Shown piece by piece: positions 1-64,000 of a DNA stretch of 64,000 nucleotides (position 1 is its first letter; every line of letters begins with the position of its first letter). Position numbers and translations under genes: made by a program. Origin of the DNA: Rubripirellula sp. (GTDB lineage Bacteria > Planctomycetota > Planctomycetia > Pirellulales > Pirellulaceae); the NCBI GenBank assembly GCA_965216875.1, contig OZ244207.1:2848001-2912000 (forward strand), in the 5' to 3' direction. The notes under the pieces were generated by a model. It searched no databases, was not told the origin of the DNA, and worked only from the letters and a program-made list of their open reading frames with translations.

Positions 1-870
1 GGGGCTTCGTTCCCAAATGCTCAGAATGTCGAACCGATCGTCGGCGGCGAAATCGATGAAATCGGTGCGATCGCCAACAACACTCCGGGTGACGGATCGC
101 GCCAAGTCTTGGCAACGGTTTCGATGACGCCAACGGCAGCAGGCGAGCTGACGGTCTCGACCAACCAAGCCGATCAACTTCCGCTACATGAGTTTGGACT
201 CTTTGGTTACAACAACCCGGTTGATCCCGAAGACATTCTTTACGGTTCAGCCAGCTTGACGATTGTTGCCGGCAATGCCGCCCCAATCGCCAACGATGAT
301 GCAACAAACCTGTTCCACACGGCGGGGCCAACCTTGATCGATGTCCTCGCTAACGACACAACCGAAGCGGGCGAAACGCTGTCGATCTCTTCGCTGTCCA
401 ACGCGGCACAGGCGGGCGGAACGTTCGAGATCATCGACGGACAAGTTCGCTTCACGGCCGAACCAGGGCACTATGGCGCCATCTCGACCGAGTACACGAT
501 CGATGACGGCAACGGCGGAGAAGCAACAGCGAACCTGACCGTCAACGTGGCCAAACAGTGGCATTTGACATCCGCGCCTCACGACACCAACGATGACGGA
601 TCGGTTTCTCCGCTCGATGCCTTGAGAATCATCAACGCAATCACGCGCCAAGACGGAGCCTTCGCTGCCGAAGCGGAACCCGAAGGCCCGCTCGGTGACA
701 TCGAGTACTTCTTGGACGTCAACGATGACGGGCAGGTCACGGCACTCGATGCGTTGCAGGTGATCAACGAGCTCGCCCGAATCAACAATGCAACGCCAGA
801 AGCACAAGATGACGCACTCATGCTACTGATGCTCGAAGACGAGGCCGAATCTCGCTCACTCCTGTTCTAA
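1..870 (+). CDS. 5'-truncated extracellular protein: Ig/cadherin-like (Big_9-type) domain plus planctomycete dockerin-like repeats
   Basis: Frame is open from base 1. Contains NAAPIANDD..IDVLAND and ..EYTIDDGNGG Ig-like motifs, then two DxNDDGxV(S/T)xLDALxxIN dockerin-type repeats. Confidence 0.85.
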   Translation, partial: GASFPNAQNVEPIVGGEIDEIGAIANNTPGDGSRQVLATVSMTPTAAGELTVSTNQADQLPLHEFGLFGYNNPVDPEDILYGSASLTIVAGNAAPIANDDATNLFHTAGPTLIDVLANDTTEAGETLSISSLSNAAQAGGTFEIIDGQVRFTAEPGHYGAISTEYTIDDGNGGEATANLTVNVAKQWHLTSAPHDTNDDGSVSPLDALRIINAITRQDGAFAAEAEPEGPLGDIEYFLDVNDDGQVTALDALQVINELARINNATPEAQDDALMLLMLEDEAESRSLLF

Positions 871-896
871 GGCGTGCGCGTGAGCATCGAAACGAA

Positions 897-1596
897 CCAC
901 TGATCCGCATTCACAGAACACCAGCGTCCCCAGACGGAAACAACTTCCATCGAGTGTTCGATTCCGCGGGTCAGTGCCCAAACTTGTGAATCATGGAATG
1001 AGTTCCGGAAATATAGAACCACTAATCAGCACTCATCGAACACTGATCACACCAAGCGGGAAGGCACCTCATCAGTGTTCGATTCCTAGGATTAGTGTTC
1101 CCCAACACGATCCACGGTTTCAAAGAATTCATAATGAGATGCGCAGAGCGGTGCGATTCCGAAGATGTAAAGCCACTAATAAACACTCATCGAAAACTAA
1201 TCACGCCAAGCAAGAGAACCCCTCATTAGTCTTCCAAAACACGATCCACGGTTTCTAGGGCTTCGAAAAAGAGATGGCGTTGAGGGATGAGCTTTCGAAG
1301 ATGTGAAACCACTAATCAACACTCATCGAACACTGATCACGCCAAGCAGATGCACACCTCATCAGTGTTCGATTCCAGGGATTAGTGTTCCAAAACACGA
1401 TGCAAGGATTCAGGGGCTTCGAAAAAGAGATGGCGTCGAGGGACGAGCTTTCAAAGAAGTGAAACCACTAATCAGCACTTATCGAACGCTGATCCCACCA
1501 AGCAAGACCACGCCTCATTAGTGTTCGATTCCTAGGATTAGTGTTCCCAAACAAGCCCGGCTCACTTTCGTCATCTGCGTTCGACGGTTAGTCTTC
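897..1596 (+). repeat. Tandem array of hairpin-forming ~155-bp units (4 clear units, 1 degenerate unit, 1 degenerate right half)
   Basis: CCACT(A/G)AT unit starts at 897, 1019, 1173, 1309 and 1465. Core is CACTAATC..ATCGAACACTGAT-loop-ATCAGTGTTCGAT..GATTAGTG. Linkers CACGAT..GAGATG..GAAGATGT are also repeated. A degenerate right arm lies at 1571-1596. Confidence 0.95.
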
Positions 1597-1637
1597 AGGA
1601 ATCACCGTTCACTTCGCATCTACATCGGGGCAGAAAG

Positions 1638-2006
1638 ATGTTTAAACAGGAAGGTTACGAACTCATGGGGGCGGCTTTTGAAGTGTACAACGTCCTGGGA
1701 TTCGGTATGGCTGACGAGGTCTATCAACAAAGCCTTGAGTTCGAATTGGGATTGAGGAACATCCCGTTCGTCAGCAGAGGGGCGCTGAGGGTCAGTTACA
1801 AGAACCATGTCTTGAAAACGGTCTACCGGCCCGACTTGCTCGTACACGACGAGATCGTCGTCGAATTGAGAGCTGCCAAGACGATTGACTCGGAACATAA
1901 AGCCCAACTCTTCAACTACATGCGAGTCAGTGAGAAAAAGGTTGGGTACCTCATCAACTATGGCACGACCAAGGACCTCCAGTGGCAACGGTTCGTACTC
2001 ACGTAG
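1638..2006 (+). CDS. GxxExxY family protein (PD-(D/E)XK nuclease fold, PDDEXK_3-like)
   Basis: 122 aa with GAAFEVYNVLGFGMADEVYQ, RPDLLV..IVVELRA, AQLFNYM and GYLINYG, all typical of the family. Confidence 0.92.
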   Translation: MFKQEGYELMGAAFEVYNVLGFGMADEVYQQSLEFELGLRNIPFVSRGALRVSYKNHVLKTVYRPDLLVHDEIVVELRAAKTIDSEHKAQLFNYMRVSEKKVGYLINYGTTKDLQWQRFVLT

Positions 2007-2060
2007 TGCAACAGCCACGGCCGCTGAAACGCAAAGAGACGCCCATCGAACTGCGACCGA

Positions 2061-2909
2061 CTAGCTCGCGTCCTGATCGACGAGCGACTGTTGGAATGAT
2101 TTCCAGAACGAGCGATCCTTCTGGTATCGGAGTGGATCGATCTGGTTCTTGAAGTAGTCGAGATGTTCAATCCAATCCTTCGTCACTTGCACGTACGAAT
2201 AGTCGCTAGCCGCCATGGGATTGACGAAGTCGGGGCTTCCGGGCTCAGTCGTGCTGACGTAGCGTCCTTCGGCATCGACTTGAATGTTGGCCAACATCAC
2301 GGGCAGCTTCATCTGCAGCTCATAGATCATCCGTTCTCGAAGCGGCATCCCATCGGTCGCTTCGTCCCACGCCATCACCACCTCGCGCGGTGTCGTGCTG
2401 TCAGGAAACCGCAGTCCGTAGGCCTGCCCCGATTGTGTTAGGCCATCGTGGTTGATGTCGACTTGAGCAGCCATCGGAAGCAACAGGTTTAACGCACCTT
2501 CCTCGGAAAGCGAGTCAACTTGGATCGGGTCAGCAAGCCAATTTGCGTTTTGGACGACCTGCAATTCACTCGAGCTGAGTGAGCCAAGGAACGCTTTCGG
2601 ATCAACGTAGCCGCCTTCGCTGTAGGCTCGTCCAAGGAGTGAGCCGTAGGTCTGGCCGAGATCGTGTGGCGCTTCAGCGCTGGCGTAGCGACCGCCCAGC
2701 CTCTCGATTTGGTACCAGCTGTTCCATGAACTCTGAACAAGCTGGTCAAGTGGTTCGTTCGATTCAATGGACTCGGCTGATTCGAATCCGCTGCGACCGA
2801 CGTTCTCCAAGACCTCCGCAAAGACACCTTGGAGGTTTCGGTCCTCGTTTCTCCGCCGCTGCTCGATCGTCAAACCGCTCGTAGCCGAAGCGTCAACTCG
2901 CATGCCCAT
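2061..2909 (-). CDS. Conserved hypothetical protein with a DxNxDG (Ca-binding-like) motif
   Basis: 282-aa ORF with an upstream GGGGGA RBS-like sequence; LADPIQVDSLSEEGALNLL..VDINHDGL. Confidence 0.75.
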   Translation of the reverse strand: MGMRVDASATSGLTIEQRRRNEDRNLQGVFAEVLENVGRSGFESAESIESNEPLDQLVQSSWNSWYQIERLGGRYASAEAPHDLGQTYGSLLGRAYSEGGYVDPKAFLGSLSSSELQVVQNANWLADPIQVDSLSEEGALNLLLPMAAQVDINHDGLTQSGQAYGLRFPDSTTPREVVMAWDEATDGMPLRERMIYELQMKLPVMLANIQVDAEGRYVSTTEPGSPDFVNPMAASDYSYVQVTKDWIEHLDYFKNQIDPLRYQKDRSFWKSFQQSLVDQDAS

Positions 2910-3037
2910 TTGTCCCCCGTCGTTGATTTCGGTACACCCCTTATCGACCGACTTTCATCAACCGCTAAAGCAAGATCTTGCGGCTCTGTCGAGTCTCACA
3001 CATGCGTCTATCAAGCCTGGCAAGCCAGGAAGAATAG

Positions 3038-3517
3038 TTAACGCGAATCCAGATCCTCAGAGACCGACAACACCTGAGGCCTCGCCCTCTCAGGACGACC
3101 AGAATCGAACACCGACAGCTTGGCAAAGCGAGCAATCATCAAGCTGACCAAGAACAGTGGAACCAACACAAGTGCCATCGGTGATCCCCAATTGCACCAA
3201 GTGATCGCAGTCATCACGAAGGCAGACACCACCGGCCAGATCAACGAACCAATTCCACGTGGACGCTCCAGCCTCATGCCTCGCCTCAGCAAGCGAGTGT
3301 CGAAAAACCACTTAAAATCATCGATGGTGTCCCGACGCGCCAAGAAATACGACAACACAAAGAGCCCCAATATTGTCGAAGCTAAAAGTGCTAGCGCAGA
3401 AAAATTTAACACCGATGTCCCCAGACTGCATGAGCGTACCCTTGTAGGCCGAAACACGGACCATTCGGGTCGCGTTTTCACCTGGAGAATGCCGGCGGAA
3501 GGTCCGGCAGCTGTCAC
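3038..3517 (-). CDS. Small membrane protein (about 3 TM), start uncertain
   Basis: Three hydrophobic segments; fills the gap between co-oriented genes. Confidence 0.5.
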   Translation of the reverse strand: MTAAGPSAGILQVKTRPEWSVFRPTRVRSCSLGTSVLNFSALALLASTILGLFVLSYFLARRDTIDDFKWFFDTRLLRRGMRLERPRGIGSLIWPVVSAFVMTAITWCNWGSPMALVLVPLFLVSLMIARFAKLSVFDSGRPERARPQVLSVSEDLDSR

Positions 3518-3574
3518 ACACTCAAAGATGCCGGGAAACTCGGTGCGCCGCTCGAAGATCCGTTCGGTGGACGG

Positions 3575-3605
3575 ACGTTACTTTCGACGGAGCGAAAGCA
3601 ACAAT
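3575..3605. repeat. REP-like palindrome, family B (CTTTCG..GGAGCGAAAG)
   Basis: ACGTTACTTTCGACGGAGCGAAAGCAACAAT; the reverse complement matches the copies at 32145 and 47435. Confidence 0.8.
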
Positions 3606-4018
3606 TAGCTCGATTCCACGTCGGTCGGCGCTCGCGTGTCCTCATTGACAGTCACGTTTCCCTTTTCATCTATGGACACTTTGTCACCCACATTGAGTAT
3701 TCCGTAGTCCTCGTCATTGAAGAGGAAATGAACCTCTGTTTTGTTGAGGCTCTCGAGCTCGACCGTCAGGTCGTCACCGAAAGTGAACTTTGATTTGGCA
3801 GACGATTGCTCGGCGTCAAGGAAATTTGCATGAATCGTTTGCTCGCTGGTCACCCCTCCTGAATTCACGCTCACCGTAAAGTCAATTCCAAAAACCTGTG
3901 CGGTGCCAACGCCGCCACGACTGTCAACAAAGCCGCCCGACGTTGGAGGAATATCTGGTTCCGTGCTTCCACTGCATCCAACAAGTGACAGCAAAGCAAT
4001 CGCAATGACCTTCTTCAT
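3605..4018 (-). CDS. Putative lipoprotein
   Basis: MKKVIAIALLSLVG-C lipobox followed by a beta-rich acidic body. Confidence 0.8.
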   Translation of the reverse strand: MKKVIAIALLSLVGCSGSTEPDIPPTSGGFVDSRGGVGTAQVFGIDFTVSVNSGGVTSEQTIHANFLDAEQSSAKSKFTFGDDLTVELESLNKTEVHFLFNDEDYGILNVGDKVSIDEKGNVTVNEDTRAPTDVESS

Positions 4019-4099
4019 GGTTTTAGCATCCTGATGAGTTTCGTTTTGGGAACTATCGATACATTGTGGCTAAGGGAGAGCAATCCGACTCCGAAATGG

Positions 4100-4717
4100 C
4101 TACGCGATTCGACGATCGGGGCGTCCCATGGTCACGCGCTGCTGTGGCTCGGCGAAAAAGCGATCGTCTATTTCGTCGGCAATGAAAAAGAACGCGACGC
4201 TCGCGATCACACTCAGCAGAAACGCCACCAGCATTGTGGTGATCTCGGCGGCAACGGAATCAAGCTCTAGCACTCCGCGAAACACAAACGGCGCGGCGAC
4301 GCTCACCACGATGATGGCGGTCGTCGAAACACGATCCAGAAACCGCACACATGGGCCCTGCGGTCGCGCCGAGATCAAGCCAACGTCATTCAGGAAAACG
4401 TAGTCATCAGGCGTGCGAAAGACCTCTCCTTCATACCCGACAACGGTTGCCTTGAGTGCGTTGCCAAGTTCCAGCATGACTCCGATCACGTTATTCCGCG
4501 GATCGTCGTGCCGCAGCAAACCCTCGTTCGGATCATAGAGGATCGAAACCTCTGTGCATTCGACCGCCGCTGCATTTTCGTCTTCGGTTGCGGATAGGAG
4601 CGGACTCGCTTCGACCAATCGCTTCCACTCCTCCCTAGAAATTCGGCGCGACGGTCGAACCGGCTCTCGTCGCGCAATCGCCATCGGGTCACGAGTCAAG
4701 TAAATGGTGTAGCTCAT
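4100..4717 (-). CDS. Hypothetical protein with two C-terminal TM helices
   Basis: 205-aa ORF; soluble N-domain (MSYTIYLTR..ISREEW..A.VVG.EGE) then two hydrophobic helices. Confidence 0.7.
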   Translation of the reverse strand: MSYTIYLTRDPMAIARREPVRPSRRISREEWKRLVEASPLLSATEDENAAAVECTEVSILYDPNEGLLRHDDPRNNVIGVMLELGNALKATVVGYEGEVFRTPDDYVFLNDVGLISARPQGPCVRFLDRVSTTAIIVVSVAAPFVFRGVLELDSVAAEITTMLVAFLLSVIASVAFFFIADEIDDRFFAEPQQRVTMGRPDRRIA

Positions 4718-4740
4718 CGCTCGCCACGGCGTCTGAGGAT

Positions 4741-4926
4741 TCAGCCCTTCCCTTTGGGCAGATTCAACACGACAAGCAGGACTGCGCCAACGAGAACGGA
4801 ACCGATCCTAAAAGCGAGTTGGGCATTGTTCACGGCCGGGCCCTTCAGAAAAAGAAAACCGCCAAAGACGATCATCATCAGCGGAATAAACCACCGCAGA
4901 TTCAAAGTGGGTTGTTCATCGGCCAT
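4741..4926 (-). CDS. Small 2-TM membrane protein
   Basis: 61 aa with two hydrophobic helices; lies 24 nt upstream of the next co-oriented gene. Confidence 0.6.
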   Translation of the reverse strand: MADEQPTLNLRWFIPLMMIVFGGFLFLKGPAVNNAQLAFRIGSVLVGAVLLVVLNLPKGKG

Positions 4927-5108
4927 CGCGTCATCAATCGCTTTTGTCGTGGAAAAGCTTGGATCGATCCAAGGACACGCTCGCCCGCAAGCAAGTCATC
5001 GTTGCCCATTTGCCGAACCTTTGATGCAGGGTTCGGCTCCTTCTACGAAAAGTTCCGGCCTTTCGACGGTTCCGTTTCGAGGCGTCCCATTCTATCACGA
5101 CTGAGCAG

Positions 5109-5639
5109 ATGACGATGCGACGACTCTACAACTACGTTGGTCCCAAATCGATCGCCGAGGCAGTGCGCAATCAGCGAGGCGGCGTTCGAATCGCGTCCTC
5201 TGACGATCTTTGCGACTGGCTCGACGATAACGCTGCGCAGACAATCTCCGGTCGCAAAGTTCCCCAATCAGCCCGAACCTGGGTGGCGACCTACACGATC
5301 AATCCCGATGGGTTCCTTTACCTCGCACCGCGTCAATCGGAGCATGTCGCCTGCGCCAAAGGTGGTCCGGTTCTGTCGGCCGGAGAATTGAGGATCGATA
5401 CCCAGCGAGTTGTGATCGAAGTGTCCAACCAATCGACCGGCTTCTGTCCCGAGCCAGAATCGTGGCCCGCGGTTGATGATGCGTTGGACCGCGCGTGCAT
5501 CCAACACCCATCCTCATTTACGACCGAGGTGATTTTTCGCCGTTGTCCAAGCTGCGAAAACCGAAACCTCGTCAAGGACGGTTGGTTCTACTGCGGTGTA
5601 TGCGATCACGCATTACCAGAGCAATGGAATTTCGCGTAG
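5109..5639 (+). CDS. Conserved hypothetical protein with a C-terminal Zn ribbon
   Basis: YNYVGP, SEHVACA..GPVLSAGE and SNQSTGFCPEPESW motifs; C-terminal CPSC..CGVC. Confidence 0.8.
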   Translation: MTMRRLYNYVGPKSIAEAVRNQRGGVRIASSDDLCDWLDDNAAQTISGRKVPQSARTWVATYTINPDGFLYLAPRQSEHVACAKGGPVLSAGELRIDTQRVVIEVSNQSTGFCPEPESWPAVDDALDRACIQHPSSFTTEVIFRRCPSCENRNLVKDGWFYCGVCDHALPEQWNFA

Positions 5640-5786
5640 CAAACGGCACTTGGCACCAAACAGCAGTTCCAGATCCTGTCTCCGACAATCTGTCGCAGTC
5701 GACTTTTCCTCTCGAAATCGTTACACCATCGGGATCGGAGACGTTGGTCGCAACCGAGCAAGCCGGGCTCTTGGAGAGGATTCAAA

Positions 5787-7430
5787 TTGACTGAGCGAAA
5801 ACAGATCGTTGTGGTAGGCGGAGTTGCAGGTGGAGCCTCAGCGGCGGCGAGAGCGCGCCGAGTTGACGCATCAGCAAACATCATTCTTATCGAACGCAGT
5901 CCCGACGTTTCCTTTGCCAACTGCGGCCTTCCGTATCACGTGGGTGGCGAAATTGCATCGCGCGATGACTTGTTGGTCGCAACCCCCGAACTGTTTCGCC
6001 GGCGGCTGGGCATCGATGTTCGCACCAACACGGAAGCAACCTCTATTAACGCCGAAGCAAAAGTGGTGCACGTCAAAAACGAGGATGGCGTTGAGGCAAT
6101 TGCCTACGACAAGTTGATCCTGTCACCAGGAGCTGAACCGCGGCACCCACCCTTTCTTGATCGTCCTCTCGACAATGTGACCACCCTGTGGTCACTCTCG
6201 GATATGGATCGCGTGATTGCAGAAGTCGCGGACAAGCCCGATGCAAGAACGGTTGTGATTGGCGGCGGTTTTGTGGGACTGGAAGTTGCCGAACAGTTTG
6301 CTCATCGCGGCCTACCCTGCACGCTGATCCAACGGGGCGATCAGGTACTTCAGACGATCGATGCCGAAATGGCGGCGCCACTTCATGCCGCACTCCGCGA
6401 AGGTGGTGTCGAGCTCCGTCTCGGCGCCGATGTCAAAGCTGTGAAAACCGATGGGGATCGTGCTGTTGCCCTTGACCTTGGCGGTGAAGAAATCGCAGCC
6501 GACGTCATCGTAGTGGCGATCGGCGTTCGCCCCCGCACGCAGCTTGCGGAAAGTGCAAACCTCGAAATCGGATCGTCGGGCGGCGTGAAAGTCGACCGTT
6601 TCATGCGCACAAGCGATCCAGACATCTTTGCCGTTGGCGATAGTGCCGAATATCAACACGCATTGCTCGGGCCTTCACTCGTCCCATTGGCTGGTCCAGC
6701 AAACCGTTCCGGGCGAATCGCGGGAACGGTTGCAGCGGGCGGTGCGTCACCTGAAATGATCGACGTTCTAGGGACGAGTGTCGTTCGCGTCTTTGACCTA
6801 ACTGCAGCGAGCACGGGATTGAACCAGCGACAATGCGAAGCGGCAGGACTATCGTCTCGAGCTGCCTACATCGTTGCTCACGATCACGCCTCGTATTTCC
6901 CCGGCGCTGCCCCCGTGACACTCAAGCTTGTCTACGACGGCGACGGCAGGATCTTGGGCGCACAAGGAGTCGGACGCAAAGGTGTCGATAAACGAATTGA
7001 CGTGATCGCGACTGCGCTCGGGCATGGCGGGACCGTCCGCACTCTCGCAGGTGTCGATCTCGCCTACGCTCCACCCTTCGGAAGTGCCAAAGATCCCGTG
7101 CACATGGCGGCCTTCGTTGCCAGCAATGACCTGGACGGCTTCCCCAAAACACTTGCTCCCAATAGCGACCTCACCGGATACCAAGTGGTTGATGTGCGCA
7201 CCGACAAAGAACGCGCGGAGTTGCCGATTCACGGTGCGGAGAATGTGCTCGCAATCCCCATCGATGACCTGATCGCAAACGCCGACCAAGTCGATTCGAG
7301 ATTACCAACCGTCGCGGTCTGTCACAGCGGAAAGCGCGCACACGTTGCCGCATCGATCTTGCAAAGCTCTGGTGTAAAGGACGTTTTCAATTTGACCGGC
7401 GGCGCGATGATGAGAAGTCGGTTCTTTTAA
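5787..7430 (+). CDS. CoA-disulfide reductase / NAD(P)H persulfide reductase-like flavoprotein with C-terminal rhodanese domain
   Basis: GGVAGGASAA FAD motif, SFANCGLPY redox Cys, GGGFVGLE NAD motif, YAPPF, rhodanese DVR..CHSGKR; TTG start. Confidence 0.92.
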   Translation: MTERKQIVVVGGVAGGASAAARARRVDASANIILIERSPDVSFANCGLPYHVGGEIASRDDLLVATPELFRRRLGIDVRTNTEATSINAEAKVVHVKNEDGVEAIAYDKLILSPGAEPRHPPFLDRPLDNVTTLWSLSDMDRVIAEVADKPDARTVVIGGGFVGLEVAEQFAHRGLPCTLIQRGDQVLQTIDAEMAAPLHAALREGGVELRLGADVKAVKTDGDRAVALDLGGEEIAADVIVVAIGVRPRTQLAESANLEIGSSGGVKVDRFMRTSDPDIFAVGDSAEYQHALLGPSLVPLAGPANRSGRIAGTVAAGGASPEMIDVLGTSVVRVFDLTAASTGLNQRQCEAAGLSSRAAYIVAHDHASYFPGAAPVTLKLVYDGDGRILGAQGVGRKGVDKRIDVIATALGHGGTVRTLAGVDLAYAPPFGSAKDPVHMAAFVASNDLDGFPKTLAPNSDLTGYQVVDVRTDKERAELPIHGAENVLAIPIDDLIANADQVDSRLPTVAVCHSGKRAHVAASILQSSGVKDVFNLTGGAMMRSRFF

Positions 7431-7635
7431 TCCCCGTCCGTGCATCGGATCAACACCAAGCAATCGAGATTGAGAGAGCACAGTATTCAGAGCTCACGAC
7501 ACCGGTCGACTCTCGCATCGAGTACGCTGTCAGATTGGAATACCCAAACGGGGCGGTTTGGATTAACGTTGTCTCAACGCGGCCCCTTCCGATTTCTCCG
7601 CAAACAGAAGACTCGATTTTCAGGCCAACACCCGA

Positions 7636-8406
7636 ATGAGTGAATCTCGCCTAAGCGTCCTTGTGCCCGCGTTCAATGAGGAAAAGACGATCGGTGAAGT
7701 GTTGGGCAAACTCTTGGACTTGGGCGATCTCTTGCATGAAGTGATCGTCATCAACGACGGGTCGACCGATCGCACCTCGGACGTTGTGCGTCAGCACATC
7801 GAAACCGACTCCCGCATCCGGCTGATTGAACTTGAAAAGAACTCGGGAAAAACGGCAGCGATCCGGCGCGGCATTGCTGAGTTCACCGGTGAAATCATGA
7901 TCGTCCAAGACGCCGATTTGGAGTATGACCCAGCGGAAATCGGCGGAGTGATTGATCCAATCCTCTCGGGTCACGCTGACGTTGTGTATGGCAGTCGCTT
8001 CCTCGTCAGACGCGCCACGCGCGTCCTCTATTTCTACCACTACCTTGCCAACAAGAGCCTGACGTTTCTGTCGAACTTGCTCACCAATCGAAACATGACG
8101 GACATCGAAACATGCTACAAAGCATTTCGCAGTGAGGTAATCAAGCCGTTGGAACTCACGAGCAAGGGCTTTGGCATGGAAGTCGAGATTACAGCACTTG
8201 TGTGTAAGACCCACGCTCGAACGTACGAAGTACCGATCTCGTATCACGGACGCACTTACGACGAAGGGAAGAAGATCGGCATGAGTGACGGAATTGCCGC
8301 CCTCTGGTACATCTTCTACTACAACGTGATCGGTTCGCGAACGCGACGAGGCAAGCGGTACATCCAAACGGTCAACGAAAACCTAGGCAGCGACCGCGAT
8401 CACTAG
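7636..8406 (+). CDS. GT2 glycosyltransferase (DPM1/polyprenol-phosphate glycosyltransferase-like)
   Basis: VPAFNEE, NDGSTD, QDADLEYDP, VYGSRF and TDIETCYK motifs. Confidence 0.92.
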   Translation: MSESRLSVLVPAFNEEKTIGEVLGKLLDLGDLLHEVIVINDGSTDRTSDVVRQHIETDSRIRLIELEKNSGKTAAIRRGIAEFTGEIMIVQDADLEYDPAEIGGVIDPILSGHADVVYGSRFLVRRATRVLYFYHYLANKSLTFLSNLLTNRNMTDIETCYKAFRSEVIKPLELTSKGFGMEVEITALVCKTHARTYEVPISYHGRTYDEGKKIGMSDGIAALWYIFYYNVIGSRTRRGKRYIQTVNENLGSDRDH

Positions 8407-8410
8407 TCCG

Positions 8411-9316
8411 CTAGCCACCACGTCCAAACTCTTGGCAAAACGCGTCCCCAGTGACAAAGAAACGCTCGCACGCGATCTGCATCGCTGACCGATGAATCTC
8501 ATCCTGAACCATCTCGCAGGCGTCAAGGAAGCGTTGTGAGTCTCGGCGAATCAACTCGCCACGGATCTTGATCACCTTGCCCCGTAAGACCTCAATGTCT
8601 TGTGCTTGCCCCAGCAATTCCCCCAACGCGTTGCATTGGTTGAGGTGCGTCTCAAGACGCTCATTCGATGGGTTGTTCCTGTTGTTCAAAAAGAGCCCTT
8701 GATAGCGGTGCGCTTTAACAGCCTTGCGCAGATCATGGAACAATTCCGTATCGCCTTGCAGGATCATCGAAACAGCACTTCGAACCTGATCGTACTGCGC
8801 AGCCAACGACTCGAAACGAATCTTTGTCTTGCGATTGAAACGGACTGATCGAAGTTGTGCTATCGCGGATTCGAATTGACGCCGTGCCGTTGCGGCAGAG
8901 AGCTTGCACTGTTCGTTTGGCTTGTAAGAATCCAGTGGAACTCGCACCACGCGACAAACGCGTTTGATCGTTGCCGGCTTGAGTGCGGTGAGCGGATGAT
9001 TGGCGACCACATCGAAAGCGGAATCAATCACCTGTGAGTCACGCAAACTCGATAGCCTCTTGGCCGCAGCTCGAACTCGGCGCGAACACTTCCTTGCCTC
9101 TTTGTGGTCGCCCGAATCGGTCAGTTTCAGAAGTGCCCGGATCCTTTTGCACCGCTTGCGAATCTGATGTATCCGCTCGTCGTCCGATGATCGAATCGCC
9201 TTCGCTTCCGAATGCGCCTTTTCGAGTTGTCGCAGAACTTCGTTGTGAAGGTCACCCTGATTCAAGCGACTTTGCTTGATCTTCCGACCGCGTTTCGACT
9301 TCGATTCACGCCGCAA
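8411..9316 (-). CDS. CHAD domain protein (polyphosphate-binding family)
   Basis: IHQIRKRCKRIRALL, LSSLRD, FHDLRKAVKAHRYQ and LGELLGQAQD; very basic. Confidence 0.88.
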   Translation of the reverse strand: MRRESKSKRGRKIKQSRLNQGDLHNEVLRQLEKAHSEAKAIRSSDDERIHQIRKRCKRIRALLKLTDSGDHKEARKCSRRVRAAAKRLSSLRDSQVIDSAFDVVANHPLTALKPATIKRVCRVVRVPLDSYKPNEQCKLSAATARRQFESAIAQLRSVRFNRKTKIRFESLAAQYDQVRSAVSMILQGDTELFHDLRKAVKAHRYQGLFLNNRNNPSNERLETHLNQCNALGELLGQAQDIEVLRGKVIKIRGELIRRDSQRFLDACEMVQDEIHRSAMQIACERFFVTGDAFCQEFGRGG

Positions 9317-9409
9317 CTCACACCTCCTCTCACCCCAACATGCGCCACGTGCATTCTAGCTGGGATTCATCGACGGCGTTTCTGAGAGAGCGTCTCCGGC
9401 ATAAGGCTT

Positions 9410-12400
9410 TCAGCCCAGCTGATGTGTCAGATCAAAATCTGGATCGAGCCAAACATCATTGACGACCTTGTCGATAGCCTCAGGTGCCATGACACTGACC
9501 TGTTCGGCTTGCGGAACCGGCTCGCGGCCTAAATGATTGATGATCGTCAATGCGTCCAACGCCGAAACCCGTCCATCTTGGTTGACGTCAAAGGTCGCAA
9601 TGAGGTCTTCGATCAAGTCCGAGTCACCACCTGCGAGACTTAGACGCCCCAAGAGGTTGATGACAACGAGGGCGTCGCGCGCCGTCACGCGCAGATCACC
9701 CGTAACGTCTAACGGGACTTGTTGAGCATGGTTGGAATCTGGCACACGACGAATCCCGGGCGAGAGTTCGTCGTTCATCACATCGTTTGCTGCATCGCCA
9801 TGCGGCAGATTGAGCAGGTGCCCGAATTCATGAATCAACACGGTGAGCGCATCAACGTGAGCTTGACTCGTTGGCTGTGATGCTTCGAAAAGTAACGGTA
9901 GTGAAGTGGAATTGAACTCTTCGTTTGCATTGGGTGTTGCATCGATGAACCAACCATGCCCTGCTGCATCGTGATCGATAACGATCGTCGTTCCCAGGGC
10001 GCGCCCGATCGCCCGCCCGGGCAAATCAGCCACGTGAACTCGAGCTCGCTGTAAACGCGCGACCGCTTCGTCACTGATGCCCGTCCCCGCCCAGTAGGCA
10101 ATGGCGCTCTCAACGACGTCATCCAGCGAGTCTCGCGAAATCACTTCGCCGCCGAATCCCATTTGAGGCGTCACCAGCATTTCGCTATCCGCTTCCAGTT
10201 GCACCGTGTTGCTCTTCTGCCGACCGAGTGTCATCTGGAACGCTTGGACCAAGATAAAGTCATCAAGCTCGTCAGCTGAAATATCCAACACGCCCGACGC
10301 GATCCCATTGGAATCGGCAATCACAATCGCAACGACTTCCGCGTCGGCGATGTCTACGGTCACACCGTAATCGTCGAACGTCGTTGTTCCGCGTTGACTC
10401 CCGCGAACCAGTGCCGTGAAGGTGCCTGGCGAGGCGCAGCTGAAGGAAACCTGGTTCAATCCCTCGACGATCGGGCTTGCCGTCAAACACGTCCCGATCG
10501 AAAGCGCGAATTGGTCGTCTTCGCCACTGACACCGTTGCCAGGTCGTGAATCGGGATCGCTTTGATCCACTGCCGTCACTTCCGCAGTGTTGGTGATCGT
10601 GTCGCTCGAATCGACCGTCGCCGTGATCGTCAACGTCGCCGTTTGCCCGGCTGGAAGATTCCCAACAAACCAAATGCCGTCCAAGTCGTCGTATTCACCT
10701 TGTGTCACGGTGGAGCGATCGAAGATCAACTCAAACGGCAGGAAGTCGGTCACTTCGATGTTGGTCGCTTGATCTGGTCCATCGTTAGATAACGCAATGG
10801 TGAAAATGACGTCTTCGCCGAGTTCCGGATTCGGGTTGCTGACCGCTTGGGTCAACGAAAGATCGGCGACCTGGGGTGGTGGCGCCCCGATGGTTGCCAA
10901 AAAGTCTTCTACCTCGCCGTCAGGTGCTTCGCCGCGCGGCGTTAGCCCGGCTTGCGTGCTCAAACGCACGCGAATGAATGTCGTCCCCGAAGGTGTTGTT
11001 GAGGCAAGCGTCACGTTTTCGAGCGACGTCGATGCAACACCCGCGGGAACAGCGACATCGGTCAAAATCTGTTCACCAAAGTCATTCCAATCGCCGTCGA
11101 GATTCAAATCGATCCAAGCGCTGAGCAAGGCACCCGACGTGCCGCCATCGTGAGCGATCGAGAATCCAGCGAGTGATTCACCTGGAGTGAAAACCAACGA
11201 CTGGTTTCCAAAGGCATCCTCGTCGTCCAAACCTCCCGCATCATCACCACCAGCCGATGAATTGGTTTGTCCGTCCGGTTCCGCATCGGGTGTGACCGTG
11301 CCAAGCTTCGGCCCACCATTGCTGACAACGTGCCTCGCGCCGTCGCTAGCGAGACGCGTAGGGTAACGTCGCAGTTGACCACCGACGGTGATCGATTCAG
11401 GAGCATCGCCGAAATCGAGCGTTGCCGCCTGCTGACCAATTTCCACCGCCCCAATGTCGGTTCCGTCTGCGGCGTTATCGATGTTGACGTTGTCGATGGT
11501 ACGTGCGAAAGCGCTGCCGCGTTGATCGCTGGCAAGGCTTTGACCGTTGCTGCCTTGGTCGATCGCAGGACTTGTTGCCGATAGCGAATGCGTCTCGACC
11601 TGACCGCCGTTGTCAGTCAATTCGCCAAGCAGAGGGTCATCACCGACGAGGTTGTTGTTGACTCCATCGACAACCCCATGACCGTCCGTGCTTTGAAGCA
11701 AGCTAAACGATGCAGTGGTTTGGTCCGACGAGAGGTCGTTACCCAATCCGCTAGCTGTATTGCCCGCAACGATCGTGCTACGCAAAGTGACCGCGGCGCC
11801 CGAGGATGCAGCGTTTCGAATGCCGCCTCCATCGCCTGCGGTTGTGCTGTTGTTGGCGACGGTTGAGTTATGAATCGTTGCTGACGCATTGCTTTGCGGT
11901 GATGCTTCGTTGTGAATGCCACCGCCGCTAGCGCCAGCGGTGTTGCCAGAGACAGTGCTGTTTCGAATCGTCAAGTTCGCAGCGACCGAATCGGCATAGT
12001 AGTAGACGCTTTGGTTGGCGATCGCACCGCCAGTTGTCGCGGTATTGCCCGACAGGGTGCTGCGAACGATCGTTGTCGAAACGACCGCATCGTAGCTTCG
12101 ACTGCTAATACCGCCGCCCGTGTTCGCTTGGTTGGCCGAGATGGTTGTGTCGGTTACCTCGATCGACGCGGGATCGTAGTTCGCATAGTTTGCGATCCCG
12201 CCACCACGTGTTGTTGTGACATCACCGTTTCCGGTGATCACTGAACTTCGAATCCGAACCGTCGCGTTGTAGTTGCTAACACCCGCTCCGAACGGAGCGA
12301 CGTTGCCTGTGATCAAGCTGTCGTTGATCGTCAGTTCGCCTTCGTTGCGAATCCCACCGCCGCTACCCTCAACCGGATCGTCGTCAACGCCGATCAATCC

Positions 12401-12865
12401 GCCTCGTACGGTAACGCCGTTGATCGTCAAAGAACTGCGTACGACGTCGATCACGCGATCCAGGCCGCCGCCATCGATCACCGTGGATCCCGAGCCGGCG
12501 CCCTGCAGGATCGCCGCATCTGAAAAGTCGAGGTCACCACTGCGCGACTGTTGATCGTCTGTGCCGGAAATGGTCAGCACGTAGTTGCCCGCCGGAACCA
12601 CGATCTGGTCTGGGCCGTCCACATTGGTCAATGCGTTGGCTTCTTGAATCGCGGCGCGCAGACTGCATGCTCCGCCCGCGCTGATCTCGCAAACACCATC
12701 GCCCGGATTCAGGTCGACGGCATCATCGGTCGTGTTGACCGTCAACGTCGCCAGCAGTCGCCGCGTTTCGAGCGATTCAAGCCGCAGACGCTTCTTGCGG
12801 CGCTGATCACGACGGCGTTTTTCGCCACGTGCAGAGCTCATCGATCGAACGCGTCGGTGGGGCAT
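9410..12865 (-). CDS. Large surface protein: planctomycete leader, CSLREA, beta-helix/choice-of-anchor Q, GEVED, DUF11, metzincin-like and dockerin domains
   Basis: RLRLESLETRRLLA; CSLRAAIQEAN; GGGI repeats; LGELTDNGG..SPAIDQG..DQRG..DIGAVE; DFGDAP; GEVED; ADLSLTQ..N.GPDQAT; HEFGHLLNLPH; D.NQDGRVSALDAL. Start uncertain (ORF extends to 12946). Confidence 0.88.
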   Translation of the reverse strand: MPHRRVRSMSSARGEKRRRDQRRKKRLRLESLETRRLLATLTVNTTDDAVDLNPGDGVCEISAGGACSLRAAIQEANALTNVDGPDQIVVPAGNYVLTISGTDDQQSRSGDLDFSDAAILQGAGSGSTVIDGGGLDRVIDVVRSSLTINGVTVRGGLIGVDDDPVEGSGGGIRNEGELTINDSLITGNVAPFGAGVSNYNATVRIRSSVITGNGDVTTTRGGGIANYANYDPASIEVTDTTISANQANTGGGISSRSYDAVVSTTIVRSTLSGNTATTGGAIANQSVYYYADSVAANLTIRNSTVSGNTAGASGGGIHNEASPQSNASATIHNSTVANNSTTAGDGGGIRNAASSGAAVTLRSTIVAGNTASGLGNDLSSDQTTASFSLLQSTDGHGVVDGVNNNLVGDDPLLGELTDNGGQVETHSLSATSPAIDQGSNGQSLASDQRGSAFARTIDNVNIDNAADGTDIGAVEIGQQAATLDFGDAPESITVGGQLRRYPTRLASDGARHVVSNGGPKLGTVTPDAEPDGQTNSSAGGDDAGGLDDEDAFGNQSLVFTPGESLAGFSIAHDGGTSGALLSAWIDLNLDGDWNDFGEQILTDVAVPAGVASTSLENVTLASTTPSGTTFIRVRLSTQAGLTPRGEAPDGEVEDFLATIGAPPPQVADLSLTQAVSNPNPELGEDVIFTIALSNDGPDQATNIEVTDFLPFELIFDRSTVTQGEYDDLDGIWFVGNLPAGQTATLTITATVDSSDTITNTAEVTAVDQSDPDSRPGNGVSGEDDQFALSIGTCLTASPIVEGLNQVSFSCASPGTFTALVRGSQRGTTTFDDYGVTVDIADAEVVAIVIADSNGIASGVLDISADELDDFILVQAFQMTLGRQKSNTVQLEADSEMLVTPQMGFGGEVISRDSLDDVVESAIAYWAGTGISDEAVARLQRARVHVADLPGRAIGRALGTTIVIDHDAAGHGWFIDATPNANEEFNSTSLPLLFEASQPTSQAHVDALTVLIHEFGHLLNLPHGDAANDVMNDELSPGIRRVPDSNHAQQVPLDVTGDLRVTARDALVVINLLGRLSLAGGDSDLIEDLIATFDVNQDGRVSALDALTIINHLGREPVPQAEQVSVMAPEAIDKVVNDVWLDPDFDLTHQLG

Positions 12866-13145
12866 GGAACGGCCAAATGGGGAAAAGGGCCCGAAAAGTG
12901 GGTGGTGGAAGCCTGTTTGACGCGCGCCGAACTCGAATGGTTTCACGCTGCGATCGAGGCAGGACTCATCTTAGTCCGCATTTGCCCCTTTTCAGCCGCA
13001 TTTGCTCCGAACTCACCCTCGGCAAACTAGGGGGCCTGGGTGGATTTTGAGGGTTGCTTTGCCCCTGACAATTATTCCGGTTATTCCTGCCGATTTATGG
13101 AGGTAAGCCGTCACCTGACGCTCCAATCGCCAGAGATCCCGATCT

Positions 13146-14183
13146 GTGTCACGCCAACAACCACACCGCCGAATCGAGCCGACTGCAACCGCGGTGCGCT
13201 TCTTCGCGCTGATGGTGATGCTGATCGGTCCGATTGCGGCTGTTGGGCAAACGTCAGCTTGGGGGCAATCTCACTCGGAGTGCGTGGCGGTACCAACGCC
13301 CAACCATCACGACGCGATTTGCGAAGCGCTGCGCCCGCGTCTCCGCGTCGATGCCAACTTCGTGGCTTTTGATCGAATCACAGCTTCTTCGCGGTTGCTG
13401 ATGCAAAGCACGGTCAACACCGCTGCGCAAGTCAATGCCGATCAATTCAATTTCGACTTTGAGGCCGGCCTCGATTTGTCCGCAGCCTACGTTTGCTGGG
13501 ACGACAGCGTCTGGGAATTCCGCTTCCTCGGGCTCGGCGAAATGACGGCCGAGTCGAGCACTGACATGGGGAACTCTCAGGTCCAAGTCAATTCGACGCC
13601 CCCGGTTCAGGCACCCAACGTGTTGCTTGTTAACTCAAGGTATGAGTCGGAACTGTTTGGATTCGAAATCAACTACCACTATCCGTTGTACCACTGCGCG
13701 ACCGCACTGGTTGGTTTCCGCTTCATGTCGCTCGAAGATCGCTTGGAAAACGACCTGACTTCGGTTCCACAGTCACACTTGTACAACATTCGGACTCAGA
13801 ATCGGATGTACGGTGGGCAGCTTGGTTTGATCGGCCACCCCTGGTTCTTCAACGATTTCTGTTCGCTGCAAGGATTCGGCAAAGTTGGCATCTTTGGCAA
13901 CGATGCGAGACATCAAAGCCTATTCAGCACCAATGTTTCATCACTTGGGATACGCGAATCCGTTGGTCAATCGTCCGTGATTGGCGAAATTGGCTTTCGC
14001 GGCCAGTTCCATTTCAGCCGTCGATTCTCGGCCCACGCAGGATACAGCCTTCTGTTCCTCGAACGCATTGTGGTCGCAAGCGATCAGACGTCGGTGAGTG
14101 ACTTCTTCAACAGCACTGGCATTCATGATCGAGGTTCAGCGGTCTTTCACGGCGCGAGTTTCGGTGTTGTGTTCACCCACTGA
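13146..14183 (+). CDS. Outer-membrane beta-barrel protein (planctomycete BBP7-like)
   Basis: Signal peptide; YESELFGFEIN, T.N.MYGGQLG, GKVGIFGN, AGYSLLF and terminal FHGASFGVVFTH. Confidence 0.8.
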   Translation: MSRQQPHRRIEPTATAVRFFALMVMLIGPIAAVGQTSAWGQSHSECVAVPTPNHHDAICEALRPRLRVDANFVAFDRITASSRLLMQSTVNTAAQVNADQFNFDFEAGLDLSAAYVCWDDSVWEFRFLGLGEMTAESSTDMGNSQVQVNSTPPVQAPNVLLVNSRYESELFGFEINYHYPLYHCATALVGFRFMSLEDRLENDLTSVPQSHLYNIRTQNRMYGGQLGLIGHPWFFNDFCSLQGFGKVGIFGNDARHQSLFSTNVSSLGIRESVGQSSVIGEIGFRGQFHFSRRFSAHAGYSLLFLERIVVASDQTSVSDFFNSTGIHDRGSAVFHGASFGVVFTH

Positions 14184-14213
14184 TCCTGCCAGCTCAGCCC
14201 TACAGCTCAGCCG

Positions 14214-16208
14214 TCAATCGGCTTGGTCCAACGAAGCGGCCATGGTCGCTGTGATTCGCGGGACAGCCCCGGGAGCCCGATCGAGCATCGGCAAAATTGA
14301 CTGAAACGTCTTGCTCAATCGATCGCGGTACGATGCTTTGGCCGTGTGCGTCGCAAGATACAACAGGTTCTCGGCCGAGACGCTCGTCCCCGATGGAATC
14401 GCACCATCGGCCGGATCCTTGACGCGAACGATAAGCGTCGGATGATCTTTGGACGTAAAGAAGAACCCGCCCTCTTTCTCATCCCAAAACCATTCAAGCT
14501 GAGCATCCATCAACTTGGTTGCCGACGCGAGCCACTTCGCATCACCGGTGGCTCGGTGCAAAGCTATCAGTCCCGAAATCATAAATGCGTAGTCGTCGAT
14601 GTAGCCGTTTAGCTTTGCCTCGTTTGAGGCGAAACTGCGTCGCAACCGACCGTTTTCGTCAGCGAGACGATTGAGCACGAAATCAGCTGCCGTCGCCGCG
14701 GCACCGACATAGTCTTCGCGTTGCAGAATCCGCCCGGCATCTGCCAGGCCCGAGATCATCAAGCCGTTCCAAGCCGTCAAGATTTTGATGTCGGTGATCG
14801 GCCGCGTGCGCCGGTTTCGACGCGTGAACAATTCGCTGCGAGACGCTTGGAGGCTCTTGGTCAATTCGCCGTATTCGAGCATACGATCACGTGCAATCGT
14901 CGAAAGGGGCTTGCCCGGATCGGGAACAAAGTACTCCCCCTCGAAGTTTGGCTTGCCCAAAAGCCGAAACACTTCAGCAAACCGAGCGAAGCCGTCAACT
15001 TCCTTTTCGATCTCTTTGATCTCCTCCTCCGTCCAACGGTAGAACTTGCCTTCTTCGCCTTCGCTGTCCGCGTCAAGTGCGCTGTAAAACGCTCCTCCAG
15101 GAGCTCTTAATTCACGCAGCACAAAGTCGCATGTTCCCTCGACGACACTTTTGTATTCAGGATTCTTTGTGAGCTGGTACGCCTCGGCGTAAACGGACGC
15201 GAGTTGGCCGTTGTCATAGAGCATCTTTTCGAAGTGCGGAATTTGCCAGCGACGATCGACGCTGTAGCGATGAAAGCCACCTCCAAGATGATCGTACATC
15301 GCACCCGAGATCATGCCATCGAGTGATCGAACAAGCATTGCGAGTGCCTTGTCGCGACTCTCTTTTGCAACCGATTCTCGCGTTGATCGATCGAGAAGGA
15401 AAACAAGATTCGACGGTTCCGGGAACTTGGGCCGATTCGGGTTGGCAACCGAATAGCCGAAGCCGCCATAGGTGGGATCGAACTGATCCTCCAACGCCGA
15501 TGCGACGCGACCGATGTATGCCGTGTCAAGCGAGATCGTTTTACCATCAAGGTCTTCCGATGATCCCTGGCTAGCCTTGATCGCCTCCGTGATGGTTTCG
15601 GCCTGCGTTTCGACGATGTCTTTCTTCGTCCGCCAGACTTCATCGATTCGCTTGAGCACGGTGAGGAATCCAACACCCGCGCCACGGTCGCCATCGCGCG
15701 GCGGAAAGTAGGTGCCACCAAAAAAAGGACGTGTGTCGGGGAGCAAAAAAACCGACATCGGCCAACCACCTTGTCCGGTGATGAGCTGGACGCTGGTCAT
15801 GTAGATCTGGTCCACATCGGGTCGTTCTTCGCGATCCACTTTGACGCACACAAAGTTTTCGTTCATGAACTTTGCGATCTCGGGATCGACGAACGACTCC
15901 CGTTCCATCACGTGGCACCAATGGCACGCTGCGTAGCCCACCGACAAGAAGATCATCTTGTTTTCGCGCTGGGCGCGTTCAATTGCTTCGTCGCCCCATG
16001 GATACCAGTCAACCGGATTGTGCGCATGCTGAAGCAGATAGGGACTCGACTCGGAAGCCAGTCGATTGGTGTGCGTCGCGTCATGCCCCTGCTCATGTTT
16101 GACACTCGATGGCTTCGTTTTGTCGTTGGTGACCGTGGTGTCTTGCCCCGAGAGGCAGCCAGAAGCGGTGATCAGCAAGGTTGCGATCAGAATTGGGCGA
16201 AATGCCAT
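14214..16208 (-). CDS. Thioredoxin domain / six-hairpin glycosidase-like protein (YyaL/SSP411, DUF255)
   Basis: [49 protein letters not shown] and [13 protein letters not shown]-terminal lipobox-like LITASGC. Confidence 0.93.
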
Positions 16209-16554
16209 GAAAAAAGCCAGGGTCGAAGGTTGAAGACACGCGCGAACGGATATCACACGATTTTGGCCGATTTATGGCATCGTTTCAGGACCCCTCCCTT
16301 TGGATGCCTCCAACGGGTGGCATCGATGCAATGTGCGAGATATGCCGGATTTACTGATTCCTGGTCGATTTCGATCAGCCCGGGAGGCTGATTTGCTTTT
16401 TCCGTTTGCGGTGTTTGCATAAACTGAGTGCTGAGGGAAAAGTCGCTGGAATTGGCCGAGGAACGAGTCAACGACGGTGCCTTCATCCTCGTCTTGCTTT
16501 TCTTCGACATCGCGAGTCGCCCACTGCGGCTCCGTTATTGCAACCTTCTCGCGC

Positions 16555-19500
16555 ATGCCACCATCGCCATTCCATGTGAACTTCGCCAAAGCGGCGCCCG
16601 CTCTGTGCCGGGCGGTCGTTGCGGCAGCGATGGCTTTCCTTTGCCTCCCGTCGGCCTTTAGCCAGCGTCCAGGCACCACGCCGCCGGCGCAGATCTTCTC
16701 TGGATCAGGCGAAGACTCCGAAGAGTTACCGGTCAAGGCGTTCATGTTCATGAGCGAAGCTCAGAGCACGGTAGTGGTGCCGCGGATGACTTGGGAAGAA
16801 TTGCAGCGGTTGATGGATTCCGAGGCGCAGAGCGAGCTGTACAGCTATCAAGAATTGAGGATCACTGGTCAGGCGGTCGACCACCGCGCGGAAATGGAAG
16901 TCACGCTTGAACTGTTGATTGAGCCGACGGGGAATAAGCTGATCCCCATCCCGCTTCGCATGGGCAATTTCCATCGGCTTGCACCACCGGATGTCACGGG
17001 CGTCGACGATTACTTCATGACGCTCTCGCCCGAAGGCGGCGGCTACATGCTTTGGGTGCGTTCTCAGAATCGACACACCGCGACAATACGCATGGACGTT
17101 TCGGCTCGTGTCGAATCGACTTCGACCCGTTCGCTCGACTTTCAATTGCCCGACGTTCCCTCGACCGTCAAGATCGTCGCGCAGAACCCTAATGTCACTG
17201 GCGATGTGATCGGCCAAGGCTACGAAACGATCGAAACCAAACCAACCGCTGGCGGCGGAAGTGAGTTCACGGTCGAAAGTGGTGGCGGACGATTCACGTT
17301 GCGGTGGGGACGACTGGAACAACAACGTGAAGACACGCCGCTTTTGGAAGTCACCAGTCGCGTGAATGTGAGCTGGGATTCGCCCCAAGACCCACCACGC
17401 GCCAGCGTTCAATTGACGGTCCAAAACGTCAGCAACTCTATCGAGACCCTTGAACTCCGCTTGCCGCGAGGCGCCGAGCTTTCGAATTCAGCAAGCCTTG
17501 GCACTGCGGGACAATCGATCAAGTTTGATCCGCCCAGTGCGGACGAGCTTGGTGACCGACGCACGTTGATGATTCCCGAGAATGAGCGTCAGAAGCGAAT
17601 CGACCTGAACTTCAGTTACAGCTTGCCGGTCAATGGCGGCGCCGTCTCAGCCACCAATCCCCTTGCCTTTCAAGTCCCGCAGGTAGTGGGCGCACTTCGC
17701 CACCGAGGTGAACTGACACTTCAAACCAACCAAGATTACCAACTGCGTTGGAAGACAGAACCTTGGGTCCGTAGCGTGATTGGCGAAGGCACCGAAGACT
17801 CGACCCTTGGTCGAACTTACACCTTCGAATATGACCGCAGCAGTTTCGCGTTGCCGCTCTGGTTGGCAGCCAAAGAACGCCAAGTTCGCGTCACCGCTGA
17901 AATGCAAGTCACGTTTCGCGAGATGACAGCGGCGTTGGACATGGTGATTCGGTCCAGTGGCCGTGCGGCTGATGGGCGCGGCCCACAAGTGGATTTGGCA
18001 GGCTGGCAACTTCAGTCGATCGAAAACGATGAAACTGGCGAGGTCGTCGACTCGTTCGAAGGTGACGGTTTTCCCGAAATCGATTTTCCGCCAGGCGCGG
18101 GCGCCCCGCCGCCGATTCGCTTGCGCGCTGAAAAAACCTTTGACACAACCACCAAGAGTGTCGCCATCGAGTTGCCGCGAATCGTCAAAACGGACACAGG
18201 ACTGCTTGTCCCTACATCGCAAGTTGAAGTGGTCAATCAAGGCCGATACTTCCTCGTTGTCAACTTGGACGATTCGAGAAACTTGGAACGGATTGCCACA
18301 GGCGATGCCAACCTCGATGACACGGCCAGCGTCTATCGCATCGAGTCTCACCAAAGCAACGCTGTCTTGGCTGGTCGTATTGTCGAACAACCGCAGCGAA
18401 TCACGTTGGCGAGCGACGGAACCATCGCACTCGATGGCAATCAACTGAAGACTACGGTCGATTGGACAGTCACATCCCGACTTGATTTGGAAGGACGGCT
18501 CCCGATCCGTTTTCCGATCGTTAACGACAACCTCGCTTTGCAGACCAACGGGACGCTCCCGCCGCTCGAGCCCGATACGGCTTTGGCCAATCCTCCGGCA
18601 CCTTCTGTGATTGAATCAGCCAGAGAATGGACCGTGACCGTTGCCGGTGTGCCCGCGGCGCTGACGCCCGTTGGTGAAGACCGATTCGAACTCGTGTCTG
18701 ATCGACTCGCCGAAGGGACGGTTGCGATACGCTGGTACCGCACGACATCGATTCGACCTGCCACGGTTGGCGATTCCTTTGAATCGATTGCACTTCCCCG
18801 ACCGGCAATCGACGACGTGACCGTTCGCGGTGCCGTACGAATCGCGTTGGTCGGCAGTCCCGAGACGGAACTGATTTCAAGTGAAGCGGCAGCGGGTGAG
18901 TTGCGGCTGGATGCCTTGCCGCCAGATCCAATCCGACTGCGCATGCGATCGCGCAACACGGCAAGAGAAGAGCTTTCGATCAGCCAAGCGGTTTTGCGAA
19001 CCGCGGTTGGACTCAACACCCGGCACGAACAATTGTTGTTGAAGATTCGTGGTGGCGACGATTTGCGAATCGGTTTGCCGTCCGGCTTGGGCAACGTCGC
19101 CGTCGAAGCTTATGTCGACAGTAACGCGGTGACTGTCCGACGCGAAAGCGACACGATGCTCTTGTCGCTTCCAGGCGACCAAGTCACTCACGTGGTTGAC
19201 TTGCGCGTTTGGATGCCCGAATCAGCATCGGGAACAACGAAAAACATACGCCCCATGTTGCGTCTGCCGATCGGTGTCGGCCGCGTCTATTGGCAAATTG
19301 TGACGCCACGCGACAGCCATCTCCTTTGGGCATCGCCAACGATGGGTCGATCGATGTCCTGGAGTTTCGCTCCCTGGAAACTCGGTCGTCAATCAACTCA
19401 CGACGACCGAGCGCTGACGGCGATGGTTGGGTCTCAGCCGCATCCGATGCCACCTGGAAACGACTATCTGTACATCGGAAGTGACGTTCGGTCATTCGAA

Positions 19501-19890
19501 GTCATTTCGGTCTCGCGCGTTGCATTGTGGTTGGCGGTGGGTGTCGTGGTTTTGTTGACATCGGTTGTGTTGACCTACATCCCCCAATCGCGTCACCCAC
19601 TCTCTGCCGTCTTCGCTTCGGTCGTGTTTGCAGGATTGTTGACGATCGCACCCGATGCCGCCGTCTTGCTCGGTCAGCTTGCCGTGATCGCGCTGGTGCT
19701 TGTGATCGTCATGATCGCCGTTCGCGCGTTGGTTGCTCCATCGCGCTCGGATCGATTGCTCCCCTCACGGGACCTCAAGCGCCGCACCGACGCGTCAACA
19801 CAATCCCTGCCCGTGCCGCCGAACCAGGAACGGCGTTCCAGCATCTCGCAAACACGTTCCCTTCCGCCACAAGCCGAGGCCCAATCGTGA
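16555..19890 (+). CDS. Large exported/membrane hypothetical protein (~1110 aa) with three C-terminal TM helices
   Basis: Long ORF; signal peptide ..AFLCLPSAFS-Q; beta-rich body; TM cluster near the C-terminus. Start uncertain (ORF from 16477). Confidence 0.85.
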   Translation: MPPSPFHVNFAKAAPALCRAVVAAAMAFLCLPSAFSQRPGTTPPAQIFSGSGEDSEELPVKAFMFMSEAQSTVVVPRMTWEELQRLMDSEAQSELYSYQELRITGQAVDHRAEMEVTLELLIEPTGNKLIPIPLRMGNFHRLAPPDVTGVDDYFMTLSPEGGGYMLWVRSQNRHTATIRMDVSARVESTSTRSLDFQLPDVPSTVKIVAQNPNVTGDVIGQGYETIETKPTAGGGSEFTVESGGGRFTLRWGRLEQQREDTPLLEVTSRVNVSWDSPQDPPRASVQLTVQNVSNSIETLELRLPRGAELSNSASLGTAGQSIKFDPPSADELGDRRTLMIPENERQKRIDLNFSYSLPVNGGAVSATNPLAFQVPQVVGALRHRGELTLQTNQDYQLRWKTEPWVRSVIGEGTEDSTLGRTYTFEYDRSSFALPLWLAAKERQVRVTAEMQVTFREMTAALDMVIRSSGRAADGRGPQVDLAGWQLQSIENDETGEVVDSFEGDGFPEIDFPPGAGAPPPIRLRAEKTFDTTTKSVAIELPRIVKTDTGLLVPTSQVEVVNQGRYFLVVNLDDSRNLERIATGDANLDDTASVYRIESHQSNAVLAGRIVEQPQRITLASDGTIALDGNQLKTTVDWTVTSRLDLEGRLPIRFPIVNDNLALQTNGTLPPLEPDTALANPPAPSVIESAREWTVTVAGVPAALTPVGEDRFELVSDRLAEGTVAIRWYRTTSIRPATVGDSFESIALPRPAIDDVTVRGAVRIALVGSPETELISSEAAAGELRLDALPPDPIRLRMRSRNTAREELSISQAVLRTAVGLNTRHEQLLLKIRGGDDLRIGLPSGLGNVAVEAYVDSNAVTVRRESDTMLLSLPGDQVTHVVDLRVWMPESASGTTKNIRPMLRLPIGVGRVYWQIVTPRDSHLLWASPTMGRSMSWSFAPWKLGRQSTHDDRALTAMVGSQPHPMPPGNDYLYIGSDVRSFEVISVSRVALWLAVGVVVLLTSVVLTYIPQSRHPLSAVFASVVFAGLLTIAPDAAVLLGQLAVIALVLVIVMIAVRALVAPSRSDRLLPSRDLKRRTDASTQSLPVPPNQERRSSISQTRSLPPQAEAQS

Positions 19891-22800
19891 CCTACGAGTC
19901 ATCTGCGGTTGGGCAAGACCGAGCTGGCTTCCTGGTCCAATCCGTTCCACGAATCGTCGTCGCGTTGTTGCTGGTCGCCAGCCTCGTCGGCCCAAAAACC
20001 TGTGCGCAGCAGCCTTCAGGTGATGCAATTTTGCCGCCGACCCTTTCCGATGGGCGACCACTTCGTCCGATCGGCTTCTTTCAATCTCAAGCCCCCGAGT
20101 TGGTGCCTGAGGATTACTTTCCCGTCGAGGTCGACGAGCTGAACGCGGCGATCCGAGAGCGACTCGAATCAACCGTCGATGACCGATCGAGCCGCCTTCG
20201 AAGTGCCGAGTATTGGATTCGAGTCGTTGACGGCACATTGGTCAGCGATCCTTCGATCATCGACTTGGAATCAAACCGCGAGGGAATCGTTCGACGCAAC
20301 TTGGGCAAGGTTAACTTTGCGATTGATGGACCGCAACGAAGTGAGAATTCCAACGCTTTGTCGACACTGCCTCGGCTCGAATCGAGTCCCAACGGCGATT
20401 TGCACGTTGTGTTTCAATCGGATGCCAGCACGAAATCGGATGTCGAGTTCAAGTGGCGTCTGTTTGGCAAGAATGTCGGCTCAGGACACGACTTCCTTTT
20501 GCGGTTGCCACGCTGCCCGCAAACGCGGATTGTTCTTGCGGCGCCGAGCGAACTGGTCGTCGATTCGCTCGACGGCGTTCTCCGCAAACGACCTGCTCCT
20601 CCGCCTGACGCAGGACAATTCCTAACCGACGCAAACACACGCTGGTATGAACTTGATGCCGGTGGCTTGACCAGCGTGCGGTTAAGGACGCGACGTTCCA
20701 ACCAATCGCAACAGTCCGAAACGATCGTCGTTCGTCGCACTTCGTTCCAATACTCTGTCAACGCTGGGCTGCTCGACTGGGAAAGTCGGATGATCGTGCA
20801 GGTCCCCGCCAATCGCAAGCTTCCGCCCGTGATCGTGTCGCCGACGACCATTACCTCGGTGCGCGTCAACGGCGTTGAGACCACCTTTTCGACAGACACA
20901 CGCGACCGCAATCGCCATCTGGTCAACATCGACCTTCCCGGTGACATGTACGGGACCACTAGCCCCGCCACCACGATCACTCTCAGTGGCAAAGGCACTT
21001 GGGAGGAAACCAGCGGTTGGTGCAACCTGCCGATGCCCGTGCTTGTGGACCAGCAAGTCGTCCACGCCTCGACTGCTGACGAAATGCAGATGTCCGTCCC
21101 GCAGAATCTGGATGTCATGCAATGGCAAATCCCAGCAGGTTGGAAGCGAAAACACAGCGTGGATGCCGGACGGATCGTGTACCAAGCGACTGGACCTCCA
21201 CAAATCACTCCGCCAATCGTGGGTGCATCCGCGACCAATCGGTCGCGTGTTCGTCTGCGCGACGCAGGCCCGATGCAACTGGCCGACTCGCAACTTCTCG
21301 TCGAAGTCACTTCGGCGGGACTTCGAGCCAAAGCTCAGATGAACGTGACGCTGCGTGACAACCAGCTGGAGCCAATTGATTTTGAATTGCAACGCGGCTG
21401 GACACTCGATTCCGTCTCGATCCCGTCGTCGAAACGTGACATCGACATTTCAAGGCAGCTCAGCGCTCGACGATTGACGATCTGGCCAGAAGCTGCGGAC
21501 GTCGCCGACGGTCAACTAGCCATTGAATTCAACGGCACTTCGCGCGTCGGTTTGGTGCAGCGACGCGTGATGCCAACGTGGTTTTGCCGCCCGACGCACC
21601 TTCGCGGTACGTCCACCATCGCTGTGGTTGCGCCAACCGACTTGAATTGGAGCGGTGATGCAGCTGCGAAAATCAAACGCATGGATGCCGACGAGCTATC
21701 GGATGCTCAGCGCGAGTTCTTTGGGAACGTCAAAGAGACAACGCTACTTTTTGAGCCCGCAAGCGGAATGACTCCGGCGCTGACGCTTCAAGCACCCGGT
21801 GTCTCCTTTAACGTTTCAACAACACTGTTGCTGCAAAGAGACGGAAACGAAATCGTTGAATCATTGATCATCGAAACCGATTCCGAAAGCCAAGTCTTGC
21901 CGGAATTGACCGTCCAAACCGGATCATCACAGGGTCGGCCGCCCTATCGATGGCTTCTGCAAGCAGTCGCCGGTGATTCCCCGCCGATCTCGCTTCCCTC
22001 GACCGATGCGCGATCGGGAAGCGTTGAGGGCGAGGTGACGATTGACGTTTCGGACCGGACGCTACGCGATCGCCGATTGGTCGGTCGCCGCCGCTATGCA
22101 TTGGACGGTGACTTGTCGATCCAGCTCCCAAGTGTTCCCTCGGCTGCGTCTCAAAGCTCGAGTGTGCATGTTGGCAGCGGGCTCGTGCTGAAAGAAAAAG
22201 ACAGTTCGGTGCTGAGCATCCCGGCCACGCAGGCGGGTGACGAAATCGCCGCATCTGTGCCTCTCACACAATCGACAAGCGAGGGATCGAACTCGCAAAA
22301 CCTCGTCACCCGGTTGCGATACGATGCCGTCAAAGAACCGACCATCGTCGTTTCAAGACGAGAACTCGATCCGAACGTGACCATCGTCTGGAATGAAGAT
22401 GTTCGAATCAAAGCCTCGAGTCGCGGCACGGACTATATCGAAGCGACCTACCAAGTTTCGACCACTCGGCCGTTTGTCATCGAACATGAACCAGAATTGA
22501 AGGTCGTCTCAGTGCTTCGAAATGGCGAACCGGTCGACCTTGCCGACGTACCGCAACGCCCCATCTCGCTATTACCTGGCCCACCCAACGAGACCATTCG
22601 AATCGTTTGGAATCGAGACCAAATCAGTCGCCAATGGTTTCGCCAATGTCGCGTGCCTAAACTCGAAGCCTCTGGGATCAAGGTCAAGTCTCAGTATCGC
22701 CTTCAAGCGTCGTCGGATACGTTTGCCCCGATCGCGTTGTTGCAACCACCGACGCTACTTTCGGAACAAGCCATCGCGATGACACCCGGTCAATACGTCG

Positions 22801-25800
22801 TGCTCTTGCGACGCAATATCGCCTTGGCACTCGGTTGGTTCTGTGCAGCGATCGTTTTCGCAGCCTCGTGGTATGTCGCCCGCCGGTCTCCCTTTGCGAT
22901 TGCGATTTGGGTCGTCCTGATGATCGCGACCGCATGCCTTTGGTGGCCTTGGCACCTGGCGATTGTTGGATGGTTCACCGTGCCTGCGGTCGCTGCCGTC
23001 TTGTTGGTAGTTTCGCTCGCTTGGACGATCGACGGAAGCCGGTTCCAGCGAAACCGCGAAGACATCCGTGTCGCCGACTCCTCAGAGCAGTCGGCAATTC
23101 CTACTGAAGATTCGCATGCCTTCTCGGTCGCCTCGATCAGCAAAACCCTGGGCATCTTCCTCTTCATCGTCAGTTGCGCGGTCGCCGTCGCTCGCGCACA
23201 GACGCCAAGCTCGCCGCAAACGAGGGCGGTCAACGTTCTGATTCCGGTACTCGAAGATGGCGAGTTGTCCGGCACAACGGTTTACATTCCGAAGTCCCTA
23301 CACGACGAACTCTTCCTCCGCCCGTCGAGCAGCCTACCGCAAGAAGCGTGGTTTCAATCGGCAAGCTACCGAGTGCAAACCAACAACAGCCGCGACTCGA
23401 GCAAGCAACAACCGCCGTTAGTCGAAGCCGACTTGTTGCTGCATATCGAAAGTGGTGATCGCCAAACCAATCTCACCAAACTGCCTTATGCATTTTCGTC
23501 CGTGCGTCGAATCGAAACGATTGGTGAATTGAGCCGAATCATTCAATTCAACAAAGCGGATGATGGCACGGTCGTCGCAAGGCTCCCGCGCGGCAACGCG
23601 TTTCGCTTGCGAGTGACTTTGATCCCCGCAATGAGTGAATCAGATCAGTGGGAAAAGCTGTTTCTCTCGATCCCGCCGATTGCTTCGTCCCGGCTGACTG
23701 TCGAAGGCGACCAGAACTTTGCCGCCGTGCGCGTTGGTGGCACTTCGGGACGACTGATGAAGGAGGCCGATCTACTGCGTTGGATTGACGAAATCGGACC
23801 GGTCAATTCGCTCGAAGTTGAGTTTCAAAAGCCAACACGCGGGGCCGGTTCGCAGCCACCGCTCCAACGCCGCTATTGGCTGAACATTTCCAATCGCCAT
23901 GTCGCCATCGACTGCGAAGTCGACCCGCCCGTCATCCCTACCGTGGGGCAAACCGTCCAACTGGTGATTCGTGACCAAGAACTTCCAACACTGACCTCAT
24001 CGGCCTGGGGGCTCGTCAAAACAGAACTCGTCAGTTCCTCGCGCCAACTACTGACGCTCGAATGTCTGAGCAGCAACCCCGGTCCGGTTCGTTTCTTTTG
24101 GTCGCGGCCGCTGTTCGATGCCGCCGATGGCGAAGACACCGCTTCCATCGAAATCCCCGAAGTGATTGCCCCCGCGCTCGGTGCAAACTCCGAAGGTTGG
24201 ATCGCCTTCGACCTGGCCGACGATGTCAAACTTACGGACATCAGCGAGCAAGTGGAAGCGTTGTCGATCGATCATTTCCTCGCAGGCTGGCAGGGCTATC
24301 GAGGCACGAAGCCCGACCGGGCCCGAATCGCGGTCAATCGAATTCCCGCGATCACGATTGCTCGAGTTGTACCGCGCCCGCCATCTGCAAAATCATCACA
24401 CCATCTGCATATCTCGCGCAGTCAATCACAACTTCGATACCGCGCCACGCTTGAGCCAGGTGATTCCACCAGCTTGCCGCGCACCTTGAAACTGCCGCTC
24501 GGCATGAGATTGTTGGATGTGCGAGTCGATGGCAAACGAATCGAAGCGTCGATCAACACGCGCAAGCGTCCCAATGAGGTTGCGCTGGGCGTTGTCTCTA
24601 GCGAAGAGCCAGTCGAAATCGAAGCCACCGCCGTATTGGACTTCTTTGGAAAGAGCAGGATGGCTCTTCCTCGGTTCAGGCTTGACCCGATGGTTGATAC
24701 GGATGAGTCGTATTCGATCTCGCGAACCCGCGACGTCAAAATCACCTTCCCCACGGCAATCGCGAAAATCTCAAACGAGTCAATCGGAATCAACGACCAA
24801 TTCCTCGAACGTGGTTGGGTGCCCGAAGCAAGCTGGGTCCGAAAAAGCACTGATCAAGGTCCGATCGCGGGCGGCCGAATCAGTGTAACGCCACTCACTG
24901 CGACCTTTGCGTGCAGTCAATTGATTGCGCTCGACCGCGAAGACGGACGTTGGTCGATGAACGTCGATGTTCGCTTCCACTCAAACAAGATCCCTGACTT
25001 CGTCGATGTTGAATTGCCAAAGGCATGGACCTCCTCGTTGGATGCATCGCCCACGCAAAACTGGATCCTGTTGCCTTCGGTAAACCCAGCCAACCAACTG
25101 GTACGAATTCATTGCGATCCAAAGCGACTCCGCGATGGCGATGGCTCGAACGGCGCAGGCCCCACGTTCGACCGCACGCTTTCGATTCGCGCCTACTTGG
25201 ATGATGCCGAAAATGGTCGCGTGGCGGCCCCCAACGTGCGCGTGCTGGGCGATGGTGCCCGCAACGTCCAGATCGCTGTGCCAACGCGACTCGGCCAAGA
25301 TGCGGTGAGCTGGCGAACGAGTGCCGTTGAAGCGAGCCAGCTCGATCAGGCATGGCGAAAACAACGCCCCGAACTTGCACGACGAAGCGTCTTTACCGCT
25401 GCCAAGCGTGAATGGTCGGTCGAACTAGCGCCGCGACCACAAATCGAAGCTGACGCGATGGCAACCACGATGGACGCCCGCGTCTTTCCTCGTGCCGACG
25501 GCGCACTAGTCATCGCTCGATGGGACATCATTCCAGGCGGTCTCGATTCCATCGATGTCGTCGTCCCCAATGGTGCTTCTTGCCTCGGCGCGTGGACCGC
25601 TGGTCGAGCCGTGACAGCGGTGCCCGTCTCTGAAAGCGACTGGGCCAAAGCGGGACAAGTCTATCGCTTGCCGCTCGCACTCAGTCAGCTCGCTCAGCCG
25701 GTCGAGTTGATGTTGCACGTGCCGACCACCAAAACACGCCAAGGACAATACCTGCCCGAACTGGTCAAGATTCCCGTCACTCAACGCTGGCTTGCGAGCT

Positions 25801-26513
25801 ATCGAGACAAGAATCGGACGGCCGACCAATCCGAACTGATTCCCAATGAACAGCGTCGCGCCTACGCGATGGCTCGATCCGTGATCGATTCGATCAGTCA
25901 CTCGCTCGATTCCGTTGCCGACCGCCCGCGCGAAGAGGTCGCTGTTTGGCTCCATCCCTGGATCAACCGGTATCAAGAAATCAATCGCTCGATCAACCGA
26001 GACGCAAACATCAACGTGGCGGATGCTGACCCGCTGCCGAGCCAAACCGACATCGCCGCATTGCGTTCCGACCCGATTCCCAAAGAACAACTTCAATGGG
26101 AATCGCTCGACCAGCAACTGGCAATGCTCATCGAACCCTATCGCGGACAAAAGGTCCAACAAGTGCACGCGTTGGACACGTGGCACCTTAAGGGATTCGT
26201 CCTGCATGAAGTGACGCGGCTTTCGGCAACCAACCGTCCGGCGTCCCTAAGCGATTCATCATCGCAAGACCTGGGTCTGCGCACGATCCTGGTCAACTTG
26301 CTCACGCTTGTTTTGGTCGCCGGCTTGCTGGCGTGCCTGTGGCCAGCCCGGCAATATGTCCAACCCGTGATCGTCCATCCGGCGTTCTGGCTTGGCATCA
26401 TCGGCTTGTTTGGAATGGTTGTCGCTCCCCTTCCAGTCGCGGCCGGCATCGTCCTCGCAGCCATCGCATTGCCGGCAATTCCCTATCCCCGATTGATCAA
26501 CCGTCGAGCCTGA
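19887..26513 (+). CDS. Giant membrane-anchored hypothetical protein (~2200 aa) with two extracytoplasmic modules
   Basis: In-frame GTG at 19887 overlaps the upstream TGA (GTGA); signal-like IVVALLLVASLVG; internal and C-terminal TM clusters. Confidence 0.87.
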   Translation: MTYESSAVGQDRAGFLVQSVPRIVVALLLVASLVGPKTCAQQPSGDAILPPTLSDGRPLRPIGFFQSQAPELVPEDYFPVEVDELNAAIRERLESTVDDRSSRLRSAEYWIRVVDGTLVSDPSIIDLESNREGIVRRNLGKVNFAIDGPQRSENSNALSTLPRLESSPNGDLHVVFQSDASTKSDVEFKWRLFGKNVGSGHDFLLRLPRCPQTRIVLAAPSELVVDSLDGVLRKRPAPPPDAGQFLTDANTRWYELDAGGLTSVRLRTRRSNQSQQSETIVVRRTSFQYSVNAGLLDWESRMIVQVPANRKLPPVIVSPTTITSVRVNGVETTFSTDTRDRNRHLVNIDLPGDMYGTTSPATTITLSGKGTWEETSGWCNLPMPVLVDQQVVHASTADEMQMSVPQNLDVMQWQIPAGWKRKHSVDAGRIVYQATGPPQITPPIVGASATNRSRVRLRDAGPMQLADSQLLVEVTSAGLRAKAQMNVTLRDNQLEPIDFELQRGWTLDSVSIPSSKRDIDISRQLSARRLTIWPEAADVADGQLAIEFNGTSRVGLVQRRVMPTWFCRPTHLRGTSTIAVVAPTDLNWSGDAAAKIKRMDADELSDAQREFFGNVKETTLLFEPASGMTPALTLQAPGVSFNVSTTLLLQRDGNEIVESLIIETDSESQVLPELTVQTGSSQGRPPYRWLLQAVAGDSPPISLPSTDARSGSVEGEVTIDVSDRTLRDRRLVGRRRYALDGDLSIQLPSVPSAASQSSSVHVGSGLVLKEKDSSVLSIPATQAGDEIAASVPLTQSTSEGSNSQNLVTRLRYDAVKEPTIVVSRRELDPNVTIVWNEDVRIKASSRGTDYIEATYQVSTTRPFVIEHEPELKVVSVLRNGEPVDLADVPQRPISLLPGPPNETIRIVWNRDQISRQWFRQCRVPKLEASGIKVKSQYRLQASSDTFAPIALLQPPTLLSEQAIAMTPGQYVVLLRRNIALALGWFCAAIVFAASWYVARRSPFAIAIWVVLMIATACLWWPWHLAIVGWFTVPAVAAVLLVVSLAWTIDGSRFQRNREDIRVADSSEQSAIPTEDSHAFSVASISKTLGIFLFIVSCAVAVARAQTPSSPQTRAVNVLIPVLEDGELSGTTVYIPKSLHDELFLRPSSSLPQEAWFQSASYRVQTNNSRDSSKQQPPLVEADLLLHIESGDRQTNLTKLPYAFSSVRRIETIGELSRIIQFNKADDGTVVARLPRGNAFRLRVTLIPAMSESDQWEKLFLSIPPIASSRLTVEGDQNFAAVRVGGTSGRLMKEADLLRWIDEIGPVNSLEVEFQKPTRGAGSQPPLQRRYWLNISNRHVAIDCEVDPPVIPTVGQTVQLVIRDQELPTLTSSAWGLVKTELVSSSRQLLTLECLSSNPGPVRFFWSRPLFDAADGEDTASIEIPEVIAPALGANSEGWIAFDLADDVKLTDISEQVEALSIDHFLAGWQGYRGTKPDRARIAVNRIPAITIARVVPRPPSAKSSHHLHISRSQSQLRYRATLEPGDSTSLPRTLKLPLGMRLLDVRVDGKRIEASINTRKRPNEVALGVVSSEEPVEIEATAVLDFFGKSRMALPRFRLDPMVDTDESYSISRTRDVKITFPTAIAKISNESIGINDQFLERGWVPEASWVRKSTDQGPIAGGRISVTPLTATFACSQLIALDREDGRWSMNVDVRFHSNKIPDFVDVELPKAWTSSLDASPTQNWILLPSVNPANQLVRIHCDPKRLRDGDGSNGAGPTFDRTLSIRAYLDDAENGRVAAPNVRVLGDGARNVQIAVPTRLGQDAVSWRTSAVEASQLDQAWRKQRPELARRSVFTAAKREWSVELAPRPQIEADAMATTMDARVFPRADGALVIARWDIIPGGLDSIDVVVPNGASCLGAWTAGRAVTAVPVSESDWAKAGQVYRLPLALSQLAQPVELMLHVPTTKTRQGQYLPELVKIPVTQRWLASYRDKNRTADQSELIPNEQRRAYAMARSVIDSISHSLDSVADRPREEVAVWLHPWINRYQEINRSINRDANINVADADPLPSQTDIAALRSDPIPKEQLQWESLDQQLAMLIEPYRGQKVQQVHALDTWHLKGFVLHEVTRLSATNRPASLSDSSSQDLGLRTILVNLLTLVLVAGLLACLWPARQYVQPVIVHPAFWLGIIGLFGMVVAPLPVAAGIVLAAIALPAIPYPRLINRRA

Positions 26514-26641
26514 CGGGCATTCGATTCATCAACGCGGACAATTGAATCAACGATGTGGGCTGGAGTCCAACATCGTGTTTCGGATTCAACTATCATTTCG
26601 CTCTTCTAGCTCTGCCTTCCATTGTCAAGATTGTTGCGCCC

Positions 26642-28681
26642 ATGCTCCGACTCATCTGCCTTGTCACCGCCACATTGATCATGGCTCCCGCCGCCTTCAG
26701 CCAAGGGTTCGCAGGCGCAAAGATCGTCACCTTCCATGGCTACGACGACTGCATCGAGCTATCCAATGCGAGGACTCGTGTCGTCCTTTGCCCCGCCGCC
26801 GGTGGTCGCGTCCTTGTGTACTCACTCGACGGCAAGAACATGCTTTACTTGCCCGATGAAGGGCAGGGCTACCATTACGACCCAAACTCGAACCAACGCG
26901 GTGCAGCGATGAACGCGGGCCGGTTCGACATCGGCCCTGAAAAGTTGGTCAATCGTGGCCGCGTGCTCTGGCAAGGACGTTGGGATGGTGAACTGACGGG
27001 TGACCGCAAGGCCCGACTCACGAGTCAATACGATCCCCAGTCGGGCGTTCGTCTTGTCCGTGATTTTCAACTGGACCACACTTCTTCACGTCTTCGATGC
27101 ACTCAAACAATCATCAACGAATCGAAAAAGCCGGTCAGTCTCTGCTATTGGAGTCGGACGTTTGCCATTGGTGGCGGTGTCGCCGTCGTTCCACGATCGC
27201 CCATCCGGCGGTTCCCTGACGGATACGTACTTTATGAAAACGGCAATGAAATCACGATCAACGCGGAAGACCCAGCAATCCAAGTTACCGATGACACGGT
27301 GGTCGTGACACGCCCGCCGCGCAAGCCCAAACTCGGCTTTGATTCGCACTCTGGTTGGCTTGCCTACCTGGCGCCAAACGACCACATGTTCGTCAAGCGT
27401 TTCAAGACTTATCCGGAACGTGCCTACAACGAATTTGCCGGTCTTACGATTTCAATCTGGTACCCGAAATCGAATATGATCGAACTCGAGCCGATTGGCC
27501 CCGCCGAAAACTTGGCTCCAGGAAAGCAAGCGAGTTTTGGCGAAGAGTGGTGGCTTGTCCCCTACGAATTTCCCGCAGATGTTGAAAATGTCGACATCGA
27601 CAACGTTCGCAAGACGGTCAGAGGCAATACCGTGCCCGCAATGAGAGAAGCCGAACCACCCGCATCCCCCGAAGTCCACCCGGATCGAAGTGTCACTTTC
27701 CGATTTGTTGGCGAGGATGCTGACGAGGTAAAAGTCCAGCTCCTCGGAAAAGAGCATTCACTGCGTCAAGACGAAGACGGTCTTTGGTCGCTCACCACGA
27801 AACCACTCGAACCTGGCATCTACGACTATGTTTTTGTCGTCGACGGTGTTCGCGTTACCGACCCTCGCAATCGTTGGGTCAAGAAATGGAAGGTTTGTGC
27901 GAGCATGCTCGAAATCCCTGCGGAGACACCTCTGTTGACCGAGCGACAGACCGTCCCCCATGGCACATTGCACCACCAGATCTATGCATCCAAGACCACT
28001 GGAACCGAGCGTGATGTCGTGGTCTACACGCCCCCTGACTATCCTGCCGGCGATGACGAGCTGCCTCTGCTTGTTCTCTGCCATGGCAATGGCGACGACC
28101 AAACCGCTTGGACCGAAGTGGGGCGAGCCCAGAACATTCTCGACAATCTGATCGCGCAGAACGCTATCCCGCCGATGGTTGTCGCAATGCCGCATGGGCA
28201 TCCGATCCCGCTAAAGAACCACCATTGGTCTGATGACTACGGCGACCAAAACGAGCGTGCGATGGTCGACGACATTGCCAACGATCTGCTGCCGTTTATT
28301 GAGGCGAACTATCGTGTCTCGTCCGACCCCGACAAACGCGCCATCACGGGACTTTCGATGGGTGGTGGCCAGTCGATCGTGGCCGGCATGCTGCACCCCG
28401 ACAAGTTTCATTGGGTCGGTGCATTCAGCGCCGCAGCGCCTCGAGAAGACCTAACGACCACGGGCAAATGGCTTGTCGGCGACCTCGACAGGCACCAGCA
28501 ACGGAAGGTGTTCTGGATCGCATGTGGCGAAAAAGATTTTTTGCTTGACCGCAACCAAACCTTCTCCAAGCGTCTCAAAGCACTTGGCATTGAACACGAG
28601 TACGTCGAAACCGCCGGCGGGCATACGTGGGAAGTCTGGCGCGACTACCTTCCTGAGTTCCTTGGCATGATCTTCAAGTAG
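26642..28681 (+). CDS. Secreted fusion: DUF4380/aldose-epimerase-like N-domain + CBM48-like domain + CE1/enterochelin-esterase-like alpha/beta hydrolase
   Basis: Signal peptide; GGRVL..ELEPIGP N-domain; SPEVHPDRSVTFRF..PGIYDY.F.VDG..DPRN; VYTPPDY, GLSMGG nucleophile, CGEKD and GGHTW. Confidence 0.85.
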   Translation: MLRLICLVTATLIMAPAAFSQGFAGAKIVTFHGYDDCIELSNARTRVVLCPAAGGRVLVYSLDGKNMLYLPDEGQGYHYDPNSNQRGAAMNAGRFDIGPEKLVNRGRVLWQGRWDGELTGDRKARLTSQYDPQSGVRLVRDFQLDHTSSRLRCTQTIINESKKPVSLCYWSRTFAIGGGVAVVPRSPIRRFPDGYVLYENGNEITINAEDPAIQVTDDTVVVTRPPRKPKLGFDSHSGWLAYLAPNDHMFVKRFKTYPERAYNEFAGLTISIWYPKSNMIELEPIGPAENLAPGKQASFGEEWWLVPYEFPADVENVDIDNVRKTVRGNTVPAMREAEPPASPEVHPDRSVTFRFVGEDADEVKVQLLGKEHSLRQDEDGLWSLTTKPLEPGIYDYVFVVDGVRVTDPRNRWVKKWKVCASMLEIPAETPLLTERQTVPHGTLHHQIYASKTTGTERDVVVYTPPDYPAGDDELPLLVLCHGNGDDQTAWTEVGRAQNILDNLIAQNAIPPMVVAMPHGHPIPLKNHHWSDDYGDQNERAMVDDIANDLLPFIEANYRVSSDPDKRAITGLSMGGGQSIVAGMLHPDKFHWVGAFSAAAPREDLTTTGKWLVGDLDRHQQRKVFWIACGEKDFLLDRNQTFSKRLKALGIEHEYVETAGGHTWEVWRDYLPEFLGMIFK

Positions 28682-28682
28682 C

Positions 28683-28719
28683 CGCTTGGGTGCGAGCAAG
28701 CGAATGCACGCACCCAGCG
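28683..28719. terminator. Hairpin between convergent genes (possible bidirectional terminator)
   Basis: CGCTTGGGTGCG..CGCACCCAGCG inverted repeat in the 43-nt gap; no U-tract. Confidence 0.3.
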
Positions 28720-28724
28720 TCAGA

Positions 28725-30404
28725 TCACAAACCACGTTGAAACTGCTTGAGCGGATGCTCGTCGATGCGGTGGATCCAGCGGCGATGGGCACCTGACTTG
28801 AACGTCGTGATGGTCAAGCCAATCGCAAAGCAAAGCATTCCTCCATGTAGTGGCCATCGAGAGCTTTCAACACCGAAGGTGTGCCACCCAATCTGGTTGC
28901 CGATTGCGATCACTGCACAAACCACTTGCAGTCCCAACACGCCAAACCAGCCGCTTCGCCGCACCACAAACAGATAGACCAATGTGATTCCGGCAATGAT
29001 CATCGGCCCTGCGAAGGTGATCCAATTCGGTTCATAGAACACACCGTACGAAACAGCCGCCGAGCTCGCTGTGATCAAAGCAGCCGAAGCCAAGACGCGC
29101 GCGGCCGTTGCAATCTGTGTATCGAATACCATTCCAATCACCATTAAAGCGGTCACGTTCAAGACGCCGGCCGTTGACGCGGCGATCGAATACTGTTCGT
29201 ACTCCACGCCCGCTTGAAGGATGGCCAGCGACACCAGAGGCGACAGGGCAATCCAACAAGCGTCGGACGTCCGCCGCTGCAAGCACACACCGAGGAAGAA
29301 GATGGATGCGTTTGCGGTAACCATCCAACGACCAACGCCAAGTTCTTCCCACGCTTGCGGAAGGGTTGCAAACAGGCTCAGTGCAATCAGCGAGCCAATA
29401 ACGGCGAACTCACAACCGCGGACTCGCAGCATCCAACCGTACAAGAAGATGCCGATACACACGACCAAGGCGACAGACGTCGAAGCGCCGCCATACTGCT
29501 GCAACTCGGGAGCGATCGACAACGTCGTCATTCCGTTACCGGTCGATGCCAACAGCAGCAATGCTGGCGCCGAGCAAAGCGTGACATAGGTGACACTCTG
29601 CCGACCGCTTGCTTTGCCATACTCAAGCACAAGCACCATGATCGCAGCGACAATCGGCAACAGCAGAAACGGTTCGAACCCAACACTGCCAAGGTACGAC
29701 CCAAAAGACATCCAAAGGGCATGTGATCGGATTCCCGCGCCAACGATCACGACTGCGAACAGACTCAGCGGATACCAGGGCCAACGCCAGGGAGTCCCAT
29801 TTTCGTTGAGCTCGACACCGAGCGAACGAACGGCGGGAATCAACAACAAAAACGCCGCGCCGATCGCCGATGAAAAGATTGGCCCCAGCCATCTCGCAAG
29901 CTGAAGGTTGTTTTCCGAGACCGCGTACCCGCCAATCACTGGCGAGGCAAAGAAGGCGACCAGAATGGTGTAGTAGCAGACCCGATACCAAAACGGAAAC
30001 TGTATTCGGCAGCAACGAATCACGAACTCCGACGACGCGATCGAAAACAACAGTCCGCCTAACAGGAAACGACCTCCGCCCTGCCAATCATTCAAGCAAA
30101 GAAGATCAAACCCAACTGACAAAGCAATGTGACTGATCGCAACCACCAGGAAAATCGATCGCGCGTCCTCCCACACCTTTCCCAATCGGACAACGCCGAT
30201 GACCGTGATCGACATCAGCAACGAATAGCCCACCATGCAAGCGGCAAGCAACGCGGATTGTTGATAGAGGTCGCCGCCTGGGCTGGCGACCATCAATCCG
30301 TAGATAATCAGAAAACAACTGATCAAATAGAACGGGTTCTGGGTGTACAGAAAGCTTCCCAGACGAGCCAAGCGATTCGAACCATCCACAAAACACCTCC
30401 ACAA
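28725..30404 (-). CDS. Polytopic membrane protein of unknown function
   Basis: Many hydrophobic helices; NPFYLIS, VWEDARS and NGTPWRWPWYP motifs. Confidence 0.82.
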   Translation of the reverse strand: MWRCFVDGSNRLARLGSFLYTQNPFYLISCFLIIYGLMVASPGGDLYQQSALLAACMVGYSLLMSITVIGVVRLGKVWEDARSIFLVVAISHIALSVGFDLLCLNDWQGGGRFLLGGLLFSIASSEFVIRCCRIQFPFWYRVCYYTILVAFFASPVIGGYAVSENNLQLARWLGPIFSSAIGAAFLLLIPAVRSLGVELNENGTPWRWPWYPLSLFAVVIVGAGIRSHALWMSFGSYLGSVGFEPFLLLPIVAAIMVLVLEYGKASGRQSVTYVTLCSAPALLLLASTGNGMTTLSIAPELQQYGGASTSVALVVCIGIFLYGWMLRVRGCEFAVIGSLIALSLFATLPQAWEELGVGRWMVTANASIFFLGVCLQRRTSDACWIALSPLVSLAILQAGVEYEQYSIAASTAGVLNVTALMVIGMVFDTQIATAARVLASAALITASSAAVSYGVFYEPNWITFAGPMIIAGITLVYLFVVRRSGWFGVLGLQVVCAVIAIGNQIGWHTFGVESSRWPLHGGMLCFAIGLTITTFKSGAHRRWIHRIDEHPLKQFQRGL

Positions 30405-30673
30405 TTGGAGTGAGAATCTTCGGTGTGCTTCGGCCGAGCAGTACGGTTTGTTACGTACCTGACGCTTTGCTGGTTCTTAACGGTGCCAAGATTGCAACGA
30501 TTTGCGGGGGATTGCCCACAGAGTGACGATGATTGCCGCGTCGTTGTGGTAGGCGCGCCGTAACTTCGATAACCTGGATGCTTGGTCGCGCGCGTCGTGG
30601 TCACTCCCTTTTGATACTCAATGGCTCGTCGTGTTGATTCGGCGACCCTCCCCGCATCACCTGAGGTGTTTTG

Positions 30674-31237
30674 ATGAAACTGAAATCCATCGCAATCGCC
30701 ATGCTGCTCGCAGTCGGACTGCCGCAGCTTGCAACCGCCGAACAACTCAACGCAGTCGAAAGTGAATCGACAATCAAATTCGTCGGGTCAAAAGCTGACG
30801 GCAAACATGAGGGTGGCTTCAACAAATTCACCGTCAATGCCGAGGCGGATTTCCAAGACGCGTCGAAAAGCTCGATCTCCTTTGAAATCGACGCCAAGAG
30901 CATTTGGTCCGACAATGACAAGTTGACCAACCATCTAAAGAGCCCAGACTTTTTCGACGTTCGCAACAATCCAACGATCACGTTTGAGTCGACCGAGATC
31001 GTTCCCGGCGAAGCCAAGGAAGGAAAAGCGAAAGGGACTGTCAAAGGCAAGATGACCATGATCGGAAAAACGGTCGAGGTCGAGATCCCAATCACCGCGG
31101 AAGTCAACGAAGACGCGTTGCACCTAAAGGCCGAGTTTTCGATCGACCGCACCAAGTGGGGCATGACCTACGGCCAAGGCAAGATCAACAACGATGTCGA
31201 AATCAAAGTCGACATCGCGTTCAAGCGTGAAGGCTGA
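30674..31237 (+). CDS. yceI: YceI family lipid/polyisoprenoid-binding protein
   Basis: Signal peptide; STIKFVG, HEGGF, HLKSPDFFDV..PTITF and IDRTKWGM; GAGGTG RBS. Confidence 0.92.
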   Translation: MKLKSIAIAMLLAVGLPQLATAEQLNAVESESTIKFVGSKADGKHEGGFNKFTVNAEADFQDASKSSISFEIDAKSIWSDNDKLTNHLKSPDFFDVRNNPTITFESTEIVPGEAKEGKAKGTVKGKMTMIGKTVEVEIPITAEVNEDALHLKAEFSIDRTKWGMTYGQGKINNDVEIKVDIAFKREG

Positions 31238-31245
31238 GCGGTCTC

Positions 31246-32136
31246 ATGCTTGAAACCTCGACCATCCTTTGGTCGATCACTGCGCCAGCCGTGCTTGTGA
31301 TCATCGCAATCACGGCTGGCTCCTTTTGGGGCGACAAGTCACCGCGTCTCCAACGCGCATGCATGGCGATGGGCTGGTGGATCGCCATCCATCTCGCTCT
31401 CATTGCCGGTGATCAGTGGAACTGGCCGATCCCAACGTTTGAGACGGAAGCTTCCGGCGATCCCGTCGAAGCTTGGCGTTTCGGAACCTGGGGCCTGCTC
31501 GCCATGACCGTTGCGTCGTGGCTGGTGCTGTCGCCCAAGAACGAGACGGATACCCATACCAGCTCCCTCGCCTTTTCCGTCATCGCACTCTTGACCCTCC
31601 TGATCATCACCCCAACGGGCGACAACTGGGAAGACACGACGGCACTGCACCGAGTCTGGATACCGATCACCGCCATCGCCTTCATGACCAATTGTCTCGG
31701 AGTGATGTCGCTCGCGACAAAGGGGGCGTCACGCTGGTGTTTGTGGGTTGCGTTGGCCGGTTTGTGCGGCCCTCTCGCCATGGCCCTGGCAACCTATGCC
31801 AGCTTGTCACATTGGTGCATCGCCATCCTGGTCGCCACCGCCCTGTTTGCAGTTGCCGCAAGCTTCACGTCGAAGGTTTCACCCGCGGTGATCCTTCCAT
31901 CCTCGATGCTTGCCGCGGTCGTCATCGTCTACGTCGCAAGACACTATTCGTACATTGACTACCCGGTCTGGACGAACGCGCTGGTCCTCTTCCTGCCGAC
32001 AATGGTTGCGACAGCCGATATTCCGTTGCGCTCGAAGAAAACGCCGGTACGAGTCGCCGTCGCGTTTGTGATTGCAGCGATCGCGTCCGGACTTTCCGTC
32101 TGGCAGGTTCTGCTGCGAGAAACAGAAACCTGGTAG
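31246..32136 (+). CDS. Polytopic membrane protein
   Basis: About 9-10 hydrophobic helices; starts 8 nt after yceI. Confidence 0.8.
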   Translation: MLETSTILWSITAPAVLVIIAITAGSFWGDKSPRLQRACMAMGWWIAIHLALIAGDQWNWPIPTFETEASGDPVEAWRFGTWGLLAMTVASWLVLSPKNETDTHTSSLAFSVIALLTLLIITPTGDNWEDTTALHRVWIPITAIAFMTNCLGVMSLATKGASRWCLWVALAGLCGPLAMALATYASLSHWCIAILVATALFAVAASFTSKVSPAVILPSSMLAAVVIVYVARHYSYIDYPVWTNALVLFLPTMVATADIPLRSKKTPVRVAVAFVIAAIASGLSVWQVLLRETETW

Positions 32137-32144
32137 ACGAAACC

Positions 32145-32177
32145 ATCGTCGCCTTTCGCTCCGTCGAAAGAAGCGTT
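32145..32177. repeat. REP-like palindrome, family B
   Basis: ATCGTCGCCTTTCGCTCCGTCGAAAGAAGCGTT between convergent genes. Confidence 0.8.
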
Positions 32178-32205
32178 TCGCCCATCCCGCTCAGTAGCAT
32201 CAGCC

Positions 32206-32997
32206 CTACGCGGCGCGCGCCAACGGCTTGCTTTCGGTTCCGAGCGTTTGCACTGCATCAGTGTTGCCCGTCAAATCGACCTGCAAGGTTTCGACCAGAC
32301 GATCAATTTGAAATGGTTTGCTGACGACCAAATCGATGCCGGCACTCACAGCTTGTGTGACTTGATCGGGTGACGGCGCATTGGCGATCCAAACATGACG
32401 TTTGTGTCCACTCGCGTCGCCACAAGCGGCCAGACGTCTGTGCCAATGCTCGGCGGTTGATTCCTCGGCAACCGAATCGTCCCACCAATACATTTCCACG
32501 CCCCGCACACTGAGCGAGTTGGGCGAAGGGCACCAAACGGCCGTCACTTCGTTTTCGGCCGCGAGATCCAACAGTGGTTCGGCCATCGTGTAAGTTGCCG
32601 TGACCACACCAACGCTCATTGGCGCGACACGGTGATTCACTCCCGAAGGAGCTGCAATCCAATTGGGGATCTCTTGAATCCAACGATGCCAGCGGCAGCG
32701 TTGGTAATCGGCGTCGCCGCGAACGATCATTCGGTCGGCAACGCAACGGGGTCCGATCAGTTCAAGAAGTGAAGCATCGGGCTGTTGTCGCCGGAGCGCT
32801 TCGAGATCGGCACCGGTGACTGGCGTTCCCCACGAACGTGTGAGAACGATCTTGGAGACGCAACTTGCCGGTCGCTTCACCGCCTGTCGAAGCGAACTGC
32901 GGTATGCGATCTGAGAAACATGCTCTTCGCAATATGCAAATGCGTCTGCAAACTCGGGTGACTCGCGATCACCAATCCACATCAATGTCTCGGTCAC
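32206..32997 (-). CDS. Hypothetical protein with a degenerate receiver-like C-terminus
   Basis: AVSAGIDLVVSKPFQIDRL resembles the end of a REC domain; GTG start. Confidence 0.7.
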   Translation of the reverse strand: MTETLMWIGDRESPEFADAFAYCEEHVSQIAYRSSLRQAVKRPASCVSKIVLTRSWGTPVTGADLEALRRQQPDASLLELIGPRCVADRMIVRGDADYQRCRWHRWIQEIPNWIAAPSGVNHRVAPMSVGVVTATYTMAEPLLDLAAENEVTAVWCPSPNSLSVRGVEMYWWDDSVAEESTAEHWHRRLAACGDASGHKRHVWIANAPSPDQVTQAVSAGIDLVVSKPFQIDRLVETLQVDLTGNTDAVQTLGTESKPLARAA

Positions 32998-33064
32998 GAC
33001 AGGATCCTTCCCTGAAACTCATCCATCCCGATCCTACGACCATCCTGGCCAATCGGGTCCGCCA

Positions 33065-33766
33065 TTAAGATTCGTCGATTCGTTCTTCCGAAGCTCTCAA
33101 TGAATGCCAAGCGTCCGCCGGTCCCTGACTCTCTCGGAGCGCCTCCAGCAGTTCACCATCGCCAATCATTCGGCTCAGCTTGGCAAGGATACGGAGGTGC
33201 GACGAATCGTCGTAAGAGCAAATCAGAAAGAAGATGTCCGTCAGATGACCTTGGTCTGAAAAGGGGATCGCAGCCGGACAGACTGCCAAGGCAATCACCG
33301 AATCGGAAAGGATCGAGGTCTGCGGGCGACGCGGGTGAAGCAATGCCACCCCGCCGGCGAGCGCCGTGGGGTGCATTTGCTCGCGCGCCTTGACCGCCTC
33401 AGCCATTGCGGGCGCATCCCACATCAAACCTGAATTTGCAGCGAGATCGCACATCGATCGGATCACCGAACCGCGCGTCCGAGCATTCAGCGGGGCGGAA
33501 ATCGTGTCCGGGCTGCACAAATGATGAATCGGACGCTCCGCTTCACCGCCCGATGCGCGATCGAGCACTTTTTGAACTCGATCCAACTCGTCGCCCTCGC
33601 TGACCCCGATGCGATCTTCGAGCCAGTGATGAATTTCAGCTTCGCTAAACCGCCACTGCCCCCCAACTTTGCGCCCAGGAAGCTTGCCGCGGACCGCCAT
33701 CTTTGTCACCTGGTCAGGCGTCAAATGCAAGTAATCGGCGAGTTTCGCGACATCAAGGTCTTCCAC
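33065..33766 (-). CDS. Excisionase-type HTH + PTS EIIA (Fru/Ntr-type) protein
   Basis: LADYLHL..GKLPGRKVGGQWRF (HTH_17); REQMHPTALAGGVALLHPR phospho-His motif; HLRILAKLSR. Confidence 0.9.
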   Translation of the reverse strand: MEDLDVAKLADYLHLTPDQVTKMAVRGKLPGRKVGGQWRFSEAEIHHWLEDRIGVSEGDELDRVQKVLDRASGGEAERPIHHLCSPDTISAPLNARTRGSVIRSMCDLAANSGLMWDAPAMAEAVKAREQMHPTALAGGVALLHPRRPQTSILSDSVIALAVCPAAIPFSDQGHLTDIFFLICSYDDSSHLRILAKLSRMIGDGELLEALRESQGPADAWHSLRASEERIDES

Positions 33767-33921
33767 AGCAGTGAGCCCATCGAGGGAATGAGGATATTGG
33801 GTGAGTCCTAATGATAGCGTGACCAGTCGTTTGCGATTCACCTTGACCAGCAAGCCTTCGACGGGTTAATCCCCATCCAAAGAACGATTTTGAACAATCC
33901 CCGGATTTTCGCTCAAGCTTG

Positions 33922-35673
33922 ATGGACGTCTTCGCCGACACTCTCCGACCTTCGCGCCGATTCAGCGCAACCCCACGCCTTCGCGATGCGTTGGTCGCTG
34001 CGCTGGTATTTCTCGCGTGCGCGAGTCGTCATCACGACGCGTTGGCACAAGCGATCGCTCCGACACCGGTGCAAAGCGGCGTCGGTGCCTCGGGCGGCCC
34101 CGTCGGGATACCAAGAACTAATTTAGCGCCAATTGATCCTTCGGCAAATTTCGGGACGCCCGCACCTGCTGGTGACCCCTATGCTGCTCAGCCTCAACCC
34201 CAGGGCGTCTTCGGCAACGGAATTGCACCGTCGCAACCTGGCTCGAGTCTTTTCAGCCGCATCTTTTCGCGGCCGGCTGCGACTCCGTCCGGTCCCGCAT
34301 TCACGCCCGCGCCGACCGTTGCCCCCAATCAAGGTTTTGCCAATCCCGGTTTTTCCAACCAAGGTTTCGCAAATCCAGGCCTCGCAACCTCCCCTGGAAT
34401 CGCCCCGGTCAACCCCGGCGTGAACCAAGGCTTCGCCCCCAACCCTGGATTCGCAACACCGATCGCACCAGCTCCAACGGCACCCGGCATTGGCTCGCCA
34501 GGTTTGGGCTCAGCTGGACTGGGTGCACAACCCTTTGGCACACCGGCGCCCTACAACCCCGGCGCTGGCGGAACCACACTTGGACAACCTGGACTGATTC
34601 AACCGGCTCCAATACAGCCCGGTTACCCTCAACCTGGTTTCGCTCAACCGATGCCTGGCTTCGCGCAACCAGGTTACGCCCAACCTGGCTTTGGGCAGGC
34701 TGCCGGCTATGGGCAACCCAACTACGGCTATGTCCAACCCGGATATGGGCAACCCAACTATCCAACTTCCATCTACCCCTCCAACACACCTCAGACGCTG
34801 TACCCAGGCGGCTTGTTTGGCGGGAACAGTCAATGGATCAACGGGCCGGGCATCACCGCTTCAGCGTACCGTTTGTTCCAAGGACCGCGTTTTCAGCACA
34901 CGTTTGTCAACGCGAGTGGAAGTCGACCGTACGACTTACAAACCAACGACACTGACGTTTCGCTCGTCTTTGCCGTCCCGCGTTTCTTTTATTCAAGCCA
35001 GCCGCTGTTCATCATTCCGTCCTTCTCGTTGCACCTTTGGGACGGGCCCGATGGAATCATCGGTGCCGACTTGCCCCCCAATGCTTACAGCGCCTTCTTG
35101 GACTTCGGTTGGGAGTCAAACCCGAACGCGATGGTCGGGACGGAGTTTGGTCTACGCCTGGGCGTCTTTACCGACTTCAAGACCTACAACAAACGAAGCT
35201 TCCGGACACTTGGTAAGGGATTGGTTCACTTTCGCATGTCGCCGACCTGCACCGTGCGGGGAGGTGTTTATTACGTTGACCGCGTGACCGTAAAACTGAT
35301 TCCTGCTGTCGGGATCTTGTACCAACCCAACCCGCTCGCCCGTTACGACTTTTTCTTTCCCAAACCAAAGTTCTCACGTTACCTACGCACGGTGGGTACG
35401 CGAGACGTTTGGTGGTACCTCGGCGGCGACTTTGGTGGCGGTTCTTGGACCATCAAACGAACCGATGGCACCGAGGACAGTATCGATATCAACGAACTGC
35501 GCGTCGCATTTGGCATCGAAACTGGATTCAACGAACAGCTTCGGCTCGGCCGGCGCAAAGGTTTCTTCGAAGTGGGCTACGCCTTCAAACGCGAAGTCAA
35601 GTATCGCCTCAGTCCGTTTAATGACTTTGATCCGCGCGACAACGTTTGGTTCCGCCTCGGGTTCGGTTACTAG
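33922..35673 (+). CDS. Exported protein: Pro/Gly/Gln-rich low-complexity N-region plus C-terminal outer-membrane beta-barrel
   Basis: Signal peptide ..ALA-Q; NQGF/NPGF/QPG(Y/F) repeats; amphipathic strands ending WFRLGFGY. Confidence 0.82.
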   Translation: MDVFADTLRPSRRFSATPRLRDALVAALVFLACASRHHDALAQAIAPTPVQSGVGASGGPVGIPRTNLAPIDPSANFGTPAPAGDPYAAQPQPQGVFGNGIAPSQPGSSLFSRIFSRPAATPSGPAFTPAPTVAPNQGFANPGFSNQGFANPGLATSPGIAPVNPGVNQGFAPNPGFATPIAPAPTAPGIGSPGLGSAGLGAQPFGTPAPYNPGAGGTTLGQPGLIQPAPIQPGYPQPGFAQPMPGFAQPGYAQPGFGQAAGYGQPNYGYVQPGYGQPNYPTSIYPSNTPQTLYPGGLFGGNSQWINGPGITASAYRLFQGPRFQHTFVNASGSRPYDLQTNDTDVSLVFAVPRFFYSSQPLFIIPSFSLHLWDGPDGIIGADLPPNAYSAFLDFGWESNPNAMVGTEFGLRLGVFTDFKTYNKRSFRTLGKGLVHFRMSPTCTVRGGVYYVDRVTVKLIPAVGILYQPNPLARYDFFFPKPKFSRYLRTVGTRDVWWYLGGDFGGGSWTIKRTDGTEDSIDINELRVAFGIETGFNEQLRLGRRKGFFEVGYAFKREVKYRLSPFNDFDPRDNVWFRLGFGY

Positions 35674-35691
35674 CAGCGCATCACACCACCA

Positions 35692-37200
35692 TCAAACCGC
35701 TGGATAGATCCAAGCGAACAACATGGTGAAAACGAGCGCCGTCAGGCCCATGATCGTGCTCAGTGGCGAGATCGTTCTCAGCCCTTCCGATTCGGTCATG
35801 CCAGTCATCCGCGTGATCACCCAAAAGGCGCTGTCGTTCATCCACGAAATCGGCTTGCTTCCCGCACCGATCGCCATCGCAAGGTACACCGGATGAAACG
35901 GCAAACCTTCGCCAGCGAACCCTTGTAAGATCCCTGCCGAGGTCACCATCGCAACGGTCGCTGAACCTTGAACGGTTCGCACTGACGCTGTGATCAAGAA
36001 GGCAACGGGCAAGATCATCAAACCGGGGACACCTTGAGCGATGTCTTTCACACCTTCCTCGATCCCGGCCTGACGGAGCATCGCGCCGAAAGCGCCACCG
36101 GCGGCGGTAATCAAGATGATCGTGCCGCCCGATGCGAGCGCCCGAGAAACGAGCGACCGCCGCTTTTCTTTCGGGCAATACTTCATGAGCGCCATCGCAA
36201 GCAACGCGCCAAAGCCGAGAGCAATGTTCTTGTTGCCAAGCAACTTCACAACGCCGTAGCCGTCGATCGGCGGTGGCTCGACGAGAACGTCATCCTTTTC
36301 CGGAATCGCCGTCACCTCAACAGCAACCGCCGCCGCGTTTTCGCGTGCTTCTGCTTCGGCCTTTGCCTGCTTGGACAGATAGTTTGCCACCGAGCCGGCG
36401 GCGATCAGAAGAATCGGCACCACAATGGGTGCCAGCGCGAGCGCAATCGACGGTTGGGGTTGGTCATTAGGGTCTTCGGCCGCCTCTTCGGCAGCAAGGT
36501 CTTCCTCGAGACGCAGTGGCACGTCGACCCAACGATCGAGCAAACGTGCTGCCGCAAGTGACACGATGCTTCCACAACCTCCGATGACCAAACCGGCAGC
36601 CATCATCGTTCCGATATCAACCTTGACCAACTCGGCAACGAGCAGCGGTCCGGGGGTAGGCGGAACCAAGGAGTGGGCCAGCGAACCGCCGGCGAGAATT
36701 GCCAGAATGAACAACACATAGTGGCCGCCGACGCGGGCGCGCAACGATCTGGCCAACGGCAACATCAAGTAGAAAACGGTATCGAAGAAGACTGGAATCG
36801 CCAGCACGAACGATCCGGCCGCAAGCGCTTCGGGAGCCCGTTTGGGGCCGGTCACCGCCAGCATTCGCTGAACGATCGCACTCGCGGCGCCCGATTCCAA
36901 CAAACACTGGCCGATAATGCTCGCCAGTGCGATCAAAATGCCTATCTTGGCTGTCATTTCACCAAATGACGTCGCCAAGCGGCTCGGGGCGTTCGTTTTC
37001 ACAAGCGACTGCGCCTCAGGCAGCGACATGTTGCCGCGGTCCACTTCGATTTGAGCGTAACCGACCAGCGCCGAACCGGGTGTGAGCGCAGCAACCAACA
37101 GTCCAGCGGCCAACAACGCCAAAAACGCGTGCAGCCGAAAGACGAGAATCGATACCAAGACAACGACGATCGCGAGGGCAACGATCAGCCAAACGTTCAT
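35692..37200 (-). CDS. GntP family (gluconate:H+ symporter-like) permease
   Basis: LHAFLAL, IGQCLLESGAA, IPVFFD, HSLVPPTPGP, QGSATVA and SWMNDSAFW; GGAAGG RBS. Confidence 0.92.
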   Translation of the reverse strand: MNVWLIVALAIVVVLVSILVFRLHAFLALLAAGLLVAALTPGSALVGYAQIEVDRGNMSLPEAQSLVKTNAPSRLATSFGEMTAKIGILIALASIIGQCLLESGAASAIVQRMLAVTGPKRAPEALAAGSFVLAIPVFFDTVFYLMLPLARSLRARVGGHYVLFILAILAGGSLAHSLVPPTPGPLLVAELVKVDIGTMMAAGLVIGGCGSIVSLAAARLLDRWVDVPLRLEEDLAAEEAAEDPNDQPQPSIALALAPIVVPILLIAAGSVANYLSKQAKAEAEARENAAAVAVEVTAIPEKDDVLVEPPPIDGYGVVKLLGNKNIALGFGALLAMALMKYCPKEKRRSLVSRALASGGTIILITAAGGAFGAMLRQAGIEEGVKDIAQGVPGLMILPVAFLITASVRTVQGSATVAMVTSAGILQGFAGEGLPFHPVYLAMAIGAGSKPISWMNDSAFWVITRMTGMTESEGLRTISPLSTIMGLTALVFTMLFAWIYPAV

Positions 37201-37631
37201 TGACCTTCCTCAGTAAGTGTCAATCTCGAAGTTTCAATCTTGGCGACCAAGGCGAAAAGGCCTCGGCAACCAGACCTCAACCACGCAAAAAAGCGGATGT
37301 CCGAGGCAGTGGGCGACCATCACGGGTCGAGGTGGGCAAATACTTTCCGAATCCGTACCGTTCCTTGCGCATCCCCTAGCAGACCAAACGGCGGAATTAC
37401 ATTAACCTATCGGCTCAGTAGCCGTGGCGTGCCAGAGTCAAGATTCTCTCGCACCGGGACGATCCTTACTATTGAGCGGTGCTTCTTTCCTCACGCGGGT
37501 CAAGTGTGAGCTAAGAAGAAGAGTGGGGGTTCACTCGCAGCAACCTTGTTGTTGTGGCTGGCCGTGTTGTCGTGGCTGCCTAAGATGCGGTTCAAACCCT
37601 GTCCCTTGAAAGACGACTTAGCCGACCAATC

Positions 37632-38474
37632 ATGAGTGCGACTGAAGCCTCAACTGAGACATCGTTTTTTCTTCGCCACGAGTTTGCCATCCGCCGCGTC
37701 CATTCGCTGCTTGGCATCGTTCCTCTGGGCCTCTACATGTTCATCCACTTGGCGACCAACGCCAGCTTGATGAATGGTTCAGAGACCTTCCAGCGGGCGG
37801 TCTACCTCATTCACAGCCCAGGCAAACTATTGCCGCTGATCGAATGGGGTGGCATCTTTGGCCCCTTGATCTTTCACGCGGTGCTCGGCGTCTGGATTGC
37901 CAAAACGGGCAAGTCAAACAGCAGCCAATACAAATTCACGGCCAACCGCAGGTACAGCTGGCAGCGATGGACCGGTTTTATCGCTTTGATCTACCTGTTC
38001 TGTCATATCCTTCACCTTCACGGCTGGTTCCACGCCCACTGGTGGCGGGAGGCGATTTCGGTCGTCGATCTTGGAGTATTCCGACCCTATAACGCTGCCA
38101 GCACACTGGTCGAAGCGATGAGCGGTTGGTTCTGGCCAGCGTTCTATCTGATCGGCGTGCTCTGTTGCGTTTACCACCTTGCCAACGGTTTATGGACTGC
38201 GGGAATCACGTGGGGCCTGTGGATTTCGCCCAAAGCACAAGAGCGTGCATCGAAGGTTTGCACGGTCATCGGACTAGGACTGGCAATCCTTGGAACCACC
38301 GCATGGTGGGCAGCGGTAGCACCTGGTTCGGCCGAAGCAGCCAAATACAAGCAGACCGAAGACACCATGTATCGCGCCGCAGTCGACTCGGGTTGGGTCC
38401 CTGCCAACGAAGAGAAGCGAACCGTTGTCGAAACCGAGGAATCTGAAGACTCCGATTCAGATTCCGAAGATTGA
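37632..38474 (+). CDS. sdhC: Succinate dehydrogenase cytochrome b558 subunit
   Basis: RRVHSLLGIVPLG..HL, FHA..G, WQRWTG, YHLANGLW..ITWG heme-His pattern; first gene of the operon. Confidence 0.93.
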   Translation: MSATEASTETSFFLRHEFAIRRVHSLLGIVPLGLYMFIHLATNASLMNGSETFQRAVYLIHSPGKLLPLIEWGGIFGPLIFHAVLGVWIAKTGKSNSSQYKFTANRRYSWQRWTGFIALIYLFCHILHLHGWFHAHWWREAISVVDLGVFRPYNAASTLVEAMSGWFWPAFYLIGVLCCVYHLANGLWTAGITWGLWISPKAQERASKVCTVIGLGLAILGTTAWWAAVAPGSAEAAKYKQTEDTMYRAAVDSGWVPANEEKRTVVETEESEDSDSDSED

Positions 38475-38545
38475 AACATCAAACCAAAGTCTTACTCAAA
38501 TCGCCCGTGATAGGGCGAAAGATTACAAGCGACTGAAGTAAAGCT

Positions 38546-40525
38546 ATGGCAGACCATCGTGTGGTAGTCGTTGGCGGCGGATTGGCCGGTTTGGCATCGA
38601 CTATGAAGTTGGCCGAACTCGGCGTCAAAGTCGACCTGATTTCGTTGACGCCCGTGAAGCGTTCGCACAGCGTTTGCGCACAGGGCGGTATCAACAGCTG
38701 CAACGACCAAACTCGGCAACTCGGCGACAACGAATGGAAACACCTTGACGATACGGTCTATGGTGGTGACTTCCTGAACCATCAACCGCCAGTCAAAGAG
38801 ATGGCCTATTGGGCGCCCAAAGTCATCGAATTGATGGATCGACTTGGCGTGCCCTTCAATCGTACCGGTGAAGGCTTCATTGACCGCCGTCGCTTCGGTG
38901 GCACACTTTACAAGCGAACCGCTTTCGCCGGTGCCACGACCGGCCAACAACTCCTTTACGCACTTGATGAACAAGTCCGCCGCCGCGAGGCCGAAGGTTT
39001 GGTCAAGAAGTACGAGTTTTGGGATTTCCTCGGCCCAATCCAAGACGACTCCGGACGATGCCGCGGCGTTGTCGCCCAAGATATGGTGTCGATGGACATT
39101 CGCGCCTTTCCCGCCGATGCGGTCGTCGTCGCAACGGGTGGCTGTGGGCTGGTGTATGGCCGCAGCACGATGAGTGTCTTTTGCACCGGCAGTGCGGCGA
39201 GCCGTTGTTTCCAAGCGGGCGCACGTTACGCCAACGGTGAATTCATTCAGGTTCACCCGACTGCAATCCCCGGAAGCGACAAACTTCGCTTGATGAGCGA
39301 GTCGGCCCGCGGAGAAGGTGGACGCGTTTGGGTGCCAACCAAGCCGCAAGACGCTCGTGCACCTCGCGATATCCCTGCCGGCGAACGCTATTATTTTCTC
39401 GAAGAACGTTATCCCGAATACGGGAACCTCGTTCCTCGCGACATTGCCACGCGTGAGATTTTTGACATCTGCGTTAACGATGGCTTGAGCATCGAGAAAG
39501 AGCGGATGAGCGTCTACTTGGACCTAACGCACATCTCCAAGAGCGAACTCGACCGAAAGCTCGGCGGCATCCTGGATATCTACGAAAAGTTCCAAGGCGT
39601 CGACCCGCGCGTCGAGCCAATGCGGATCTTCCCCGCAGTTCACTACAGCATGGGCGGTCTCTGGGCCGACTACGCCAAGAGTGGTGATGGCGGCTTGCTT
39701 CCCGGCGCACCTCAAAACCACATGACCGACATTCAAGGTCTGTATGCAATCGGTGAATGCGATTACCACTACCACGGTGCTAATCGCCTCGGCGCCAACT
39801 CGCTACTCTCGTGCATCTTCACCGGCCTATTCACCGGTAGCTCAATCCTGAATTACGCCAAAGATCAAAGCCAAGGTCACGCCGACGTTGCTTCGTCGGT
39901 GATCGACGCCGCGGTCGGAGCGCAAAAGGATCGTCACGACAAACTGCTCAAGAATGACGCCGATGGTGATGAGAACCCGTACCTGATTCACCAGGAACTT
40001 GGCGATTTGATGACTCGAGTCGCGACCGTCGTTCGTCGCAATGACCAACTCGAAGAAGCGATCGGCAAGGTCAACGAACTGCACGAGCGTGCGGCCCGCG
40101 TCAGCCTTTCGGACACAGGCAGCTGGTCGAATCAAAACGTGATCTTCTCGAAAGCACTACAAGACATGTTCCCGCTGGCCAAGTCGATTTTGAAAGGCGC
40201 ATTGCAACGCGACGAATGTCGCGGCGCACACTTCAAACCCGACTTCCAAAAGTCCTCGCTCACCTCGGAAGACCCCGCCGAGCGACGGCAACAGGCTGAA
40301 AAGTGGTGCGACGACTTCGAGGCGAACAATCAGAAGTACCTCAAGAGCACCGTTGCGACCTGGAACCACACCGACAACACACCGGATCTCGACTACGAAG
40401 ATGTCGACACATCGCTTATCCCACCACGGCCGCGTTTGTACGGCTTGGTCGGCGCCGAAGTGATCGAAGAGGTTTGGAAAGAACGCAGCGATAAAAAACA
40501 GGCAACAGCCGAGGCGGCGACCTAG
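38546..40525 (+). CDS. sdhA: Succinate dehydrogenase flavoprotein subunit
   Basis: GGGLAG, RSHSVCAQGGIN (covalent FAD His), QVHPT, SESARGEGG, HYSMGG and HGANRLGANSL. Confidence 0.97.
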   Translation: MADHRVVVVGGGLAGLASTMKLAELGVKVDLISLTPVKRSHSVCAQGGINSCNDQTRQLGDNEWKHLDDTVYGGDFLNHQPPVKEMAYWAPKVIELMDRLGVPFNRTGEGFIDRRRFGGTLYKRTAFAGATTGQQLLYALDEQVRRREAEGLVKKYEFWDFLGPIQDDSGRCRGVVAQDMVSMDIRAFPADAVVVATGGCGLVYGRSTMSVFCTGSAASRCFQAGARYANGEFIQVHPTAIPGSDKLRLMSESARGEGGRVWVPTKPQDARAPRDIPAGERYYFLEERYPEYGNLVPRDIATREIFDICVNDGLSIEKERMSVYLDLTHISKSELDRKLGGILDIYEKFQGVDPRVEPMRIFPAVHYSMGGLWADYAKSGDGGLLPGAPQNHMTDIQGLYAIGECDYHYHGANRLGANSLLSCIFTGLFTGSSILNYAKDQSQGHADVASSVIDAAVGAQKDRHDKLLKNDADGDENPYLIHQELGDLMTRVATVVRRNDQLEEAIGKVNELHERAARVSLSDTGSWSNQNVIFSKALQDMFPLAKSILKGALQRDECRGAHFKPDFQKSSLTSEDPAERRQQAEKWCDDFEANNQKYLKSTVATWNHTDNTPDLDYEDVDTSLIPPRPRLYGLVGAEVIEEVWKERSDKKQATAEAAT

Positions 40526-40631
40526 CCTGAACTTGAGGCCTAAGACCAAACGCAAAGTCGCGGGCCTTTCCCCACTTCAATAATGACTTGACACACATCC
40601 CACGTCATCTCGCCGAGTACAGGATCGAAGG

Positions 40632-41477
40632 ATGATTGCCCTGGAACGAAAACAACCCGATTCGATCAAAGTTCGCGTCCGCCGCCAGGACGGCCCGGGC
40701 CAAGAACCGTATTGGGAACTTCACCGCCTTCCCTACGAGCCCGAATTGAACGTGATCAGCGTTCTTCAAAAACTCGCTCGTCAGGCAACGACGGCGGACG
40801 GCAAAAAAGTCACCCCGATTGCTTGGGATTGCGGATGCCTGGAAGAGGTTTGCGGCGCCTGCACGATGCAAATCAATGGCCGCGTTCGACAAAGTTGCAG
40901 TGCGCTCGTCGACAGGTTGCTTGCAGACAACGAGGACGAAATCGTTCTCGAACCGATGAGCAAATTCCCTGTCGTGCGTGACTTGGTCGTTGATCGACAA
41001 CGCCTGTTCCGAAGCTTGACCCGCGTCAAAGCCTGGGTTCCCGTCGACAGCTACTACAACATGGGAGCCGGCGAACGCCAACTTCGCGCTCAACAAGAAC
41101 AGAACTATCCGCTCAGCGAATGCATGAGCTGCGGATGCTGTGTCGACGCCTGCCCACAGTTCCAAAAGATTGAACTGACGCAGGAGTCGGGTGAATCAGA
41201 CGAAGATTTCGAAGCACGCAAGTTGGCCGCATTCGACAGTGGCTTTGTCGGGCCGCACGCGATCTCCCAAGCCATGTTGTTCAACAACCACCCCACCGGC
41301 AAATCGATCGCAGACCAACGTCTCGATGCCCTGACCGGACCAGGTGGCATTCAAGCCTGCGGGAACGCTCAAAACTGCGTTGCTGTATGCCCCAAATCGA
41401 TTCCGCTGACCACTTCGATTGCTCGCGCTGGACGCGCCGCAACCGTGCATTCCATTCGCAAATGGTTTGAAAAGTAG
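40632..41477 (+). CDS. sdhB: Succinate dehydrogenase iron-sulfur subunit
   Basis: CLEEVCGAC..C, CMSCGCCVDACP and CGNAQNCVAVCP cluster motifs. Confidence 0.97.
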   Translation: MIALERKQPDSIKVRVRRQDGPGQEPYWELHRLPYEPELNVISVLQKLARQATTADGKKVTPIAWDCGCLEEVCGACTMQINGRVRQSCSALVDRLLADNEDEIVLEPMSKFPVVRDLVVDRQRLFRSLTRVKAWVPVDSYYNMGAGERQLRAQQEQNYPLSECMSCGCCVDACPQFQKIELTQESGESDEDFEARKLAAFDSGFVGPHAISQAMLFNNHPTGKSIADQRLDALTGPGGIQACGNAQNCVAVCPKSIPLTTSIARAGRAATVHSIRKWFEK

Positions 41478-41581
41478 GCGATCGAAAACGGGCGTCGAGC
41501 CGGCGCGAGGCGCGAACCCCACCGTGGCCCGCTGCGTCCCTCGGGAAACCTTTCCCGAATACGCAAACTCCCCGCGGCCAG

Positions 41582-42808
41582 ATGCTTCGCGACTACATCG
41601 AGTTGCCTCTTACTGTTCGCATTCTCTGCCTCGGTTCATTGATCAACCGAGCAGGTTCTTTCGTTCTGATCTTTTTGACGATCTACGCCAGCGAACAGCT
41701 CGGTTTGGGGATCAGCTTCGCCACCGCTTGCATGGGCGTGCTCGGCGCCGGCTCCATGGCGGGTGCCCTTCTCGGCGGACAATTGGCTGACCAAATCGGG
41801 CGCCGCGCCGTGATGCTCATTGCCCTTTTTGGGGGCGCTGCGTTACTGACCATCATCAGTACGATCGAAAACCGTTGGGCCTTCATGGCGCTGGTTGGAC
41901 TGTTTGCGTTCGTCAGTGACATGTACCGCCCCGCGGCATCCGCGATGATTGCCGACGTCTCCCCACCAGACAAACGGCCACATGCGTTTGCTCTGATGTA
42001 CATCTCGATCAACCTTGGCTTTGCCATTGCGCCTCCCGTGGGCGGGTTCTTAGCTGGCCACTCGTTTCAATGGTTGTTTTGGGGCGATGCTGCAACGATG
42101 TCGCTTTACGGTTTGATCATCATTGCGATGGTGCGTGAGACGTTGCCGGGCAAACAAGTCGACGACCAAAACGATCCAACCGAGTCGATCGTGCCGACCA
42201 TCGATGCGATCCCGTTTCGACAAGCGGCGCGCCGCATCATGCACGACGCTCCATTCCTGTTGTTCTGCTTGTCCAGTTTGCTGATGGCGCTGGTGTTCAT
42301 GCAAGGAATGTCGACGCTCCCGATACACATTCGCTCGATTGGCTTGTCAAATGTCCAATTCGGTCTATTGATGTCGGTCAACGGAATCCTGATCTTCCTG
42401 TTCCAGTTGCCGATGACGCATTGGTTGAGCCGTTTTAACGCAATGCGCGTCGTGGTCATTGGAGGACTCTTGATCTCGATCGGCTTCGGGCTGAACGCCT
42501 TCCACGGCGGGATTGGGTTCATCGCATTGACGATCAGCATTTGGACTCTCGGTGAGATCATGCAGGCACCGTTCAAGCAAGCGATCGTGACAAACATGGC
42601 CCCGGAGGACCTCCGTGCGAGATACCTCGGGCTGTTCAGCATGTGCTACGCTTCCGCGTTGACGATTGGTGCTCCGATTGGCGGCGAAGTCCTCGCCAGG
42701 TTCGGTCCGGAAGCACTTTGGAGTTGCACGTTCGCAGTGGCGATGGTCGCGGTGACCGTTTACCTGATCATCTACCGTCCGGTAACGCGTCGCGCTCAGC
42801 CAGCCTGA
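41582..42808 (+). CDS. MFS transporter (DHA1/MdtH-like)
   Basis: GGQLADQIGRR motif A; INLGFAIAPPVGG; about 12 TM. Confidence 0.92.
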   Translation: MLRDYIELPLTVRILCLGSLINRAGSFVLIFLTIYASEQLGLGISFATACMGVLGAGSMAGALLGGQLADQIGRRAVMLIALFGGAALLTIISTIENRWAFMALVGLFAFVSDMYRPAASAMIADVSPPDKRPHAFALMYISINLGFAIAPPVGGFLAGHSFQWLFWGDAATMSLYGLIIIAMVRETLPGKQVDDQNDPTESIVPTIDAIPFRQAARRIMHDAPFLLFCLSSLLMALVFMQGMSTLPIHIRSIGLSNVQFGLLMSVNGILIFLFQLPMTHWLSRFNAMRVVVIGGLLISIGFGLNAFHGGIGFIALTISIWTLGEIMQAPFKQAIVTNMAPEDLRARYLGLFSMCYASALTIGAPIGGEVLARFGPEALWSCTFAVAMVAVTVYLIIYRPVTRRAQPA

Positions 42809-42819
42809 CAGGCGTTCTT

Positions 42820-42931
42820 ACACTCTCCCTTGGGAGAGTCGGGCTCTAAGGCCCGGAGAGGGTTTGTTTTAAAAGGATCATTCCCTCCCCGGACTTTGCG
42901 TCCGACCCTCCCGCAAGCGGGAGGGTGATTG
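42820..42931. repeat. Composite multi-hairpin REP/MITE-like element, family C, copy 1
   Basis: ACTCTCCC-TT-GGGAGAGT, CGGGC..GCCCG, CGGAC..GTCCG and ACCCTCCCGC-AA-GCGGGAGGGT; near-identical copy at 59103. Confidence 0.9.
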
Positions 42932-43010
42932 TTGGTACGAAGGCACTTCACATCGTGGCGCCGTAACTCCAATCCGCGACGGCGAGCGTCTTGCCACTCA
43001 CGGTGACACA

Positions 43011-43036
43011 TTCCACCTCGAGGCGGGACTACAAAC
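43011..43036. repeat. GTAG-type REP half (degenerate), family D
   Basis: TTCCACCTCGAGGCGGGACTACAAAC matches TTCCGGCTGAAGCCGGTACTACAAAC at 44481-44506. Confidence 0.65.
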
Positions 43037-43087
43037 GCTGCTAGCACTTTTGTCGCATTGCGCCGGTAGATCCATTACGATCTTGCC

Positions 43088-44413
43088 ATGAATTCAAGGT
43101 CGCCATTCCTATTCGTCGCACTCCTTCTCGCCTTCGTTGGTTGCAACGACAACACGCGCGATCACGCTTCATTCCCGCGCCGCCCCATCAAGGTCGTTGT
43201 GCCTTTTTCGGCCGGTGGCGGTAGCGACACCTTTGGTCGAATTGTTCAATCAGCGATCGAAAAACACGACTTGCTTCCGCAACCGATCGTCATGATCAAT
43301 GTTCCGGGCGCAGGCGGAACGATTGGAAGTCGCCGAGTCAAAGAGGCGGTCGCCGACGGCTACACGATTCTGTTGCTCCACGAAGGAATCTTGACCGCGA
43401 AGTTCTCGGGCCAAGCCGCCTATGGACCAGAAGCCTTTTCGTCGATTGCCGGCACCGGTCTTTCTCCACAAGTCATCGCCGTTTCCAAAGACTCCGACTA
43501 CCAAGACCTCAAACAGCTCGTCGAAAACGCCGCCAACGAACCTGATTCGATTGTCTTTTCAGCCAACATTGGCGCGCCGAGCCATTTCGCGGGACTGATG
43601 CTCGAGCAACAAAAAGCGGAAGCGAAGTTCCGCTATGTGCAAACAGGCGGTGGAGCAAAACGCTTTGCAGCGCTCCAAGGTGGTCACGTCGATGTCACTT
43701 CGTTTTCGCTCGCCGAATACACCCAGTTCAAAGCAGCCGGTATCCGCGCGCTCGCGATCCTCAGTCATCAACGCGATGCGAGCTGTCCCGAACTCGCAAC
43801 GGCATCCGAACAAGGCTTTGAAGTCGTCAGCGAGAACATGCAATTCTGGTGGGCACCTGCTGGAACGCCCGACGATCGCATCAAGACACTGGCGACGGCC
43901 ATCGAACAGGCGATGCAAACGCCCGAGGTGAAACGAAAACTAGCGGCCATGCAAATCGCACCGCGTTTTCTTGACGCCACCGCGGTCAACCAAGATATCG
44001 AAGCACGCTCGACTCGACTTTCACAGGTGTCGCTTCGATCCGACCACCAACTGCCAGACCTGCCGAGCATGGTTCTCTGGGCGACGGTTGTCCTCGGAAT
44101 CGTCTGGTTGATCCAGTCGCGGCGTCTCCCCGCAACCGCGCGGGCGACTGAGGCACAGACTGACTGGAGTACCACCTTGCTTGTGATGCTCCTGGTTGGC
44201 TTGTACGTCCTCGCCCTTCAATTCACCGGAATCGGATTTCGAATCGCAACGATCGCGTTTGTCGTCACTTGTGGACTGGCGTTTTATTCGAATCAGCCTC
44301 GGCGCCCGCAATCGTTTCGAAACGCGCTGGCAACATCCGCTGCGGTCAGCTGTGTCGTGGCACTCGGCACCCACTACCTGTTCACCGAGCTCTTGGTGAT
44401 CGACCTGCCATGA
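43088..44413 (+). CDS. Tripartite tricarboxylate transporter substrate-binding protein (TctC/Bug) fused to a TctB-like 4-TM domain
   Basis: Lipobox LAFVG-C; FPRRPIKVVVPFSAGGGSD, NVPGAGGTIG, ADGYTILL, GGHVD and APAGTP; then 4 TM with GFRIAT and LFTELLVIDLP. Confidence 0.88.
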   Translation: MNSRSPFLFVALLLAFVGCNDNTRDHASFPRRPIKVVVPFSAGGGSDTFGRIVQSAIEKHDLLPQPIVMINVPGAGGTIGSRRVKEAVADGYTILLLHEGILTAKFSGQAAYGPEAFSSIAGTGLSPQVIAVSKDSDYQDLKQLVENAANEPDSIVFSANIGAPSHFAGLMLEQQKAEAKFRYVQTGGGAKRFAALQGGHVDVTSFSLAEYTQFKAAGIRALAILSHQRDASCPELATASEQGFEVVSENMQFWWAPAGTPDDRIKTLATAIEQAMQTPEVKRKLAAMQIAPRFLDATAVNQDIEARSTRLSQVSLRSDHQLPDLPSMVLWATVVLGIVWLIQSRRLPATARATEAQTDWSTTLLVMLLVGLYVLALQFTGIGFRIATIAFVVTCGLAFYSNQPRRPQSFRNALATSAAVSCVVALGTHYLFTELLVIDLP

Positions 44414-44418
44414 TGCGT

Positions 44419-44506
44419 CCGCCGTCTTTAGGCGGAATGTGCCGGTTCGTAGTACCGCCTTTAGGCGGAATGCCTCATGATTCCGGCTGAAGCCGGTACT
44501 ACAAAC
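44419..44506. repeat. GTAG-type REP doublet (plus a degenerate third copy), family D
   Basis: GTAGTACCGCCTTTAGGCGG (44449) inverted against CCGGCTGAAGCCGGTACTAC (ends 44502); CCGTCTTTAGGCGGAATG just upstream. Confidence 0.85.
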
Positions 44507-44529
44507 GGATTGAATTCGGTAGGACGTAC

Positions 44530-45354
44530 TTAGGCAGCCTTTGGAATGCCGTGTTCTGTTCGCGTGCGGCTCATCCGCAACGTGGTGTCACGAATGTCTC
44601 GATTACGTTGCAGGTCTTCGTCGTTGACATAACCGCGTGCATGATCGAGGTGCAAACAGAGCGACTGAAAACGAATGTGCTTGCCGTGAATGCCTGCGTT
44701 CTCGAGACGCTCGCCAAGTTCACGGTCCTCGCCACCATAACGCATTCGCTCGTCAAAACCGCCCGCGCTCACGATATCGTCAGTCCAACCGGACGCGTTG
44801 TGCCCGTTCCACGTGGCGCGTGTGGTTGTTAGTCGGTTGAGGAACTCGGCGACCGCTCCGCGCGCCTTCAAACGCAAGACGCGACGACCATGCTTCATCC
44901 CTTGGCTGCTTAGCCAATTGGCCGAAAAGGCACGGCCACTTTGAATGTCGTCAACCGTGATTTGCTGCGAGATGGACATCGGCAACTTGTAGTAGCCACC
45001 CGATAGAAAACGCTCGAACCTTGCCACGCGATGATGCTGCTCAAGAAAATCAGCACGCGGGATGCAATCACCATCGGAAAAGACCATGTAGTCGCCTGCG
45101 GCCTGCAAAATCGCCTTGTTCATGATGACGCATTTGCGAAAGCCGTCGTCTTCGTGCCAAACGTGCTTGATAGCCAATCCCGTTTCGCGACGCACCGAAT
45201 CGATCATCGCGGCCGTCTCGCTTGACGAACCGTCGTCGGCAATCAAGATCTCAAAATCGCGGAACGATTGCCCGGCGTATCCCCACAACGACTTTTCTAA
45301 CCACTCGGGTGCATTGTAGGTCGAGAGCACGACGCTGATGAATTTCGGTTGCAT
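44530..45354 (-). CDS. GT2 family glycosyltransferase
   Basis: SVVLSTYN, IADDGS, HEDDGFRK, FSDGDCIP and GGFDERMRYGGED. Confidence 0.92.
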   Translation of the reverse strand: MQPKFISVVLSTYNAPEWLEKSLWGYAGQSFRDFEILIADDGSSSETAAMIDSVRRETGLAIKHVWHEDDGFRKCVIMNKAILQAAGDYMVFSDGDCIPRADFLEQHHRVARFERFLSGGYYKLPMSISQQITVDDIQSGRAFSANWLSSQGMKHGRRVLRLKARGAVAEFLNRLTTTRATWNGHNASGWTDDIVSAGGFDERMRYGGEDRELGERLENAGIHGKHIRFQSLCLHLDHARGYVNDEDLQRNRDIRDTTLRMSRTRTEHGIPKAA

Positions 45355-45398
45355 GAGACAAATCCTTTTGTCGGTCTGTCCGTTGATGCGGCCAAGGT

Positions 45399-46505
45399 TT
45401 AGGCGGCCGCCCGCTTCGGTTGACTCCAAAGCGTGTTGGCATCAAACATGTTTTGATCGTGAAAGGGCATACTGATTTGACGTGACTGGCATTCCAATTG
45501 CCCGTCGCGCAAGTCGGCCAAGAATTGTTCGCCACGAAGGTAATCGTCGTAGAACTTTGCAGCACCAAACCGCATCGTCTCGATTTGGCCAGGCGTCAAT
45601 GACTCGATTCGCTTGATCGCATTGATCAAACCAATGGCCCCTCGGAAGGTGATCGCATTGATTCCGTCGACCAACCCCGGTGTCAATCGATCGCCATACT
45701 CAATCAACGGGATCGTACCAACGCTCATTGCTTCGACCAAGTTATGGCAAACCGGTTGGCTTGAACCGGGACAGCAGACAAAAAACTGCGACTCGGCAAT
45801 CGCATCGAGCCAACGTGATGCGGCGATCGAAGCCACCCGACTGTCGGCGAGGACGATCGAACGCTCGGAAGCCACTTTGGGATCGCTGACAACACGACTC
45901 GCATAGGTTTCTTTGAGCGTCGACAGAACATCAAGGCGACTGAGCACGCCAAAGTTGCGGTGCATCTTGTCGTCGCCATATTTTGTCTTTTGGTTTCCTG
46001 CAAAGAACATGCGGAACTTGCGGCGTGAATTCCTAAGTCGTTGAAGGTTTTCGCGGGTCGCGTGCCGCAGTGTTGCCGGGTGCATCGGGTACGGCATCAC
46101 CGGCGACATCGCGACCGTGTCGCGGCCGATCAACATGCGATACCGATATTCGTTCAGTGCGGGCGCGTCATCGTCGCAAAGAACGAGTGCATTGCCCGGT
46201 AGCGGCTGATCGCTAGGAACCCATCGTGCGTACGGCGCTTCCAACATCTCGCGGCCGTGCTGCTTTCGCGCGATGCAGGCCAGCATCATCTTGTTACATC
46301 GCACGAAGAAGGGCGAACCGGCCGCCTGGCTATAAAAGGCCAGCGACGCAAAATGTCTGCCACAGTCAAACAAGAGCTTCGGTGTCTTCAGATCAAGGAC
46401 GATCGGCCTCTCACTGAACGAATGCAACGGAGTACGAGCGGTCGCCAAACGCTTGCGTGCACGCTTGATGTCGACAGGAAACCGTACCAGCGATTTGAGT
46501 TGCAT
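45399..46505 (-). CDS. Glycosyltransferase-like protein (exostosin/GT47-like C-terminus)
   Basis: MPYPMHP, FFAGN and SQFFVCCPG..CHNLVEAMSVGTIPL; adjacent to the GT2 gene. Confidence 0.7.
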   Translation of the reverse strand: MQLKSLVRFPVDIKRARKRLATARTPLHSFSERPIVLDLKTPKLLFDCGRHFASLAFYSQAAGSPFFVRCNKMMLACIARKQHGREMLEAPYARWVPSDQPLPGNALVLCDDDAPALNEYRYRMLIGRDTVAMSPVMPYPMHPATLRHATRENLQRLRNSRRKFRMFFAGNQKTKYGDDKMHRNFGVLSRLDVLSTLKETYASRVVSDPKVASERSIVLADSRVASIAASRWLDAIAESQFFVCCPGSSQPVCHNLVEAMSVGTIPLIEYGDRLTPGLVDGINAITFRGAIGLINAIKRIESLTPGQIETMRFGAAKFYDDYLRGEQFLADLRDGQLECQSRQISMPFHDQNMFDANTLWSQPKRAAA

Positions 46506-46822
46506 GGGAAAGGAAGGCAACCGAGCGAAGGGGAGGGTAAACAGGCGGATATTCCTGCAAACGCCCAATTGATGTCAACCTCAACCCGCATGGCCCGGTC
46601 GCGTCAGTAGCGGCGAGCGTTTCCGTTCCAGATGTAAGGGTCGTTCCGATCAGGCTAATGCTAGCACCTGAGGAAGATCGCAATGTTTTGCTGATTTCGT
46701 TTGCGTGCAACTAACTGAGGTCAATACTTCTCTAGCGATTTGCGCAATCCGTGCAGGTCGCCTGTCACGGGGTGTCGGCCGAGTGCATATCGGCTGACTC
46801 AATACATTCAAAGGGACTTCCG

Positions 46823-47392
46823 ATGAAGACGCTGCGTTTCACCTTTGCGGCATTGGCAACGATTTTTGCTCTCGAGTTTGCTTCGACTGCCAGTGCATTC
46901 ATGCCAACCGATGAATCGGTTCCGGCGGAAGGTGTCGAAACCGACCTGCAAAAGATGGTCAAAGCGTTTCAAGAAGAAATCGACGCAGGCGAAACGAGCT
47001 GTGAAGACATGCTCGCCAAGCTCGACAAGGCGATCGATGACATCGACCTGAAACTCGATGCGGGTGCGGAAAACGAGGAAGAACTGCTTGTTGTTCGCGA
47101 CCAAATCTCGAAGATGCGGTACAACCTCAACTGTTTCGCTCAAACGCTCACACAATCCGTCTCTGGCGGTTTGGGTAACCTGGGCGCAGCCGGTGGCGGC
47201 GGTGCAGGTGGCGGCGTTCTTGGCGGACCTGTCTCCAATGTCGGCAGCCTGTCGGGACAGATCGGTGGCACGGCCGTCGGTGGCAGCGCCCTGAGCGGAC
47301 TCGTTCCACTCGGAGTCATCGCGGGCGTTGCAATCCCAGCCGCAACAAGCAGCAGCAGCAACCCAGGCACACCCGCTTCGCCATCGAACTAG
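46823..47392 (+). CDS. Secreted protein: helical acidic domain plus Gly/Ser-rich tail with a hydrophobic segment
   Basis: Signal peptide ..STASA; AAGGGA RBS; two Cys; GGGG-rich tail, LVPLGVIAGVAIPAA, SSSSNPGTPASPSN. Confidence 0.8.
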   Translation: MKTLRFTFAALATIFALEFASTASAFMPTDESVPAEGVETDLQKMVKAFQEEIDAGETSCEDMLAKLDKAIDDIDLKLDAGAENEEELLVVRDQISKMRYNLNCFAQTLTQSVSGGLGNLGAAGGGGAGGGVLGGPVSNVGSLSGQIGGTAVGGSALSGLVPLGVIAGVAIPAATSSSSNPGTPASPSN

Positions 47393-47434
47393 ATGCGATG
47401 GAGCGGCCTTTGGCTCCTATGCTGTGATTTCTTG

Positions 47435-47502
47435 AATGTCGCCTTTCGCTCCGCGAAAGCAGCGTCGACAAGCGCAACTTTTGCGGAGCAAAAGGCGACT
47501 AT
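47435..47502. repeat. REP-like inverted doublet, family B
   Basis: ATGTCGCCTTTCGCTCCGCGAAAG..CTTTTGCGGAGCAAAAGGCGACTAT. Confidence 0.85.
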
Positions 47503-47644
47503 GCAATGAGCCGAACGCGCTAGAAACCACCTTCTGTCGAAGGTAACGCCGAGCCCTCAGCACCGACGAAGTCAACATAGGCTTGGCGACGACTTTTTCG
47601 TAAAACAGTGCGTTTGACGGATCATTCTTCGCACTTTGGTGGCA

Positions 47645-50257
47645 ATGGTGGAACCATTCGCAGCACAACAGCCGGCAGTCACGCGACCAGAACAGCTCGC
47701 TGGGAGTCTGGCGCGCGCGTTGACACTCTTTGCGTTGGTTTACGCAACCTGGCATTTTGGGGCCGCTCACGCGACGGCGCTGAAACACCTCTCGGCAATG
47801 CTCGCCGTCAGCGGAGTGCTGACCATCTTCGCGCGACGATCGCTCACCCCGACAAACTATCGACTGCCGGTAAGTCTGTTTGCGCTGTGCTTCTTGTGGC
47901 TTGGCTACGCGGCACTCCAGCACAGTGTGATCGCAGGGAAGCTGCCATGGTTCTTTCAAAGCGTTGCCGAGACACGCGCTGAGTTCGCGGATCCAGCTGT
48001 TGCGTCGCTTGGTGATGCCGCCCAACGACTTGGGCATCATTCAACGTTCGAACCAACAACGCGGGCCACGCTCATGCCCGAGGAAACCAGGCAGGCTGCC
48101 GTTCCATTCATGCTCGCAACGGTCATTGCCATCCTCGCGTCGATCCAATTTGGGTCACGCCGCTGGCGCAATGCGTTGTTGTATGTGGTCATCGCCAATG
48201 CGGCAGCGCTGTCCTTCTGGGGCATCATCCAGACTGCCGGCGGCAAGGTGATGATCCTTCCGGGGATCGAAAACACATTCGCCAATAAAACGCCGTTTGC
48301 GAGTTTTATCTACAAGAATGCGGGCGCGGCCGCGATCCTTCCCCCACTCTTCGCCTCTCTGGCCATCCTTTATTACCGACGACCGAGCGACAACGATACC
48401 AAATGGGCGCGGCGCGACTGGAGCTGGATGATGAAGCCCAGCAACCTTGCGTTGGGCTTTGTCGCCGCCTTGATCCTTGCCGGATTGGCAACCTCGCTGT
48501 CACGCGGTGCTTGGATCGCTGCACTACTTGCGCTCGCTTTGGTCGCATTGCGTTCTGGCATCAAGGTGAACAAGCCCGTTGCAATCGCCGGCGCCGCGTT
48601 GGCATCGATCGTCTTCGCCGTGATCGCTGTGACCGGTGTCGGCGGCGACGTAAAAGGACGCGCCGATCAACTCTCGGTCAGCTCCATTGCAGGTGATAGC
48701 CGCTGGTCACACTGGCAGGAAGGATTTGCAACAGCGATCGCCCATTTGCCCTCGGGCAGCGGGCTTGGAACCTATGGCTACGCGACACTGCCACATCAAA
48801 CGCAAACGCATCGAAGTTGGTTTCGCGAAGCCCACAATCAATACCTGGAAGTCCTCACCGAATCGGGAATCATTGGTTTGGCCCTGATGGCTCTACTCTT
48901 GGTTGGCTTCGCGCGCGTCGCCTGGCAATTGACCGATCGCGGCCTACGTCGCGAATCACGAGCTTGGGGGCTGCTAGGCCTGAGCCTGTTGGTTTGCGGT
49001 GCGTTTCAAAGTCTCTTTGACTTCGTGTTGGTGATCCCGGCCAACATGATGCTCTATGCAGCACTGTCCGCAACGGTGTTTGTTCTCGCCACCAAACACG
49101 GCATCCGCCTGCCGCAGCCGAAAGCAGTTCCGGAGTGGCTCGGTCGATCCGTTCCCGCCTGGGGCATCGTGGCGTTGGTCTTGGCGGGTTTCAGCTTCCA
49201 CGCCTCCTCCGACCAGGTTCAATCGGATCGGGCTCTGCGACTTGCTGACACCTCACTCCTCTCGGCACAACCCTCCGAGGAACAAGTCGCTTCACAACTT
49301 GAGATCATCAGCCAGGCGATTGCGAACCAGCCGAACAACGCTGACCTTTATGCCACACGAGCTCATTGGAGACTCGCCCATTATCGCGCACTCGTGCTCA
49401 GCGACAGTCAGGCTCAACAATCGGGAATCGGGTGGAACGAAACCAAGATCGAGAACATCTTTGCCATCCTTAGCCAACAAGACGAAGCGTCGGCCGATGA
49501 ACTACGCGCCGCACTGCTTCGATCGGCTGAGATGCGTGATCATGTTGCACTCGCTTGCGAAGATTTGCGTCGGTCGATTTCGCTCCAGCCGCTGACCCCA
49601 CAACCCCACCTTTCGGCATGCGGACTCGCCGCATTGACCGAGATGCCGATCGAGCCCTGGCTAGCCTCCTCCTCAAGGCTATCCAACAACAGCTCCATGT
49701 TGCTGTACCTCAGCGGTTGGCTGGCGTTCGTTTCCAATCATGACGAGATCGCGATCGACCAATGGCGCAAGTCACTTTCGATTGACCATTTGCACCTCGG
49801 CGACATCATGGTCCTTTCCGAGTCTCGGTTTGCCCCCATTGATATTGCCGAAAACCTCGTTCCTGCCGACCGGCCAGAGCTTTATTTAGAGCTTGTCCAG
49901 GACAACAACCAATTTCAAACGGGCCATTCGGATCCCACATTGGTTGCGACGATCAAGCATCAGATTCATCAAAGCCGATCGCTCGATCCAGGGCGTGCCT
50001 TTTCAACGCTCGCGCGGCTCGAACAATTGCTGGGCAACGATTCCGCAGCGGCTGAGCAGTGGAAATTGGCGCTCCAGCAGCGAAGTCGCGATGCCGGATA
50101 TCGCCTCGAATACTCGCGTTCGCTCCATCGCCTTGGAAAGAATGACGAAGCACTCAGGCAAGCTGTCTTGGGGCAAACCCTCAATCCGATCGACAAACGC
50201 TTCGAACGACTCGCTGCTGAGATTCGCAGCGAAATCCGAGAACAAACGCGCCGCTAA
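47645..50257 (+). CDS. O-antigen ligase/Wzy_C family membrane protein with C-terminal TPR-like region
   Basis: FASFIYKNAGAA, SLSRGAW, R..HW..G, GSGLGTY and AHNQYLEVLTESGIIG; helical TPR-like tail. Confidence 0.88.
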   Translation: MVEPFAAQQPAVTRPEQLAGSLARALTLFALVYATWHFGAAHATALKHLSAMLAVSGVLTIFARRSLTPTNYRLPVSLFALCFLWLGYAALQHSVIAGKLPWFFQSVAETRAEFADPAVASLGDAAQRLGHHSTFEPTTRATLMPEETRQAAVPFMLATVIAILASIQFGSRRWRNALLYVVIANAAALSFWGIIQTAGGKVMILPGIENTFANKTPFASFIYKNAGAAAILPPLFASLAILYYRRPSDNDTKWARRDWSWMMKPSNLALGFVAALILAGLATSLSRGAWIAALLALALVALRSGIKVNKPVAIAGAALASIVFAVIAVTGVGGDVKGRADQLSVSSIAGDSRWSHWQEGFATAIAHLPSGSGLGTYGYATLPHQTQTHRSWFREAHNQYLEVLTESGIIGLALMALLLVGFARVAWQLTDRGLRRESRAWGLLGLSLLVCGAFQSLFDFVLVIPANMMLYAALSATVFVLATKHGIRLPQPKAVPEWLGRSVPAWGIVALVLAGFSFHASSDQVQSDRALRLADTSLLSAQPSEEQVASQLEIISQAIANQPNNADLYATRAHWRLAHYRALVLSDSQAQQSGIGWNETKIENIFAILSQQDEASADELRAALLRSAEMRDHVALACEDLRRSISLQPLTPQPHLSACGLAALTEMPIEPWLASSSRLSNNSSMLLYLSGWLAFVSNHDEIAIDQWRKSLSIDHLHLGDIMVLSESRFAPIDIAENLVPADRPELYLELVQDNNQFQTGHSDPTLVATIKHQIHQSRSLDPGRAFSTLARLEQLLGNDSAAAEQWKLALQQRSRDAGYRLEYSRSLHRLGKNDEALRQAVLGQTLNPIDKRFERLAAEIRSEIREQTRR

Positions 50258-50509
50258 GTTGCGATTCGGTAGCGTCACTCTGAGCCGTTATCGCATGCCT
50301 TGACCGCGACATGCCGAATCCGTTGCACAACCGGCACGCTTGATACGATCGCGTTCTCTTCGTCTTTCGTTTTTCTTTCGCTCGCTTGAGTCGATACCAA
50401 CCTAGGTACGCACGAAATCCGTCGCACGGGTTCTCCCTGGCCTCCGGTTCCCACTGGCCGCCAGCTCCCCCTAGCCCCGACGCGTTTTTCCCAATCCTAG
50501 GTTCACACA

Positions 50510-52978
50510 ATGGCATCGGCGGACGAATCAACCAACCAACGAGCAATCGAAATCGATGTGCTCGTCATGCTGCGCAAACGTTGGACACACATCGTTTTTG
50601 GCGTTGTCGTTGGCATCTCACTCGCAGCGCTCTACCACTTCTCGGCGACTCCCGTCTATGAGTCCAACATCGAGATCCTGGTCGGACAGCGCAGCAGCGA
50701 GGTCACCAATAGTGGAACGATCACCGGCGCCAACGCGAGTGGCGACGCAATCCACGAAGACCAGCTTGCCACCCACATGCGTCTGTTCGTCGGCCGCAAA
50801 ATGCTTGCTGACGCCATTGAAACCGGTGGATTGCAAACACTTGCCTCCTTCAAGCAGGCTTCGGCCGAAGGCAAGAGCTTGGTCGATCACATCCTCGACA
50901 ACATCGAAGTCGAGCGCGGAGGCGAAGGCAACGCCAGCGAAGCGATGGTGCTGCGAGCCAGCTTCCGCGACACCAACCCCGACGACGCAGCTGTTGTGCT
51001 TGGCGCGATCTACGAAAGCTACCGCACCTATGTGGAATCGCATGGCCAAAACTCGACCGAAGAAGCGGTCAAGTTGATCGAAGAGGCGCGTGAGAAACAT
51101 GAAGCGGAATTGGTTGCTGCCGATCAAGAATACCGAAATTTCATTCACTCGGTACCTGTTTTGATCGAGGGCGAAAACGTCAAGGACATCCACAAGGAAC
51201 GGCTTGCCAACCTCGAACCCGAACTCAACCTCGTTCGCACGTCGCTTACTGAAGCAACCTCGCGATTGGAGGTGATCGACACCTATCTGAAAGAGCACGC
51301 TGCCACGATCGGCGACGTCGACCACTTGGCTTTGCTGAGCCAAAAAGAAGTGGAACGCTTGAAATTGTTTCTCGAAATGACTCGGGGCGAAGCGAGCTCG
51401 GAAGCCTTTCAAGCCGAACAACCGATTCGCCAAGAAGTGGCCAAAGCCCAGTACAACCGATTGTTGGACCTTGTTCAGAAAGAAAAATCCTTCAGCGACG
51501 CGTTTGGCCCCGGGCACCCGTTGGTGGAAGCGGTTCGACAAGAAGCGGAAATCACGCGTCAGTTCATTCAGGCCAATTCGCCTGACCGCGCTGCCAAACC
51601 AAGTCGTAAGCTCGACCCCGCCGAGATGCTCAAGACCTACACGATGTTGCTTCGAAACGACATCGCGGAGTTCGAAAAACGCAAAACGCTGTTGCTCGAA
51701 GAATCGGCTCGTGAACTCAAGCTCGCCAAAGCTGTGGAACGCGACTTCATGATGGGCAACGCACTTCGCTCGAAACTGTCCCGCGCCCAAGCTCGTTACG
51801 ACCAGGTCATCCTGCGTCTACAAGAACTCAAACTCTCGCGTTCCTACGCCGGGTTCTCAACCGATGTGCTGGCCAATCCCGAATCCTCAGAAAAAGCAGC
51901 CTGGCCGAACCTGCCGATCGTCGGGCTGATTGGAACCTGCTTCGGGTTCGGACTTGGATTGATGCTCGCCCTCGGCGCCGAACTGGTCGATTCAACATTC
52001 AACAATGTCCAAGACCTCGAACATGCCGTTGGCGCCCCTGCGATCGCACACGTGCCGAGATTTGATCGTCGTGAATTGGTCGATGCGATGGAGCTTGAAT
52101 CCAACTTGGATGGCTCGCTGGTCGCCTTCCACTCACCACGTTCGGCCGAATCGGAAGTGTACCGGGTCGCACGCACCTCGCTGATGATCGCCAATCGCAA
52201 GGGATCGATGCAGACCGTAATGATGACCAGCCCGCAACCTGGCGACGGCAAATCGACCACGATCAGCAACCTGGCGATCTCGCTTGCCCGAGCTGGCAAA
52301 CGTGTCCTATTGATCGACGCCGATATGCGACGTCCAGTGATTTCAAAGCTGTTCGGCCTTGAAGACCATGGCGGACTATCGGACGTGCTCTTCGGAGAAA
52401 TCTCCTTGGCTCAAGGCACGGTCACCACCGAAGTCGAAGGGCTGCACGTGATGCCCAACGGCTTGCCGACATCCGTTCCAGCGGAACTGCTCGAATCGCA
52501 TCGCCTGCCCGCTTTGCTCAAGCAAGCCAAGCAACACTACGACATGGTGCTGATTGACGCGCCACCACTGTTGGCCGTTGCCGACCCGGCCATCATCGCA
52601 CCCATGGTCGACTCCGTCGTGTTGACCGTCCGGGTCAACAAGAACGGTCGTCGCCCGGTCGAGCATGCGGCGCGAATCCTGGCCGACATCGATGTGCAAC
52701 CTACGGCCGTCATCGTCAACGCTGTCGAAACAGACAAAAAGCGTGGTTACGGCTACGGTTCCTATTCGCAAGGCCAATACGCCTACGTCGGTCATTACCA
52801 CGATCGTTATTCGGCGCGAGATGGACAACCTCGTGATCTTGAGATCGATCGCAAGAGACGATCGATGCCGGCGCCACACCATTCGCGTGACCGCCGCCCA
52901 CTCCAAGAAAACACTCCACTGATTCCACCAACGAGCGGGCACGACACGATCGATCCCTCGTCACCCATGATTCACTGA
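50510..52978 (+). CDS. wzc: Polysaccharide co-polymerase / tyrosine autokinase (Wzc-like)
   Basis: Two TM helices around a coiled periplasmic region with GPGHP; Walker A SPQPGDGKST; IDADMRRP; IDAPP; C-terminal Tyr cluster. Confidence 0.92.
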   Translation: MASADESTNQRAIEIDVLVMLRKRWTHIVFGVVVGISLAALYHFSATPVYESNIEILVGQRSSEVTNSGTITGANASGDAIHEDQLATHMRLFVGRKMLADAIETGGLQTLASFKQASAEGKSLVDHILDNIEVERGGEGNASEAMVLRASFRDTNPDDAAVVLGAIYESYRTYVESHGQNSTEEAVKLIEEAREKHEAELVAADQEYRNFIHSVPVLIEGENVKDIHKERLANLEPELNLVRTSLTEATSRLEVIDTYLKEHAATIGDVDHLALLSQKEVERLKLFLEMTRGEASSEAFQAEQPIRQEVAKAQYNRLLDLVQKEKSFSDAFGPGHPLVEAVRQEAEITRQFIQANSPDRAAKPSRKLDPAEMLKTYTMLLRNDIAEFEKRKTLLLEESARELKLAKAVERDFMMGNALRSKLSRAQARYDQVILRLQELKLSRSYAGFSTDVLANPESSEKAAWPNLPIVGLIGTCFGFGLGLMLALGAELVDSTFNNVQDLEHAVGAPAIAHVPRFDRRELVDAMELESNLDGSLVAFHSPRSAESEVYRVARTSLMIANRKGSMQTVMMTSPQPGDGKSTTISNLAISLARAGKRVLLIDADMRRPVISKLFGLEDHGGLSDVLFGEISLAQGTVTTEVEGLHVMPNGLPTSVPAELLESHRLPALLKQAKQHYDMVLIDAPPLLAVADPAIIAPMVDSVVLTVRVNKNGRRPVEHAARILADIDVQPTAVIVNAVETDKKRGYGYGSYSQGQYAYVGHYHDRYSARDGQPRDLEIDRKRRSMPAPHHSRDRRPLQENTPLIPPTSGHDTIDPSSPMIH

Positions 52979-53148
52979 CCCAGCACCACAGGAAGAGAAA
53001 CCGAACGGGGCCAAAACGAACGCAGCACATCGCGTCGACGGATGCGAGCGAGTTCCAGAGGCAGGCGTCTCCCCGCCTGATTCTCTGGCCCCATTTGGCG
53101 CCACGCCCGAAAAATTGCTCAAACCCTCCCTCCCAGGGCAAACCATCC

Positions 53149-54696
53149 GTGATCCATCACGTTACCTCCCTTACGAATCGATCATTCGATCCGGCAACCT
53201 TTCATACCGGTATCGAACCGACGACGCAGCGCGTCGATTCGCCAATCGAAGAAATCGTGGCCACACACACCGCGGTTCAGCCGAGCCGCAAGCTGTGCAT
53301 GGCTTACGCAATGGAATCGGTGTTGACCGGCGCACCGCTGCTGTTGCTCGATGCCACCGTCGCTTCGATCGCCCTTGTCACCGCATCCTGGATCATCAAC
53401 GCGAGCCAAGGGCACGCGTTTTATGCCGGAATCTTCGTTCAACTTCCCGCCTTGCTCTTCCTGCAAACAGTCTTCCTCTCGCTACACCAACTCTATCCAG
53501 GTGCGGGCGCTGGTCCCGTTGCCGAACTGCGTGGGATCGCTCGATCCACCATTATCGCCCTGCTCAGTCTTTCGGCGATCAATATCCTGCTTGGCCAATT
53601 GCCGCGGATTGAGTTTGCCACCTTTGCATTGACGGGTCTTCTCATCGGAGGCGCGCTGCCGCCGCTGCGCTGGATGGCTCGGCATCTGCTTGGTAAGACG
53701 CGATGGTGGGGCGTACGCATCCTCCTCATTGGTCAACGTGATGATTGCCTGGCCACCATCGGGTTGCTCCTTAAACGACGCTCTTCAGGCTTCATTCCCG
53801 CGGGCTACACATGTCATCAACGTGACGCAAACGAGTACGGACAAGTCGACCGGTACTTGCTGGGCAACAACTCCGACGCAACCACGATTGCACGTGATCA
53901 TTTAGCGCCGGTCGCGGGAATGGTCTCCTCCGACGCTGAATCAACCGATCTCGATCGACTCGTCTTTCAGTTCCCCTCGGTGGTTTGGATCGACTTCGCA
54001 CGAGCGGCAAGAAAAGATGTCGACACCTCGAAGCTGCCTCACGTGTTCACCACCCGCATGAACATGCCCTTCCTAAGGCTTGCGCCGCGCGTGGCCAAGC
54101 GGGTCATCGATCTGTCGGTTTGCGTTCCAACTCTCATTGTCCTGGCGATACCGATGTTGGTGATCACGGGGATGATCAAGTTCTTGTCGCCAGGCCCGGC
54201 CTTCTTCGGACACACTCGAATCGGACAACATGGCCGCCAGTTCAAGGCTTGGAAGTTCCGCACAATGGTGACCAACGGCGATGAAGTCTTGGAAAAACAC
54301 CTCGCCGAAAACCCAGCAGCGCGCAGCGAATGGGAACGAGACCAAAAATTGCGAAACGATCCACGCGTCCTTGGCACACTTGGCCGAGTGCTCCGCAAGT
54401 GGTCGCTCGATGAGTTGCCGCAACTTTGGAACGTGCTCCGAGGCGAGATGAGCCTCGTTGGACCACGGCCGATCGTCTACAGCGAAATCGCCAAGTACTC
54501 GCGCGGCTACCTCGCTTATTCACACATGCTCCCGGGAATCACCGGCCTTTGGCAAATCTCGGGTCGCAACAACACATCCTACGCGACGCGTGTTTCGATC
54601 GACGAACACTACGCGAGAAACTGGTCACCTTGGCTTGACCTTTGGGTGCTGATGAAAACACCGATCGTGGTCATCACGAGAAACGGGGCATATTGA
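53149..54696 (+). CDS. Priming polyprenyl-phosphate hexose-1-phosphate transferase (WbaP-like)
   Basis: KRVID, SPGPAFF..RIG, KFRTM, KLRNDPR, SLDELPQLWNVLRGEMSLVGPRP and PGITGLWQISGR. Confidence 0.93.
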   Translation: MIHHVTSLTNRSFDPATFHTGIEPTTQRVDSPIEEIVATHTAVQPSRKLCMAYAMESVLTGAPLLLLDATVASIALVTASWIINASQGHAFYAGIFVQLPALLFLQTVFLSLHQLYPGAGAGPVAELRGIARSTIIALLSLSAINILLGQLPRIEFATFALTGLLIGGALPPLRWMARHLLGKTRWWGVRILLIGQRDDCLATIGLLLKRRSSGFIPAGYTCHQRDANEYGQVDRYLLGNNSDATTIARDHLAPVAGMVSSDAESTDLDRLVFQFPSVVWIDFARAARKDVDTSKLPHVFTTRMNMPFLRLAPRVAKRVIDLSVCVPTLIVLAIPMLVITGMIKFLSPGPAFFGHTRIGQHGRQFKAWKFRTMVTNGDEVLEKHLAENPAARSEWERDQKLRNDPRVLGTLGRVLRKWSLDELPQLWNVLRGEMSLVGPRPIVYSEIAKYSRGYLAYSHMLPGITGLWQISGRNNTSYATRVSIDEHYARNWSPWLDLWVLMKTPIVVITRNGAY

Positions 54697-54698
54697 TC

Positions 54699-55868
54699 AT
54701 GAAGGTAGCGCTCGCCCACCATTGGTTGACGCAGCATCGCGGGGGCGAAAAGGTCCTCGAGAACATTGCGGGGATCTTTCCTGGCTGTGATCTCTATACG
54801 TTGATTCACAATCGCCGTCTCGACCTCGATTGGCTTGACGTCGCCAACATCAACACGAGCTTTCTCGATCGCGTTCCAGGGTCACCAAAGCTCTACCGAC
54901 ACCTGCTTCCACTCCACCCCGCCGCGATCGGCCGGATGCGTGTGCCAAGCGACGTGGACCTGTTGATCAGCAGTGATGCCGCGATGATCAAAGGCCTGAA
55001 CTTCGCTGCTTCCACCAAACACGTTTGCTATTGCCATTCGCCTCCACGGTATCTGTGGGAAATGGGCAATCAATACAAACGCACTTCGCTGGCTGCGCGG
55101 GTAGCGCTGGACCGATTCGCACCTGCGCTGCGCCGATTCGATTTCGATGCTGCCCAGAAAGTCACGCAGTTCATTGCCAATTCGCATTTTGTCGCCGATC
55201 GAATTCGCAAGTACTACCAACGCGACGCTCAAGTCGTTTACCCGCCCGTCGCAGTCGAGGACTTTCAGTGGAAACAAAACCGCGAAGGCTTTGCTTTGGT
55301 GGTATCCGAGCTCGTTCCCTACAAACGTATCGACATCGCAATTGAAGCGTTCAATCGAATCGGGCGTAGACTTGTCGTCATTGGCGACGGACCTGAGCGT
55401 CGTCGATTGCAGGCTGCGGCAGGCCCCAACATTCAATTCCTCGGTCGCCAACCCTTCCGAACGCTGAAGTCACACTTCCAGCGCGCCGCAATGTTCATCT
55501 TCCCTGGTGTCGAAGACTTCGGGATCACGCCCGTCGAATCACAGGCAGCCGGATGTCCGGTGATTGCTTATCGCGCCGGCGGCGCATTGGAAACGGTGAT
55601 CGAAGAGCGCACTGGAATCTTCTTCGACGAACAAAACGCAGAATCACTTGCAGACGCCGTCACGTCCCACGCGGCATCACGTTTGGAGGCAGCGGATTGT
55701 CGCGTGAACGCGGAGAAATTCTCGGCCGAGACGTTTCGCCAACGCTTCTCGGCCACGGTCTCGAGGCTTGCGCACGCTTCGCCGCCGCACGCCCCGATCG
55801 CGCGGCCTGCGATGTTCCTGCCAATGCCGACCGGTGACCACACGCCCACAACGCGCGAGGGTGTCTAG
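54699..55868 (+). CDS. GT4 family glycosyltransferase (mannosyltransferase-like)
   Basis: KVALAHHWL..RGGEKVL, YCHSPPRYLW, ELVPYKR and EDFGITPVESQAAG. Confidence 0.92.
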   Translation: MKVALAHHWLTQHRGGEKVLENIAGIFPGCDLYTLIHNRRLDLDWLDVANINTSFLDRVPGSPKLYRHLLPLHPAAIGRMRVPSDVDLLISSDAAMIKGLNFAASTKHVCYCHSPPRYLWEMGNQYKRTSLAARVALDRFAPALRRFDFDAAQKVTQFIANSHFVADRIRKYYQRDAQVVYPPVAVEDFQWKQNREGFALVVSELVPYKRIDIAIEAFNRIGRRLVVIGDGPERRRLQAAAGPNIQFLGRQPFRTLKSHFQRAAMFIFPGVEDFGITPVESQAAGCPVIAYRAGGALETVIEERTGIFFDEQNAESLADAVTSHAASRLEAADCRVNAEKFSAETFRQRFSATVSRLAHASPPHAPIARPAMFLPMPTGDHTPTTREGV

Positions 55869-55890
55869 CGCTACCGCCTAGCAAACGCAC

Positions 55891-57129
55891 ATGAATTTTC
55901 CAATCGCATCCGTCATCGCTGTTTCGACGCTGATCGTTTTGTTAGCGTTCCCCAAAGCGGGCGTCTATGCGGGCAACATCCCGCTCACTGCTGGCTACGT
56001 GCTGTTGGCTTTGACAGGGCTCTTGCAACTGATTCGTTTGGCCAATCGTGGCGGCGTCAAACTGCGAGCCGACTACGTCTTCCTGGGCCTGATGTTTCTG
56101 CTGCTTGGCGTTCTACAAGCGGGTGCCTTTTCGATGTACGGGACGCAATCCCTTGGCTCGGCCGTTTCGATTGTTGCCAGCACGCTAATTGTTCCCTGCC
56201 TTGCACTGCTCAGTGTCCACTGGCTTGTCGACACACTTGGGCTCGACCGATTCATGCGAACGCTTCGAGTCGCTTTGTTGATTGTCTTCGTTTTTGGCAT
56301 CGCTTCGTTCGCAGTCTACAACACAACGGGCAAGGTCATCGGGATCCCGTTTGTGACGACGACAGGCGCCGATGTCAGCTTGGTTGCCGACCGCCACAAC
56401 CTTCGCGGCTCGATGATCAAGATGTTCTCAACTTACAACAACGGGAACATTTTGGGAGTCAACGTTTTGATCTGGGGTGCGGTGGCCGCGGCAGGCACTA
56501 CCTTTTCGCTCATGCAGTTCCGTTCGATTTGCGTGCTGACCCTTTCGCGAAGCGTTTGGCTTGGCCTTGCGGCAATGGAATTGGCCCACGCTTTCTTGCG
56601 TCGAAGTGTTCGCGGCATCGCCTACTCCGTTGCGTTTGTCGTTCTCCTTACCGTCGTCGTCGCTGCCGCATCGATTTCCATCGGCCGCGACCCGACCGAT
56701 TTTCTGCTCGACGCGAACTTGGGCGGTCGCGTCGCCAGCTTTCAAGAAAACCTTTATCGCAGTCAAAAGGTCGGATGGACCAACGAGAGTCTTTACGCAG
56801 CATCGTATCTGGCGCTCGGCCCCCTGGGTGCAATCTTGCTGGTTGCAACCTGGGTCGTCCCGATCGTTCGCGGCGGCACCAATCGCCTGCAAACCAATTG
56901 TCGCGTCGCGCTGGGGGTTTACATGTTTGTCGCCGCCGCGGAAGCCGCCTTCAACCTGGTTCCAACTCAGGCTTCCTACTGGATGATCGCTGGCCTTGCG
57001 ATGGGAGCCGGACAGGACCAAGCGGCCGCGCAAGACGACGACAACAAAGACGCTCCCCTTTCCATCGTTTCCGCGCGAGACAGGCGTCTGCTCGAGCATC
57101 AACAATGGAAATCGCGTCGGTCGGCCTAG
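55891..57129 (+). CDS. Putative Wzy-like polysaccharide polymerase
   Basis: About 10-11 TM; STYNNGNILG and LTLSRSVW; last gene of the polysaccharide cluster. Confidence 0.6.
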   Translation: MNFPIASVIAVSTLIVLLAFPKAGVYAGNIPLTAGYVLLALTGLLQLIRLANRGGVKLRADYVFLGLMFLLLGVLQAGAFSMYGTQSLGSAVSIVASTLIVPCLALLSVHWLVDTLGLDRFMRTLRVALLIVFVFGIASFAVYNTTGKVIGIPFVTTTGADVSLVADRHNLRGSMIKMFSTYNNGNILGVNVLIWGAVAAAGTTFSLMQFRSICVLTLSRSVWLGLAAMELAHAFLRRSVRGIAYSVAFVVLLTVVVAAASISIGRDPTDFLLDANLGGRVASFQENLYRSQKVGWTNESLYAASYLALGPLGAILLVATWVVPIVRGGTNRLQTNCRVALGVYMFVAAAEAAFNLVPTQASYWMIAGLAMGAGQDQAAAQDDDNKDAPLSIVSARDRRLLEHQQWKSRRSA

Positions 57130-57229
57130 GTAACGCCGCGTCTACGGCCTTTCCAGACGCGGTATGCTGTACGCCCGCCACTCATTGACCACCAGCGACC
57201 TCATCATTGCGGATTGATGTTGTTTGACA

Positions 57230-57808
57230 ATGAATGTATCGATACGCGAGTTCCTGGAAGAAGATGCCGAGCCCATCTTTGCTTTACGCAACGACCCGCG
57301 GCTTCGGCAAATGCAATACCGACCGTCACGCGCGGAAACCCCGCAACTGCTAACCGCATGCGTTCACACCGGCGATGAACTTCCCGACTTCGGACTCAAA
57401 TGCTCGACCGTTCTGGTCGATGAATCCTTCGCTGGACACATCTTCCAAAACCACTGGACGCGACTCGACGGGATTCTCGCAATCGAACTTGGTTGGAACC
57501 TGCTCCCAGAACTTTGGGGGCACGGGATCATGGCGCAAGCACTTACGCTCCTCTTTGACACTCGCTTTCAGTCACGCGATGACATTGTTTTCAATGCATC
57601 CTGCTTTCAGTCGAACGTTCGATGCCAGCGGGTAATCGACAAACTTGGTTTTGAATACATCCGGCTGACGTTGTTCGAACGATTCTCGCACTTTACCAAG
57701 ACGTGGGGACGGCAGCGCGTGATGAAACACCAGCTGACATACAACCACTGGCAAACGAACAAGCAAAAGCGTGACAGTCAGTCCGCTATTCCTTCGGGTA
57801 CCCGGTAA
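57230..57808 (+). CDS. GNAT family N-acetyltransferase (RimJ/RimL-like)
   Basis: ELGWNLLPELWGHGIM and N.RCQRVIDKLGF. Confidence 0.85.
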   Translation: MNVSIREFLEEDAEPIFALRNDPRLRQMQYRPSRAETPQLLTACVHTGDELPDFGLKCSTVLVDESFAGHIFQNHWTRLDGILAIELGWNLLPELWGHGIMAQALTLLFDTRFQSRDDIVFNASCFQSNVRCQRVIDKLGFEYIRLTLFERFSHFTKTWGRQRVMKHQLTYNHWQTNKQKRDSQSAIPSGTR

Positions 57809-58184
57809 ACTCTTTCAAGGCCGGTGCGCTGGCCGCTGCATAGCAATGCGTCTTCTCGGGTGTCATCCAAGACATGACGATCAATGTATCGTCACGAATC
57901 GATTGATCACGCTCGTCGTCAGATGGCCAATTGATCGACTGCGAAAGCTGCTCGTGTAGAGTAATCCATTGTTCCACCGTCAATCCCATCTCACGATGTG
58001 GGTGGTAGCTTACATTCGCCCCCGCTTGGCCCGAGCTTGGAACAAAGGGAATGTTGTAGGTAATCACATCCTTTTGACCAGCAGCTCTCAGTTTCTCCAC
58101 TTGAGTTCTTGCGTCGAGTTCATATTCAAACGCAGAATGAACATGCTTGCGTGTCGGCACATGCACGATCCAGACTTCGTCCAT
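57786..58184 (-). CDS. Hypothetical protein
   Basis: 132-aa ATG ORF with plausible composition; 3' end overlaps the GNAT gene by 23 nt. Confidence 0.55.
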   Translation of the reverse strand: MDEVWIVHVPTRKHVHSAFEYELDARTQVEKLRAAGQKDVITYNIPFVPSSGQAGANVSYHPHREMGLTVEQWITLHEQLSQSINWPSDDERDQSIRDDTLIVMSWMTPEKTHCYAAASAPALKEFTGYPKE

Positions 58185-58497
58185 CGACTTGCCCCGGATT
58201 CCTGCTCAAAGAAGCTGCGTCAAGACCCGGCAGGAAAAGTCTCGGCGTGGGCTGGAGACCGGTATGAGGGTTGTCGTATCCGGTCCATTGGGGATTGCGA
58301 CTCTACGTGGATCGTCCGAGGCGTTCAAGTCGAATCGGGCTGGCTAAAAAAACGCCGTTTGACCAACATTCAATCAAACAACTCAACCACCTTTCCATCA
58401 TGCGAAACTGCATAGCTATTTGCGAATCATCGCCCGATTCGATGGCAAGCAATGTCATGCTGATCGAGTTCCTGAGTCCACAACCTGCAACCGCATC

Positions 58498-59073
58498 ATG
58501 AAAACCCAACTCGATTCAATCAAAGTCCTTCGTCAGACGATCGACTCCTATCGCAACCTCATCGACAAAACCCTTGAGCAACTGACCGACGAGGAACTGG
58601 TCCTGCGACCATCAAGCGATGTCAACTCAGTCGCAGTGATCTTGCGGCACTTGGGTGGGAATTTGGTCAGTCGATGGACCGACTTTTTGACGACCGACGG
58701 CGAGAAAGAAACTCGCAACCGCGACCGAGAATTCGAAGACTGGAATGGCACTCGCAGCGAATTGCTCGCCTATTTCAACGAGGGCTGGAGTGCCCTCGTG
58801 TTTGCCCTGGAAACGATCGATCAATCGAACATCGATCAGGAGATCACCATTCGCGGAGAAAAACACACGGTGCTGCAAGCCGCGGTCCGTTCCGTCACCC
58901 ACATCACATACCACGCTGGCCAGATCGCGTTGGTCGCGCGTTTGGTTCACAAGGGCGATTGGCAATGGCTAACGATCGCTCCGAATCAATCCAAAGATTT
59001 CAACCGCGATACCTGGGGGACGTCCAAGAGCCGCGCTGTGTTTGATGCCGATGACGATTCAGAGCCAACTTAG
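58498..59073 (+). CDS. DinB superfamily protein (DUF1572-like)
   Basis: NSVAVILRHLGGNLVSRWTDFLTTDGEK..RNRDREF, TIRGE and H..YHAGQI. Confidence 0.9.
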   Translation: MKTQLDSIKVLRQTIDSYRNLIDKTLEQLTDEELVLRPSSDVNSVAVILRHLGGNLVSRWTDFLTTDGEKETRNRDREFEDWNGTRSELLAYFNEGWSALVFALETIDQSNIDQEITIRGEKHTVLQAAVRSVTHITYHAGQIALVARLVHKGDWQWLTIAPNQSKDFNRDTWGTSKSRAVFDADDDSEPT

Positions 59074-59102
59074 TGCTTCAGGTTGCAATTGTGCTCCCAC
59101 CA

Positions 59103-59212
59103 ACACTCTCCCTTGGGAGTCGGGCTCTAAGGCCCGGAGAGGGCCTGTTTGGAAACGCGCATTCCCTCCCCGGACTTTGCGTCCGCCCCACCCGCAAGCG
59201 GGAGGGTGATTG
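59103..59212. repeat. Composite multi-hairpin REP/MITE-like element, family C, copy 2
   Basis: Near-identical to 42820-42931 apart from a 2-nt deletion, a few substitutions and a variable centre; between convergent genes. Confidence 0.9.
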
Positions 59213-59267
59213 CCCGCACAAATCCTCATCGACCTCAACGCGCGACAACTCACGCGGGGCAGGGCAG

Positions 59268-60386
59268 CTACTGATTCAGGGACTGCGCCCACATCACAAA
59301 AATTTCCCGCAACACTTTGCTTCCGTTGGAGCTGTTGGACAACATCACCAGCCCATCGCCAGATTCGGGACGCAACAGCATCGCGGCTTCCCAGCCTCGA
59401 TTCGACCCCAGATGGCCTAGCACAAAGTAGGGACCGTGTTGCATCTGCTGGTATCCCAAACCGCTGGTTCGCACAGTACCTAGGGTCACAACCTGTTTGT
59501 GCATGAGTTTGAGCGTCGCTCCGGAGAGGACGGCGCTCGGTTGTTTCGGATCCGTTTTCATCGACTCGGCCGCAAAGGCAGTCAGGTCTTGGCACGTTGT
59601 CGAGATTCCCGCCGCGGCAACTGCCGTGAATTGGAGCGGGGCGATGGGCGCCCCGTTCTCGTCATAGGGCGTGGCCGTGTCATCCGAATCGCTCCAACCA
59701 AAATGACTTGAGCTCATCTGAAGTGGTCCCAACACCTCTTCCTGCATGTAATCGGCAAACGCCCGTTGCGACTGGTCCTCGACCATCAGCTGCGCGACCG
59801 TGTAGCCGCCACCAGAGTACTGACGCTTTTCACCGGGCTCATAGACAATCCGCACATCGCCAGCTCCATTCGTATTCCCCGCCAGCGACTCTTCGAGACT
59901 CGGCAACTCGCTAGGATCGGTAAACCCGGGGTAGCCGTGCAGTGACAACCCTGCCGTGTGACTCAGCAGCCGACGCAAGGTGACGCCTTCGGATGAGAAT
60001 TCCGAATCAGGAAACCGCCATGTCTTGAGATACTTCTCGATGGGGGCATCAAGGTCGACCAACTTCTTTTCCACCAGCTTCATGATGCCCCATGCCGAAA
60101 CGGTTTTGGAAATCGACCCTGCGTTGAACACCGTGTCTCGTGTGACCGGCTTCTTCGACTCAACATCAGCGAGCCCAAAGCCATCCGTCCATAGCACCTT
60201 CCCGTCACGTACGACTCCGATCGCAACCCCGGGGACCTTTTCACGCTGCAGCAGTTTGGGAACCTCTGTTTCAAGCGTCGCTCGCAACTCGGATCTTTCA
60301 GCCGCCGGCTCATCGGCAAAACCAACGCTTGACCCCGCCGCAATCACAGCAGCAAACAAGAAACGCAGATGATCGGCGGCAAACAT
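59268..60386 (-). CDS. Serine hydrolase, beta-lactamase/AmpC-like family
   Basis: Signal peptide; FNAGSISK (SxxK), LLSHTAGL, YSGGGY and GHLGSNRG. Confidence 0.92.
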   Translation of the reverse strand: MFAADHLRFLFAAVIAAGSSVGFADEPAAERSELRATLETEVPKLLQREKVPGVAIGVVRDGKVLWTDGFGLADVESKKPVTRDTVFNAGSISKTVSAWGIMKLVEKKLVDLDAPIEKYLKTWRFPDSEFSSEGVTLRRLLSHTAGLSLHGYPGFTDPSELPSLEESLAGNTNGAGDVRIVYEPGEKRQYSGGGYTVAQLMVEDQSQRAFADYMQEEVLGPLQMSSSHFGWSDSDDTATPYDENGAPIAPLQFTAVAAAGISTTCQDLTAFAAESMKTDPKQPSAVLSGATLKLMHKQVVTLGTVRTSGLGYQQMQHGPYFVLGHLGSNRGWEAAMLLRPESGDGLVMLSNSSNGSKVLREIFVMWAQSLNQ

Positions 60387-60519
60387 AGAGCTTAATTCTC
60401 AATAAACAAAACGAAGGGTTGTTCAGCACTGGTGTGACGACGAAAGCCTTTCGTAATCCACAACAAAGTATTGGGCAAATTCCGATATGAATCTTGTCTT
60501 CCCTCGAGGGTCAACCGAT

Positions 60520-61146
60520 CTATGCGACCACCTCGACAAACGCATGCCCATCCGCAAGCGAATTGATGATCGCACGTGCGATTTTTGCCCCACCGCTCGA
60601 AGAGGGCTCAATCGGCGAGACCGACGAATAATCGCCGGCTTCGTTGCAAATCGTCCGCAAGTCAATCAACCGGTTGCCGAACTCGAACGCCGTGCGTGTA
60701 ATCGTGTCGTTAAACACGCAGAGCCCCGCCGTTTCAGACGAATCCAGCCCTGGTACCGCGTCGTAGATCGAACAAGTCACGAGCGGAAGCCGCAATTCGC
60801 GAAGTTCGCAAACCAGTTTCCTGTATTCCAGTGTGAACTCACCGAGCTTCTCGGCAATTCGCTGAAGCGATGCACGAACATCCAACGTCTCTTGTGAAAA
60901 CAGGCTACCAGCCATGTAGAGCGCATCGTTGCCGCCGACACTCAGCACCAGATGCGTGGCGTCTTTGGGAACCCGCTCGATCTGTCGAAACACCGACGAA
61001 ACGGTCGCCCCGTCAACCGCAACCAACGTCGCATGATCTTCGGCCGACAAAAGGCGACGAACATGTTCGATCACCGACGAACCCTCGGGAACATAGATCC
61101 CGTTGTCGAAAATCGAATCACCAAGCAAAACAATGTGACGCTTCAA
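60520..61146 (-). CDS. SGNH/GDSL hydrolase-fold protein
   Basis: LLGDSIFDN, AVDGA, SVGGND and DY..SPIEPS..GG.KIA; TTG start with GGAG RBS. Confidence 0.88.
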   Translation of the reverse strand: MKRHIVLLGDSIFDNGIYVPEGSSVIEHVRRLLSAEDHATLVAVDGATVSSVFRQIERVPKDATHLVLSVGGNDALYMAGSLFSQETLDVRASLQRIAEKLGEFTLEYRKLVCELRELRLPLVTCSIYDAVPGLDSSETAGLCVFNDTITRTAFEFGNRLIDLRTICNEAGDYSSVSPIEPSSSGGAKIARAIINSLADGHAFVEVVA

Positions 61147-61356
61147 ATCTCGCTCCTCGTCTCAACCGTAAACACACAAAGTACGAGTGGTTGCTGGACA
61201 TTGATTGTATCTCGTAGCCCGTGAAACTGAGCCGCGAAACAGATTGATCTGCGGTCTCGGACAACCAACCCGAAATTCCGTTGCGTCTTGACGCCGAAAC
61301 GTGCTACTGGAGTGCCAGGTTCCGTCAGGGTTGGATCTTGCCAAGGATGTCACGAA

Positions 61357-61761
61357 ATGTCGAATCAACGAGTGAAACGACTACTTCTGATTTCCATCGT
61401 TCTCATCAGTGGTTGTCGCGCCGCGGCTCCTAAGACCGAATCGATGGACCATCTGCTGCAAACGGTCAACTATGAAGTCCCCGACAATTCGACCAACACA
61501 GCGTCTAGGGACGACTACCGCTTGACCTTCGGCCAGCGAGCTCGTGAATTCCGTGATAACGTCCTTGACGGAGCAAAGCGATTTGGCTGGTTCCTGGCGG
61601 GCGGGTTCTACGAGGCGGCGGCCGACGCATTCTCGATTGGCAGCAGTGACGACGACGATGATGATCCTGGCTACGAGAACACGTCACGCAGAATCGCCGA
61701 CAACAACCTGCAAAACTGGCTCGATCAACGCGACCGATGGCGTGACGAAGACAAACGTTGA
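61357..61761 (+). CDS. Putative lipoprotein
   Basis: KRLLLISIVLISG-C lipobox; acidic DDDDDD tract. Confidence 0.65.
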   Translation: MSNQRVKRLLLISIVLISGCRAAAPKTESMDHLLQTVNYEVPDNSTNTASRDDYRLTFGQRAREFRDNVLDGAKRFGWFLAGGFYEAAADAFSIGSSDDDDDDPGYENTSRRIADNNLQNWLDQRDRWRDEDKR

Positions 61762-61825
61762 CTCTTGAAATCGACGGCAGCGCCTTTACTTGGCACATCG
61801 GTTCTCCTGAATGTCCCACGTGGAC

Positions 61826-62461
61826 TCAAAGAACCCTCGTGGCGCGATCATTAAACTCTCGAACCGTCTCGCCGCTCTCTGCCTCGACGTAGTCTGCGAA
61901 CTCAATCCACAGACTCCGCTGCTTCGTTTCCGTGATCTCTGAATCGACGGGCCAGCCTTCGGTCCATAAAAAGGTTTCGTCTTCATCGACTTCTACCCCA
62001 GGACAATACTCGGCAATCAACGCGAGTGCATCCGGCATGGATCGTGCACACACATAACCTTTAAGTGCGACTCCCTCTGGCACGGCGTCCCAGCGAGAAT
62101 CGTTTGGCGATCGAAACCAAAACGTACTGATCTGCCAACAGTTCAGTTCAGCGGTGAGCGGCGACGCGATTGATCGAACTTGCACGACATTGCGCGCACG
62201 GCCCGTTTGCCGAAGCAACATGGCCACGTCGGCACGCATGAGTTCCAACAGAAACCCTTGGTTCTGTTCGTCGATTGCCAGCGTGATCGGGCCAGGACCA
62301 TCAGGAACCTTGGTGGCCGCAATCAGCGTTCGGTGACACGTATCGATGTCCTCACTGCCAAAGTCAACAATGCAAAACGCACCATTTAGAATCTCAGCGC
62401 GCGCATTGCCCAGACGGTAGTGACGCTCATCTTCCGCCTTCACCCACTCTCCGACTTCCAT
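61826..62461 (-). CDS. Hypothetical protein
   Basis: 211-aa ATG ORF with a GAGG RBS-like sequence; acidic; no motif recognised. Confidence 0.65.
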   Translation of the reverse strand: MEVGEWVKAEDERHYRLGNARAEILNGAFCIVDFGSEDIDTCHRTLIAATKVPDGPGPITLAIDEQNQGFLLELMRADVAMLLRQTGRARNVVQVRSIASPLTAELNCWQISTFWFRSPNDSRWDAVPEGVALKGYVCARSMPDALALIAEYCPGVEVDEDETFLWTEGWPVDSEITETKQRSLWIEFADYVEAESGETVREFNDRATRVL

Positions 62462-62656
62462 CCCATTGCCTCGCCTAAAACATTTTGGATTCTTACATCA
62501 CAATGCTGAAAAACATAACACGCCGCGTTTTGCCCTTCGCACGAAAAAACAGGTCAGCATCAGAGACCACACGCGCCAATTAGAACTGCTACACTACCTC
62601 GCCTGCGATCGGATCACCTGAACTAACCAACCAGCTATCCCGTCGAATCACTGTCA

Positions 62657-63175
62657 TTGATCCTCAGCTGGAGCAACAAATTGGACGAGACCTTATTGTT
62701 TACGCTTAAAGCGCTGGGCTGGTTGCTTGGCCTACTCGTTGGACTGCTTGTCGGGAGCGCTTTCGCCGCGATCTGGCTGCGTCTCGCAGCCTCTTTCCTG
62801 AAACTTGGCCCAATCAAATACACCAAGGCCTTCACTGCAACACTGCTCTGCAATTTTGTTGTCACGTGTGCCCAGCTTTCCATTTCCTTCAACCACGGGT
62901 ACATGGCAGGTTACTTTGGAGGTATCGACAGAATATCGGAGGTCAAATTCCACTACCCACCAGTCTACTTCTTGTACTTTCTTGCGTTTTCCTATGTCCT
63001 GGTGGCAGCGATCTTGCGCTGCGTGCTTCGCCGCGAGGACGAATCCCAAGTGAGCTTTAGCGATGCGTTCGCGCTCGCTGGCGTCTACAACGCTCTCTTG
63101 ATCACATCCATTTTCCTAATTGGGTCGATCGTGCTCGCCATCGTTCTCGGAATGTTGAGTCTGCTCGTTGGGTGA
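62657..63175 (+). CDS. Membrane protein (about 4 TM), start uncertain
   Basis: Four hydrophobic helices. Confidence 0.7.
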   Translation: MILSWSNKLDETLLFTLKALGWLLGLLVGLLVGSAFAAIWLRLAASFLKLGPIKYTKAFTATLLCNFVVTCAQLSISFNHGYMAGYFGGIDRISEVKFHYPPVYFLYFLAFSYVLVAAILRCVLRREDESQVSFSDAFALAGVYNALLITSIFLIGSIVLAIVLGMLSLLVG

Positions 63176-63240
63176 CGACCTTTCCGTTACCCAGACTTTT
63201 TGGACGTCTGCCGTCAGGAACTCAGCATACTGCTTTCACG

Positions 63241-63681
63241 ATGAACGATTCAGAAGAATTGCCGATCGTCGAGTCTCAGATTCGACTTGCGCTGGCGATC
63301 CTTTTCCTGATCTTCTTCTGGACGATCGTTGGAGTGTTCGAGTCGATCGTCGTCTGGCATTATGCCCGATATGGCTTTCCGCAACTCGGCGCGTCGGCCT
63401 GCTTGTTGGTTTGGATCGTTGGAATGGCCACACCCGCCTACATGTGCCACCCCAAACGCTATCGATTGACGACGCTTACCACGGGCCTGCTCTTGAGCTG
63501 CTTCGTCTTTGCCTTGAGCAACATCGCCCAACGAACAGCACACCCGATGGGTGCAAAGCAACTCGCCGCGATCGAATCGAAACTCGTCATTGTCTTTATC
63601 GTTCAATTGGTCTTGTTCGCCACCTTGTGGGCCTTCGCCTTTCGCAAGGAGATATGGCAGCGAACCGCATCAGAGGAGTGA
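63241..63681 (+). CDS. Membrane protein (about 4 TM)
   Basis: ATG at 63241; four hydrophobic helices. Confidence 0.65.
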   Translation: MNDSEELPIVESQIRLALAILFLIFFWTIVGVFESIVVWHYARYGFPQLGASACLLVWIVGMATPAYMCHPKRYRLTTLTTGLLLSCFVFALSNIAQRTAHPMGAKQLAAIESKLVIVFIVQLVLFATLWAFAFRKEIWQRTASEE

Positions 63682-63709
63682 GGGAGCTATTTCGGCGAGG
63701 CAATCGTCT

Positions 63710-63741
63710 CCTCATCCGTGTGATTCGTGATATCCGTGGTT
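63710..63741. repeat. Solo three-heptad (ATnCGTG x3) element resembling one arm of the 897-1596 array
   Basis: CCTC-ATCCGTG-TG-ATTCGTG-AT-ATCCGTG-GTT. Confidence 0.6.
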
Positions 63742-64000
63742 CGCTCTTATTCACACGCCTGACTTTGGAGAAGCAACCAGGTTTCACGCGTGGGAAACTT
63801 TAACGATTGGCGAGGCCTTTCGGCTGCCAGCTGTTAAGGTTTTCGGGCTGTAACGCCGAGGCCGGTTTTCATGGTTATTTGGATATTTTGCGTCGATCCA
63901 GAGTAGGGTGCCGTAGGGAGACGGCGCCCGTTGACCGACCTGAATTCCTACGGAACCGACCGTGTCGTCTGCTCGCGAGTTCTCATCATCGCTCCAGTGG

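Follow-up and report, generated by a model that had tools for sequence, protein, structure and literature searches.

Organization of the locus

The window, by which we mean the whole 64,000-nucleotide stretch that was analysed, lies on G000:C1 at 2848001-2912000, G000 being the genome of the Rubripirellula sp. from which it was taken. Its first 870 nucleotides hold, on the forward strand, the 3' end of a host gene with domain matches of the Ig/cadherin-like and dockerin types, and 27 nt past the stop codon begins a tandem array of units built from short facing elements, here called arms. The array lies within a 767-bp intergenic stretch (871-1637) that ends at a GxxExxY gene (PF13366, TIGR04256; 1638-2006, forward strand), which encodes a 122-aa protein with no cysteines and a predicted RecB/Cas4-like PD-(D/E)XK fold. 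The spacer that follows (2007-2060) is where relatives carry a downstream arm; an intact arm is absent here, the best candidate lying at 2008 (p ~0.007). Beyond the spacer is a convergent gene (2061-2909, reverse strand) whose 282-aa product belongs to no Pfam or NCBIfam family and has homologues at 45-51% identity in four of 40 relatives. The stretch 700-2300 is identical in one public run, which may be the source of the same assembly.

The five tandem units given in a preliminary description of this DNA, with starts at 897, 1019, 1173, 1309 and 1465, were found again with the same spacings. Each full unit had been portrayed as a nested hairpin of about 79 nt, a portrait that fits units 2, 4 and 5 (79-nt hairpins with a 23-nt loop; single-stranded DNA fold z -4.5, -3.5 and -2.2), fits unit 1 loosely and fails for unit 3. 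Unit 2 consists of a forward arm (1016-1047, forward strand, 36.8 bits) with words at 1020, 1030 and 1041, in steps of 10 and 11 bp, a 23-nt loop (1048-1070) similar to those of units 3-5 and of two distant genome sites, and a reverse arm (1071-1101, reverse strand, 10.2 bits) with a decayed middle word. The same order of forward arm, loop and reverse arm is evident from fold and arm scan in units 4 (1306-1391) and 5 (1462-1547). Unit 1 (894-980; fold, unit alignment and arm scan), with a diverged forward arm, a loop and a reverse arm, is a diverged copy of 80 nt (z -2.7), and unit 3 (1170-1235) is unfolded (z -0.3), retaining forward arm and loop but having lost 20 nt of its reverse (3') arm between two repeated words. 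Only in units 2 and 4 do all 13 bp of the inner stem pair, and the linker of about 75 nt shrinks to about 40 nt after unit 1. Sequence comparison indicates that the linker after unit 2 (1102-1169) was co-duplicated with the unit, and GxxExxY gene remnants were undetectable in it and in the window linkers generally (z ~1 and 0; nhmmer). The internal loop previously taken as a feature of the unit is a local defect that arose because the middle word of the 3' arm decayed in this sub-family; at related loci all three words are kept in 192 of 250 arms. The half unit placed at 1571-1596 proved to be a weak match to a 3' arm (1571-1597, reverse strand; p ~0.0015 against 200,000 random genome positions), a decayed reverse arm at the site of the gene-proximal arm of relatives, which ends about 41 nt before the ATG as compared with a median of 33.5 nt in those relatives. 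Elsewhere in the window a 96-nt two-copy repeat (42836-42931 and 59117-59212; 91% identical, with internal palindromes) resembles a further family of the REP type.

The GxxExxY protein and the state of the window copy

The family assignment made in the preliminary description is secure, with 124 bits to PF13366 (cut-off 22) and 122 bits to TIGR04256 (cut-off 35), and the nearest named homologues are from Pirellulaceae. The structure is predicted with confidence (pLDDT 96). Foldseek places Cas4 SSO0001 (E 5e-5) and lambda exonuclease (E 3e-4) at the top, with MGME1 among the top fold matches, and VIA-align returns PD-(D/E)XK proteins with a middling score (Z up to 7.8, rmsd 3.5, 98 aligned residues); since the best Z is only 7.8, the activity is not fixed by the fold match. 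Cas4, lambda exonuclease and MGME1 work on DNA ends or single strands. Cas4 profiles match weakly (E 0.0003-0.005), and a search by sequence for a solved structure and a search of the Atlas returned, respectively, none and no usable match outside PF13366. A homodimer prediction scored under the mark, which counts neither for nor against a dimer. The residues E, PD, ExK and QxxxY, which we take to be the PD-(D/E)XK motifs, are conserved across the family, and a median dN/dS of 0.13 in 43 close pairs shows the family to be under purifying selection. The likeness to RecB, Cas4 and lambda-exonuclease nucleases is thus one of predicted fold and of these residues. Cas4 carries the four cysteines of an iron-sulfur cluster; the GxxExxY protein has no cysteines, and therefore no such cluster, is half the size of Cas4 and has no cas genes found with it. 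A PDDEXK_3 member is present in 28 of 41 related genomes, and there are six in G000. PDDEXK_3 is listed as of 'Unknown' function with multiple transfers (PMC3424549), and the GxxExxY family appears as a mere annotation (10.1101/2021.01.26.428298; PMC12085832).

The preliminary description was silent on the state of this particular copy, in which two otherwise invariant residues are changed and intact GxxExxY and ExK motifs were not found. Position 26 (1713-1715) is D in place of the E of GxxExxY, kept in 119 of 119 homologues, and position 78 (1869-1871) is R in place of the K of the ExK catalytic motif, kept in 118 of 119; both E and K are retained at 34 of 34 other genome loci. Overall the window copy departs from eight of 68 near-invariant columns, the 119 homologues mostly from none to two and at most from seven. 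In PD-(D/E)XK enzymes generally, loss of these E and K residues would be expected to impair catalysis. Judged by E26D, K78R, the decayed proximal arm and the lost downstream arm, the window gene is likely impaired, and the array beside it is therefore likely a relic. For the same reason the window locus is a poor test object.

The three-word arm as conserved unit

The unit conserved across loci is the arm, with its phased words, and not the nested hairpin. An arm is 31 bp long and carries three words C[A/G]CT[A/G]AT spaced 10, rarely 11, bp apart; the 5' arms of the window have three C[A/G]CTNAT words at steps of 10 and 11 bp, and the 3' arm is the same reversed. A profile of 178 arms reads GGAA, then three times C-R-C-T-R-A-T-Y plus two free bases; it thus has a GGAA end and non-palindromic words, and no short palindrome tagged with GTAG or CGTC. 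Across 76 distinct clade loci (89 clade loci minus 13 near-duplicates), 428 of 452 word gaps were 10 or 11, with gaps of 7-24 permitted. Such constancy of word sequence and phase is what binding sites for a protein would be expected to show.

Association of arms with GxxExxY genes

That repeat and GxxExxY gene belong together, as had been proposed, was borne out by enrichment in gene flanks. For this comparison the clade comprised GxxExxY genes of at least 50% identity and the other GxxExxY genes were those below 46%, an arm being counted if it had at least two words and lay within 300 nt of the gene; there were 133 loci, with one that had no tblastn match and one that was the window itself left out. 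Arms accompany 88 of 89 clade genes but one of 42 other GxxExxY genes, and among metagenome loci unseen when the pattern was written the figure is 79 of 80, against a background of 11 in 5,000 random 600-nt windows of G000 and one in 80 distal windows. Further genome loci had arms in 29 of 33 cases, two of the 33 being the same DNA as loci of the first set. The upstream tandem array taken as the defining form of the system is in fact a minority arrangement, with at least four arms on one side at only eight of 76 loci. Arms lie on both sides of the gene at 50 of 60 loci with sufficient flank, and the nearest ones mostly point away from it (upstream 52 of 64, downstream 50 of 69), although all four arm orientations occur and single unpaired arms are common.

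Other GxxExxY clades are accompanied by different words with periods of 8-10, among them four of the five G000 paralogues, and since periods of 8 or 9 are included, any argument from the helical turn is confined to the present clade. A quick tree was built from 97 of the 144 proteins, with 47 close clade members left out, and on it the word class goes with the branching of the proteins (23 changes, as against 60.8 when shuffled); the clade itself has SH-aLRT 97, and its 31 rows are from Planctomycetota, Lentisphaerota and metagenome contigs. This fit speaks for co-inheritance, not recognition, because related proteins have labels in common and the flanks are linked with the gene; linkage alone suffices to make gene-adjacent arms match the gene tree.

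The five further GxxExxY paralogues of the host genome lie at G000:C1 5381899, 1260443, 3247606, 5894699 and 1417289. Four have their own word arrays, of the CACGAAT, CGCAGAT, CGCARAG and CACAAGA types, and arms of the CACAAGA type are matched 84 times, at 36 sites. The fifth paralogue is longer and divergent and has no clear three-word arm. In G035 (L213-L221), a genome without the clade gene, composite palindromes between genes contain arms of the present family nested with the word arms that belong to other GxxExxY clades. Domains of a different GxxExxY clade also sit inside LepA-family (P0125, P0128, P0130, P0132, P0134, P0136) and RecG-family (P0129) proteins, and in three of these proteins the domain is in frame and bracketed by short peptide repeats that resemble translated word arms. 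Seen at the protein level, such in-frame domains would point clearly to cassettes having inserted into housekeeping genes.

Dispersed and gene-less copies

The preliminary description did not address where else in the genome the repeat occurs. G000 holds 39 arms of at least 15 bits at 19 sites, one of which is next to the gene, as compared with two arms in a reversed-genome control. By a rough check most of 15 such sites lie between long open reading frames, often just past a stop codon. The hairpin plus loop of the window array recurs at two distant G000 sites, so that hairpin units travel too. At two gene-less G000 sites, congeners had no arms near the shared gene, and the far neighbours were different or unresolved.

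The clade gene is patchily distributed, in 22 of 201 genomes of the family. At least five exact arms were counted by hand in 18 of 22 genomes with the clade gene and in 19 of 179 without it, G009, with a frameshifted clade gene, being scored as without; the Fisher odds of 38 for arm richness against gene presence are overstated, kin not being independent. Across the phylum (301 genomes), G000 and G322 alone had more than two arms, and they alone had a gene match of at least 189 bits. An intact clade gene is absent from 19 of the 37 arm-rich genomes of the family sample, about half. G013, G019, G020, G023 and G035 hold 9-71 arms with no clade gene even at E 0.01; 50 of these arms are in G020, a single contig, and 71 in G035. 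No clade member was found in the phage, plasmid and viral records searched, eight plasmid records having distant members only. Six viral contigs (L264-L269) carry exact three-word arms, and the clade gene was not found in that collection.

Possible mobility and rearrangement

Close copies of the gene stand amid unrelated neighbours: only six of 1,176 pairs among 49 long-flank loci share a neighbour gene, and where gene copies are 80-95% identical in DNA, their similarity often stops at or just beyond the proximal arms. An orthologous site could be followed in genus g19, where 12 of 27 examined genomes had both flanking genes. Four of the 12 alleles have gene and arms, one (G020) has an array of five mini-units, one (G357) has a single arm and six are arm-free, four of these last being a plain gap of 81-82 nt. 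The arm-free alleles come from more distant species, and the site therefore does not polarize gain against loss. Each G020 mini-unit consists of a reverse arm, the gene start fused to the gene end, and a forward arm, five in tandem, and the 'loops' between them are copies of the host left flank. An array can thus be a deletion derivative that was amplified where it stood, and a hairpin can result incidentally where outward-facing units lie in tandem. Derivatives with an internal deletion and both ends retained were found in G020, L001 and L029, and gene-end remnants at four of 69 loci. The L090 array copies adjacent DNA that includes the first codons of the gene. At one locus pair (G547:C4, L241 and L261), a recent local duplication has left two clade genes 3 kb apart with 98% identity, one of them interrupted by an internal stop. 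The g19 site keeps the gene in five genomes, from which it follows that the gene moves rarely. No consistent target-site duplication of 2-5 nt was seen at the presumed inner ends (27 loci) or outer ends (31 loci), and no empty site was found for the window locus, whose flanking genes are non-syntenic in two congeners.

These observations bear on an explanation in which a protein that is useful to the host, or autoregulatory, binds the words, and these are copied by host slippage and recombination with no need of a nuclease. The many arm-rich genomes that have no gene, the stability of the gene at one site in five genomes, the deletion between repeated words in unit 3 and the readiness of arrays to copy whatever DNA is adjacent, as in L090, are all as this explanation would have them. 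Slippage, however, yields tandem copies and not 19 separate sites; arms are enriched in genomes that have the gene; and the gene itself is patchy (22/201), sits among unrelated neighbours and keeps its catalytic residues at 34 of 34 other loci. We consider spread by host processes alone unlikely.

DNA or RNA: evidence from pairing

Pairing was assessed in 45 loci, each represented by one hairpin. Between facing arms there are 5.1 mismatches per 27-28 positions, G.T and A.C mismatches are equally frequent (67 each), and stems are equally stable in sense and antisense (-29.2 and -29.3 kcal/mol); over 59 hairpins the loop is 3-188 nt long. Arms that face each other resemble one another slightly more than arms of different loci do (linkers 47% as against 40%, p 0.002), and real stems are more stable than chimeras (p 0.0005), for which pairing could account. 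Yet arms of the same orientation within one locus, which cannot pair, are even more alike (66%, 40 loci), and the excess likeness of facing arms is therefore attributable to local copying.

The preliminary description had offered two readings of the array, the first of them a structured RNA with a guide- or antitoxin-like role. In its fuller form the array would be transcribed and processed into RNAs that guide or neutralize the nuclease, much as in type III toxin-antitoxin systems, in which a small nuclease gene is likewise preceded by tandem repeats (PMC3401426). The window array also lies downstream of a co-oriented gene with which it may be co-transcribed, and its units fold. Type III systems nevertheless differ from the present repeats, which are two-sided, inverted and dispersed, have no RNA pairing signature and adjoin a gene with no toxin-family match. 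The G.T count matches the A.C count on the sense strand, there are about five mismatches per stem, the two strands are equally stable, and loop length is free, the loops being neither conserved nor unique spacers. Of 60 loci, 50 have arms to either side of the gene, and both orientations occur; arrays are confined to eight of 76 loci, and in G020 the array has outlived the gene. An Rfam search of the array gave no match at E up to 1, and no sigma-70 promoter-like or terminator-like site was found in 800-2150, hence none between array and gene. Without a pairing signature, and with two-sided arms in both orientations, the RNA reading is not supported, and we hold it to be very improbable.

Another possibility retains the partnership of protein and repeat and makes the substrate a folded single strand, the protein processing single-stranded DNA hairpins or cruciforms much as RAYT processes REPs. 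Arms very often form inverted pairs, units 2, 4 and 5 fold well as single-stranded DNA, facing arms exceed chance likeness, a hairpin sub-family with a similar loop occurs at three distant G000 sites, and the top fold matches, Cas4 SSO0001, lambda exonuclease and MGME1, act on DNA ends or single strands. A folded substrate sits poorly, though, with about five mismatches per stem, with A.C as half of the transition mismatches and with loops of 3-188 nt; unpaired single arms are common, same-orientation arms are more alike than facing ones, and the G020 'loops' are duplicated host flank. It too appears improbable, and a double-stranded substrate, read as sequence, would better suit the arms.

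Comparison with known systems

CRISPR-Cas is ruled out, as the preliminary description had stated: no Cas1 match was found in G000 (99% complete), and linkers and loops are homologous between units, with no unique spacers.

The second of the two readings first offered, by analogy with REP/RAYT, was the right one, in that inverted arms follow the enzyme clade and gene-less copies are dispersed. REP, BIME and REPIN elements with their RAYTs ('REPtrons') are extragenic and, as here, form inverted pairs around a variable spacer (PMC2817692; PMC3733652; 10.1101/2021.07.10.451892). The same sources describe a cognate gene flanked by its own repeats, a repeat type that tracks the enzyme clade, dispersed gene-less copies and tandem mosaics with a copy number that goes with gene presence, and a gene that may stay long at one site, all of which find counterparts in the present loci. 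RAYT is an HUH/Y1 transposase, whereas the protein here is a PD-(D/E)XK protein of about 121 aa with matches to PF13366/TIGR04256 only, and REP is a GTAG- or CGTC-tagged short palindrome, whereas the arm is non-palindromic and made of three phased words. In the present system, moreover, pairing has no sign of selection, the genes around close copies are unrelated, and a gene-less unit can be what an internal deletion of the gene has left. The system works like REP/RAYT but falls outside it on enzyme and on repeat type.

Insertion sequences with their MITEs also have a gene between inverted ends and derivatives that have lost internal sequence but kept both ends, a likeness that extends to the deletion derivatives described above and not to the window linkers. 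They differ in having a DDE, HUH or serine transposase, none of which is present here; the presumed ends of the present loci have no consistent target duplication, arms stand in all four orientations, and a genome mostly has one copy of a given clade.

A selfish system with a candidate nuclease

We favour, with a probability of about 0.6 for the two parts taken jointly, a selfish REP/RAYT-like system in which a RecB/Cas4-fold nuclease, its activity predicted, would take the place of the HUH enzyme and read words on DNA, the window array being a tandem expansion of gene-less repeat units whose arms bracket the genes of one clade. In such a system the protein would bind the three phased words as DNA sequence and nick or cut near them, and repair between words or arms would copy, duplicate, delete and rarely relocate arms and gene. 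Repair of this kind could produce deletions such as that in unit 3, tandem amplification together with adjacent DNA, as in the window array and L090, and internal deletion of the gene, as in G020. It would then be the protein, and not host recombination, that drives the spread. A broader proposal, to which we give rather less than an even chance, is that GxxExxY genes represent the autonomous form of a mobile element whose class has yet to be described, and that a putative solo nuclease of RecB/Cas4 fold and about 120 residues reads three phased, clade-specific words and mobilizes both its own gene and gene-less miniatures. We know of no prokaryotic element that uses a solo PD-(D/E)XK enzyme in this way. 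A description of the link between gene and repeat was not found in the literature searched, most subscription journals and supplements lying outside it.

The arms give PDDEXK_3 a candidate substrate, a 31-bp sequence with a word that varies by protein clade, and because the word changes with the clade the function is directly testable with oligonucleotides. If the broader proposal is true, the family would amount to a naturally occurring collection of very small sequence-specific nucleases whose word code can be read. Should the protein drive the spread, a second enzyme chemistry would have arrived at the REP/RAYT way of life, and it would account for one class of the repeats that lie between genes in planctomycetes and other phyla.
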